Origin: Felis catus
Taxonomy: Eukaryota
Assembly: GCF_018350175.1 (NCBI RefSeq)
Contig: NC_058368.1
Location: 63,490,001-63,554,000, forward strand
DNA: 64,000 nucleotides
Direction of reading: 5' to 3'
The notes beneath the pieces are model-generated. The model saw nothing but the letters and a program-made list of their open reading frames with translations. It had not been told where the DNA came from and ran no database searches. Both the position numbers and the translations under genes were made by a program. Positions 1-64,000 of the stretch are shown one piece after another. Position 1 is the stretch's first letter, and each line of letters begins with the position of its first letter.

Positions 1-2051
1 AAATCAAAGAAATGATAAACACAGCATTCAGTGGTAACCACCCTGGGGATGAAAAAGGCTTCAAAGTTATTGGAAATGCGTTTCATAAGTTGGGTTGTGG
101 GTACATTGGCATTGGTTTTACTACTTTTTTATATCAGACATATATCTTTACATCATACATGTATCACATTTATAATTTTATATCAATGTATGATATATTT
201 TTTAGACATTTTAATAAAAGTAGCCAATTTTTAAAAACAAAAATATTGGCTTGAAGCATGAAGAATGGGTTTTTTTAAATACAAGCTTTGTTAAATGATA
301 CATTCATTTAATTTAAAATTAGGCAGCATACATTTTGAAATCTACCAATAGAAAAACATCTGCCAAGAATGAATTTCAGGAGGGAATAAATTTCATAATT
401 TACCATCTAGACTGCTGCCAAACTTTAGTGACGGAGGCTCTACACCAAGAAGCAGCAGATTTAAGGTGCTTTTTTTCTTCCCCTTCACGTTCCAGTTTGC
501 TAACTGGATACAAGCCAAGACCTTTAGATGACTCAATTTTTCACTCTATAAGATAAAGACAATACTTGCCATCTCCCAAGTAGAGGTTATGAGGATTAAT
601 CTGTCCATAAAGCATTTGAAGGTCCTTGCAATAAAGATTAAAACCATATATAAAATTTGTTGTATTTTATAGGTGTGAGTTTGCAAGACCAGTTACCTTG
701 AAACTGTTTATTCCATAAGAATTAGGCCTGTAGTTTAAGATTCTATGACACCAAATGTGTGGTTCAATCTTAGTTAGAGATTCATGGTCCTGAATAAGTA
801 GGCTTCCCATTGACACGGTTAATTAAGAGAGATGATAGCAATTTTCCACTTACCATTTGTGCATGCATTTATCCTTCCTGAAATATGAATGAAATTATAA
901 ACATGGAAGCCAGTTACTACTCACTCCTAGACACCATCCTAGAAGTAGGTTGGGTAGTATAGGTGGTTTAAAATATAGAAATCTGAATGTTACATGAAAG
1001 GTAGGCATAAATATTTACCTCAAAAAATGGTCCTCACCTAGCCAAGGATGCTTTTTTTCTTAACTAAAAATCATGTTATTAACATTACAGTTCACCAATT
1101 AAATACTGGTTAACATTAATATTTGCATATTATATTAGTGTGAGGAAGAAAATAGCTCTTAACAATTCACTTCTGCCTCTTCCCTAAATTTGCTGTGATT
1201 CCATTCAGCATATTGTAAAGGTATTTTTACTTTCAAGACATAAGACGCTGAAAAATCGCCCCATGCCTGAAGTCACTGCAGCTTCAGGATTGGGAGGTGT
1301 CAGTTTAGCTTTTAAAGACACTGAGGTATCATGGTCTTTTCCATTCTGCTTACACTTTCACAACATCTCTGAATACATTTAACAAGCTTACTTTCCCTCC
1401 CATAATACTTTCCCTATTTGTCTTCTCATTCATTTATTCTTTCACTCAACAGACATTTATTAAATGCCTACCTACATGTGCAGAAGCTTTGCTAAGACAA
1501 AACATCTTCCCTGCCTTCAAAGAAATTCATAATCTAGTAGGTAAGACAGAGAAAGAAATATGATTAGAATTCAGAATTTTTTTTTAAATCAAGAGTTCAG
1601 AAGAAAAATGCATTTTTGTGGCATCCATGTGTAAATGCTCATGCCACACCTGTACTTAAAACCTCTCCATGGCTTCTGTGGGTTTGAAATAAACTTAAAC
1701 TTGGTACGCAGGACCATCATGAGCACCCTTTGCTCAGCACTGCCAGCTCAGCCCTTTCCTGCAGCCACACTGATTTCTCACAGCTCCAGCAATACCATCT
1801 GGCTGTCTCTTCTGGGGCCTGCGCTGTGCCCTCTGCTTGGTGTGCCTGACTGTAGTTCCTCTCTGTCTAGATAATTCTTATTCTTCAGGTCTCAACTTAG
1901 GAATCTCCTTAAAAAGCCATCTCTGACTCCTTCAGTTTTGGTTAGATACCTCTCCTCTTTGCTCCCATGGATTTCTATGCCTATCTTATAGCATTTTTAT
2001 CTCCCTTTATTACCCCTGGTGGACTATTTGGTCTTTGAAGGCAGCATTGTT

Positions 2052-2177
2052 GGGGCACCTGGGTAACTCAGTCGGTTAAGTGTCCAACTCTTGCTTTCAG
2101 CTCAGGTCATGATCTCATGGTTCATGAGTTCGAGCCCTGCATTGGGCTCTCTGCTGTTGGCTCAGAACCTGCTTGGA

Positions 2178-2245
<68 letters not shown>

Positions 2246-2269
2246 CTGCCCTTCCCCTGCTTGCTTGCC

Positions 2270-2307
<38 letters not shown>

Positions 2308-2337
2308 ATAAACTTTAAAAATATATTAAAAATAAAA
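2052..2337 (+). mobile_element. CAN-SINE with expanded (CT)n tracts
   Basis: GGGGCACCTGGGT...CTCAGTCGGTTAAG head, GTTCGAGCCC B box, (CT)n, A-rich tail. Confidence 0.95.
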
Positions 2338-2477
2338 GAAAGCAACACTATCTTATTCATCTTTGACCTTGTTAACTATCACAGTGCATTCTTTCATAAT
2401 ACCTACTCAATACATTTTGCTGACTTAATGCTTTGCAAAGTAAATACATAACTATACCTGTATATAAAGATACATCT

Positions 2478-2703
2478 GGGGCACCTGGGTGGCTCAGTCG
2501 GTTGAGCGTCCGACTTCGGCTCAGGTCAAGATCTCGCAGTCTGTGAGTTCGAGCCCTGCATCGGGCTCTGTGCTGACAGCTCAGAGCCTGGAGCCTGTTT
2601 CAGATTCTGTGTCTTCCTCTCTCTCTGCCCCTCCCCCACTCAGGCCCTGTCTGTCTCTCTCTCTCTGTCAAAAATAAATAAACATTAAAAAAAAATTAAA
2701 AAA
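2478..2703 (+). mobile_element. CAN-SINE (SINEC_Fc-like)
   Basis: Full head/CT/polyA structure; TSD AAAGATACATCT at 2466-2477 and 2704-2715. Confidence 0.97.
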
Positions 2704-3956
2704 AAAGATACATCTAATAGAAGGAAACATAGAAAGCATAAGAGCACAGAGGAAAAGCACATAACTCAAAACATGCATCAATTTGGGAGGTGGGCAAAGG
2801 GTTGAGCCCCCTCCCCGTTGGCCCCAGAGAGGTGGTATTCCCTGTGCCAAGCTTGGAAGGTATAAGGCAGGCATGGTGAGGAGGGAGGAGAGCTTTGACA
2901 TGACTAGTGTCTTCTTGTGGAGAAGTAACATTGTGTAACATGATACAGAAGTGGACATGAGTATATCCAAGTCTCCTGGGGGATTTGACCTTTGCTGCTG
3001 CTTTACAAATAAGAAAGAACTAAGGGCCCACCCACAGCCAAAAGTGGAGCATGAGGTGGTCACATTTTCCCTTTAGTCCTACCTACTATGAGGTTATAAC
3101 TGTCTGACTCAGCCAGATGTTCTGCCCCTCCCTCTCCCCCTCATCTCTTTCCCTCCCTCCCTGGTTCTCCTCGCCTGCCCCTCCTCCTCCTCTTCCTTTT
3201 CTTATATTCCTCCTTTCTCTTAAAACAATGGCCAATTACAACCATTTTTTGCCTCACAGGTAAAAACATTTGGGGACTTTAAAGATCACCCTGCCCAGCT
3301 CCATTTTACATCAGAGAAACATGGGGATCGAAACAGATACAACTTTCTAACTTCTTAGAGCAGTCATTCTCAGTGTTACAACAACAACAACAACAAAAAG
3401 AATTGAGTCTCCCAACTTTTAATGTAATAGCTTTCAGAATCTGTACTATGAAACTGATACAACCCTACTGAATTTTTAAAAAATCTGTGAAAACCCAGGA
3501 GAATAGTTTTAAAGCACTGGTTCCTCAGAGCAGGACAATAGTATTTCTCAATATGGACTATGATATTGGCTTCCTGGAGATTGCAATGATGTGACTGTGG
3601 GAAATCTTATTTTTATATTGAAGATCATGTATGTGGCAGAGTGGGAAGTTACTATATTAATGGCTGGTAGCGGCCTTCATCTTAGGAATGCTGCATTAAA
3701 TAGGCTGGCCCAGCTCATGAGAAACGAGGAGTAACAGAGTAGCAAGTGGAGGGAGCTATACCCGAAGAAATCTCAGCTCTTCAGTAAAATTATTAAACAT
3801 TTGAAATGTTTGGTGTGGAGTGATCTTTGGTGGAAACTGATGAGTGACAAAGCCGTGTGCTCAAATTGGTTTAAATTAGAAGTGGGAAGGCACTCACCGT
3901 GGCAGCCATTGCTAACAACTGTTCGATAACCATACCCCCTTCTTTTTGTCTCTATT

Positions 3957-4085
3957 CTTTATTTATTTTAATTCTAGTATAATTAACATAGTGTTATATT
4001 AGTTTCAGGTGTACAATATCCTGAGTCAACAATTCTATACATTACTCAGTGCTCATCATGATAAGTGTCCTCTTAATCCTCTCCT
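3957..4085 (-). mobile_element. Carnivore L1 3'-end fragment
   Basis: TAGTGTTATATTAGTTTCAGGTGTACAA...CTCAGTGCTCATCATGATAAGTG is typical of an antisense L1 3' UTR. Confidence 0.75.
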
Positions 4086-5107
4086 TCTTGATTAACAGAA
4101 TTTCTTCTTTTTTTTTTTTTTTTTTAGGGTGAAATGTGTCCAAGTACACAATTCATATTGCTTAAAAGTAACTGGAGGACTGCTTGGGATATGGATTTCT
4201 TCATATAGGTGATTCTTCCACAATCCCTTCTTTTTCCTACTGGAAGTGTCGTCAGGAGACTGCAGGTGAAGCAGACATCTTGCAACCAAGAGGGTAAAAG
4301 CCATGCCCTGGAGGTGCAGGAGCAGAAAGAAGAAAAGGGCCAAAGCAATAATGGTATCATAGACTTAGACTGAAAATAATCCTCTATTTGAGCCATTGCT
4401 ATTTCATTTCTGCTACACAATGCTAAAAGTAGGTGCAATGGATACATACACAAATGTGGGAGAGGGAGACACAGGATGATGAAGAAGTGGAAAGGGAATT
4501 TGTGGAAATCATTGGGAGGGCTTTGAGTCCCACAGACCATGAACTGGGGAGTCCAAACAAATTGTACCCCAAATGTGAGGAAAATGGAGGATCCAGTGTG
4601 CATCTTTGCAGCATGGCATAGCAAGGATTTCAGTTCAAACTGGATATATATCTATCCTAAGAGTTGGCATATCTGGGCAAATCTATAGGTCTTAGTAGGT
4701 AGGAATAGCAGGAGTCTATTTACATGGGAGTCCAAGGAAACTTCTGGAGAAGAACTCATTCTTAGGGGAGAAACATAGACATGTAGGAGATTGTTTCAAG
4801 GATAAAGGATTGTCATCACAGGGAAAACATTATGCGCAGTATTTTTATATTAGATTGCTCTCTGGCCAAATGCCCAAGGACTTCTGCCTGAGTCCTAGGA
4901 CAAGGAGGCTGCAAAAGGAAAGAGTAAAGCTAAAATGAGCTCTCTTCAAATACCCTCCTGTGACAGGCATAATGGTACTGAAGATAATCACTGCAGTGGT
5001 GGCGAAAATATTGGTGTAAGGGACAGGCATTGCTCTCAAGTGCAGCCGTTAGACATCCTGGTACATTTGAATGTACCATACACATAACACTAGGACAGAC
5101 AGTATCT

Positions 5108-5900
5108 GCAGTGAGCAGAATTCTAAAGGTGTCTGCCCCCCAAGATACATATCACCAGATTATTCAAACACTAACCTAGTTTCTGTTGTACAGAGATTCT
5201 GCAGATGGAATTAAGATTACTAATCAGCTGATTTAAAGATAGGGTGGGCCCAACATGAAATCTTTTGAAGTTTATGTATTTATTTTGAGGGAGAGAGAGA
5301 GAGAGGGAGAGAGAGTATGCAGCAGGGAAGGGGCAGAGAGAGAGAGAGAATCCCAACCAGGCTCCACAATGTCATTGCAGAGCCCGACATAGGGCTCAAA
5401 CTCCCAAACAGTGATATTATGACCTGAGCCGAAATCAAGAGTCAGATGCTTAACCAACTGAGCCACCCAGGTGCCCCTCAACATAAAATCTTAAAAGCCA
5501 AAGAGAATGGTAGAAAAGTAGACCAGGAGAGATGAAACAAAGAGAAATCTGAAAGATTTAAGGTGTGAGAAGGACCTGGTCTGTCTTTGCTGACTTTAAT
5601 GATTAATAAAGAGAATGTAGATGGTCTCTAGAAGCTAAGAATCACCTGCACTGCCAGCCAGCAGGGAAAAAGAATCACAGCCCTCTCACCACCTTGAACT
5701 GAATATTCCCAAAAAACTGAATCAACATGGAAACAAATTCTTCCACAGAGCCTCCAGGAAGAAAAGCAGTTTCCCAACACCTTGGTGTTAGCCCAGTGAG
5801 TTACACATTAGGCTTCTGACCTATCTATTGTGAAATGATACATTTTGTCTTAAGCTAAGTTGGTGGTAACTTGTTACAGCAACAGCAGAATGCAAATTCA
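5108..5900 (+). mobile_element. MaLR (MLT1-type) solo LTR interrupted by a SINE
   Basis: GCAGATGGAATTAAGATTACTAATCAGCTGA...CCACAGAGCCTCCAG...GGTAACTTGTTACAGCAA. Confidence 0.75.
5265..5477 (-). mobile_element. CAN-SINE nested in the MLT1 LTR
   Basis: Reverse head ...GAGCCACCCAGGTGCCCC; TSD CAACATRAAATCTT. Confidence 0.95.
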
Positions 5901-6196
5901 GTATCTTCTTGTATTGAAATTATTTCTCTATATCTCTGTCTCCTCTACTGAATCGCTGTCATGAGGGCAAGGACAATGTCTTTGTCATGCTATTATTTTC
6001 TTTATTTCTTTACTCCTCCTAACTAAACCTTCTTGTCAATACTTTTTTTTTTCTATTTTAATACAGGCATTCTAGTGCCTTTCCTTTAAAATATTCACAA
6101 TCTGTTTTCAAAAACATTTGCAAGAACAATGGTTCAAATGCATTTGTAGGAACAAGGGTATTTGATTATTGCTAAAGTCTTTTTGCAGAAGAGACA

Positions 6197-6591
6197 GTAT
6201 TAGTCTGCTCAGTCTGCCGTAACAAAATGCCAGAGACTGGGTGGTTTAAGCAACAGATGCTTGTTTTCTTACAGTTCTGAAGACTACAAGTCCAAGATCA
6301 CAGTGCAGTTGGTTTGCAGTGAGACCTCTCTTCCTGGCTTTCAGACGACCACCTTCTTGCTGTGTCCTTAATGTCCTTTTCTGTGCCTCACATGGCACAG
6401 AAGCAGAGAGAGATCATCGGGGTCCCTTCCTCTACTTAGAAGAACATTAGTTCTATCAGATTAGGGCTCCATCCTTATGATCTCTTTTAACCTTAATTAT
6501 CTCTTTAAAGGCCCTATCGCCAACTGTAGTCACATTTGTAGTTCAGGCTTCAGTATATGAATTTTGAAGGGACACAATTCAGTCTATAACA
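6197..6591 (-). mobile_element. MaLR MLT1 solo LTR
   Basis: GTATTAGTCTGCTC...GCCGTAACAAAATGCCAGAGACTGGGTGGTTTAA...GGGACACAATTCAGTCTATAACA. Confidence 0.85.
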
Positions 6592-7936
6592 AAACAATAA
6601 GGTCTAACCTTATTTGCATCTCAGATAATAAAACATGCCAAAATAGACATGTGTATGTTGTGCTCACTTATTGCTCTGATAGTGTTTGCTATGGATACCT
6701 TAGTTGCTCCTCACTATCAAGTTCACTCAGGAGACCTGCAGAGGCAGTGTTATGCCTCTTTCAATCCTCAGTGATTTAAAAACCGGGTGTTTTTTATTAT
6801 CTGTTGTAATTTTATTGCATTCACATTTATATTTAATTCATATTCCAGTAGAAAATATATTGAAAAATCCCTTTATTTCGAAAAATAAGCAAAAAAAAAA
6901 ACCCATGATCTTTAGAAAATCACAAAATTGAACTGTCATTTCTATTTTAAAGGATAATCCACTCCCCTCCCTGCCCCCCAACTTAAAAAGGTCAGTAGAG
7001 TTGAGGTTGAGAAAACTGCTCTAGATTAAGTTTCTAGACCTAACTTTTAGTCCCTACTCTACCCCTGTTCCAGTTGGGAAGACCAGTCAGTTGCAGAATC
7101 AGAAACATCACCATCTCTTCCAGGATCTTCACCAACCCTACCTGGAGCTCCCTCCTGGCCTCCCTGACCAAATGATGCGGTTCTAAATCGAAGTCAAACA
7201 GAGAACATCCGGTTAGTGCAACCTAAATCACATCAAGCATCCTAACTGGAGGATAGACTGGTGAAGGTAGTGTTAATTTTTTGTTCTCTGTATGCTTGAG
7301 GAGGGTTGGAAAGGACAATGAGCAAACTAAACCAAACTATCTGGCACAGATGTTTATTAGAGGGACGTCAAAAGGATTAAAAATATTAACGCACATTTTC
7401 TGTAAGTTATTTGTAAACTGCATGTTGAATTACGTTACTTCTGAAGTCTTTGATTAACTAAAATGAACAAATTTCAGCCTTTAGACTATCTCAATAGTCG
7501 CTAAAAACCCTATTTTGAGAGAAGTGAAACTTAACCATTTTATTTCAGAAAGAAAATGCTGTGAAAATCTCCATTCTATGTTCTTGCCCGTTGATAGCAG
7601 CTAATATTAAACATCTAGATTTCTTAAGTTCATGTGTCTAATAACACAGTTAGGTCTGGTCATCAAACTCATTCACCCTTTAAACTGCATTATTTATTCT
7701 TTTTTTTTACTGGCATAGTCACACTCTGGAGGTGCGAAAAAGAATTTCTATTTACTTTCCAGTACCACTTTCAGGAACCAGTTTGTTAAATCTTTGAAAG
7801 CTGCATATTAAGTAACCCCAGCGCTTTAAGTAAGTAATTCTTATTTTGTATCAAGATTATGTTGAATTAAAAATCACAAAAATAGTTTCAAATGAGAATT
7901 TCAGATAGGAACACAATGATCATTTAAAACAAATGT

Positions 7937-8180
7937 CAGGGATTGTGTGTGTGTGTGTGTGTGTGTGTAAGACAGAGAGAAAGGTCAGATAGTAAATATT
8001 TTAGTCTTTGTGGGTCATAAAACCTCTTGTGTCACAACTATGTAATTTTGTCACAGTAACACAAAAGCAGCCATGGACAATAGTAGTGGGTGTGGCTGTG
8101 TTCCAGTAAAGCTTCATTTACAAAAATAAATCCAGGTGGTGGCTGGATCTAGCCCATGGCTTTAGTTTGTGGAGCCCTGA
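7937..8180. mobile_element. MER58A-like hAT-Charlie DNA transposon containing (GT)n at ~7944-7968
   Basis: CAGATAGTAAATATTTTAG...AAAGCAGCCATGGACAA...GGCTGTGTTCCAGTAAA...CCCTG. Confidence 0.75.
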
Positions 8181-8189
8181 TTTAAGTCT

Positions 8190-8350
8190 GTGTTTCTGGT
8201 ACCAGCATCATCATTATCTTCTGGGAGCTTGTTAGAATCACAAATTCTTAGATCCCACTCAGATTCACTGACTCAGAAACTCTGGGGGTGAGGTCGAAAT
8301 ATGTGTTGTAATAAGTCCGCCATGTAATTCTGAAGTTTGAGCGATGGTGA
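8190..8350. mobile_element. MER5A-like DNA transposon
   Basis: CTGGGAGCTTGTTAGAA...ACTGACTCAGAAACTCTGGGGGTG. Confidence 0.7.
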
Positions 8351-8431
8351 GTTAAGCTATTCATAATGTATGTTAATGTAGATTTTCATTAACCGGTGAC
8401 AGCTTTGCTTATATAATATTGATTGTAAACT

Positions 8432-8652
8432 TTTTTAAAAATTTTTTAGCGTTTATTTATTATTGACAGACAGAGAGAGACAGAGCATGAGCAGGGGAGG
8501 GGCAGAGGGAGAGGGAGACACAGAATCTGAAGCAGGTTCCAGGCACTGAGCTGGCAGCACAGAGCCCAACGCGGGGCTCGAACTCACAAACTGCGAGATC
8601 ATGACCTGAGCGGAAGTCGGACACTTAACTTACTGAGCCACGCAGGCGCCCC
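8432..8652 (-). mobile_element. CAN-SINE (young, CpG-retaining)
   Basis: TSD TTGATTGTAAACT at 8419-8431 and 8653-8665. Confidence 0.97.
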
Positions 8653-10002
8653 TTGATTGTAAACTAACAAGACAGTGATGATTTTCTATTTTGTAAGAAC
8701 CATATAGAGTTTTTATAGTGTGATTGTACAAATTAAGTCAGGCTGCAGTATTCAGAAATAATGAGCTCTTACATACACAGACTATAACTTACTCTTCTTT
8801 CTTGCTTCTACTGTAAGCAGCACATAGTAGGTGCTCAAGAAAAACTTGTGAAAGAAACAAAACCAAAAATAAGGACAGATGAAAAATAATGTAGCTACTT
8901 ATTTGCTTCAGAAGTATAGACTGACAAGGAAACTAATTAACCATGCTTATTGGAGTTCTTTTGCTTTCTAAATATTGAATGAATAAATAAATGAGTGACT
9001 TAAACAGGGAGTAGGGAAAACAATCTGATTTTTTGTGAACCTTAAAATAATATTTCCATGCCTAAATAATTTATAAGTGACAAAAATAGGATATGCATAA
9101 CTCTAGCACCGAAAGAAGCTTATAGAATAAGTCAAGAGTTCACATTCTTCCTTCCAGTTTGGAATCTCTCCTGATTCTAAAATGTGAAAACAAAGTACTC
9201 CGAAGTAAGAACGATTTCCAAAATGTAAGTGCAGTTCTGGGATAAAGTTACTAGGGGAAAGAGTGAATGGTTCCTCAAAAAAGCTGTTGCTTTCTTCATA
9301 TCCACCCTCACTTCCCACCCCTAAACTGTGTTCTTCCTAAACCTAATCTAGACCTTTACACATGTCCCATGGAAACAGGCTGGACTTGATCCAGACGTGA
9401 TAAACCAACATCCTCCAGTAGAGGGCATTTTTTAGCTTATTTGGGGCCAGTCTCAATCTGGCAGATGTCAATTGCAGTATGTTTCCAAAAATCATGGTCT
9501 CTAGAAATCCGCCATAGAGAAGCTCCTTTCAGCGTTCCAGAATTTACCTGTTGGCTTTCTCTCCTATTTTCCTCACAGTTGAGATATTAGTTTTTAACAC
9601 TTTAATGTCACATAGTAGGTGTTTGTTTAATCAATATTCACTAAATGAATGTGTAAAGCCACTACATAGCTATAGATATAGGTATGCATAGTGTGTATCA
9701 GTGTTTTTCATATACACAATAATTATAATAAACTAGACACTGTAATAAAAATATTTATCTATCTATCTTTGAAACTTTTAGCATGTATCCAGTCGTTATA
9801 GCATTACCAAGAGTGACATTAATAAGATGATGTAGTGGTATATACTAGCCTTCATCCTCCTACCTAAAAACAAAAATTAGACACCTATCCATGAACAAAA
9901 ATAGTCCTGAGAGAGCTCAAAAGTCTAATGAAGGACCTACTGCAACACAAAGGAGCCAAAAAAATTGGAGAATAACTGTACAGAAAGGATCACTGGGAAG
10001 AT

Positions 10003-11072
10003 CAATCCAAATAGCCAAAGCAATTCTGAGAAAGAACACAACTGTGGGCATCACACTTCCTGATTTCAAACTATACTACAAAGTTATAGTAATCAAAACA
10101 GTATGGTACTGTAAAAAAAAAAAAAAACAGACACATAGCTCAAAGGGACAGAATAAAAAGCCCAAAAATAAACCCACACATACATAGTCAACTAATATTA
10201 AGAAGGATGTGAGAACACACAATGGGGAAAGGATAGTCTCTTCAATAAATGGTGCTGGGAAAACTGGATATGCACATGCAAAGAATGAAATTGGACCCCT
10301 ATCTTACACCATTCACAAAAATTAACTTAAAGTAAGCTAAAGACTACATTTAAGACTGGAAACCATGAAACTCCTAGAAGGAAATGTAGGGGAAAAGCTC
10401 ATTGACGTTATTCTTGCAACCATTTTTTTAGATAGGACACCAAACGCACAAGCAACAAATTAAAAAATCAGCAACTGGGACTACATCAACTAGAAAGCCG
10501 TTGGGGAGCAAAAGAAACAATAAACAAAATGAAAAGACAACCCACAGAATAGAAAAAATGTATTTGCAAAACATTAGGGGTCTTTATCTAAAATTTATAA
10601 GGAATTCATACAATTCAGTATCAAAAAAAACCCAAACTGATTAAAAAATGAACAGAGGACCTGAATAAACATTTTTTCCAAAGAAGGTATACAAATGGCC
10701 AAGAGGTGCATGAAAAGATGCTCAAGGTTACTAATCATCAGGGAGCTGTGAATCAAAATCGCAATGAGATATCACCTCATCTATTAGGATGACTGTTACC
10801 GAAGTGTCAACAAAACAAATAATGAAGAGGTGAAGAAAAGGAAACCCAAACTTGGTATAGCCACTATGGAAAACAGTATGGAGATGCCTCAAAAATTAAA
10901 AATAGAACTTCCATATGCTCTAGCAATCCCACTTCTGGATATACCCCTGAAGGAAACGAAATTAGTATCTCAAGATAGATGCACTGCCATGGTCATTGCA
11001 GAGTTATTCACAAGAGCAATGATAAGGAAACAACCTAAGTCTGTTGACAGATGAATGGATAAAGAAGATTTG

Positions 11073-11119
<47 letters not shown>

Positions 11120-11405
11120 GGAATACTATTCAGCCATAAAAAAGTAAGAAATCCTGCCATTTGTGATGACATAGATAAAACTAAAAGGTATTAGGTTAAG
11201 TGAAAAAATCCAGGTAGAAAAAGACAAATAGTGTCACTTATACATGGAATCTTAAAGAAAAAAAAAGCCGAACCTGGAAACAGAGAGTAGCATGGTGGTT
11301 CCCTGGGGCTGGAGGGAAAGGAAAATAGGTAGTTGTTGGTCAAAGGGTGCAAACTTTCAGTTATAAGATGTAAAATTCTGGAAAGCTAATGTACAGAATG
11401 AAATT
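10003..11405 (+). mobile_element. Degenerate L1 (L1M-type): ORF2 C-terminus plus 3' UTR
   Basis: Peptide relics [27 protein letters not shown] and ATMENSMEMPQKLKIELPY; L1 3' UTR motifs. Confidence 0.95.
11073..11117 (+). repeat. (GATA)n tetranucleotide microsatellite
   Basis: Perfect GATA tandem run inside the L1 3' UTR. Confidence 0.97.
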
Positions 11406-12554
11406 AAAAATGGTAATTTTAATGGTTATCTGGATATTTATAAATACAGAATCTGGTTGTTTAGAACCAAGCAGATGATAATTTATATACTTGAACGTTT
11501 TTTTAAAAATCTGGATTGCATAAAAATAGCCTTAAATTGTAGCTATACAAGGGAGATTTGGTTTCAAGATATATTCAAGGAACTAGTTATTAAACAACTT
11601 CAACCATTACTAATTTTTGTATAACCAAACTAAATTCAATCAGTTAGCACTTTTCTACAAAGTTTTATTATATGTGTGCATAGTGTTAGAGACTTTTCAT
11701 AAAATAATTTTATAAATTAAAAATGGTTTTGGTTTTATTAACAGACTTGATAGTGATGGCAACTGTACATAAATAATACAGCCTTATGAATCCATTATTT
11801 TGCCCACCAATTATGCTGGCTGCTGGCTGCCCCTTCAAATGTTAATGTTAGGGATGTGGGCTAACTTCAAATTTAAAGAACTTATCCACTATTGATATAG
11901 GTTTTAAAATTTTCACCACCGACAATACTTCAGCTGTCTTGTTGAAAATTAAATGGGAATATTTCAGAAATGCACATCATTTTTTATATTCTCCAAGGAA
12001 GAATAACATCAAGGCTTTCATCTTTGGGTCAGCACAATGTGTCATTTAGCTAAGGCAACTGAAATTTTTTTATGTAAATTATGGAACAGAAACATTTACT
12101 TATTAACTGAATATCAATGAACAGAAGAGGTATTTATTGCAACTGATAAGGGAATCTTGTGTCTATGGGAGAAAAAGGTGGTGTTTCAGTATCTTTGCAA
12201 ACATCAGCTCTGTGTTTGGCTAAAATAAGAGCTGTTAGATTAACTACATTCATCAGAGGCAATAGTAAATAATTTGAAAAAAGTGAAATAAATAGTGAAA
12301 AACTGAAATACAAGTGAGGTAAATAAATACAAGTGAGGTAAAAAAAAACTTAAGTTTTTATTGATGTTAAGAAATTGTCGTTAAAAAATCATCTTATTAC
12401 TAGTCCTCCAAAGGAAATTATAATTAAATAAAAATCTTTCTATGAATTTCCTGAAAGTTTTAAATTACAATTAACCTATTTATCCTTAAATCACTGTATT
12501 TCAGACAATACATAAAAACATTAACAACACATAATCCTCTAAAAATAACATTTT

Positions 12555-12752
12555 TTAATGTTTATTTATTTTTGAGAGAGAGAGAGAGAGAGAGACCCAG
12601 CATGAGTAGGGGAGGGGCAGAGAGAGAGGGAGACACAGAATCTGAAGCAGGCTCCAGGCTCTGAGCCCAACTTGGGCTGGAACTCAAGAACCATGAGATC
12701 ATGACCCTAGCCAAAGTCAGACACTCAACCAACTGAGCTACCGAGGCACCCC
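12555..12752 (-). mobile_element. CAN-SINE
   Basis: TSD TAAAAATAACATTTT on both sides. Confidence 0.95.
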
Positions 12753-12854
12753 TAAAAATAACATTTTAAGAGAAATAGAATGTAATGTTTCATAAGTAGA
12801 ATGTTCCATGCTGATTTTTTTAAATTTTGAATTATAAGCTTCATTTTTTTGGCA

Positions 12855-13060
12855 TTTTTTATTGAAGTATAATTAACATACAGTATTATATTAGGTTCAT
12901 AGTAAGCTTCTTTTTTTAAAGTTTTTATTTAAGTTCTACTTAGTTAATATACAGTGTAATATTATTTTCCATTGTACAATTTAGGGATTTAATGCTTACA
13001 TACAATACCTAGTGCTCATCACAAGTACCCTTCTTAATACCCATCACCTGTTTCACCCTT
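12855..13060 (-). mobile_element. Two adjacent L1 3'-end fragments
   Basis: TTTTATTGAAGTATAATTAACATACAGT... and ...CAGTGTAATATT...GTGCTCATCACAAGT. Confidence 0.65.
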
Positions 13061-13149
13061 GCTTCATTTTGTCTCAACTTTTATTTCATTAAAATAATTT
13101 TAGCATAGCTACATTTTTTAAATAGTTTTAAGATACACATTTTTATATT

Positions 13150-13277
13150 TTTTAAATTTTTTATTTGGAAATAACCTCAAACTTACAAAAAAGTTGCAAA
13201 ATTATAATATGTAACAGTAAAAACAATTCACCCTTTCACATATTGTTAAAATTTTATCCCATTTACTTCATAATAGA

Positions 13278-13308
<31 letters not shown>

Positions 13309-14130
13309 TCTGGAACATTTGAGGGTAAGTAATATACTTGATGACACTTTCCCTAAATATCTCAGTATTTATTTTCTATATTGAATAGGGAATTGTCTTA
13401 CAAGTACAGTGCAGTTATTAACTTCAATTATTAAAATAGCTAATTTACTTTTATTCAGCCCACCATCATTCTTCCAATTTTGTCAGTTGAGTTTTAACAA
13501 CTAAGTGGCATATCTGACTCTTGTTTGGCTATGTTTAGTTAAGCCTCATTAGACTTCCTTTAAGAAGACTAGAAATGGAGCATTTCCTTAGATTTTGTCT
13601 CTCGTGACTATGGCACTTTGAAGACCAGAACCGTCCTTTTTTTTCAATAGACCATTTTTCATTTTAGGTTTGTCTGATGTTTCCTCATGATTAGACTCAG
13701 TAAGAATACTGCATTGGTTTTGCTGCATCCTCTCAGAGTGGCATACAATGGCCATCTTCCTCTCATCAGTGATACTTTTTTGGTCACTAGTCAACGTGTC
13801 TTCTGATTTCTCCACTGTGTAATTCCTTTTTTTTTTCCCAAGTAACTAATGAAGAGTTTGTGAAGAGACTTTAGGACCATACAAATATCCTGATCTTTTA
13901 GATTCAGTATCTACTGATGATTCTTTCTTCATCAGATCTCTCCTGTGATGGTTGCAAAGGCTGATCTTCCAATGTCAGCATTCCCTCCACATTTACAAGT
14001 CAATCCTTAGCATTCTGCCATGAGTAAGAGCCTCCCTTCTCCAGCATTTATTCACCTATTCATCTGTCTGTCGCTGATTATCAGGATGTGCTCATGACTT
14101 CTACCGTTCTTTCATTGCTTTATCATTACT
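13150..14130 (-). mobile_element. Ancient L1MC-like 3' region containing (GT)n at ~13280-13308
   Basis: TTTTATTTGGAAATAACCTCAAACTTACAAAAAAGTTGCAA...TTTGTCTGATGTTTCCTCATGATTAGA. Confidence 0.7.
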
Positions 14131-14413
14131 GGAGCTACTTATTTTTGTGCTCAAGTTCTGCTTTATGATACTCACTGTATTTGTAATTTCTTGAATGATG
14201 ACTATCATCCCTGTTAGAATGGAAGCTCCTGAGTGCAGAGGTCACCATGTCCCCAGGGCTTATTACACAGCCGTACTCAATGAAAGAAGTCAAGGAAAGA
14301 TTTGTTAACTGGTCAAAAGAACCATGATCCAACACAAAACATGTAAACAGCATTGTTACGAATCTTCTGAGGTGTATATCTCAACTACAAAATGAAGAGC
14401 ACACTGCTATTTC

Positions 14414-14627
14414 TTAATTTTTTTAAATATTCATTTTTGAGAGACAGAGAGACAGAGAGACAGAGTGAGAGCAGGAGAGGGGAAGAGACAGAGGGAGACA
14501 CAGAATCTGAAACAGGCTCCAGGCTCTGAGCTGTCAGCACAGAGTCCAACACGGGGTTCAAACTCAAGAATCGTTATGTCATGACCTGAGCTGAAGTGGG
14601 ATGCTCAACCTACTTAGCCACCCAGTG
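14414..14627 (-). mobile_element. CAN-SINE
   Basis: TSD CTGCTATTTC at 14404 and 14628. Confidence 0.95.
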
Positions 14628-15334
14628 CTGCTATTTCATTGGAGGACTTAGGGGGAAACTAAAGAAAATTTTGAGAGGTAAATGAGAAGTTACTTCAGTT
14701 TAATCCTTTATAACTTCATGGATTTCCACCATTTTGGCTGGTAAAGCTTTTGGTTTACTCAAATATTCATCCTTGTCCCAGAGTCCTTTCTGCTCACAAT
14801 TAATAGACAATGACTAATCCACATGAAGCACAGGCCTCATCAAACCCACAAACACTTATGGAATGAATGTAATAACTGGAGATGAGGGTAGATCAAAAAT
14901 AGATTTAAGTTTTTTGAAATCTAAACTAATAGTGCATTTTTAAAAATTATTAGACAATGACATATTGTCTAGATGTCAAGATGTTTTGCCCTCCTTGGTG
15001 GAATTAGTACGGCCCTGCTAGAAATGCAATGTCAAATTCAGATCACAAATAGCTCTTTCACAGATTTTAGGAGACACTGTATAGACTGATTCTGAATTTT
15101 TGGTTTTAAGCAGCATGTTATATTTTCTAATTATTGTTTAAAAGGAGAATTGAGCCAGAAGCCAAGGTGGAGAATTAGGACTAATGAATAGAAGTTAAAG
15201 AAAAATCAACAATAGAATATTGTAAAGAAAAACTTTCTGATAATCAACATTATTGCTTTAAGAAAATAATGAGGACTTATCTTTTCCTTTCTTTTCAGAA
15301 ACTAGGTAAGATAGAAACCAAGAATATGAGATTA

Positions 15335-15427
15335 TATATATACATAGATATAGATGATATAGATATAGAGATATAGATATAGATATAGATATAGATATAG
15401 ATATAGATATAGTATATGATATATATA
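15335..15427 (+). repeat. (TATAGA)n microsatellite
   Basis: Tandem GATATA units. Confidence 0.95.
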
Positions 15428-15512
15428 AAAGGCCAGTTGACCAGAAAGAACGGGTGTAGAGAATCCTTGATGCATGGTGTAGTTGGATATCAATGTTAAA
15501 AATGACTATATA

Positions 15513-15729
15513 GGGGTGCCTGGGTGGCTCAGTTGGTTAAACATTGGACTTCAGCTCAGGTCATGATCTCACAGTTTGTGAGTTCGAGCCCTGCATCAGC
15601 TCTGTGCTGACAGCTCAGAGCCTGGAGCCTACCTGAGATTCTGTCTCCCTCTCTCTCTGTCCCTCCCCCCGCCCCCACTCTCTGTCTTTCTCTCCCCTTA
15701 AAAATTAAATAAACATTTAAAAATGTTTT
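15513..15729 (+). mobile_element. CAN-SINE
   Basis: TSD AATGACTATATA at 15501 and 15730. Confidence 0.97.
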
Positions 15730-16114
15730 AATGACTATATAAAACTAGCTATAATATCTTAGCACATGTCACATGCACAATGGTATATATACATCCACAC
15801 AGTCTTATTTAAATAAAACTTTCAAAATATATTTTCATAATGATCTACAAAAGTAGATATAACTGTTCCCAAGTTATGTAGGAAGTAAAATTACGAAAGG
15901 CAGTATGCGAAGGAATCAAATTTAAACTTGTTACTCCAAAAGCAATGAAACTTCTCAATCAATAATGTAGATTCTAAATACATAAGAAATTTACAACTTA
16001 TATTTATAAAATCAAGATTTCCTCCCAGGTTATGCTCTGCATCAAATTCTGGGTATTCTTTTCAAATCAATTCTTTATTGAACATTTACTCAAGCAAATA
16101 AGTGATATCTTCAA

Positions 16115-16159
16115 AATAATAATAATAATAATAATAATAATAGTAGTAGTAGTAATAAT
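16115..16159 (+). repeat. Compound (AAT)n(AGT)n microsatellite
   Basis: Seen directly. Confidence 0.9.
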
Positions 16160-16789
16160 GGTGAAGATTTAAATGGTGTTTACAATGTATCAAGCACTGC
16201 TCTAATATGTGCCGTTAGCCAAATTTCACCATTATCCATAATAAATATAGATTTCAATATTAAAAATATATGTACAAATATCAGGTATCAGTATAGATTC
16301 AGAAATGTTTTTATGTCATTAACTCCATTTCATTAATTAAATAACCTAAGCTAAAAATAAGAAATGACATAAACAAATTTCTTAGAGTCCTATATGATTC
16401 ACTATTCCCTGCTTATAATAATTTTCCATAGAGAAATTAAGTGGATTTTCTGTTGTGATTTTGTAAGTATTGGGGAAATGTCCTGTTTGCAAACTACTGA
16501 ATGAGTATTTCTGTTTAGAACTCTTTATACTAATACCCTCTCTATTGAAAAGCATTGCCCTTCTAATATCATGCCCTAACATACATTCCGCATTAAAATA
16601 TTAGCTGATTATTAGCCAAAAATGGGAGAAAGTTGGGATTCTATTTCTTGTTTTATAGTATATAAACTTGCTAGGGAAAGGAAAGACCACCAGTTTCTTT
16701 TAGTATTTATTTCTTATCATCACAGTGCTGCATCATATATTTTTCCTTCTTAGGATTGTAGAACAAGCATCCAGTAAGCTCCTTAGAAC

Positions 16790-16925
16790 ATTCATTCATT
16801 CACTCATCCATACATTCCTTTATTTGGTACCTACTATGTGCCGTGTGCTATTTCAGAAAGAAGGAATGCATTTACAAGCAAAAGAGACAAAGTCCCTGCC
16901 CTCATAAAACTTAACATTCTGTTGT
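16790..16925 (-). mobile_element. L2 3'-end fragment
   Basis: CATTCATTCATTCA...ACCTACTATGTGCC...AGACAAAGTCCCTGCCCTCAT. Confidence 0.75.
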
Positions 16926-19900
16926 AGTTGTAAAGACAGTGCACCCATAAAAATATGGAATTTAATGCCACATCTTTAAAAAGTGCATTCATTAAAAAAA
17001 TAAAGCAGTATAATCATTTTCCTCATAATTCTAATGTAAAGCATAATTGTAACAGGAAAGACAACAGGAACGCTATGCCATTATTCTACCTGCAAAGTAA
17101 AGGTGGTATATGAATATGAATTTCTGGGGACTTCTCTGCAGTGTAACTCTATCATTTGCTGAGAGAAAAGAAATGCTTTTTATGTTTTATGGTTTCACTT
17201 GAATTTCAGGAGACCTGCAATATCATTTTTGAGAAAATTCTTATTAATCAAAATCTTTTGTAAAGTGGAAGATTAACCTATTCAGCCTGTTATTTCCTAT
17301 ATATGCCTGGCTTCCAAGGACTCTCCCTTCATACTCAGAGATAGCTTGCCAGGAGAACTTACCTGTATTTCCATGAATACAGGTACATATCTTTTCTTTT
17401 AAGTCAGTAGCAAGTATGTTTTCACTGTCAAGGATTATTATCTTCAGAGAGGCAAAAATGCTGCCATCAGATAGGGCTTGTGCTGCCCCTTTGGGGTTTT
17501 GTCAACAGAGGTTCTGTTCATTGAAGAGCTGCCCTCAGTTTTTTCTTCTATGAGACTTCACCAAAGTATTTTAGATTTGCTCTCACAATTAGTCTATTTG
17601 ACTTTACATTCACTTGACTCTTGTAAATAATCTTACACTATACTTAATCCCAGATTTGAGATTTATTATAGTTCCAGTGCCCTGAAAATCAGCCAAACGC
17701 CTCAGCCTAGGCGCTCACACAAGGAGAATACTAAGGACAGTACTAAAGTTGGATGGTCTGAATTTTCATGAAGAAGGACCTTTTGTTCTCCTCCCAGGAA
17801 CTAAACAAAACGAGTCGCTAGGCCAACTCCCGGAGCCAAAGTTACAGAGTCAAGCAGAGGCCATTTAACTGAGAAATAGGCAGGTTTTTAAAGGGAAGAA
17901 AATTTTAAAAGAAAAACAACCTGTCCCTCTTACCTATACTCTTGGATCATGCTCACTTTAATGCTACCTGTGGTTTCTATAATAATTTCATTTTTTCTCC
18001 TTTAATAATTCATTTTGTGGAAATGTGGTAATGGCACACTACTTCAAATGTACTATTTATCCAATTCACACATTTCCCAACTTATGCACCTTTTGTCCCA
18101 TAATTGAATTCATTTTATGTCTACCTCTAGGTTATACCCCAGCCCAAGATTCTGAGGATCTGTAGGCATCTGTGACAGTGGATATTTATTTGGCCCCAGC
18201 CACACTTTCTGAAACTCATCATTATAGGCACTAGTCCAGTGCTAAACAGTGCCCTAGGTCTGATAGAGTAGGACCTGCCTTTGCCTCTGAGTTCTTGTTC
18301 AGCCTAATATTCAGTCCACTCTAGAACCGAAGCCTTTCAAAGCTCTTACTAATTCCTATCCCAGCGTCTGGAACTCTTTCCTAAATTTTTTACCAGTGTC
18401 CACATCATTGCTGCTTACAGAGTAGAATAGTAATACATTAAGGTGGGCATTCAGAGGGCTCAGAAAATTCTAGAAAATTGTATGATTATAACATACTTCT
18501 AAAATTAGCTTCATTACCAATGTTTGCCTTCTAGAAATCTTGCATTATTTGACTTACAATAGTACATTATAAAATCAAAACATCTCATAAACTTTTTACT
18601 TTCATCATCAAATTCCTAATGACATTTGTTTCTTTAATACCAAAGTGTTTGTTCTTTAAAGAACATAATCGGAAGGGAAAATTGTAATGATAGTCTGAAA
18701 AATAAATGCAAACTTTCAACTTTGTTTATATTTATTCAGATAATGCTTTCAGTATCTCAATGCAAAAGCGTTCGAAACCAAATATTTTGAAATGTAAGCA
18801 TCTGAAAAACAGTAAAATAGAAACATTGCCTAATAAAGGATGTTAAGAAATATTCAGATATCTTTAAGAAATATTCCTATTTCTGGGAAATAATGTACTA
18901 CATAAAAGTGAAAGTATGTTCTCTCATTTGACATGATGGATAGCCAAGATTTTATGTAATGGAAAACATAAAGATATTTCACCATGGCAAGGAACTAGTA
19001 CCTTATCCCTTCATGTTCTAGTATTTCATTGCAAGGTTTATATTATCAACATTAAGCAGAAGAGTCTCACAAGTAGACAAGGAAAAGAATAAATGAAGAA
19101 AGAATATTGATGAGTGGTAATATGTAAGCAGGCAAATTTACAGAAGTATTATTTAATGCCATAATATTAAAATAATTCTGACTTTAATTGACCTTTAAGA
19201 GTTGAGTACCAGCCATGTATTTTATGTAGTTATTTACACCTGGAAAATTCTATTTGTTTCAGTATTGTTTAAATAATAATGAAGACATTTGACAATTCCT
19301 AATAATGAGACATGAGAGACATTTTTCCTATGGATACTTGTGAAGAGGACACAATATTATAGCAAGCATCCCTTAAGAATATCCTTAGCATACCTACAGC
19401 TATTTCTTTTAACATCCCTCAATGTAAAGCAATAGTTATACCATGAAAACCAAAAAATGCTCCATGAAAGAGGCTCTATGGAGATAAATGGATTTGTAAA
19501 ACAATGCAGTGCAGGTATACATTTCTGTTGGTCCAGTTTAATCTAGATATAATCTACATTTGGATCACTTTTCCAATTTTTTTTTTTTTTTTTTTTTGGA
19601 AATCAGATACAGATGAGAATTGGGGAGGGGTGCTTGAATAGAACATCTCCAAAGAGAAATTCTCACAAGCACAATCTTTTGCATATAGATACAGCATTTT
19701 AACAAATTCCATGATACACAACATGGACTTCTTAGACTCTTGCTTTTCAAATTGCAGATCTGTACCCATTAGCTGTCCATGGATTAATTTATTGGGCTGG
19801 AAATGGCAGTTTGAAACCCTGAAGGATTCAGGTAAGTTTCTCACAGTAGTGATGTAGTTTTGGAATCTTCCTTCATTCGTCCATAAAAACAGACCAGACA

Positions 19901-20389
19901 GGCAAACAAGAATAGCAAAACCAAAACTGCTGACAGCATCTACAACAAAACTTCATGAATCTCACGATGTGAGCACACAGAGAACCTACAACCACAAAGA
20001 TCTACAATACCCCGATGGAATCAGCATCTGATTGGCGGCAAGTGGAGGAAAGGGAATAGGCTTGATGGCCCTACAACTAGTAAACAGCCGATCGCCATAA
20101 GGTACTCACTGGAAATTGTGGCAGGTCAATGTGAGAATGGAAGCCAAAACCATGCAGGGTTTCTGCAACCATGGATAAAGTCAGGGTATTCAAATGTGAT
20201 ATGGTCTGATGATGCCTGAACTGTATACACTATTAAACTGTCGTACAAAACAATCTTCTAATTTTAGAAATACAATATATATTATAATCATACAAAGAAA
20301 ATTGCTTTTCTTTTAACTGAAATATTGCTAATTATGGCAGGGCAGCAATATCAAGGCTAGTCAGCCCTGAGAATTACCTAGAGTTGTAC

Positions 20390-20568
20390 TCTACTTCATT
20401 GATTCTAGAGGCATTTTTTTTTCACATTTTAACATCTCTCAATCATCGTGGTCCTTACATTTGACAGTGTCTTAGAATTTTAGCACTTTTCCTCAGATCA
20501 TAATACATTAAGTAAATAAATTATTTCTCATACAATTGATGGCACCTTAGATATGATGACATACAGTA
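20390..20568. mobile_element. MER104-like TcMar-Tc2 MITE
   Basis: TTCATTGATTCTAGAGGCATTTTTTCACATTTTAACATCTCT...ACAATTGATGGCACCTTAGATATGATGA, with degenerate terminal inverted repeats. Confidence 0.7.
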
Positions 20569-21036
20569 TTTTCCTATTATCTGCGCAATGGCCCATCATA
20601 GGCTTTACCCATGTAGGGCCATTATTTTCTGGTCAAAATCAAGAAGTTTGGTACAACAGAACTCAATGCTACCTCAATACGGAGATGGTAAAAATGATAA
20701 GCAATTACTATTGGAGATCAAGAAAAACTACTTCCTAGTTATGTAACGTTATACAGGAAAATTGAATTGTACTTTTTCATGTTTCCTAAATTTTAAAAAT
20801 TCACTAGCTGAGACAGTAACATTTATAATTATGATTTATTGGTTGTTTTATAATGTTGGTCTTATGGAAGTTATAGGCAGAGTAGAAATCTGGATAAAAT
20901 TGAAAGCAATATCCACAGTACTACAGCTATTTACATCACAAGTGCCCATTGCCATTATATGAATTATTTCTCTGATGCTAGTAAACAGAAGAAAACATAA
21001 TGACTTAAGTTAATTAATATGTTAAAAATAGTATAA

Positions 21037-21256
21037 GGGCGCCTGAGTGACTCAGTCAGTTAAGCTTCCAACTTCAGCTCAGGTCTGTGAGCTTGAGCCC
21101 CGCATCGGGCTCTGTGCTGACTGACAACTTGGAGCCTGGAGCCTGCTTCAGATTCTGTGTCTCCCTCTCTCTCTGCCCCTCTCCCCCACTCGCACTCTGT
21201 CTCTCATGCTCTGTCTTTCTCTGTCTCTCAAAAATAAATGTTTTTTAAAAAATTTT
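21037..21256 (+). mobile_element. CAN-SINE with a small internal deletion
   Basis: Head, B box, CT tract; TSD AATRGTATAA. Confidence 0.93.
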
Positions 21257-21344
21257 AATGGTATAAATAGTAATTATAACCTAGGTTACTGTTGTGACTA
21301 TCATAGATTTTTGACATGATTATTTGATATGTTAGCAGCTAATG

Positions 21345-22260
21345 GGTTAGTCTGGGTCCAATCAAGAGACAAAAATCACACAGTAATTTAAACGGGACGT
21401 TTAATATAAAGAATTATTAAGTTATAGTAGGAGAGTAGTTATGAAAAGGATGTAAAGAGAATACTAAAGGATACCCTAAGGTTGAGGAAGTCCTTAAGGA
21501 AAGACAAATTTGGGGGGCACCTGGGTGTGTGAGTTAAGCATCCAACTCTTGGTTTCAGCTCAGGTCATGATCTCACCGTTCAGGTTCAAACCCTGTGATG
21601 GGCTCCACAACTGGCAGCATGGAGACTGCTTGTGATTCTCCATCTCCCTCTTCAGCCCCTCCCCCACCAATGCAGTCTCTGTCTCTCTGAAAATAAATAA
21701 ATAAACTTAAAAAAAAAAAAGGAAAGGCAAACTTGGAAGAAGTTCTCCCTTACAAGGCTGAGGTTCAGACCTAACGGGAAAAGGCATGATTGTAGCCCAC
21801 TGGTTGGCAGGGACGTTTGCTGCACTGCTGGGCCAGAAGAGGTCCACATTGCTAGGAAAATAAGAAATTACCCTTCTGGGTGAGGAGAGCCACAGCTATC
21901 AGAGATTGTGCAAAGGGGGTAAGAACGCGGCTGTAGGAGAGAAGCATGGAGCATGCAGTGCCCACACTTGGCGGACTGCAGAAAGACGGTCACCATGGCC
22001 AGCGATGCAAGATTCCCAAGGAACTATGCCCGCTGGGTCCAGGCTCTGGCCAAGTGCCACCGCATGTCTTCACACATACAACCACTGACTAACCCTGCAG
22101 CAGAAGCAAGAAAAAGAAAAGCCACACACACAGGAGCCATGAAAAGCTACTCCCTTCCTGCTGCAATGTTTCTCCCACTCTGCTGGCTAAATTTACATCA
22201 TGCTCCTTAGAAAGAAAAAACTTATTGTTCAGTATGGGCACTCAGAAGTAAAGGGTGAAT
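21345..22260. mobile_element. Probable ancient ERVL/MaLR-class LTR, interrupted by a SINE
   Basis: GTTAGTCTGGGTCCAATCAAGAGACA...CACACAGTAATTTAAAC...TTTAATATAAAGAATTATTAA start resembles old ERVL LTRs; subfamily not certain. Confidence 0.5.
21514..21718 (+). mobile_element. CAN-SINE
   Basis: Head/CT/polyA; TSD AAGGAAAGRCAAAYTT. Confidence 0.93.
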
Positions 22261-22549
22261 TTGGAGTTGAGAGGCGATAAATTGATAACTGGCACTGCAA
22301 GCGATTAAAGACATCTTTGAAGTGTCTGCTGTAAGTGTAAGCCCTGAGTGAGATACTAGGAAGAACATCACTAGGAAGCTGTGTGGCATAGCAGGAGTGG
22401 AATGAGAAGGAGAGGAACGGATGGACAGAAATTACGCTTATGAAGAATATGCCTAGAAACCCAGAGTCCCAGGTAGTTAGGGAAAACACCTTTCATTCGA
22501 TAGTATTTTAGAATTTTAGGAAAGCTATATATCATCTCATTTTTGATGT

Positions 22550-22680
22550 TCACAAGTATCCTGTGAAATTAGTTGAGTCATTACTATCACTGCGAATTTA
22601 TAAATGAGGAAACGGTGGCCCAGAGACATTAATGCACTTAACCAGAGTCTCAAAGCTAGTGAATATCAGAGGATTTGATG
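22550..22680 (-). mobile_element. MIR fragment
   Basis: TTTATAAATGAGGAAACGGTGGCCCAGAGA core. Confidence 0.65.
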
Positions 22681-25600
22681 TTAAAATTTTAGAAATGCAT
22701 GTTTAGGACTGTGGAACTTACTGTGGCTTTGACAATGAAATTAGACTAGAGTTGTCTCAGGGTCCCATTACCCAGAAACATGTTGCATATTACAAAAGAG
22801 TCTATCAGCAAACATTTAAAAGTGTGCTCTACAAATCTAGCCATATCTGTAATCGGCTGGGACAGCTGCTACTTTTCTCTCTTCTGCAGTTCTGGATAAT
22901 CCCCATTTTCTTCCAGAATTCACAATACACACACAAACATACACACCACGAACTGCCTGGGCACAAAGGTGGTGCCTATCATGGAAACTTTCAAAAGTCT
23001 AGCTGTGAATATATTTAAACTTTATAAAAATGATCCCTGGCTGTTTTTTTCTTTAATGCCTAATGTGCATCTATCATAGGAAGAATTAATGAAGCACACA
23101 AAAGTAAAATATGACAACTCACAAACGCTAATTAGATTTGCTAGGTATTAACACACCTGCTATATTCCCTGACTCATTGGGTTTTTTCCTTGTTTAAATA
23201 ATTTTTAATGTCACGTCCTTAAATCCAGACTCAATGCGTATAGCCTTTCAAACTTACCTAAATCTTTAGGTCTGCTGAGTACACCCTCTCCGTTCTAAGT
23301 ATTTAAATTGTGCCCGAGGCCAAAAAAACACAAAATTTATTCCAGCCTAAAATATCCAGGTAATAAAAAGGAATACTCTTTTGTTTGGATAACGGATAAC
23401 CTCCTCTATTTTCCAAGTCATTTTAGGTATTTTCTAGACAATAAATATCAACTGTGGGATTTTTTTTTTATATCCTTCTTTGGGTATTAGTGGTACAATT
23501 AAATTTCCATTGTTACGGCACTCACTGTCCAGTTTGGGGGTAATGTACATCCTGTGCCTTCCCTCTCTTCGGCTCCCTGCATAAGCATCTCATGATCACT
23601 AATGACCACTACCAGAGAGCGTCACGGTAAGTGTGTGTCAGCAAAACTAAAAATCGCCACTGGAGAGGCTGTGACAAAAATTTTAGAAAGAAGCTGAGAC
23701 CACTGAATAATTTATAATTATCCTTTGTCTAGTAAACAACATCAGAAATAATTGTAAAATGTGTAGTCTTCAGACTCTTCCTTTGTATGAACGAATGTAA
23801 TTATATAAGGAAGAGGAAAGAAGAGCATGTTTTCTGTCGGTCCCCTTTCTTTCCTTCAGTATAACTTCCTTTACATCTGGATAAATCTCCTATTTGCAGC
23901 AATTTACAATTATGGCAACATTTGATGTAAGACTTGAGTTTTCTAAATTATTTGAAATAAAATATCTTAAAAAATTCTGGGAATCTAAATGTGTGAAGCA
24001 TTTAATACGAGATTTCTTGACAGGAATTTTTCTAAATAACGTTTTGTTCCTTTTTTTTTTTTTTTAATCATGCTGTTTTAACCTTGAAGGACAATTTCCT
24101 GTGGTGTCTCTGTAAAGCTGCAAATGCCATGTCAGAAACAACAGGGAGCCCCAGACTGTGTGACGTGGAGTGAGAGGTACGTGGTATAAACCATGGAACT
24201 GAAGTCCTCTGCCAGAGAATAGTAAATATTTTTTAGAACAAAGGTTATTACTACTGAGCGGAAGAAAATAACTCCACGTGTTCATGCTAAAAACAAAGAC
24301 ATTTAGACATTTGAAAATAAAAACGTAGCAAGAGCAATCTGAGGATGCAGGTGGATTTGGTAAAGAGAGCTAGCTGTTCAACCATCCTCTGGTCCATGTT
24401 CTACAGACGCTTCTCATCCTAGTCTGACCAATGGGGGACTGTGTCCCGCTCCTACCTATAGATTGACAGGTAAAGAAAACGTTAATGCGTTTGTTCATGT
24501 TGGATGATACCGCCTTTTTTTCTTTTACCAGTTTTAAAGGTTGCAGATTTTCACCATGGCAAATTTTGATTTTGTTTAAAGAGTTAAGAAAATATTTTCA
24601 AATCTTAAATAAATAGATATGTAGGATCTTACTTAACGTTTTTTTCTGTTTGTAGGTAAATACCAATATTTGCAATTGACAAAAAATGACAACAAATACT
24701 CAGTATAGTCCCTCAGCTATTTATATTATATACAATTTTTTAAGGCATTTAGAATTTTAAAGCTAATGTATTTAGTGTCAGAACCTATGTCTGATGAAAA
24801 CCACATCTTGAAACAAACATTTTTTCAGTCTTTTAAGCTATCTAGACTTCAGAATTATTATTAATTCTGAATAGGTCAGTTCTGATCATTCTGGGCAAAC
24901 AAACTTTCCAACTATCATCTGTTTTTCTTAATATTACTTGAGGAATTTGGGCAGAATTTTTAATGAGAAATCATTAGGATTTAATTCCCATACATGGGTA
25001 TGTAATGATTAAAAAAAAAAAATTAGCTTGCTTTCCTGGTGGATAATCTAATTCTCACCTTCTTTTGTATGTGCCTACTACTAATTATTTTAAAGTCAGA
25101 AAATTTTAAATAATTATTCAAAGTATATATAGGGGTCATTGTGAAAGATATGAATTAGGAAGCACATGGCAATTAAGATATGAATAGTTATGTTACTACA
25201 GATCATGAAGACAAATGCAATTTTTAAAGGCTTTTTCTTGTGCAAATCTATTCAGAAAAAAACACTTAGGTTCGGTTTATATGCACAACGTGCTTCACCC
25301 TTTCCTTGACTATTAAAACCACTAATTAGCAGCTGTTCGATTACTTAAAATAGTGAAGTTGTTCATGCTGTAGCTAAGGACAGAATGCACAAGTAAAAGA
25401 AAACTCATAATAAATCCGTACAAGTGGAAGTACAAGTGAAGTACAAGTGTTAAATAGGATCTTATGTCTTGATTCATTGTCACAATGCGAGCCTGGATTC
25501 TACTAAGAAACTGTCATTTCACAAGTATTTGTCAAACCAAACATATTTTCTTTATACCATTAGAAATATTAGTAAAGAACAAAACTGAATTACTAAAATA

Positions 25601-26799
25601 ACATTTATTGGCTGATTATATATAAATTTTAAATATTAAAGTACGGTAACAATTGCCCTTTCATTGTTAGCAATGTTCCCCAGGAAAAATATTCTGCATT
25701 CTTTACAAAATTCTGCAGCAAAAACATAAATTCATGCTGAATTTCAGATTTATATATACATGAAATATTTGGGTGAAATGGTTGAATTGGTTAAGTACTC
25801 TCTTCATAACTAATAACTAATGAAATATTTGCTTAATATTTTAATTGTAACTTTTTGCAGTATTTTTATTGTAGAAACAGCATCATTTAATAATATGTGG
25901 TAAAAATGAACAATTATGATATGTTTACAACAGAATACATTTTGTTGATTTCGACTTGGTCATATAAAATATTTTCTTTGTCATTTTCTCATAGGTTCTG
26001 TATTTCTTGGAATCATTCATTTTTGCTAGTTGGGAAATTTGGATCAAAAAGTTATAAACCTAAAATGTGGCAGAAATTTGAAATTAGAAGCATTTGATAG
26101 GGCAATTAAATCCAGACTCTTCCAAATGAAGTGTCTTTTTCACATTTGGCAAATAAGTAACTTTGCCCCAAAAACTTTAAAAAATATTTAATTAACACAG
26201 TTTGGAATAATAGGAAATAAAACTTGTTTGTGCCTTAAAAATGTAGAACTTGCATATAGTTTCATTTTGCAAAGCACAAAATATCAAAAGCAATTCACAG
26301 AACCGAAGGAACGTTATTTCAAGAAACTTTTAAATTAGAAAATGTTTGGCAGTCTTCTGACAGCAAAGAAAAATAGTAATATTTTCTCCAAAACTCTGTA
26401 GTCAAATATCACTTTTAAGCTCTTACAGTTCTTTTAAAATAGGGACAAAGTAACCTTGAGGTACGTTATCATACATATGGTATACCATATATTCAACAAT
26501 TCAGCAATTCAACACTCAACCATTAAGTTCAAAGATTTAATTAAGATCGAAAAATGTATTCTTTTCCTTTTTCTCTTTTTCTACTACTTTAATTTCTTTT
26601 TATTTAATCACCATGTTAGATTAGCATAAACACAATTTTATGTATTCTCTGGCTCTCCCCTTCCTATGGAGAATATAAGATTTAAAGAAAAAGAACATCA
26701 AGCTGCTTTTTTCTTCCAATTGCAGCGATTCCACAGCAATTCAAGATACAGATAAATCTATACATGCCTGTCTTGTTTTGAAAAGCTGAATTTAAACAT

Positions 26800-27440
26800 C
26801 CACACACAGCTGGCAGGAGTGTAAACTGCTAAATCCAATGGAGAAAAGTAATTTTACTTTACTTGGTAAAGTTGAATATATGCATACCGTATGGCCATTC
26901 CTGTGTATAATACTCTAGTCTGGCAAAATTCCTCCTCCTGTGCACTGGGATGCATGCCCAAGTTCATAGCTCTATTGTCCACAGTAGCAAAAACAAACAA
27001 ACAAGCAAAACTGTAAATAATTCGAAAACTCCAATGACAATGGATAAAATAAGTAAATTGTGGCATACTTAGACACTGGAACATTTTATGGAGTGGAAAA
27101 TCAATGAACTACAGTTATGGGCATCAACAAGAAAAATTATTTTAAAAAAACAAATATTAAATGAAAATTTAAGTAATGGAAGAATACAATATGATTCCAT
27201 TGACTTTAATTTCAAAAACAGGCAAACCACATACACATTGTTTGGGAACACATTCAAATGTGGTGAAATTACAAAGAAAAGCAAGGCAATGATTAGCACT
27301 AAATTCAGGTGATTAGCACCACCTCTAGGAATGAGGGAAAGGGATGCAAGGTTAAGATCATTTGCATTCAGGTGATTTCTAAGATGCCTACCATGTTTTG
27401 TTTTTCATTGTGGGTGGTGGATACACAAGTGCTCAGTTTT
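26800..27440 (+). mobile_element. Ancient L1ME-like 3' fragment
   Basis: GCTGGCAGGAGTGTAAACTG...ATGGATAAAATAAGTAAATTGTGG...AATGAACTACAG. Confidence 0.6.
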
Positions 27441-28769
27441 TTGTCTTTATGTATTTTGTTTGTTTTGTTTTTTGTTTTGGGGTTTTTTTTTGTTGTTTCG
27501 CTTTGGTTTTGGTTTTTGGTTTTTGGTTTGGGTTTTCATAACCGCACTCGGATTTTGAGATTTACATATGTCACGTATTTCACAATGAAACAAGGAAAAG
27601 AAGGGGAAAAATTAAATTTAGTCACATAACTGGTTGGCAAATTGCTACTGACTTTCTGATTGATTTCAAAGAGCTTTTTAACTAACTTTTTGTCTTCCCC
27701 AAACCAATAAACAAGCAAACATGCAAAAAAGTGTGTATGTTAGGGTGCAGAGTGAACCAAGACAAGTATTAATCTTAATGGACAAGGAATTATATCTGAA
27801 TTTGTCAGAACTAAATTACAATACAGATGAGAGTTTAGGGCAGTCGTTCTCAACAAAATTACAAGGGATCTCAGCCAAGAAAAGGACAGAAGAAGCTGAG
27901 AGCGATGATTCTCCCTGAGGATAAGTGTCTGAATGGTTGGGGCAGGGAGAATATGAAAAAGTCATTCCCCCAATTATGTCATCTAATTTAAAGAATAACA
28001 TTCTCTTCATGCTCCTTTCCTTCATCCCCACCAATCTCCCACTGCACCCTCTATAATGGCGTTAATATGTACACATGAATATTTTTTCTTTCAAATTGAA
28101 GAGCCATCATCACATTTATTCACACCTTGAGCAGTTATTTACTGCTTTGTTTTAAATTAAAATATTTAAGGTTTAGACACCCACATGGACACCCACAAAT
28201 CTTTTGCTATACAGTCTAGTCCTTTGAGTATTTACATAATGAAGTAGGGATAAGAATGAGCTATCAATTATAAACAATAGGAAGGATGCAGCAATACACT
28301 CATTACCTGCATGTGATATGATCATGTATCTGGATTGGAAGTACACACGAGCCTTAGGAAACAGGCTCTCTTATCCCAGCCATATTGCAGGAATTGGGTT
28401 CCACATCCTTCTCTGACATGAGACCATGGATAGTTACAGGCCAGAGGAAGAGGCACTATTGGGTATACAGGCAAATGTGTGGGTCCACAGATTTTAAAAG
28501 TGAGCTGAGTTAAACTACAGTAGTTCCTGGTTTCTCATTATGTTTTAGGAGGAAAAATAAGGAAGAAAGGCTCCTAGTTGTCCCTTTTAGCCAGAATAAT
28601 CATTTCAAGGGTGTGGCCAAATGCATACATCCACGAAATATTACATTCCTTTTCTGATTCCTCTGGCTTCCCCGGACCTATCTATCATCTAAATGGAGCC
28701 AAGATGGCAGCAAGAAAGTGTGGGTCTCAACAGCAGCCGTGACAATCATATCCTTTACTAGAGAGGCAG

Positions 28770-28995
28770 CACCACATAGAGGCTTGGAGCACCGACTCCA
28801 TAGCCACACTGCTCGAATGTGAGTCCTGGCTCCACAGCTTACTGTGTGACTTCAGAAAAGATAGTTAACCTCCCTGTGCCTCAGTTTCCTCATCTGTAAA
28901 ATGGAAACCATAACAATACTAGAAACTACCTCAGAGAATTTTAATGAGGATTAAATGACTTGATATTTGTGAAGCAGCTATAGAAATGTAAGTGG
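28770..28995 (+). mobile_element. MIR
   Basis: CTGTGTGACTT...AACCTCCCTGTGCCTCAGTTTCCTCATCTGTAAAATGG. Confidence 0.85.
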
Positions 28996-29767
28996 TATGT
29001 GAATATTTGATAGTAATTCTTAAAAAGTTATACTTCAAGAAAGGCTGTGTAATGATAGTGAACAAAATGTTTAAGCATCCTTCACCTAATTGCCAAGGTT
29101 GTTCCTGTTTTGTTTTCTCTTGTTTTGGTATTAGCATTAGGGTTAGTTCTTTTTTTTTTTTTATTCCCAGGAGAACTATAAACAATCTTAAATACTGATT
29201 GAACCGGGAGAAAGCCTCAATTATTAATCTAGCCTTATTCAGACTGATTTTTCCACTGATTTCTAACAAGATCCTTGTCTCAGAATGGAAATCACTGGTA
29301 AGTGTTATGATGGAGTATAGTTATTTTACATGTGAATGGTGCACATACTCTTTATCAGTAGTGCCCACAACCAACTGTGTGTGGTTCCAGAGAAAGTCTC
29401 CTCACCCCCAAAGCTGACTGATGCACATACCGAACATGTAATCACAGTTTGATTCTCTCCCTCCTCCTTACTGTAAGTAGGCCAACAGAGCTTGGGATGA
29501 ATTGAAAACATACATCTATTGATGGTAACTATACTCAGCCTTTTCTTAAAACAAGCCTGATCATTTCCCTTCCTCCAGGAGCATCCAAAGCTATTCAAAT
29601 TCCCCTTCGTGTTTCTATTTTTGTAGACTGTAGAACAATGGCTAATCAAACTTTATCAAGATAAACATGAAAAAGTCCACCTGCTTGAATCACTCCCATG
29701 AGCCCATATCCATATTTTTCATAGAAGCCAGTATAAATAAGATAGGTAAAATAGGTCATATATAATT

Positions 29768-29901
29768 CCAATCCCATTCATGAGGGCCCCCTCATGACCC
29801 AATCACCTCCCAAAGGCCCTGCCTCCTAATACCATCTCACTCTCACTGGGGGTTAGAATTTTAAGATATGAATTTGGGGAGACACATTTAGTCCATAACA
29901 A
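29768..29901 (-). mobile_element. MaLR (MLT1A/MST) LTR fragment
   Basis: AATCCCATTCATGAGGGC...CACCTCCCAAAGGCCC...GAATTTGGGGAGACACA..AGTCCATAACA. Confidence 0.8.
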
Positions 29902-31068
29902 CCGTTTAAGCACAGGCCCCTTACCACCTGAGCACTCCATTTCATCCCTTCAACCTGACATGTACCAGGTCTCATAAACTGACCTCAATTTTAGGAAATA
30001 TTGTAAAGAATTGGTCACTGTGTTATAAGCCTAATTCAATCTAACTCCCTTTAAAACATCGCATATTACAAACAAACTTGCTAACTGCTACAGTAATCAG
30101 TGTTTTACAGTGCACCCTTGGAATTAGGCTTCACAAAAATTGTGGCATGTCAATTAGCAACTTGATACCAATAGTGTGCATTAATAGAAAAGCAAATGCA
30201 AAATGGTTAACTTGCATTCTAACTGTTTTAACATTACATACTTAGAACACATTAGCACAGAACACCTAAGAGTGTATTTTACTTTGAAATCTCCAGGCAG
30301 TGTTAAGGCATTTTCTTCAAATACAGTTTCACTGATCACAATTTTATTGATTAGATCATGTTCTTCCCATATGAACCATATCCCAATGCATCTTCTGAGA
30401 TTTCTAATATTGGTTTCTGTAGAAAAGGGGAAAAATCATAAAACATTAGCAAAATAACATGAGAATCTTTATTAGATTTTTGGGTTATTTTCTTCATAAT
30501 CTTTTATAGTTTTTCACCCACATCTGAGTTAGCAGCATTTAAAAAAAAAAATCATATTGTCTGCAGGGAGTCTTTCTAAAGCATTCAACTTAGTTTTCCT
30601 AGAAACAACCATTTTCCCTTCCAATTCTTATTTCATTAGTTTATGTAACATTTAATGCCATTACATAATTACAATAACAACTAGCATAAATTGGTTTGGA
30701 AACAAACACAACTGATTTTTGGCAAGCCCCCAACACTGACTGGTGGGAGCAGATATGTAGAACTTAAACTGGAAGGAAGCCTGTTAGCTCTAGTGAATAC
30801 TCTGTGGCTTTGGGTCAGTGTGTTTTACAGAGGGAAGAGAGAGTTTGGGTTAATGCACTGAAATGAGAAAACATGTTCAAGTTAACTGTTCTGTCACTTA
30901 ACCTCATTAACTACTAGAAAAGCTCATCTCAAATAGAATATTAACATTTTAGCATTGTTACCTTATTAAGTGACACAGAGAAAGTTGTAATAATGGTATT
31001 CTTTACAAACATAATTTTTAAAACAAAATTGTATTAGAATCTCTTGGCTTAAAACAAAGAGGTTCAAT

Positions 31069-31286
31069 GGGACGCCTAGATGGCTCCATCAGTTGTGTCC
31101 AGCTTCAGCTCAGGTCATGATCTCACGGTGCATAGGTTGGAGCCCAGCATCGGGCTCTGTGCTGACAGCCCAGAGCCTGGAGCCTGATTCTGTGTCTCCC
31201 TCTCTCTCTGCACCTCCCCCACTCACGCTCTGTCTCTCTCTCTCCTTCAAAAGTAAATAACCATCAAAATAACAAACAAACAAACA
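31069..31286 (+). mobile_element. CAN-SINE
   Basis: TSD AAAACAAAGAGG at 31051 and 31287. Confidence 0.93.
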
Positions 31287-32213
31287 AAAACAAAGAGGCT
31301 CTAGGTCTGGGGCAGCAATATTAGATCTATCCTGTCCCCAACTCAAATTTGCAAGCTGACCATAGGCAAACCATGATACAGAAAAATTTTGTTTCATCTG
31401 TTTTGCCCTCCATCTGTTCTCTTTCAAAAACCATTATTTTTATCACCCTTATCATTTATTACTTCTTTCAATCCCCTGATCAATATTTTAATATGCTTCC
31501 TGGCTGGTCAAATGCCCTTAACTTTTACATCCAAAATTTTACTCCTCAAAGTTCTCCCACATCAAAGCTTAGCTATTCCGTTTTAGCTCCTCAGATTCTG
31601 TCTTTGCCAGGTTAATAGGTTAATGGTTAACAAAGTATATCAGCATGAATACATTAATGTCAATAACATGAAGATGTAGCATGTGCTTGTGAGTTAGTGT
31701 ACTACCCTATGATGATAGCATATGGATTTTAATAGAAATATTATGGAGATAATCTCTCACCCAAAAAGGTGTGATTAATGGTAGGGATCTCTTATCTTTA
31801 GAGCTGACTTAGTTCCTTGTACCCAAGATATATGTAAAATTATCCCTACCAAAGAAGCAGGGTGACTTCACAAGCTGCATCTAAAACTCAAAAGCACCTT
31901 TATTTTATTTTGATCTAGAAAGTCAGTCTGTGTATGTGTGTATGTATGTGTGTGTAGGTGTGTGTATTTTTGGCATACTTGTTAAAGTATAAGTTTTCAA
32001 TGGAAAAGGAGCATGCTATATATAACTTCTAGAGGAGTACTGATCTCATTTTAGGTCCAGCCAAAGAGGTTATTCTTAATAGAATAGTTGGAGACACACC
32101 CTTATGAACAGGCATCTAGTCAACTATAACCCACAAGCCACTGACACCATGTTTCCCCCCAAAATTAGAAGCAAATATTGAAGCAAACAAACCCCCCAAA
32201 ATGAAAAGCTCTC

Positions 32214-32272
32214 CTATTCCTGAAATCATTATTATACTATATGTTAACCAACTTGGATTTAAATTAAAAACA
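32214..32272 (+). mobile_element. Extremely 5'-truncated carnivore L1 (~60 bp)
   Basis: CTATTCCTGAAATCATT...CTATATGTTAAC.AACTTGGATTTAAATT plus A tail; TSD AAA(A)TGWAAAGCTCTC. Confidence 0.8.
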
Positions 32273-34944
32273 AAAATGTAAAGCTCTCTACTCCTATATA
32301 GTTTGACTAAAACTCTTCCCCATAAATCAGGGGTAGGAAGACTTCAGCCTCAGGCCATGCCAGTTCATGGCAAGTACAGTTAAGTGTTCATCACCCCATT
32401 TATTCAATAATTCTTAAGCATTTCTCAAGCTTCCTATTTTCTTCCTTTTGCTTTTAAGTTACACTAACTGCATTTTTAATCTAAGAAAAAAATAATTCCA
32501 CAAATTTTGACTGAGGCAATGTCACTTTTACAGGTTAATCATTACCTCCTTAAAGTAGAATTATTTTTTAAAGTTCTTTTCAATCATTCAATTATTTTTA
32601 ATAACATTTATTACAGATTTTTATACCATCAATTTTGTTTTTAAAATATTTGTCATTTAACCTTTTCTGTCAGAAAGTTCTAATTTAACTAACATACCAA
32701 AAATATGCACATGCCTATTTATATGGGCTTTCTAAATCAAAATAAAATAAAAGTGTTTTTTCCTAGCTTTAAATGTAATTCCTGAATTTTCCCTGGTTCT
32801 TTAGTGAGATGGTTTTGTGGTATACCTTCTATGCTAGGAATTAGGAGTCAGCCCTAATGATTGGGTGCCTTCCAAAGTATGCTTCTGAACTTAGTTTCTA
32901 CAGTTTTGGACACTTGAAGGAAGATTATATGTTTCTGTCAGTGTAAGCTACTAAAGAGAATTGTAGAGTTGACATTTTCTAAAGCCTCTTTCAAAATGTA
33001 TTGACACTGTGGTTGATGGCCTGTGTTACCAATGGTTTGTAAGCAAGATTTACAAAGATCACCGATTATATACACAGTTCATTTTAGAAGACTATTTAAA
33101 GGTTTTTGAATGGTAAAAGAGGTAGATTTCTAAAAATATTTAATTAGAGGCTCTTCCAATACAAAGAGGCAAGTTAAAGAGTTCCATTGATCCAGATTTC
33201 TGCATTCTATCAGGGTCAGCCTTTCTCTGATTGTTTCATTGCGTAAATAAATTAATCCTTGGAAAATCAGAGAATGACAGCTAAAGGGACAATTACGTAT
33301 AATTACGCCAATTAACTAAGGTGTTGCCATTTTTTTTGCGCCTACCATGAATAACAATACATTCATGTCTCCCAAGATGAGGCTAGAATCTTAGAAATAG
33401 TAGTCTTTTTCTTTCATGCACACACCTACACTGTTAAAGTGAATTGGATTTAAGAAGATTTAACTGTAAATAACATTTGGAATTTTTGTTTTCTGTTGTT
33501 GTTTTTCTCCAGTGTGCCTCTATGTTTCCAGTTTGGCAGAGCAATGGGTGCAAAAGGTGTTGGGGAGACTAGAGTGAAAATGACTTTGAGTAAAACAAAA
33601 TTGGAATTAATAAAAAGATCAAAGAACCATAATCTTTGGGTTATGAAGAAACTAAGAAAATATGGCTCCCCTTAGAGATCTTATATTCAAGTAGGGAGAC
33701 CCAGAAATAAACAATGGACATAATAAGAAAATAAATTAAATTGATTGTTGTAAGATGATGAGTGCTAAAAAAAAAGTAGAGCCAGGAAAAGATTAGGGGA
33801 ATTTGCAGCTTTAAATGCATTCTGCAAAGAACAAGGAAAAACAATACTTAACTTTAATTCTTGGGGTGGAGATAGAAGGGTTCGGAGGTCCTGGCAAAAG
33901 AGCCTTAAGAGAATTTTGGGTAAGCCCTTGCTCTTAACTAAATAAGGAGAGAAATAACCATTCATGCCCTCCTCTTGCTTTCCCTTTACCCATTCAGCAA
34001 ATACTGGCAACTCTCTTAACCTCAGTCCTCTGTACAAACAATACTGAAATGGTACAGGCATATCAGTGAAGATCCACTTTTTGTATATTTATTTTGAAAA
34101 CGTATAGACACATACAAAGAAACCCTGTATCCAGGATCTTCTCACTGCAGGGCATTGTGCTGGCTATTTTCCCACACAATACTTGTACACATGTCCATTC
34201 TAAGGGTAGTTCTTGAAAACAAGCTGTCTGTGTTATACATTTCTGTATCTTACTCAAGAATTATTTGTTGACTGAATAAATGAACTCATTCATTCATTCA
34301 TTCATTCATTCTTGAACATTGGATTTGGCCCATCAAATAAAAATTTTTTTTCTATCATGCTCCAAAGGAGACAACATCAAGTTCAATTCAGAGCAAATGT
34401 AACAATTTAGAGGCAACTGGCAGTTATTTTCCATTCCCATGAATCTTAAACCAAGGAGAAAAGACTTCAGAAGAAAGTAAGTTTCTCCTCTCCTTTGCAC
34501 TCTCTTTGCATGGCAAGCAAGGATCATGTGTATTCTTGATCTTGCTTTATGAACACACAACCTACCTGGTTTTATATATATATCCTGCACATATAAGGAT
34601 GTGTGTGGTATGTAGAAGATTCTATGCAGAGAGAATTTCAGATACTTTGATAGTAAAATGGCCACTTTTATGGTTCAAAAATTACCACAGTTTCTTCAAT
34701 TATAATTTACTCTTATAATAGAACATGTTGAGAAGCTGGATCAATAATATAATAATATAATTTAGTATCTTTGTAACAATAAGAACTTAGATGTTGGCAA
34801 ATAATCTTATCATAAATATATTTCAACGTTATTATATTGTTAATAATAAAAATAACTAATATTTATTGAGTCCTTGTATGTCATTTATGACCTTCAACCA
34901 TTTACATATATTATCTCGTTTAATTCTTAAAAACAACCTGGTAA

Positions 34945-35129
34945 GGTTACCTGAGTGGTTCAGTTGATTGAGCTCAGGTCATGATCCTAGAGTCGTGGGA
35001 TCAAGCCCCAATGTGGGCTTTGTGCTGAGCATGGAGCTTGCTTGGGATTCTGTCTCTCTCTCTCTCCCCTCTCCTCAACTCATGCTCTCTCTTTCCTCTC
35101 TCTGAAATAAAAAATATATATATTTAAAA
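34945..35129 (+). mobile_element. Diverged CAN-SINE inserted in a MIR-like relic
   Basis: 23-bp TSD AATTCTTAAAAACAACCTGGTAA at 34922 and 35130. Confidence 0.9.
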
Positions 35130-35285
35130 AATTCTTAAAAACAACCTGGTAAAATAGATATTATTAATATTTTTCTTTTAAAGATGAAGAAATTGGTAGG
35201 TAGAAGGGTGTCCATGGTTTCAGGCTAGTATACAGGACAGTTGGGACCCCTGAGATGGATTTTTATTGCTCGAAATTCCATTCTT

Positions 35286-35507
35286 CTTTTTTTTTAATTA
35301 ATTAATTTATTTATTTAGAGGAGGAGAGAGAGAGTGTGTGTGTGTACACATGAGCAGGGGAGGAGCAGAGAGAGAAAGAGAGTGAGAATCCCAATCAGGC
35401 TCTGTGCTGTGCCCAACATGGGGCTCAATCCCACAAACAGTGAGATCATGACCTGAGCTGAAATCAAGAGTCAGATGCTCAATTGACTGAGCCACTCAGG
35501 TGACCCT
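35286..35507 (-). mobile_element. CAN-SINE
   Basis: TSD AAATTCCATTCTT at 35273 and 35510. Confidence 0.93.
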
Positions 35508-35816
35508 GTAAATTCCATTCTTTAAACATCAGTATATGTTGTTTGTACTTTAATAAATAGCTATGCAAATGCAAGCTATTTTATAGAGCAGCTGAGAAAG
35601 TCGTGATATGCCTTTGAGACTTCAGGAGAACTCTAAAGGGATTACTTAATCTATATTATACTCTCAATTTTCTATTGTCTTGAACTGGCAATATGAGAAT
35701 AATTCTTGTCTTTTGTTTCTTCTCCTAGCAATCAGAACAATAGCAACTTTGCATTCATTGAATCTGATGCAACCGAAGAAAGTAAGATTTTTTTTAAGTA
35801 CATTTTTATAATTTAT

Positions 35817-35922
35817 GGGGTGCCTGGCTGGCTCTGTCAGTAGCGTATGCAACTCTTGATCTTGGGGTTGTGAGTTCTAGTCCCATGCTGGGTGTAGAGA
35901 TTACTTAAAAAAATAAAATCTT
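35817..35922 (+). mobile_element. Short old CAN-SINE lacking the CT tract
   Basis: GGGGTGCCTGGCTGGCTC...GGGTGTAGAGATTACTTAAAAAAATAAAATC. Confidence 0.88.
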
Positions 35923-36329
35923 TAAAGTACCTTTTATTTATTATTTTATTACTTTTTACTTATTAATTTATTATTATTTCTTTTAAAGATTTTCCAAAGG
36001 AGGATTTGGTGCCTTGGAAATGTTCGGATTTAAATTATTTAATTTTCTTTAATACATTCATGTTGACTAATTCCAAATGACTAGTAATCCCTTATAAAAT
36101 CAGCAATACTGTTCGACCTAGCTTGGCAGTTTTTAGGTAATAAAGACACAGGATATTCCTAACAAGTCAAAATGAAAATGAAAAATATATGAAGTGTTTT
36201 AAAATGCTAAATCTCTGAATCTAGTTTAGCTGATACTGTTTGTGCCCTAAAATACATCAAATATGATAGTACACCCATGAAGTTCTGCTGAAATGCAATA
36301 GTTCATCTTACTCAAGAAGATTAAAAGAC

Positions 36330-37400
36330 ACTGGAGAGGGTTTCTGCCTCCAGGATCAGAGCTGCAGTGCCCACCCAGGGGAACTCCGTAAAAGCTGGCC
36401 CTCAGGGGGGTTTGTCTTAGAATCTACCCACCTCGTGTTTCTTAGGGCACTGTCAGTCTAACCTTTATCTACCAGCTGTCTCCTGTTGATTCAGCACTGC
36501 CAGATTAGTATACTCCCTGAGAAGGAAATATTGAAGAAACTCTCATTTGGGACGGAATTCTGTCTCTGTATGAGTTTTACCAGGCAGTGTGGTGATTACT
36601 GGTGCTTTGCACTGATTTTTTTCTAGCTGTAGTCCTCATTTGCTTTCCAAAGTTCCACAGGGAACCACAGCCTTTTGGGGGGAAAGGGGACCTCTTCTAA
36701 TCCTAGTATCTTATTTGCATATGCCATGACCCCAGTTTGATGAGCTAGAGAGCATATTCACAGATAATGATTGGTGGTCATTTGAATGTTCTTAAGCAGA
36801 CAAATCCAAATGTGATTCACCACCACCAATTGCATCAGCTTCTAGGTTATAGAAAGGGATCATAAACCCTCACTGGCCCATCCATGTGAATGAATCATTA
36901 TATTAATGGTCTCTTCAGCTGGTTAATAGTCAAATACCAGATACTATAACCTGTTGAAGCTCTTTCAGAATTCCAGTCAAAACTTGGTCTGCTAGAAACT
37001 TATTTCTATTCCACCTCTACTTTGGTTTTATGTCCAGGGTATGTGATACAGCATGGAGTTCCCAGGAAATTGGATCAACCTGTCTAGCCCACTGCTGAAT
37101 TCCCTTACTTGCCCACTTGTAGAGAATTAATTCTGTTATCAGAGAATGATATCAAATAATATCTAAGGATTCCTTGATGGCAGAAGAAAGCAATATCTAA
37201 TGCTCTAATGCTCTTTAAGACAGAGAACTTTCACCTGGGGGCCACAGGTTCTGCGGGAATCACTGGGCCATCCCAGATAAAATGTGTCTTCCCAAAATCC
37301 ATTCATGATATCAGTGGCTGATTCAGCACTTCACCTTTGTTTCTCTGATCCTGAGTTAGCTGGTTAATACTGATCAGCCTCTCCTGTTTATAACTTGCTG
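36330..37400 (-). mobile_element. Possible highly decayed ERVL/MaLR internal (integrase-region) relic
   Basis: Minus strand shows broken motifs SDN...QQWARQ...YHIP near 37030-37150, resembling the ERVL integrase core. Confidence 0.35.
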
Positions 37401-39813
37401 CCTGCCCGCCATTTCGACTACAGTCCCTTCACACCCCCCATTATCAATGTTTAATCCCCCAGTCCCAACTCGCATCTGATTTCATAACTTAAAACCCTGA
37501 TAATCTTGACAGACTCTAGTATCTAGTATCAATGTCTCCATCGTTTCTTAATGCCAGTCCCTTCCCATCTCTAGCATCTCACTGGTTCCTACTAAGGCTT
37601 CAACTAAGTCCCTGTTTATAATACTATGTAAGTGTAAATAAAACCAGAATAAGTCTGTCTCCCTTTTCAGATAGAATTACAAGACTTATTTATTAAGTAT
37701 GTCTCTAAGGATACATTCATAAAACGGAAACTGCATTCATGATTCTGCAGAAAGGATTTCACATTCATTGATTAATTCAACAAACAATTTTTGAGCACAT
37801 ACTCTATGGCAATTATTTTAGATGAACATACATTAGACTTCAAAATATCTCATTCTTTTTGCCAATATTAGGCATTAATCTTTCCTGAACACTGGGTATT
37901 GGAATAACCAGCTGCTACAGCTAATATTAGATGTGGGTCTAAACAATGCCCATTAAAATAGTCAGCTCGCCCAGATAATGTAAGACATTAGTCATCTCTT
38001 AAACATTTAATATTGAAAAAGGGAATTCTCTTAGCTAATGCTAGAGGTTAGTATTTTCTTGAATATTTGATGTTATAAAAGCCAACTCCTCTGGCTAATG
38101 TTAAGCATTAATAGTTTTTTAAATATAACCTATGAGTGATTTATCCATTCTGTCCATTACTCTTTAATTGCAACTGGCACATCCATGTGTAATCATTTAG
38201 AGAACACACAAAAGCCAGCAACAGACAATACACAGGTATTTAACCACACCATCTTTCTATGGGTCTCATTAATCCCTGCTCTTCTGTTTGCCCTGGGTTC
38301 TTAACACTGATTCCTTCCTCCTTGTTGTCATTGCTGTCTGTATTGTTTTTTGATATTGAGAGAAAATCTACATAGAATGAAGAGCATAAAATTCACTAAG
38401 CTAAGTGTGCAACAATGACTTTTTTTACACCCAAATAACCACCACCTCTTAGATGAAAAAATAGAATATTTTTAGCGTCAACATTTCTAGGTTATTTTCC
38501 ATCCCCCATTCTTATCCTTTGAGCTGTCTTCCTCCTTATTTTGATATCCTGCATGGACTTTTATGGCTCGTAAACTTCAGCTTCCATCATCCCATCCTAT
38601 CTTGACTTGCTTTAAATTCTCTCTTGGATTAATTTAACTTGCAGCTCCCCATAACAGCTACCTCCCAGCCAGGAACAATTTGCTCTAAGTATTTTGCAAG
38701 CAAATTTCAGCACTGGGAACATCTAAGTATGTATAGCTAATCTAATATCATTTGCTTTTAAGTTTATACCTACATAATTTGGGGAAATTTTTATAAACAA
38801 ATGTGTCAGTCATAGCTGGTCTTCCTACCACCAACAATGCCATCATGCACATATTCTCGGAAAACAAAGAAAATCATTCACATTCTCAAGGAGGATTTCT
38901 GAGCCTCGGGTGGGTACTGATTTCTCTTTGGACAATTGTAATGTACAGCCTATACTCACTCTCTGTAATGTTTTTAATCAGCCCTTACACTTTTATCATT
39001 TCAGACAGAAATGTCATCTTTTGTTCCAATTCAGTTTTGGTTTTACATGGTCAAACTTTGTAATATACCCCCTTGTTTTGAACATTGTTATATGAAAAAT
39101 AATCTAACACATTGAAATTTACGGAGTGCATATGGAAATAGCTTAATTAACTGTCATTTAGGAGAACAAAAGTGCATTGGTTTGCAAGATTTTCCAAAAA
39201 TGTATCCCCATTAGTGGAAGTCTCACTTAAATAATACTTCTGTGTTTTTGTAATGGTATCAATTTCTCTATTTGTTAGACACTTACAGAAATATAGCAAT
39301 ACAGAAATACAAACCTTCACTCTAAACAGATTCTCATCTATTCACTTTAAAGTAACTTCAGAAAGGCAAATTATGCATATATGATTATAATTCACAGAAC
39401 CAATTACGGTTTCCATAACATTAAAATAATTCTTCATAACCTTTATATACATAGAAGGTATTAGGCCTGAATGTTAAGTACTCAAGTGTAGGTATGTAAA
39501 ATAACATGACAATTGTGAAATCTGTGTTATTTTAACCAATCTTAAAGAGGTAATTGTATAATCAATATCTTAAGTTGATTATGGAACTATGAGCTACCCA
39601 AACAGACTTAGATGATTGGCTGAATCAACTTGTTTCCTCTGATATAAATTGAAGTTAAAGCCTATGTTTGAAAGCAAGAAATATAAAGAAAACCTAAGAA
39701 GCTTTTAGGAAATTAAATAAAAATTCATTGAAAGCATTAGCATTCAGTAATTACTCCTACGAGAGATCTGTTTGTTGTCTGTCTTTTATTATTTTTAAGA
39801 TATTATAGATGAC

Positions 39814-39943
39814 TGAGGGGTTGTGGGAGGGAGGATGGGCTAAATGGGTAAGGGGCAATAAGGAATCTACTCCTGAAATCATTGTTGCACTATATGCTAA
39901 CTAATGTGGATGTAAATTAAAAAAATAAATTAAATTTTAAAAA
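39814..39943 (+). mobile_element. 5'-truncated felid/carnivore L1 (130 bp)
   Basis: GAATCTACTCCTGAAATCATTGTTGCACTATATGCTAAC plus A tail; 17-bp TSD AAGATMTTATAGATGAC at 39797 and 39944. Confidence 0.9.
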
Positions 39944-40750
39944 AAGATCTTATAGATGACCCAGATGATCTTTGTATATATCCTTTTCTCACTGCTAAAT
40001 GATTGAGAAAAAAATTCAACTTACATCTGAATGTGTCCACTACAGACAATTTTTCAAACACAATCCATATTTGGAACGATTTTCCATTGTTAAATAGATT
40101 TCTTAAATTATATTGCAACCCCAAATAGCAAAAATATAACAGGATGCTAGCTTCCAATGTGCCTTATAAACCAAGGTTGCTACAGTTAAAGTTCATAGGT
40201 TTTTCAACATTATTTCTGAAGTTTTTGCTTATTATTGTTTTTTTAACTTTTATGACCATGACTCTTGGGTGAAGGATTTAAAATACCCTGGGTCAGTTTT
40301 GCATAGTTTCTCTGTGTGTATTAATAATGCAAATATGTAATATGGATGGATACCTGCACAAGCACCTATCAAGATTAACCAGCTAAAGGTACTGATTAAT
40401 CAAACACTTTTATCTAATGCAAACACTAAGTACCAGAGCTTGTCAGTTCTGACTTAGCGTAGGCATGACCTGGAAATTTATTAAAAAATGATGTTCCAGT
40501 CCCACTTCTGACCAATTAAGTTAGAATATTTTCAAGTAAGGGCCAGGCATTTGCATGTTTTAAAGACTCTATGGGTAATTGTAAAGTACAGTCAGGTAAA
40601 GAACTACTGAATTAAGTTAAAAACAAGAAATTAAACATAAGGTATTTCTAATTTTGATGTTGCATAAATTAAGTGAAAAATGAGTAAAATACTTTACTAT
40701 AATTATGATACATCACCTTTAACTGTTTAATTAAAAATATATTATCTGTA

Positions 40751-40963
40751 GGGGTGCCTGGGTGGCTCATTCGGTTAAGCGTCCGACTTCGGCTCAGGTC
40801 ACGATCTCACAGCTTGTAGTTGGAGCCCTGCGTTGGGCTCTGTGCTGACAGATTGGAGCCTGGAGCCTGCTTCAATTCTGTGTCTCCCTCTCTCTCTGCC
40901 CCCACCCTGCTTGTGCTCTCTGTCTCTCATAAATGAATAAATGTTTAAAAAATTTTTTTAAAT
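40751..40963 (+). mobile_element. CAN-SINE
   Basis: TSD ATATATTATCTGT at 40737 and 40964. Confidence 0.96.
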
Positions 40964-41093
40964 ATATATTATCTGTTTCTTAAAGCCATACAGTTTACAT
41001 ATATTGATAACCATAAGTGCACACCAAATCTCTTTAAGAGTAGAGACTGTCTCTTTATTGTGACAAATAGTACCTAGTATATCTAGTTTTCTT

Positions 41094-41314
41094 TTTTTTT
41101 AATTTTTGTAATGTTTTATTTACTTTTTGAGACAGAGAGAGACAGAGCATGAGCAGGGGAGGGGCAGAGAGAGAGCAAGACACAGAATCCGAAGCAGTCT
41201 CCAGGCTCTGAGCTGTCAGCACAGAGCCCGAAGCAGGGCTCGAACTCACAAACCGTAAGATCATGACCTGAGCCAAAGTCAGATGCTTAACCGACTGAGC
41301 CACGAAGACGCCCC
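41094..41314 (-). mobile_element. CAN-SINE
   Basis: TSD CTAGTTTTCTT at 41083 and 41314. Confidence 0.96.
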
Positions 41315-44300
41315 TAGTTTTCTTAATTAAATAACAATCAGTTACTCCCATCTGATTCTACAGAGTACCACAGTGACACTTTCAAGGATACCAAAAAAAA
41401 AAAAAAAAAAAAGGACTTTCTTCAAATTGCTTCTTTATTCAAAACCACACACATTGATCTTTCCCTCTATAATTTGTATTTTCTTAATTTCAAAACCATA
41501 AATGGAACTATCAGGTTAAATGATCATGATCTTTGTGTTCACTATAAATCTATTGTCATCAACAGCACCTTGGAATGCCATTTGTAGCAAATAATCCATA
41601 TATTCATGTTATGTGTGATTATCAAATAACATATATGGAGTACAGATATTCTAAATTCTCAACTAAGGAAATAAGATAACCTGACATCAGTGGGATTACT
41701 TTATTAGACATTGGAAGGAACAAATAAAAGCCTGAAGACCTAAATCTTTTGGTTTATTTGTGAAATATTAATGATAATCTGTAATATACTATAATTCTTA
41801 AACTTTTCATAAGCATAGGCTCTGTCTTATTCCTTATTAAAATGTTGACCAGTACCCAGAGAATAGCAGATACTTAATAGATGATTGTTAACTTGGATTG
41901 AATACCTTTAAAATCCTAAATATAAAACATGATTAATGTGGTTAAGACTAGACTATGCATTTTCAAACATTTACAAATACATATTGTAAAAATCCAAAAC
42001 ATCATCAATAAATTTGTATCACTGATCCCTTTTTGCTACCTTATAAAAGAGTTCAAAATGTTCTTGATTTATAAAACCTGTTAATTTTCCAAAGTCAAAG
42101 TGATGTTTAAATATATCTCCTTTTCCCTTAAAACTCGAATACTATAAGAAAATATAAATTACTATAGGAATCTATATTAAAAATGCCAAATTGCCAAAAT
42201 ATGAAATATACTTAATTGCAAGAGCCAAGTTACAGGCAATCTCCAAATTACTATTCAAATTATACAGAGATACAGGTTTAAAATAACAGATAATTGTATT
42301 TGTCTTGCATTCCTGCACCATTCTTGAGTTTTCACATCTCTAATGTGAATGGGATTATTGCTTCATTAGTTTCTTAAAATCCTGTAATCATGCTACAAAA
42401 CAATATTTAAACTGAATTTCTCTTTCAAAAATTCAATACAATTAAGTCAATTGATACTGATGTAGCCAAATAGCAAAAAATAGGGAATAAAATTCTGAAT
42501 GTTACAAGATCAGAACTTTTCACATGTTTTCAACTCATAACACCTATAAGACTGAAACATCTGGATGAAAAGTAAAAAATACAAATATTTCTCTACTACT
42601 TGTTATATATAATGTACAAAGTTAATGCAAATGTTCTCATGTTGAATTGAGCTTTTCAAATCATCTAAAAAGTTCTGGATTGTGTAAAACAGTATCGTCT
42701 GTTTTAGTTAACTTGAGAAGACTGTGTGTCTACTTTGGCATTTCAGATAGCTTTGTTTTTACATTTCTTGGTTGCAGAAGGCATTTGTTAGCAGTTCAGA
42801 AATTTTTTCTGATCTTCAAAATCATAACCACAAAATCTTTACTTTAGTGATAAAGTATACCTAGCTGTGGCCCTAGGTGTGGCCCCTAAAATTGAGAAGG
42901 ATGAGTTTTTAGTTAGTAATGACTTAAAACAATACAAAGTTGGTAATCTTTAAATTCATTGGGATTGAAAAGTTTTCAATTATTCTAATTAGACTCATAA
43001 TTTGTTTCTTAATTTTGAAAGGAAGTGTAAGTGAACCCCTTAAAAATAAAATGCAATCTACTAATTGTGAAACTTTCTGGGATTTCCAAGTAAGTTGGTT
43101 TAAATGAATTTACATCTTCCAAAATTCTGATTACCGTAAAAATGTATATACATCAAGAATTAAATCTCGCAAACTGTAATCACAGAAAATACTTACTTGT
43201 ATGTTAGATTTCCACAGAAATATTGTTAGATGTCTAAAAAAGAGCTTTTTAAACACAGGAGTATTGCAGTGTTGACTTTAATTGGAAAAAAAATTGAGAT
43301 AAGTAACTCTCTCCTGCTAAGAAACCTGTGTACAGGTGGGATTTCCCATGATTCAGAGAGTGTTATGAACACTCACAGCACTCCTCCTCCCAGCCATTCT
43401 AACTTAAAGCAGAAGAAGAAGTTTTAAAGAAAAAGAAATTGATATATCTGTCAATCCTGGCCAAAAGTAATGTAAATACAGACTTTAAATAAAATTAGCA
43501 ATAAGTTTTCCCCCTTTGAAAGTCTCATAAATGACCATTATAGAAAGACTAAATATTGTAAAATTTCAGATTTGGCCATTTATTTGGATTTGTAAAGCAA
43601 AAATATATAGAAAAAAATGTCCTTCGTATAAAAGACTAGAAAAAAGAAGAGTTAATCCTTTACTTTTTATATCATCTCTAGTCTTACAATTTAAGCAAAG
43701 CATGACAAAATGAGTCATAAAGATAGTAAATATTAGCAATATCATCAAATTTGAATGTCGAATATTTTAACATTTGGACATTATAGACATCTTCTGGTAA
43801 TATGGTGTTTCCAGTTGGCTTGTAAAATCACGAAATAGTGGTTATGTGCTTTCCACCAAATACTTACTGGATTATTTAAAACCAATTTAAAATTACTGTA
43901 TTTGTAGTAAATGTTATGAAACCTCACTTCTTTTGACAATTGTTTCCGAGAATTCTGGAATTTCCTAAACCACAATGTGTAGAAGGATGTGCTCCTGAGT
44001 GGGCTCCTTTTCTCAGCTTTATGGTTGTTGATGAGGTTCTTTCCGAGCTCTACTATTTGCACAGGGGAGCCAAGTGTTCTTACTAAGTGCAGCGGGGTAT
44101 GAGAGGAGGATCAGGTACTGCAGCTGCGAAACCTCTGCTCGGGCATGCGTTTTGGTTTACACACGGCCGGGTTAAGGAAACACTTCAACGATGTGTGCAT
44201 TCATGAGTCCCGGGTGTAATGCATTTATCTCTGTTCTAAAACGATCTGTGCACGCAGTAATCCGGTTTCAATGTGAGAGTAAGTCACTGGGTTTTATTTA

Positions 44301-44644
44301 TCTTTGGTTCATGTTGGCATGAAGCAGGCCCCTAATTACCACCGAGACCCATCGTGGGCAAGGAAAGTAATAAACAGTAATCACATCGCGTACACGTCGA
44401 GTCCCAGGGAGAGCAGAGCTCTCAGGAAGCCGCAGGAAGCGTGCGCTTCCAGGAGGGTGTGCGGCTCGCGGGGGTCTGCACGCGCGCAGAGCTTGTTAAC
44501 GGAGGGCGTGCCGGAGGCGTGGCGCGAGGTGTCCGGGCGAGGCGCTCCGCGAGGCGGGCGGCGGGGAAGCGCGGCCGGGGAAAGGCAGCGCTGCGCCGCG
44601 AGCGGCTCCCAGCTCCCGCTCTCCCGGCCGCCGAGCCGAGCCGC

Positions 44645-44770
44645 CGTGGGCGGGGCCTGCGGTGATTGGCGGGCGGGCGGGGAGGTCGGAAGTACTTTGT
44701 TTTTTATGCTAATGAGGGAGTGGGGCTTGTCCGTATTTACGTTGAGGCGGGAGCCGCCGCCCTTCATTCA
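44645..44770 (+). promoter_or_regulatory. MIR17HG core/proximal promoter
   Basis: GC box GGGCGGGG 44648; inverted CCAAT (ATTGG) 44665 overlapping E2F-like TTGGCGGG; ETS CGGAAGT 44687; octamer-like ATGCTAAT 44706; non-consensus TATA TATTTA 44734 lying ~32 bp upstream of an Inr-like TCATTC (44764-44769). Confidence 0.75.
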
Positions 44771-45040
44771 CCCACATGGCCCTTCGAGGTGCTGCCGTCG
44801 CCGCCCGACCTGCGCCTTCGCGCCACTTCGCGCCCTCGGGCGAGGCCGAGGGGGTGGGGACGACCCCCGCCGCGTAGTCGCGGCTCGCGCCCCTCGCGAA
44901 GCTCCTTGGCGGGGCCGGCCGGTCGGCCGGCCGCACCCCCGGCCTGGGGCCTCCGGTCGTAGTAAAGCGGAGGCGGGTGGGGAGGCGGGAGCGAGAGCCC
45001 GCGGCGGGCGAGGCGAAGATGGTGGCGGCTACTCCTCCTG
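44766..45040 (+). ncRNA. MIR17HG: MIR17HG exon 1 (start inferred from the Inr)
   Basis: Strong donor CTG|GTGAGT at 45040/45041; YY1-like AAGATGGTGG at 45016. Confidence 0.7.
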
Positions 45041-46227
45041 GTGAGTCTGCCCGCCCCTCCGCCGAGTGAGTGAAACCTGTTGTGTGCGGCCCCAGTCCGG
45101 AGGGAGGGCGGGCGGGCGGGTGGGGCGGAATGGCCCGGGGCAGCGTGGCGGCGGCGGCGTGGCCGGGGGCCGGGGCGGGTCTCGGGCCGTTGGCCGCCCC
45201 TGCGTGTGGCAGCGGCGACTCGCTGCCCCCTCGCTTGCTTGCGGGCTGGCGGAGGGGCAGGGCAGGGCCGGGGAAGGGAGGGTGGGAGGGGGCGGCGTGC
45301 GCGAGGCGGCCGCGCCCGGGACCCGCGCGGACCCTGCTTGGGCCGGCCCCGGCGGGCGGGTGGGCGCGCGGCGCACACAATGGCCCCTCAGGGAGGGTAC
45401 GCGCGAGGCCCGCGCCCCTTCCAGGGCTCGGGGTGCACGCGGGGCGCGGGGTCCCCGGGAAGGGAAAGTTTCTCCTGGGGGCGAGAGTTAAAGCGCTTCC
45501 AGAACAAAGCGGCGGCGGCAGCGGCACATGGGGCAGGCCGCGGGCCGGGAGGGGGCGCGCCCACGAGGTACCTGCGCGCTGGCGGGCGGCGTGGCGTGGG
45601 CGGGAGCCCGCGGGCCCCCAAACTTTGTACGCGCGAGGGTGGGCGGAGGGCGCGGGAGCTCGGGGCGGCGCGGCCTGGACGCCACCCCCACTCCGCGTGG
45701 GCTTTGTTAACCCGCGTGGGCAGTCCCGGGTGGGGCTCGCAACTTCCCGGGCCGTGGCCCGCGGAGCAGGCCCTGGCCGGCCTCGGTGACGGCGTGGAGC
45801 CGCCTTTGCCCGCCCGCTGGCGGGGAGCGCGGCGCGGGAGGGCCGGCCCGGCTCGGCGGGAGCGGCGGCCGCGCCGCCATATTCCTGCGGGGCGGGCTGC
45901 GCGGGGGTGAGGGCGGGGGACATGGCGGCGACTGCGCGCCGCCGCCGATTGTTCCCGGCTTAGGCCTCGGGCCGCGTGCGACGGGCACCGCAGTCGCGGA
46001 GCCCCCGCCCCTCTGGGCCGGGCTGGGGGGGGGGGGGCGGGGGACACAAAGGAGGGGCGGCGCGCCCGCGTCCCCGCCGCGCTCGGGCCTCGGCGCCGCC
46101 GGTCGCCGCGCGGCTGCCGCCGGGAAACGGGGTGGGGGGGTTGCCGCGTCCGGCAGGGCCCGACTCTGACCCACCGCCCCCTGGCGGCCGCTCGCGAAAC
46201 CGCAGGGCCATGCACCCCCTTGTGCGA

Positions 46228-46233
46228 CATGTG
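46228..46233 (+). promoter_or_regulatory. Non-canonical MYC E-box CATGTG in intron 1
   Basis: CATGTG ~1.49 kb upstream of pre-miR-17, matching the recalled position of the known conserved MYC-bound site of this locus. Canonical CACGTG also occurs at 46830 and 47325. Confidence 0.7.
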
Positions 46234-46824
46234 CTGCCGGCCCGGGCTCCATGAGCGAGGCGGGCACTTTGCAGTCTCGAGCGTTCCTGCTCCCTTTTCT
46301 ACTCCTTAGCCGGAGCAAAGGGGACGGGAACTGGAGAAGGCAGACTCTTTCCTGCAGTATCGCCAAAAGAAAAAATTACCAACATGCCATCCGACCACAT
46401 CACTTGAGGAAACAACTCTTTATCCCGGCTTGCAGCCACGAGGTCTTGGATGGGGGAGGGGTGGTAAAGAATAGTCCCTTTGCTGCTGCTGCTTTTCCCT
46501 CTCATTAGAACTGTACAGTAAAGGATTGCTGTGGATCATACTGGAGTATTTCAGGATCTTTTTAAATAAGACATGAATTTAATACCTGTGGGTTTTTCAA
46601 CTTTATTCTCTTATACGTTTACACTTCTATACATTGTTGGTCTTTTAAACATTGCCAGTGTTGCTTGGCTATGTTATCCTCGTTTTGGCAAATGAATGTA
46701 ACTAATTGATACAAGAGCGTTAGAAATAAGCAAATTTAAATTTAAGTATGGGTTTGGAGGGTGATAATAATTTTCAGCAAATATGTTTGTCTTTTATCCC
46801 TGTCTCCCCACCCCCCCAACCCAG

Positions 46825-46896
46825 TCATACACGTGGACCTAACTGCACCAAAAGCTTTTCTAAGGATACTTGCAAGAAGAAAGTTTTCCCTAGTGG
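46825..46896 (+). ncRNA. MIR17HG: MIR17HG exon 2 (72 nt)
   Basis: Pyrimidine tract plus CCCAG| acceptor at 46824; TGG|GTAAGT donor at 46897. Confidence 0.8.
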
Positions 46897-47285
46897 GTAA
46901 GTGTATTCTAATTCTTTTTGGTTAACTTTTTATTTAAAACAATTTTTTTTTATTTTAATCATTTGAGTAAAATGGGATTGGGTTTTCAAATAGTGAAATA
47001 GGTATCTTGTATTTTGTTCACTTACCTTTTCTAAAAAATTAACTCTGTGGCCAGCTAATTTTTAAGTTAAAGTACAATGCAAATACCATAAAAATCTTTG
47101 GAAACTGTTATGCAGTTTATAAAATGTAATTTTAGAACTGCTTTAAGTTGGGTGATAAAGTAGATCTAATTTGGAGTAAGTTTTCAAGGTTCAAAACAAT
47201 TTAAACAGGATATTTAAGTTCTATAACAAGTTAATAACACTTGACATGTAGTCTGAAAGGTAATTTTGTTAATTGATTTGCCAAG

Positions 47286-47354
47286 TATTTGCTAATTGGA
47301 AGCCAGAAGAAAAAAATGTTTTGCCACGTGGATATGAAGATTTCCTCTAAAAAG
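47286..47354 (+). ncRNA. MIR17HG: MIR17HG exon 3 (short form; read-through would give the intron-retained, cluster-containing isoform)
   Basis: TTGATTTGCCAAG| acceptor, weak AAG|GTACAT donor, and similarity to recalled human MIR17HG exon sequence (TATTTGCTAA...TTTTGCCACGTGGAT). Confidence 0.6.
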
Positions 47355-47719
47355 GTACATGTATGAATCAAATTGCCCTGTTAATTCTCATTCATATGCA
47401 GTCTAATCTTGATTTTTTTTTTTTGAGTATGTCTTTGGGAACCTCCAGGTAAAGGAAGAGCCACCAATTTCTTTGACAGTATTAGATGGTTAAGATTGTC
47501 TTGTGAAAAAGATTTTTTTTCTACTTTTAAGGTGTAAATGTGCTTGTGAATGAAATTCGCAGGTTTGAGATAAACTCATTTTCTCTTCCCCATTAGGAAT
47601 TATGCTGAATTTTGTATGTTTTCTAGCCCTTAAAAGTTTGAGGTGTTCTTCTAATTATTTATTTCAAATTTAGCAGGAATAAAGAGAACATCACCTTGTG
47701 AGACTGAAGATTGTGACCA

Positions 47720-47803
47720 GTCAGAATAATGTCAAAGTGCTTACAGTGCAGGTAGTGATATGTGCATCTACTGCAGTGAAGGCACTTGTAGCATTATGGT
47801 GAC
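47720..47803 (+). ncRNA. MIR17: pre-miR-17 (5p 47733-47755; 3p 47770-47791)
   Basis: CAAAGTGCTTACAGTGCAGGTAG and ACTGCAGTGAAGGCACTTGTAG form the two arms of a hairpin. Confidence 0.99.
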
Positions 47804-47865
47804 AGCTGCCTCGGGAAGCCAAGGTGGGCTTTAAAGTGCAGGGCCTGCTGGTGTTGAGTGCTTTT

Positions 47866-47936
47866 TGTTCTAAGGTGCATCTAGTGCAGATAGTGAAGTA
47901 GATTAGCATCTACTGCCCTAAGTGCTCCTTCTGGCA
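47866..47936 (+). ncRNA. MIR18A: pre-miR-18a (5p 47871-47893; 3p 47912-47934)
   Basis: TAAGGTGCATCTAGTGCAGATAG and ACTGCCCTAAGTGCTCCTTCTGG. Confidence 0.99.
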
Positions 47937-48005
47937 TAAGAAGTTATGTTTTCATCCAATAATCCAAGCCAAGCAAGTATATAGGTGTTTTAATACTTTT
48001 TGTTT

Positions 48006-48087
48006 GCAGTCCTCTGTTAGTTTTGCATAGTTGCACTACAAGAAGAATGTAGTTGTGCAAATCTATGCAAAACTGATGGTGGCCTGC
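48006..48087 (+). ncRNA. MIR19A: pre-miR-19a (3p 48054-48076)
   Basis: TGTGCAAATCTATGCAAAACTGA with a complementary 5' arm. Confidence 0.99.
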
Positions 48088-48175
48088 TATTTCCTTCAAG
48101 TGATTTTTACTAATTTTGTGTACTTTTATTGTGTCGATGTAGAATCTGCCTGGTGTATCTGATGTGACAGCTTCT

Positions 48176-48246
48176 GTAGCACTAAAGTGCTTATAGTGCA
48201 GGTAGTGTTTAGTTATCTACTGCATTATGAGCACTTAAAGTACTGC
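48176..48246 (+). ncRNA. MIR20A: pre-miR-20a (5p 48183-48205)
   Basis: TAAAGTGCTTATAGTGCAGGTAG and 3' arm ACTGCATTATGAGCACTTAAAG. Confidence 0.99.
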
Positions 48247-48302
48247 TAGCTGTAGAACTCCAGCCTCGGCCTGTCGCCCAGTCAAACTGTCCAGTTACTG
48301 AA

Positions 48303-48389
48303 CACTCTTCTATGGTTAGTTTTGCAGGTTTGCATCCAGCTGTGTGATATTCTGCTGTGCAAATCCATGCAAAACTGACTGTGGTAGTG
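48303..48389 (+). ncRNA. MIR19B1: pre-miR-19b-1 (3p 48356-48378)
   Basis: TGTGCAAATCCATGCAAAACTGA with 5' arm AGTTTTGCAGGTTTGCATCCAGC. Confidence 0.99.
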
Positions 48390-48424
48390 AAAAGTCTGTA
48401 GAAAAGTAAGGGAAAATCAAACCC

Positions 48425-48502
48425 CTTTCTACACAGGTTGGGATCGGTTGCAATGCTGTGTTTCTGTATGGTATTGCACTTGTCCCGGCCTGTTGAGTTT
48501 GG
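48425..48502 (+). ncRNA. MIR92A1: pre-miR-92a-1 (3p 48472-48493)
   Basis: TATTGCACTTGTCCCGGCCTGT with 5' arm AGGTTGGGATCGGTTGCAATGCT. Confidence 0.99.
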
Positions 48503-50678
48503 TGGGGATTGTGACCAGAAGATTTTGAAAATTAAATATTACTGAAGATGCGACTTCCACTTTAAACGTTCCAGAAATGTAAAGTATTTTTAAAACCTTT
48601 GTAATTTTAATTTTGAAATTCATCTATACAACTTTCTGTTTCTTAAACTGAAGTTTTGTCATAATTTTATGCTAAAACGTTCTGAGGTTGCATGTCAGGA
48701 TTATAAGTTTTTACTATATTGGAATAGATTTATTAAGTATTTGATTTTAATCGTGTCTGTGAAGGAAATTTATTTTAATAAACGTATGATAATTTGTGAA
48801 GTTGGGAGATGCCTTTTTGCTTTTTTAGAGTTGGTATTTGCACTGTCTTCATCCAAAAGTTAATAATTGCATTGCTTGTGCATTGTTTATTTAAATTTGG
48901 TGAAAATACTCTGTTTAAAGCAATGTATTAAGTTGTGGGGTTTGGTTGCTTTTTAAGCATGTTAATTGACATTTGGGGAGGGGAGGTTGTCTTGTTTCTA
49001 GTAATCAAATACTGTTTTACCAGTACTGGTGTTCTTAATGTATAACTGTTAACTGGTTACATACTAGTTTTCTTAGTAATTATCTGTGCTGTATAAACAG
49101 TGGTCCTTAGACTGTTGTTAACTTTCTGGAACTTAAAAAACAGGAGTTAAAAAGAAGACACACTGATGCTAAGCAGAGTGACAAGTATGTGTGTGTGGAC
49201 ATGTCTCATGCCAAGAGTGTAGGCTGGGAGTCTGAAGTTAGGTTTTCTCTAATGCTGTAATACTATTAGTACTTCTCCCTTCATATACCGGACTTTTGCA
49301 GCATTGATAGTTGGTCTAGGCATATATGACTTCAAGTCACTGGAGTGGAACCTAAGAAGTGGCAGTAACAGTATTTTATTCAACATTTCTGCCTTTTCTT
49401 TCATGTGTTTGTGTCTAGCCTGTGTTTTCACCTTGTAGAAGAATGTGGGTTAACTTGAGAATAATCAGATTTTAAAGGATCCGTTGTTAAAATTGGATCC
49501 AAGCTAAATTTTGAAGGAAAGCTGTGATATGGATTAATTTGCCATAACTTATTTATTACCCCGTGTTATAAAATAGATTATGTAAAATCTGAACATGGAA
49601 AGCTTAACTGCTAATGTATCCCTTTTTAAAGAAACTTAGAGTTTAATCATGGATCCCTGAATAGAAAGGTAAGAGTTTCATAGTTCTGGAGTGATTATTA
49701 AAAGGTAACTTTTCAGAGAGAAAATACAAAGAATTGTGCAACGATTAATAAAATGAGGATCTAATTGTCCTTTGAGTTCTTAAACCTTTTGAATTGAAAA
49801 CCTTAAAATGGTTTTGTTTTGATCATTTAATGACAAATACTGCTTTAAATGTTTTTAAAGCCCCATAAGGTTAGCATGGGTTATAGTAGTCTCCAGGAAG
49901 ATGTGCCATGGTGATTAGTGAAAAAAGTGATGTTTACTCCACCAAACCATATAATTTCATTTTAAAGCTTTTAGCATTACTATTTAACATAGAATAGTGA
50001 TAAGACATTTAGAGGATTTCTTTACATGCTAAAATGGAAGTCAGATTTTAAATAAAATCTTAAATGGTTAACTTTTCTCCCTAGATGCTAAACCTTTGTA
50101 GTATTTGTGTTCAGAACTCAATTGGACTGTAACTAGACTTAACACACACATTTATTAACTTGTTTGGTGGGTGTTTTCTTGTGAGGTTGGCAGTAGGGCT
50201 GAGGTTGTCTAGAGTTCACTAGGAATTGCATTTTATTTGTTTCTGGTTTTAAAATGCGTAGCAAAGTTTATGTTCATGATTCTGTTAAGATTTTCTTAAA
50301 CAATACAACATAGTTTTCAAGTAGCACTAACAAAAAGCCATCTAAATATAATTAGCCATTTTGAGATACAAATAATTTGAACACCTTGATTATAGCTCAT
50401 AATTGCCTGCCTTCTCTCTAATTGACCGGGGAGGGGGGAAGCTCTAACCTTTTTTGTATTTTAACCTTGTTAAGAATTGAGTATTAGGGTACTATTGCTT
50501 GAGTTTTGATAGCTTTAAGATTATTTTCAGGAAAAATAAGTTTTTCTATTTTTTTGCATGTTATACATGTATGATTCTTAGCCTGTGTTTAAAAGGAAAG
50601 CACTTACAGCTTTATGAATTTTCAAAACTGCAAAGTAGTGGTGATTTTACTAAAAACTTTGAGATCTTCATTTTACAG

Positions 50679-51345
50679 GGAGACCAGTCTAAACAGAACA
50701 AGCCAGAGTTGGGTTTTTCCCTGTAGTTTGAAGAGCCCTACAGAATGATTCCTGACAAAATGCAACCTGCAATTGCCTGGAGAACAATTCAGTATTATGT
50801 GAAAGTTTATGATGTATTTAGTGAAATATTGTTCTGTTAGAAGTTGACAACTATGGTGTAGTTGTCTAGCATTAGAAAACTAGCCTTTGGGCTGAGTAGT
50901 AAAGGTAAGGAGAGCACAAGTATACAAAGGCCAGTATTTGGTGTTCAACTAAAAATAAGATCATCATGTCTACTTGAGTCTTTGCAGATTATCCTTTGCC
51001 TTAGAGGTTGTTTAGCCTACATTGTTTAAAGTCTGAATTAATATAGTTTTCTGTTTTTATAAGTTCAGTTCCAGATGTAATATTCCTCAAGAGTTTTAAA
51101 GGATAACTCAGATGGATGTATCCCATGAATTTTAAGACAGTAGGGAAATTGTTAAGGCTTAATTCTCTTTCCAGTAATTTGAGCAGGCATAGCATTCAGA
51201 GGCCTACTTCTGTATTTGCAATTTAGTCATGCTGTTTGAGTTGTTTGGTGCGTTTAATGTAAACAAATAAAATTCCATATTTTAAGACTGTTTGTTAAGA
51301 AATTGTCCAGAATGAGCATATTAAAATAAAAATTTTAAGGTCATT
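50679..51345 (+). ncRNA. MIR17HG: MIR17HG terminal exon (inferred)
   Basis: Branch-like TACTAAA ~50648, CTTCATTTTACAG| acceptor at 50678, resemblance to recalled human terminal exon, and AATAAA signals near the end. Confidence 0.6.
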
Positions 51346-51380
51346 CTTAGTTGTGGCAGTTTCTCTGGTGTTGTTTGTTA
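51266..51380 (+). terminator. Putative polyadenylation signals of MIR17HG
   Basis: AATAAA at 51266-51271 and 51325-51330, followed by GU-rich GTTGTGGCAGTTTCTCTGGTGTTGTTTGTT. Confidence 0.6.
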
Positions 51381-53504
51381 TTATAAATTGATCCAAACAT
51401 CTTTGCTTATCAATTTAAGGTAGTTGGGAAGTGGAGACGGGTCCTGAGGTGATTGTACTGCCTCTATTTGTTTACTAAAGCATTTGTAGTATCTATGGCA
51501 GCATTTGTGTGTTAGTTTTACAGATGAGGAAGTGAGATCAACAGTATTTATTTGCAAAGATCTAAGACCAGTGGAGTCTGGATTAAAACCCAGGTCAATT
51601 AGTCGATTTAAAAAAAAAAAAGGTTATCCTCTACTATTTTGAATCTGACAATGCTTAAATCACATTTGAATTTGCTTGATTTAGAGATTTGGGTTCCTAG
51701 TATATTAAATTCTGCTCGGGGCTCCCAAGTACAATTTTTTTTTTTTTTTCCAAATCACAGATCATAGGCACTTAAAATCCAGCTAGTTAACTTGTTAATT
51801 TAAGTAGGAAGCATCTTTATTTTGTACTTATTGGGATCTTGTCCACATGTTAATAGTTTTGTTTTTGTTTTTGACCTATTGATACATTGAAATTTGAGAG
51901 AGGAAGCCAAAGTGTGTAGTCTTAAACTGCTTTTTAATAAATATCTAAATATTTGATGACAGGGTTGAATGTTTTTTAATGGGTTTGTATTATACTTAAA
52001 CCAAATTAAGATCTTCAGCAGTTTGTCCAAATTGTAGTGTTTTTATAATAAGATGAAATTTAAGATTTTTAAGATATTTTGCTTGTGGCCAGTAAAGCAA
52101 TTCTAAAAGCAGAAATTCCATCCCTGTGCAGTTTTGAGTACTTGAAAAAGTAACTAAATTGGCAATGTAAACACAGGTTTAGTCATTAATGGGGCAAGTA
52201 TTTATGGCATAGAGGTAAAAACAAAAAATCCTGGGGTTGATGGCAAGTGGTGCCAAATATATTCAGTGCAATGTTTCCATTATTAACTGCATGCCTAAAC
52301 TTAAGAGTATGTACGCTTAGTAAAAGAAGATGAGTACATACCTGTTTACATGCTTGTTTATAAGATGTATGTATTCTCTGAAATTGTTACAGAAACTATA
52401 ATGTTCACTTGAACTTAGACTAAAAGACCTAAAGACATTAAAAGGTTCTTAAGTTCCACTGATTAAAGGAATCATTTTCCTTTACTTGGTTGAGGTGTTA
52501 TTTGTATGGGAATATAGACATACAGGAAGCTGGGACTGGCAAGAGTGGATGAAAATTACTTAATATTCAGGTTGAGGATGTATGCTTCTTGAACTATTAG
52601 GTACCTTAAAAGTCCAATTACATTCCTCAACAGATTCAATGCAAGGGCCATGTTCAGTGAACACTACTGGAATCTAGAGTGGTTACATGTTGAGATCAGG
52701 TTCTTAACCACAGGTGGGTTTTCAAAATAAAAACATGAATTCAGGTGTATAACAGTCTAGAAGCGAGTAGGACTGGATGCTAGGAAGACCAGCATTTTGA
52801 GAAACTGGTTGGTTTTGGTCTATGTATTGTAAGAACATGAGCCATATGAATGCAGCACATCAAAGCAGTACCTCGGAATTTGTATGGAGGTGAGACTAAA
52901 TAGGAATAGAGAATGTACATTTTGTGTTTCATACAGGTTTTATGGCTATTTTGCTTGGCATAAGCCTTTAAGCTGGTGCCAGTCTTACATTTGCTTCTGA
53001 ATCCATAGGATTTTCCTTCCAATTCTATGTAGTAAATAGTTACCCCTTTCTGCCCCAGTGATAAGCCAACTATGCAGTTGTTTTTGGATCTCCTTGGGGG
53101 TTGAAGTTTGTATTCACACTGGTCTACAGATCATTCTTGACAAATGATTTCCTAGCCCTCCAAAGAATTGTCAAATTTGTACCATCTCATGTTCTTTGAT
53201 CTATAAAATTCTAGGTTTACATGGAAAAGATGTAGTTTCTGCCATTCATTTTCTGAACATTTCTGAATGAATTCTATTCTTTACTGTTAATGATAACATT
53301 GTAGAGGCTACTTTTAAAATGTGGAACTAAAGTGCTCTGCCTCTCTTCATCCTTACTCAACTCTCCGAGCATCCTGATGGCTGACTTTCTTCATGGACTT
53401 TGCACTTGCTCTTCCCTTAGCTTGGAAAAACCCTTTCATATGGCCACATGATAACTGTTTCCAGTCTGCACAAATAGTAGATGAAACTAGTTCTCAACTA
53501 CATT

Positions 53505-53679
53505 TTTTTATGTTTATTTTTGAGAGGGGAGGGGAGGAGAGAGAGGGAGGCAGAATCTGAAGCAGGCTCTAGGCTCTCAGCTGTCTGCACAGCCTGATGT
53601 GGGGCTCGAGCTTGTGAACCATGGAATCATGACCTGAGCTGAAGTCCTGCTCAAACTGACTGAGCCACCCAGGCGCCCC
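53505..53679 (-). mobile_element. CAN-SINE
   Basis: Reverse head GAGCCACCCAGGCGCCCC; partial TSD AACTACATT. Confidence 0.93.
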
Positions 53680-55534
53680 CTCGGAACTACATTGATTTTC
53701 ACTCGCTGGGTCACTTTTCCTGATAGGGGACTAGTGGCCTCACTTGGGATTTTGTTAGAAATGCAGGATCTGGGGCCCTTTCCCAAACTTGAATTAGTGT
53801 CTTCTCTTAAATCATTTGCCCACCCACTCCCTTCTAGGATGCTCTGTGAAGGCAGGGATTTGTAAGTGTATTGATGCATAGTCAACACCTGGAACAGTAC
53901 TCAGCACATAGAACACCTAATATGTCTTGCATAAGTGAGTGGAAGTGCCCACAGGTGAATATGACTGCTTAAATGAGAGGCTCCGTAGAAGTTCACAGGC
54001 AAAACAAGACATTTGTCTGTTAGTCCATAATGGACTTAAAGGTAATCATTGTAAACTACATTAATGATAATCACATGTCTGTTGGAAAGGATTAGAGTAG
54101 TATGAGGTGGGAAACGAAAGCAAAAGATTACAGTATCTAGTAATCATCCAGGAACAATGAAGATCTTAAAGTGTCTGAAGCTTTAAGAAAATAGAAAACC
54201 TTCCCTTCTGTGTTCCCTTTGTGTGGCAGTGTTTTGGTGATGGAAGTAAATGTTGAACTTCACAATCTCACAAAATGAGCAACTGATGTTCAGGCTACCA
54301 GGTTAAAGGAGTGCTCGCCAAAGTGGTGCCGAGGAAGGTAACCTTGAGAGGCTTTTAGTGACAGGTTAGTTCTCAGCAGGATTTTGTTGCCTGAATGAAA
54401 TAAGGCTCTGTCTTGTAATGGTTTTTTAGTCCCTGTTCTCTGTTCTCCAATTTTAAATCCCCACCCCCTTTTTGTTTATCAAACAATTTAGCATTCAGAA
54501 AATGTCACCATGCTTACCAAAATACCATATGGTGTTCTAATTTTCTAAGTCTTAAGTTTCACCACCAGCAGAAGGTGTCAGGAATACAAAGAAGTCTTTA
54601 CGCTGGTTTACTGGGCTTTGATGAAATTCTGAGTTGTCTTTTTGACACCCTGGGACATAGCATCAGTAAAACCAATATCTCAGGGATATTTGTGGTGTAA
54701 GAAGGGTCATGGTAGAGTTGCTGAAGGAAAACCAGGTACCTTCTCGGGTTAGTTTTAGGAAACAACATACAGAAATTGGTAATGGCAATCGATTTTCTCA
54801 CACATGTCTGTAAATTCATTTAGTTTGTGTGCCCCAGAAATATGCTGTAGACTCTGGAAGACTTCTAAAGTCACAGGTGGTACTGGCTAACTGGTTGAGA
54901 AATTAAGTACCTACTTAAGGAGCCCCAGGGTAGTATTTAAGAGGGAGACTTCCTGGTTCAAGTACTAGCTTCTCCCATTAGCAATATAGGCAAATTGTCT
55001 TTACCTTGGTGACCAAGGTGGGAAAATTAAATACCTGTTCTAATGGTACCAGTCCACGTGAAGCCTGGAACAAATCCGAATCTGCCCCACCCTCAAAATG
55101 GGTTTTTTGTTTTTTAAGCTTTGCTCAGTTTGAACAAATTTTGGTGTGAGACCCACTTTAGGTCGTCTGAGGGATAAAATCATGTTCAGACCTGATCCTT
55201 TTGCACCCGATTGGGAACGGGAGTGACAGCTTTCCATCCCAGAAGCACACAGGATGCCTAGCAGAAGGGAAGAATAATTGTGAGTACATCCTTGCTGCCT
55301 CCAAACAGTGGGATTTCAGTAAAGGGAGGGGTGGGAGAAGAAAGGCAGAGAATTATCAGGTAAGATGACCCCTTGAGCACGTGTGCAAGAGGCAGACCTT
55401 CTTTAGCAGGCCTGCGACGTCCTTCACCTGCATGTGGCTTGGCTGATTGAGTTGCTTCTAGGTCTCAGTTTAAATGTTAGTCATTACCCTACTCAGGTCT
55501 CCATCTCTACCACTTGTTTCATTTAAGGCACAAC

Positions 55535-55948
55535 ACAGATTTATAGTTATGTAGGGGTCTCAAAGTGGGTCTCAGTTAAAATTAAGGTGTTAGCAGGACT
55601 GTGTTTCTGGAGGCTGTAGGACAGGATCCATTGCCTTTTCCATCCTCTAGAGCTCAGCTCTCCTTGGTTCTTAGACTCTTTTCCACCTCAGATCCAGCAG
55701 TTGTGGGCCAAGTCCACACGTTGCATTATACTGACCTCTGTCATCAAGTCTCCATCTGACCTTCTGCCTCCCTCTTCCACTTTTAAAGACCCTTGTGATT
55801 TAAGGACATGGGGCCCACCCAGATATTCCCAAGTAATCTTATTCTAAGGTCAACTGATTAGCAGCCCTAATTCTTTACCATGTATACTATTGGTAGGTTC
55901 CAGGAATTAGAGTGGGGTTATTTGAGGAGGATCACTCTGCCTACCATG
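55535..55948 (-). mobile_element. MaLR MLT1 LTR
   Basis: AAATTAAGGTGTTAGCAGGACTG...TCTGCCTCCCTCTTCCACTTTTAAAGACCCTTGTGATT...CTGCCTACCA. Confidence 0.8.
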
Positions 55949-58419
55949 AATCGCCCATGTCACTTTTGGGCATTGTAATAGTCCCAGGCCTGTGTAACTA
56001 CTTTGGATTTTATTCAGACTGAGCTTAAGTTAATGAATTAAGGAAAATACTTTTAAAATTTTGGTGAGAAAAAATAGACCTCAGACTATCTTAAGAATTT
56101 TCCTCTGCAGTATTTAAATGTCAGTTTATAGAGGTTCAAAGAGAACATGATTATTCAGAAATATAGTAACTACCCCATTGTCACTCTTGTCTGAGTAAAA
56201 CAAAGATTTTATCAGATGAAAAGAGTTCATAGTATATTTCTCACAAACCCATTCTGGAAAAAAATTGTAGGACTGCATCAGTCTACTAACCGATTATTTA
56301 AAGAAAGACTTCCAGGATGATAAAACCATGAAATAAATATTTATTAGCCAATAAAACATGTACACATTAAAGAACTACTGTAAGAAGTGAAGAGACAGAA
56401 TATGAAGAGAGCATTGGGCTGTAAAACCTCAAAATTGGCAAAAACTAGGAAATCAGCCACTGGAGACAGGTAGAAGGTAAATAAACAATTTATCCTTTGG
56501 TTTAATTAGAGTACAGAAAATGTTTGATTGTTACTTTTATTTCAAAGCATCAACCAGCAGAATAAAAACACTAAACTTTGAAATTACTAGGAAACGTGCT
56601 TAAGAAAACAACCCACAAAGCTAAAGACATGAAAGAAGGAAACAAAAGCAAGATGATTTTAACAGAAATTCTCAGAAAACACTTTTAAGTAGTTTGTGTT
56701 TTAACTCAAACAGTTAAGTTTTATAAACCTGTAAGCTTTGGTTATTTGTAGGCATAGGAAGTGAGGCATATGATGGTTTGGTCATGCTCAGAGGTAAGTC
56801 CTGGCCCTTACCTTACTGCTCTCTGGCCTGGCAATAACATCTGCTAGTATACGTGTGCTCCTTGAAAACAAGAAGCAGATCTTATTTTGTATTCCCCAAG
56901 ATGAGTGCAAAATAGACATTCAGTAAATATCTGTTGAATGAATCAAAGAGCACTCCCAAATATAATTTTACAATTAGTGTATTTTCTGATTTATAGCAGT
57001 AGATTTCCACACTATCCTAACGTTCTTGATGAAGAACGTTATGATGCCAAATTTTGTCCAGAGTCAAGATTGTGCTTGCTTTGACGTAGAGGATAGAAAA
57101 AAGACAGTCTGTAAATGGCAGGGCTAAGGGCCAGGACTTCATATGTGATGTGTCGTGACCTGGTGGCTTCTGAGGGCTTTACTGATGTGTCATAATGTGA
57201 TAAAAAGGGTTCAGAAGAGATTTCAGACAGAAGTTAACTCACAGTTTTCCTGCTTTGTAATTTAGGAAATGGGTCCATGACGTCAGAACCAGTTTTTTGT
57301 TTTTTTTTGTTTTTTTTTTTTTACTTTCAGTACTGTTCTCCCAGATCACTGGAGTCCTTGGGCAGTAAACTGCTCAATGAACTGACAAGTGTTTATGAAA
57401 GTATATATTGATAACTGGTGTGTCTTCAAGAAGACATCAGTGATTCTGGGATAAACTTAACATGTGTAAATTAGAATTAGTCAAATGAAGAAGTAACTGG
57501 TACTAAATAAAACCCTGAGCAAGTAAGTGCTCCCTGAGCTCAGGGACAGTGACTGATACCGTGTGTGCATTTGGCATATAGGTATTTATAGCATTTAGGT
57601 AATTAACTCTGTCTAGTTTAGCATGCGTAAATACAGTAATCAAGTGTTTCACTGATTTGGTCTTGGTATGTTTCTCCTTGTTTAATATGAAGAATCTAGT
57701 ATTTTCCAGATTTCTCCAGCCAAAGCTGGAATGTGCAGTTTAGTGCCCAGTGAAACCATTTGGTCATGATTGATGCTACTGACAGAGAATAAGTTTCTGA
57801 TTTTGAATTTGAGACTTCTCACCACTATAGAAGTGTTTTGCCCTCTTAAAATGGTAAATTTAGTGAGGTTACATTGCAGAAATTAAATAAGCATGTTATA
57901 TAAATACTATTGTATTTTAAGTAACTGAGAATAACTTAGTCTTGACCTTTGTCCACTTTTTAAAAATACAATGCTAAAGACAGTATGTGCTACTAAGACT
58001 CTGAAGAAAAGCTTGAGACCACTGGTTGATTTTTACACTTTAACCATGATTTAATAATCTATGTTCTCCTGACACAGTTTTGTCTTAAACTCATGGAATA
58101 ATTGGGCCAAATTCGAGGTGATCAATTTCTACTAAATAGTTAACCATAAGGTATATTTGTGTTAGCAAACAAAATGCTTTCAAAATGTCCCACTTTTGAA
58201 ACTGTTTGAATTTTTTATGTTGACCCAGTAACTTTGTTTGCAAAGGTAAACTGAAGTGGAGTTAAGCAATTGCCTGGCAAATTTTATCACTGAGATGACC
58301 ATACAGGATAAAATGAAAAAGCTGAATTTTAGAAAATATACTTGATGACAGCAGACCTTTACTCTTCCTAGATCTTTAGTAGGAGTTTTTGTTCCAGGAA
58401 TTGTTGGAGCTCTAGTCCT

Positions 58420-58552
58420 GCATTCTTTTTTCTCCCTCTCTTTCTTCCCTCCCCCTGTCTCTTACTACCTCCCTTTCTTTCTCTTTCTCTCTTCCCCTTT
58501 CTTTTTTCTCTTTCCCTCTTTTCCTTTTTTTTCCTCTTTCCCTCCCTTTTCA
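58420..58552 (+). repeat. CT-rich low-complexity polypyrimidine tract
   Basis: Seen directly. Confidence 0.85.
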
Positions 58553-59999
58553 TCTATCATTTTTCCATCATCAATGATACACACATGGTTAAGGGTTTTG
58601 TCTAATAATCATTAACCCATCCTTACAAAATTTTAAGTATTTGAGGAACTATCAACGTAAAATACATTTCTAGTTTCAATTGGATGCTTGTCATTCATAT
58701 GGAAAACTCAGAGGCAAAAGTATTATTTTAAAAAATAGTATATTTTGAAACAGATGACTAAGATCAAGATTATTTTCTATCAGATTCATTAACTTACTTC
58801 AGAATCAACTGCCTATTTGTTGAACCATCTCCTATTTCCTAGTCATTTCAGCTTCAAAGTTCCTGGACTTAACATGGTGTCTAATATGTCCTGCTGCCAT
58901 CTTAATCTGAGATTAAATAAAGGCCTTTTAAGTATTTTTTAATCTCATGAACCCATCCCCAAGTAACTGTGTTTAAAAGATTGCATAATGATTTAAAAAA
59001 ATATATTGCATAATGATGTCAAAGAAAAGCTTCTTGTATTTCAAGACCAGGAAAGATTCCTTGGAATGTGGATAGCTGGGGTTGAAGGGAGCAGAGAATG
59101 CAGAAACACCATGGCTTACCCCTGGTTTCATGGGGGCAGGGCCGAGGTAGGAGGTAAACAGAAAGTCCAGACACACTGGGAATGTGACAGCCAGGTTTGC
59201 CACCTCACTCAGGTGACAGGCCTGAGAATTCTCACCAGATTTCTCACGACTAACTGTGGCATGAGAGAGCAGCAGAATGATTCCTGTGCATGTAAGGAGG
59301 CCTGGAAGTGTCAGAAGGATCCTGCTTGCCTGAGAGTGTCGTGCTTGAAAAGGCCTTCAGTCATGAATAAGAGACAGCCCAACAGTGGCAAATATGGTCT
59401 AATATCCAAAACTCAATGTGGAAAAAGCCCCTCCCTATCCTGGAATTTGTGGCTGAAATTCATTATTGCTACATGTGTCCATGGGATTAGAGGCCAAAGA
59501 TATTAAGAAAGCATTATTGGAAAAGTTTGGTCTAGAATCGTGTAAGAGAGCAAGTAGATTAGAAAAAAGTAGGTGGTAGTTACAGAAGTGAGGTGGGAGT
59601 TGCGACCACCACAGACACTAACCTGGGAGCCCACAGTACAGAACTGGTGGGATAAAGTGGACACTGCTGAAAAAAGCAAAAGGACCTGCTATGCCTCCTT
59701 ATTCTCTGAACTTTGACCTCCACAGCAAGGAAGGGGGGTTATAGCCACTCCATCCCTACTCATTTATTTAGTCTCTTTGCTGAAACGATGTAGTAACTAA
59801 CAAGCCAGGCTGTTATGCTGCAGAACTGCATAGGGCAGGATGATGTGCTGCATTGCCTTGTGCAGAACCTTGAGACATTATTTCTTAATAATCTTAAGAT
59901 TTATGTTGAGTGGCTTGAGTAATTTTGCTTTAGACAATTTATTCAGTTCTTCATCCTTCATAGAGGACTTGTGAATGTCTTTATGTTTAGTTACAGATA

Positions 60000-60225
60000 G
60001 TGGCAACTAACAATTCTCGAGTGTCAGGCACTGGGTATCTATTTAATCCTGACAGTAACACTATGAGATAACTGCTGTAATTACTGTTCCCATTTCATAG
60101 ATGAAGGAACTGAGGCAGGGAAGCTATGTAGTTGACCCCATTCACAAAGCTGATAAATGGAGGAGCCAGAATTTTAATCGAAACAGTCTAGTTCTAGAGC
60201 CAGTTCCCTTAACTGCTGCACTGCC
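60000..60225 (-). mobile_element. MIR
   Basis: ATTTAATCCT...CCCATTTCATAGATGAAGGAACTGAGGC. Confidence 0.8.
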
Positions 60226-60649
60226 TTTCAGACCAGTGTATCATTATGATAATTATGCTAACAGGATGTAAGGGAATAGCAGCAAAGCATTGACATTACC
60301 TACTGCCAAACAGACAAATCTAGGGCAATTTTAATATCTGAGTTTTTACCTTCCCCAAATTTTGTAGAATGACCACATTTTTATTATAATCACAAAAAAG
60401 GATAAGTATAATTTCTATGAAAATTATGCAAAGAGTAGTATAAAAGACTGTCACTGGAAAGACTGAGAAATACATGGAAAATGTCCATCACAATGTTATC
60501 CAAGTGGTGAGATTTTTTTTCAGTGATTTTTTATTTTCCTGCACTTTTATTTTTTTGGTTTGGATTTTAAGCCCCTAGTTTTAAGAGCAAAAAATAAAAA
60601 TTACATGTGGACTTTATGCTAAAAATTGATAACCGTGGTACAATCAATG

Positions 60650-61800
60650 ATTTTCCAAAAAAAAAAAAATACTACCAAAAACGATACCAAAAGCACATAA
60701 ATTGTTAATGGATCAATAACCAAGAAATATTTTAAAATGTAACTGAACTACACCCCTCAAAGACTTTGAGCCTAGAGAATTTGGGGTATTGAGTTATTTT
60801 AAATTTCTGAGGCTGAGCCAATTCCAATGCTATTATAAACTCTGAAACAACAGAGGAAAGGTAAAAGTCTTCCTAATGCATTTCTTCAAGTTAGCACTAA
60901 CATCTGAGAAAAATACTAAATCTAATAGACGGTAATCTCACTTATGACAGATGCAAGATAACTACATAAATATAATGCAAATAACATAACAAATGTAATA
61001 GTATATTAAAATGGTTGCTGTCACCACTGTGACTTAGCTCTACTTTGGTAGTGTTTAATGAACTCAATGAAAAAAATAGAACACAGAAGTAATTGGCCTA
61101 ACTATTGGACAAGTGGAGGCAAAATTATCATTATCAGCCTTCAAAATGATTGTCTTCCTGGGAAACCCAAAGAAAATCAGTGGAAAAATTACTAGAACTA
61201 AAAAAAAGAAAAATTGGACTAATGAGAAATTTCAATGAAGTTATTTAACACAAAAGTAAGATATAAAAACCAATGGTTTTCCTAGATACTAGCATATTTA
61301 TGCTACAAAGCAATTTTAAAGGCTAAAAAACAGTACAAACAGTAGAAAACATTTAGAAAAAAATCTTTAGATATGGAGAGTGAAAGGTAGAAAATTTAAG
61401 CTTCACTGAGATTCATAAAAGAAAAGTTGTATAAACAATGCGAGCCAGGTTTCTATATGAGAAAAACAGCAATATATCAGTCTTCCCATACTGCATTATT
61501 GAGCTAACACTGCTCCAATAAAAACTCAGTGGAATTTACTTTTGGATCTGGCAAAAATAATTCCAGTATCCATCTGGAAGAACAAACAGGTGTGAAGATG
61601 GGAAAAAGGTGAACAACACGGGAAACATAGGAGGCACTGAATGTTTTATGAAGTTAGACTAATAAAGTGAGACACACTGGTAATAATCAAGACAAATCAG
61701 TGGAGCAAAATAAATAGGCCTCCGACAGCCATTATATAGAAGAACTCAAAAATAGGTAAAATACAAACCTACACTAAAGAATATGTCTGAAATAAAAAAA
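60650..61800 (+). mobile_element. Highly decayed ancient L1 ORF2 relic
   Basis: A-rich sequence with remnants such as CAAAATTATCATTAT...ATGATTGTCTTCCTGGGAAACCCAAAGAAAATCA...ACTAGAACTAA. Confidence 0.55.
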
Positions 61801-61860
61801 GGAAATAAACAATAACAAAAGAGAAATAGAAGTACTGTTCTTAATATAAAAAGCAATCAT

Positions 61861-62081
61861 AGGGTTGCCTGGGTAGCTCAGTCGGTTGAGCGTCCGACTT
61901 CAGCTCCATGATCTTGCAGTTCATGGGTTCGAGCCCTGTGTTGGGCTCTGTGCTGACAGCTCAGAGCCTCGGAGCCTGCTTCAGATTCTGTGTCTTCCTT
62001 GCTCTCTGCCCTTCCCCCACTCATGCTCTGTCTCTCTTTCAAAAATAAACGTTAAAGGAATTTTTTTTAATTAAAAAAAAA
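61861..62081 (+). mobile_element. CAN-SINE
   Basis: Head, GGTTCGAGCCC B box, CT tract, A tail. Confidence 0.95.
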
Positions 62082-62338
62082 AGTCATAACAAAAGACATC
62101 ACAAAGTTCTCAAAGAAGTGAACAGGCAAAAGGTGGATGTTGATAATTTAGGGAAAATGAGAAACAAGTGGCAAATAAATATAGTGTGTGCTGGTTGGGA
62201 GAAATGGCAGAACTAGTGCCAGGCAAGGGCAGTATTGGTGCTTATTTCTATGCCACAATAATCCCAGAGATTTCTACTTGGTGGTGAAGGGAATATTTTC
62301 AGAACATTCTTAACATACATCACTACATTTTCTATTTT

Positions 62339-62825
62339 TGTGGCAGACTGTTCATTCCACCTCCAAATCTGTTGTCTCACCCCCCACATCTAGAAACAGG
62401 ATCAGCAAAGTTTTACCTGGCTGTGGCTCCCAGGAGTTAACCACCCCACTCTTCTGGGTACTGCGTATATACAGGTACTGGCACACAATAGACACATAGA
62501 TCAATGGAACAGAATAGAAAGCCCACCAATGGACCCAGCTAGAGACTATAGGCTCCTTTGCAGTAGGAGTGGCTAAGTGAGTAAGTTCTTGCTAATGATA
62601 AGTAAACACAGGTGATAGGTGCAGCTTTCAGGTCACTTCCTTTAAAGCAATGTGCTTATCTTCCTCTATCTCTTTTCCCATCCTTGAGAGGAAATACGGA
62701 TCTGGTGCTGGTGAGTCAACTTTGGCTATGCAGAGAAGTAGAATGGAACTCTAGGGTTGAAAGCAACAGAGTGAAGGAGCTTGGATTTCTAGACATCCTT
62801 TTGGAGTGGAGCCTTCGACATTAAA
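62339..62825 (+). mobile_element. Old MaLR (MLT1J-like) LTR fragment carrying a ~100-bp insertion
   Basis: TGTGGCAGACTG start; CCCAGCTAGAGACTA...CCTTTGCAGTAGGAGTGGCTAAGTGAGTAAGTTCTTGCTAATG. Confidence 0.55.
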
Positions 62826-62849
62826 TGGGGCTGCGCTGAAACAAAGGCT

Positions 62850-64000
62850 GACAGGCAAGTAGAAGTGACTCCCAGAGCGGGGATGAGGGAGAGGGGAGTG
62901 AAAACAGGAAAAGAGTTAAGTTGGTCACTACTAAAATTGCCAGGTGTTCCATCCCATGAAACCCTCAGAATACCCTCACAAAATGCGTTCCAAAACTGTC
63001 TGCCTTGGGAGGGAAAAGGAGGACTCGTTTTTCTTATTGGTTTTCATTTCCTGCTGAAATTGCTTCTGGGTGTTAACCACCCCACTCTTCTGGGTAGCAG
63101 ATATATATGGGTACAAAAACAGACACAGAGATCAATGGAACAGAATAGAAAACCCAGCAATGGACCCACAACTATATGGTCAGCTAATTTTTGACAAAGC
63201 AGGGAAGAATGTCCAATGGAAAAAAAGACCGGCTCTTCAACAAATGCTGTTGGGAAAACTGGACCACTCTCTTACACCGTACATAAAAATAAATTCAAAA
63301 TGGATGAAAGACCCAAATGTGAGACAGGAAACCATCAAAATCCTAGAGGAGAACACAGGCAGTGCTGTAGCAACTTCATACTGGAAGCTGGAGCATGAGG
63401 TGTCTTCAAGGAGATTAAAATGGTGCACACGAGATGTCCAATAGCACACACACCTCAGATCTGCTGGTGTCCTGCATTAATTGCAATCCATTGTAGAGTT
63501 CCTGTAAAATGATGCCTGGTCATGATCTCAGCACACTTAACATGACAGCATTACTGAAATAAGTGTGGTCCTATTACTGCAGCTAGTCCTGCCTCTGTTT
63601 TGATATTCATCATTTCCTTCTTCCACCACGTTTTCTGGATTTATTGATCTCCTTGTCTCTCAGCTTGCATCTCAGCTGATGTTGGTCACTTGCTTGGTGT
63701 GATTATCCAGGCCTTCACCCCTAAAGACTTTGACCCCTTACTTGCCATATCATATTTGGGTTGCAGTTGCTGTAATTACCATTCATCATGATCAACGGGC
63801 ATAGAGGCACAAAGAGACACCCTAGTGAATTCCCTGGGCTCAATATATACTCTTCACTCACCTCATTTTGTACTAGCAACTCTAGCTCATGGTGATCAGG
63901 ATGAATTACATTCACCATTACAGTAACTCCTTTATCTGCCTCCCCCCCTTGCAAACTTGTCACCTGCACTAAGAAGCCCAAAGTTACCAAGGCTAGTTTT
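62850..64000 (-). mobile_element. ERVL-class provirus relic: dUTPase-region internal sequence (63721-63990) and a probable 3' LTR (~62850-63445, interrupted by L1)
   Basis: ORF 63721-63990(-) GFLV...ADKGVTVMVNVIHPDHHELELLVQNEVSEEYILSPGNSLGCLFVPLCPLIMMNG resembles recalled ERVL dUTPase (KKGVTVLAGVIDPDY.GEI.LLLHNG..EEYVW..GDPLG.LLVLPCPVI.VNG). Confidence 0.7.
63108..63363 (+). mobile_element. Carnivore L1 ORF2 fragment
   Basis: [37 protein letters not shown]...[29 protein letters not shown]. Confidence 0.95.

Follow-up and report, generated by a model that had tools for sequence, protein, structure and literature searches.

The spliced 52-codon reading frame at the 5' end of MIR17HG is probably an incidental, non-conserved short ORF

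The closest described system for short reading frames at this locus is the human host gene of the miR-17~92 cluster, C13orf25 or MIR17HG, for which Ota et al. (2004) reportedly predicted polypeptides of 32 aa and 70 aa; later work is said to have treated these polypeptides as non-conserved. The available parts of published reports describe MIR17HG as non-protein-coding (PMC3824591; PMC7073466), place miR-17~92 in the third intron of the host gene, and state that the growth effect of the cluster was not reproduced when the C13orf25 'coding region' was introduced (PMC1959363). The same spliced host RNA is also the source of lnc-17-92, a miRNA-independent lncRNA product of MIR17HG, whose role as given in the available part of a review is to link MYC and WDR82 on chromatin as an RNA scaffold, with no peptide involved (PMC10618328). 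A further point of comparison is MIR22HG, which occurs six times in the available part of the GENCODE Ribo-seq ORF table, where supplement file 2 characterises its entries as young de novo ORFs with negative PhyloCSF (PMC10032668). We analysed a 64,000-nt stretch of Felis catus DNA (hereafter the window), in which a 52-codon ORF is formed by splicing three segments upstream of a microRNA cluster. Like this ORF, the MIR22HG lncORFs are short ATG-initiated ORFs that run across the exons of a miRNA host gene. Unlike it, they have ribosome-footprint support, whereas the same human table, in the part of the PMC10032668 supplement available, has 0 rows under MIR17HG or its Ensembl identifier, with chr17 rows present.

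The original prediction had assigned the host transcript to MIR17HG, and the Rfam results agree. Six hairpins scored above the gathering thresholds on the forward strand, belonging in succession to RF00051, RF00051, RF00245, RF00051, RF00245 and RF00464 (three RF00051, two RF00245 and one RF00464). They follow the order miR-17/18a/19a/20a/19b-1/92a-1 within about 800 nt, as in the miR-17~92 cluster. A search of metagenome contigs and genome contigs with a 23-base stretch of miR-17 returned 0 loci in each. A CpG-island promoter and short exons were located upstream of the hairpins, with a GC content of 0.72 and a CpG observed/expected ratio of 1.06 over 44700-45040, and a GC content of 0.80 with a ratio of about 1 over 45041-46250. 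Three candidate exons with GT/AG sites, placed from sequence only, were located 5' of the cluster. The features on which the analysis relies are as follows.

44706-45018, forward strand: conserved promoter/exon-1 leader block 5' of the ATG, with upstream ATGs at 44706, 44712 and 44776.
45016-45024, forward strand: candidate YY1-like core AAGATGGTG that overlaps the start codon, the sole AAnATGGnG match on this strand in 44000-47000.
45019-45040, forward strand: first ORF segment (22 nt) at the 3' end of exon 1, consisting of the ATG, six further codons and 1 nt, with the donor ctg/GTGAGT at 45041.
46825-46896, forward strand: exon 2 (72 nt), with a strong C-rich acceptor ending in CCCAG and the donor tgg/GTAAGT at 46897.
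46830-46835, no strand assigned: candidate E-box CACGTG from a motif scan, in the conserved 5' part of exon 2 (His-Val codons).
About 46875-46882, forward strand: purine run with a frame-shifting indel between the window and all six other sequences, the base being placed from protein sequences only.
47286-47354, forward strand: putative exon 3, drawn from the DNA itself, with the ORF running to 47350, the TAA at 47348-47350 and a weak donor aag/GTACAT at 47355.
47674-47700, forward strand: alternative acceptor tttag/cag/ a short way 5' of pre-miR-17; the sheep model's last exon maps here.
47723-48502, forward strand: miR-17~92 cluster, six hairpins with Rfam gathering-score hits of 68.5-91.2 bits.

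Several side observations concern the same region. On both strands, the CpG island (44319-46252) carries many long ATG-initiated ORFs, among them one of 404 aa on the minus strand (44709-45923) and one of 280 aa (45388-46230); Ala, Gly, Pro and Arg abound in their translations. Such ORFs are the chance expectation because the DNA is about 80% GC and stop codons are scarce. The GC-rich intron 1 also includes a run of about 11 G at 46020-46031. Elsewhere in the window, weak tblastn matches at 2538-2615, 8527-8592, 14507-14566 and 41201-41257, on both strands, have in common the translated motif ELSAQSP..GSNSQT, which suggests that they may be copies of one interspersed repeat family.

The ORF was built exactly as had been proposed. 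Joining 45019-45040, 46825-46896 and 47286-47350 gave the expected 52 residues followed by TAA, with GT/AG present at each boundary, and the ATG at 45019-45021 lies in the strong context GCGAAGATGGTG (A at -3 and G at +4). The acceptor of exon 3 is weak, a purine-interrupted tract ending in AAG (GATTTGCCAAG directly before 47286). Exon 2 with its flanks is single-copy in its own genome (1 match in 2.43 Gb, 71 contigs) and is open in two of three frames. When the ATG was held fixed and exons 2 and 3 were dinucleotide-shuffled, 701 of 20000 shuffles (3.5%) stayed open for at least 52 codons and 4163 of 20000 (21%) stayed open through exon 2. The 52-codon ORF is somewhat long and not remarkable, since it was chosen after the fact. 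A separate ATG in exon 3 opens a 16-codon ORF in the third frame (47316-47363), which runs through the exon-3 donor into the intron before its stop. The 70-aa human 'putative MIR17HG protein' of UniProt presumably starts at a place similar to the 47316 ATG and, if so, is not preserved here.

The position of the stop codon bears on RNA turnover. Nonsense-mediated decay (NMD) acts when the stop precedes the last exon junction by more than about 50 nt. The TAA lies 4 nt before the exon-3 donor, so the argument that the spliced RNA would escape this rule is arithmetically correct for the predicted isoform as drawn, and a short ORF coupled to NMD would need a more distant stop than that isoform offers. 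The frame of the other species, when continued into the window's exon 3, meets a stop after two more codons, giving 34 codons in all.

We then compared the ORF with proteins from other species, using as query the 59-residue stop-to-stop frame around exon 2 (46746-46922). Two of the six sequences recovered are spliced models, both of them NCBI predicted proteins: P0005 (KAM7238045.1, hypothetical protein CapIbe_011003, Capra ibex, 67 aa) and P0008 (LOC132657304, uncharacterized protein, Ovis aries, 146 aa). The remaining four (P0003, P0004, P0006 and P0007) are unspliced translations from Logan/ENA contigs. A HMMER library search matched P0003 and P0004 and no others, and a search for shorter proteins, covering 30-31 aa only, gave no match. 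Both spliced models cross the exon 1-2 junction. The seven exon-1 residues open P0005, followed directly by exon-2 residues, and lie internally in P0008; these two predicted proteins indirectly support exon 1-2 splicing across species. The exon 2-3 junction with the acceptor before 47286 is used by neither model (0 of 2; ibex and sheep). Nothing in the 64-kb window matches the 35-residue ibex tail significantly (best E 0.49, opposite strand), and the tail of P0008 aligns to 47663-47700, beside pre-miR-17. Joining the window's exon 2 to the acceptor at 47674-47700 would give ORFs of 48 or 49 codons with yet another tail. The three isoform models therefore end in three different C-termini: the window's exon 3, an unrelated ibex tail, and the sheep acceptor next to pre-miR-17.

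Within the exons that these sequences have in common, the window agrees with the others up to a defined point. Codons 1-22 are identical in both spliced models, and codons 8-22, the first 15 residues from exon 2, are identical in all six non-window sequences, whereas the intron just upstream of exon 2 differs by substitutions and indels. After the residues AFLRI, all six (P0003-P0008) read FAEKEVFPSG and the window reads LARRKFSLV. The last five residues of FAEKEVFPSG match the other open frame of the window (KKKVFPSG), so that the difference is a frame-shifting change of length within the window's purine run at about 46875-46882. The ibex and sheep proteins thus resemble the window ORF in their start residues, their exon 1-2 junction and their first 22 residues, and differ from it in frame from codon 25 on and in their third exons. 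The bovid-type frame, read to the end of exon 2, comprises exactly 32 residues; this equals the size reportedly predicted for one of the human C13orf25 polypeptides by Ota et al. (2004), which is a fit and not a test. The window reads another frame after codon 24 and reaches 52 codons via exon 3.

These comparisons set limits on what had been proposed for the ORF. Exon 2 had been called frame-neutral, which is right for this species (72 nt) and does not hold across mammals, because all six other sequences shift frame inside the exon. A conserved N-terminus joined to a lineage-specific C-terminus was borne out, in that codons 1-22 are common to ibex and sheep and the remainder is frame-shifted. 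The suggested functional micropeptide found no support, given the frameshift in exon 2 against 6 of 6 other sequences, a kind of change named in the original prediction as grounds for refuting it. A micropeptide calls for frame and residues preserved between species, and here 22 of the 52 residues are common to the others and 30 are lineage-specific. Public protein records already include the ORF start with its first 22-32 codons, and the 52-codon form is a species-level frameshift variant.

The unspliced sequences bear on how this difference arose. P0004 and a 50-codon ORF of the window (46748-46900) have equivalent starts and ends, and their frames differ across the exon-2 core only, a pattern consistent with an exonic indel plus a second one in the C-tract of the intron. 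Over the last few residues before exon 2, the P0004 group is closer to the window than P0003 is, and both P0003 and this group carry the FAEKEVFPSG form. This weakly suggests that the window form may be the derived one; as the named sources are Caprinae only, no direction is claimed.

The conservation of the start codon was next set against that of the DNA around it. The sheep model LOC132657304 starts at an ATG equivalent to 44706 in the window and reads through the whole leader, aligning to 44706-44930 in one window frame (85.7% identity) and to 44911-45018 in the frame of the ORF, where 35 of 36 residues are identical and the shared start follows directly. In the window, this leader frame is interrupted by a stop at 44875-44877 with no in-frame ATG after it, so the 36 leader codons lie outside the window ORF. 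Since 35 of these 36 untranslated codons are conserved, the conserved start appears as part of a promoter/exon-1 block and not as a property specific to the ORF. A transcription start as far 5' as that implied by the sheep model would put three ATGs ahead of 45019. From the ATG at 44706, a spliced ORF of 138 codons can also be drawn in the window (44706-45040 + 46825-46896 + 47286-47295); it uses the other open frame of exon 2 and ends in exon 3. From the equivalent ATG, LOC132657304 enters the frame of the 52-codon ORF instead, via leader indels.

Candidate DNA motifs fall within the same conserved parts. The ATG overlaps AAGATGGTG at 45016, which we take to fit the core of the YY1 consensus, consistent with the YY1-like motif proposed at this position. 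The E-box in exon 2 (46830-46835) has a second candidate counterpart, CACGTG, in exon 3 (47325-47330). Both E-boxes could provide non-coding reasons for constraint. A related CATGTG occurs in intron 1 (46228-46233), about 1.5 kb upstream of miR-17-5p, presumably the same distance as the human MYC site. The earlier suggestion that the ATG could be conserved without translation is favoured by the equally conserved leader (35 of 36) together with the E-box in exon 2, as judged from these alignments and motifs.

Published and database evidence on translation was assessed in parallel. Human MIR17HG is among six ribosome-associated lncRNAs in the available part of one report, which followed up only HCP5 (PMC11633528); in the available results of a literature search on MIR17HG ribosome profiling, this was the only report bearing on translation. 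A search on MIR17HG and nonsense-mediated decay gave nothing relevant among the matches listed, as far as those sources were available, and searches for peptide words and for a C13orf25 polypeptide gave no match. PMC13347947 contained no MIR17HG peptide, and its supplements had 0 occurrences of MIR17HG. A single MIR17HG sORF is included in the library of PMC11929002; it was considered as a possible record of this ORF and rejected, because its guides target the miR-17 hairpin and it is thus a different ORF. Pfam assigned 0 families to the five proteins searched (two exon-encoded pieces, ibex, sheep and P0003).

Control of RNA fate by a short 5' ORF has been proposed for other small-RNA host genes. 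In MIR17HG, the act of translation alone might likewise matter, with the ORF determining how stable the spliced host RNA is, or whether it ends up in the nucleus or the cytoplasm, while the peptide drifts. We regard this as unlikely. It would suit the strong ATG context, an ORF start kept in ibex, sheep and the window while the tails vary, and the listing of MIR17HG among ribosome-associated lncRNAs (PMC11633528, available part). It would also give meaning to the position of the stop, which precedes the last drawn junction by 4 nt in the window and by about 59 nt in the 34-codon frame of the other species, so that frame could change NMD sensitivity. However, it depends on a predicted isoform in which three upstream ATGs may come first, MIR17HG is absent from the available part of the human Ribo-seq ORF table (0 rows; PMC10032668), and the promoter block explains conservation of the start equally well. 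A functional micropeptide, with an active conserved N-terminus of 22 residues (32 in the bovid form) and dispensable lineage-specific tails, is in our view highly improbable. The identity of codons 1-22 in both spliced models and of codons 8-22 in all six sequences, beside a diverged intron, would be expected of it, and the 32 bovid-type residues agree with the size reportedly predicted for the human polypeptide; but the non-ORF leader is equally conserved, and the E-box and YY1-like core fall in the conserved parts. The absence of a Pfam family, of literature matches for peptide words and of MIR17HG rows in the available part of the Ribo-seq catalogue (PMC10032668) also speaks against it, as does the lack of a growth effect of the C13orf25 coding region in the available text of PMC1959363. 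We give very little credence to a related possibility, in which the 22-residue core common to the window and bovids would be a real translated module of the oncomiR-1 host gene whose tail can be changed by frameshift or by alternative 3' exons.

The explanation that we consider probable is that the ORF is incidental, a short and non-conserved frame at the 5' end of the lncRNA spliced from MIR17HG. It builds on what was observed directly, namely the sequence itself, the shift in frame, and an untranslated leader that is conserved to the same degree. The ATG sits in a strongly conserved promoter-proximal exon-1 block with its YY1-like core, and the first 47 nt of exon 2 are conserved as well, with the E-box, so that the first 22 codons may look conserved with no requirement for translation. 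A one-base length difference in the purine run of exon 2 then places the window species in a frame other than that of the recovered mammals, and the shifted frame happens to stay open through the weak exon 3, giving 52 codons. The peptide would have no function of its own, and any passage of ribosomes would be the usual low-level translation of a 5'-proximal ORF in a capped lncRNA. Some evidence runs against this incidental reading: coding constraint would likewise give 15 identical codons beside a diverged intron, the ORF is longer than 96.5% of the shuffles, and two annotation pipelines have called proteins that include this start. The strong ATG context counts on the same side, and a transcription start 3' of 44776 could make this ATG the first AUG; so does the ribosome-associated listing of MIR17HG in the available part of PMC11633528.

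MIR17HG is among the most studied oncogenic non-coding loci, and a conserved peptide encoded there would, if true, change the reading of knock-downs and amplifications of the locus. The evidence points the opposite way, since the frame differs between species and the conserved start lies within a promoter/exon-1 element. These results advise caution, in that frame conservation or ribosome footprints are needed before a spliced ORF of a host-gene lncRNA, or a 'hypothetical protein' that an annotation pipeline derives from one, is labelled a micropeptide.
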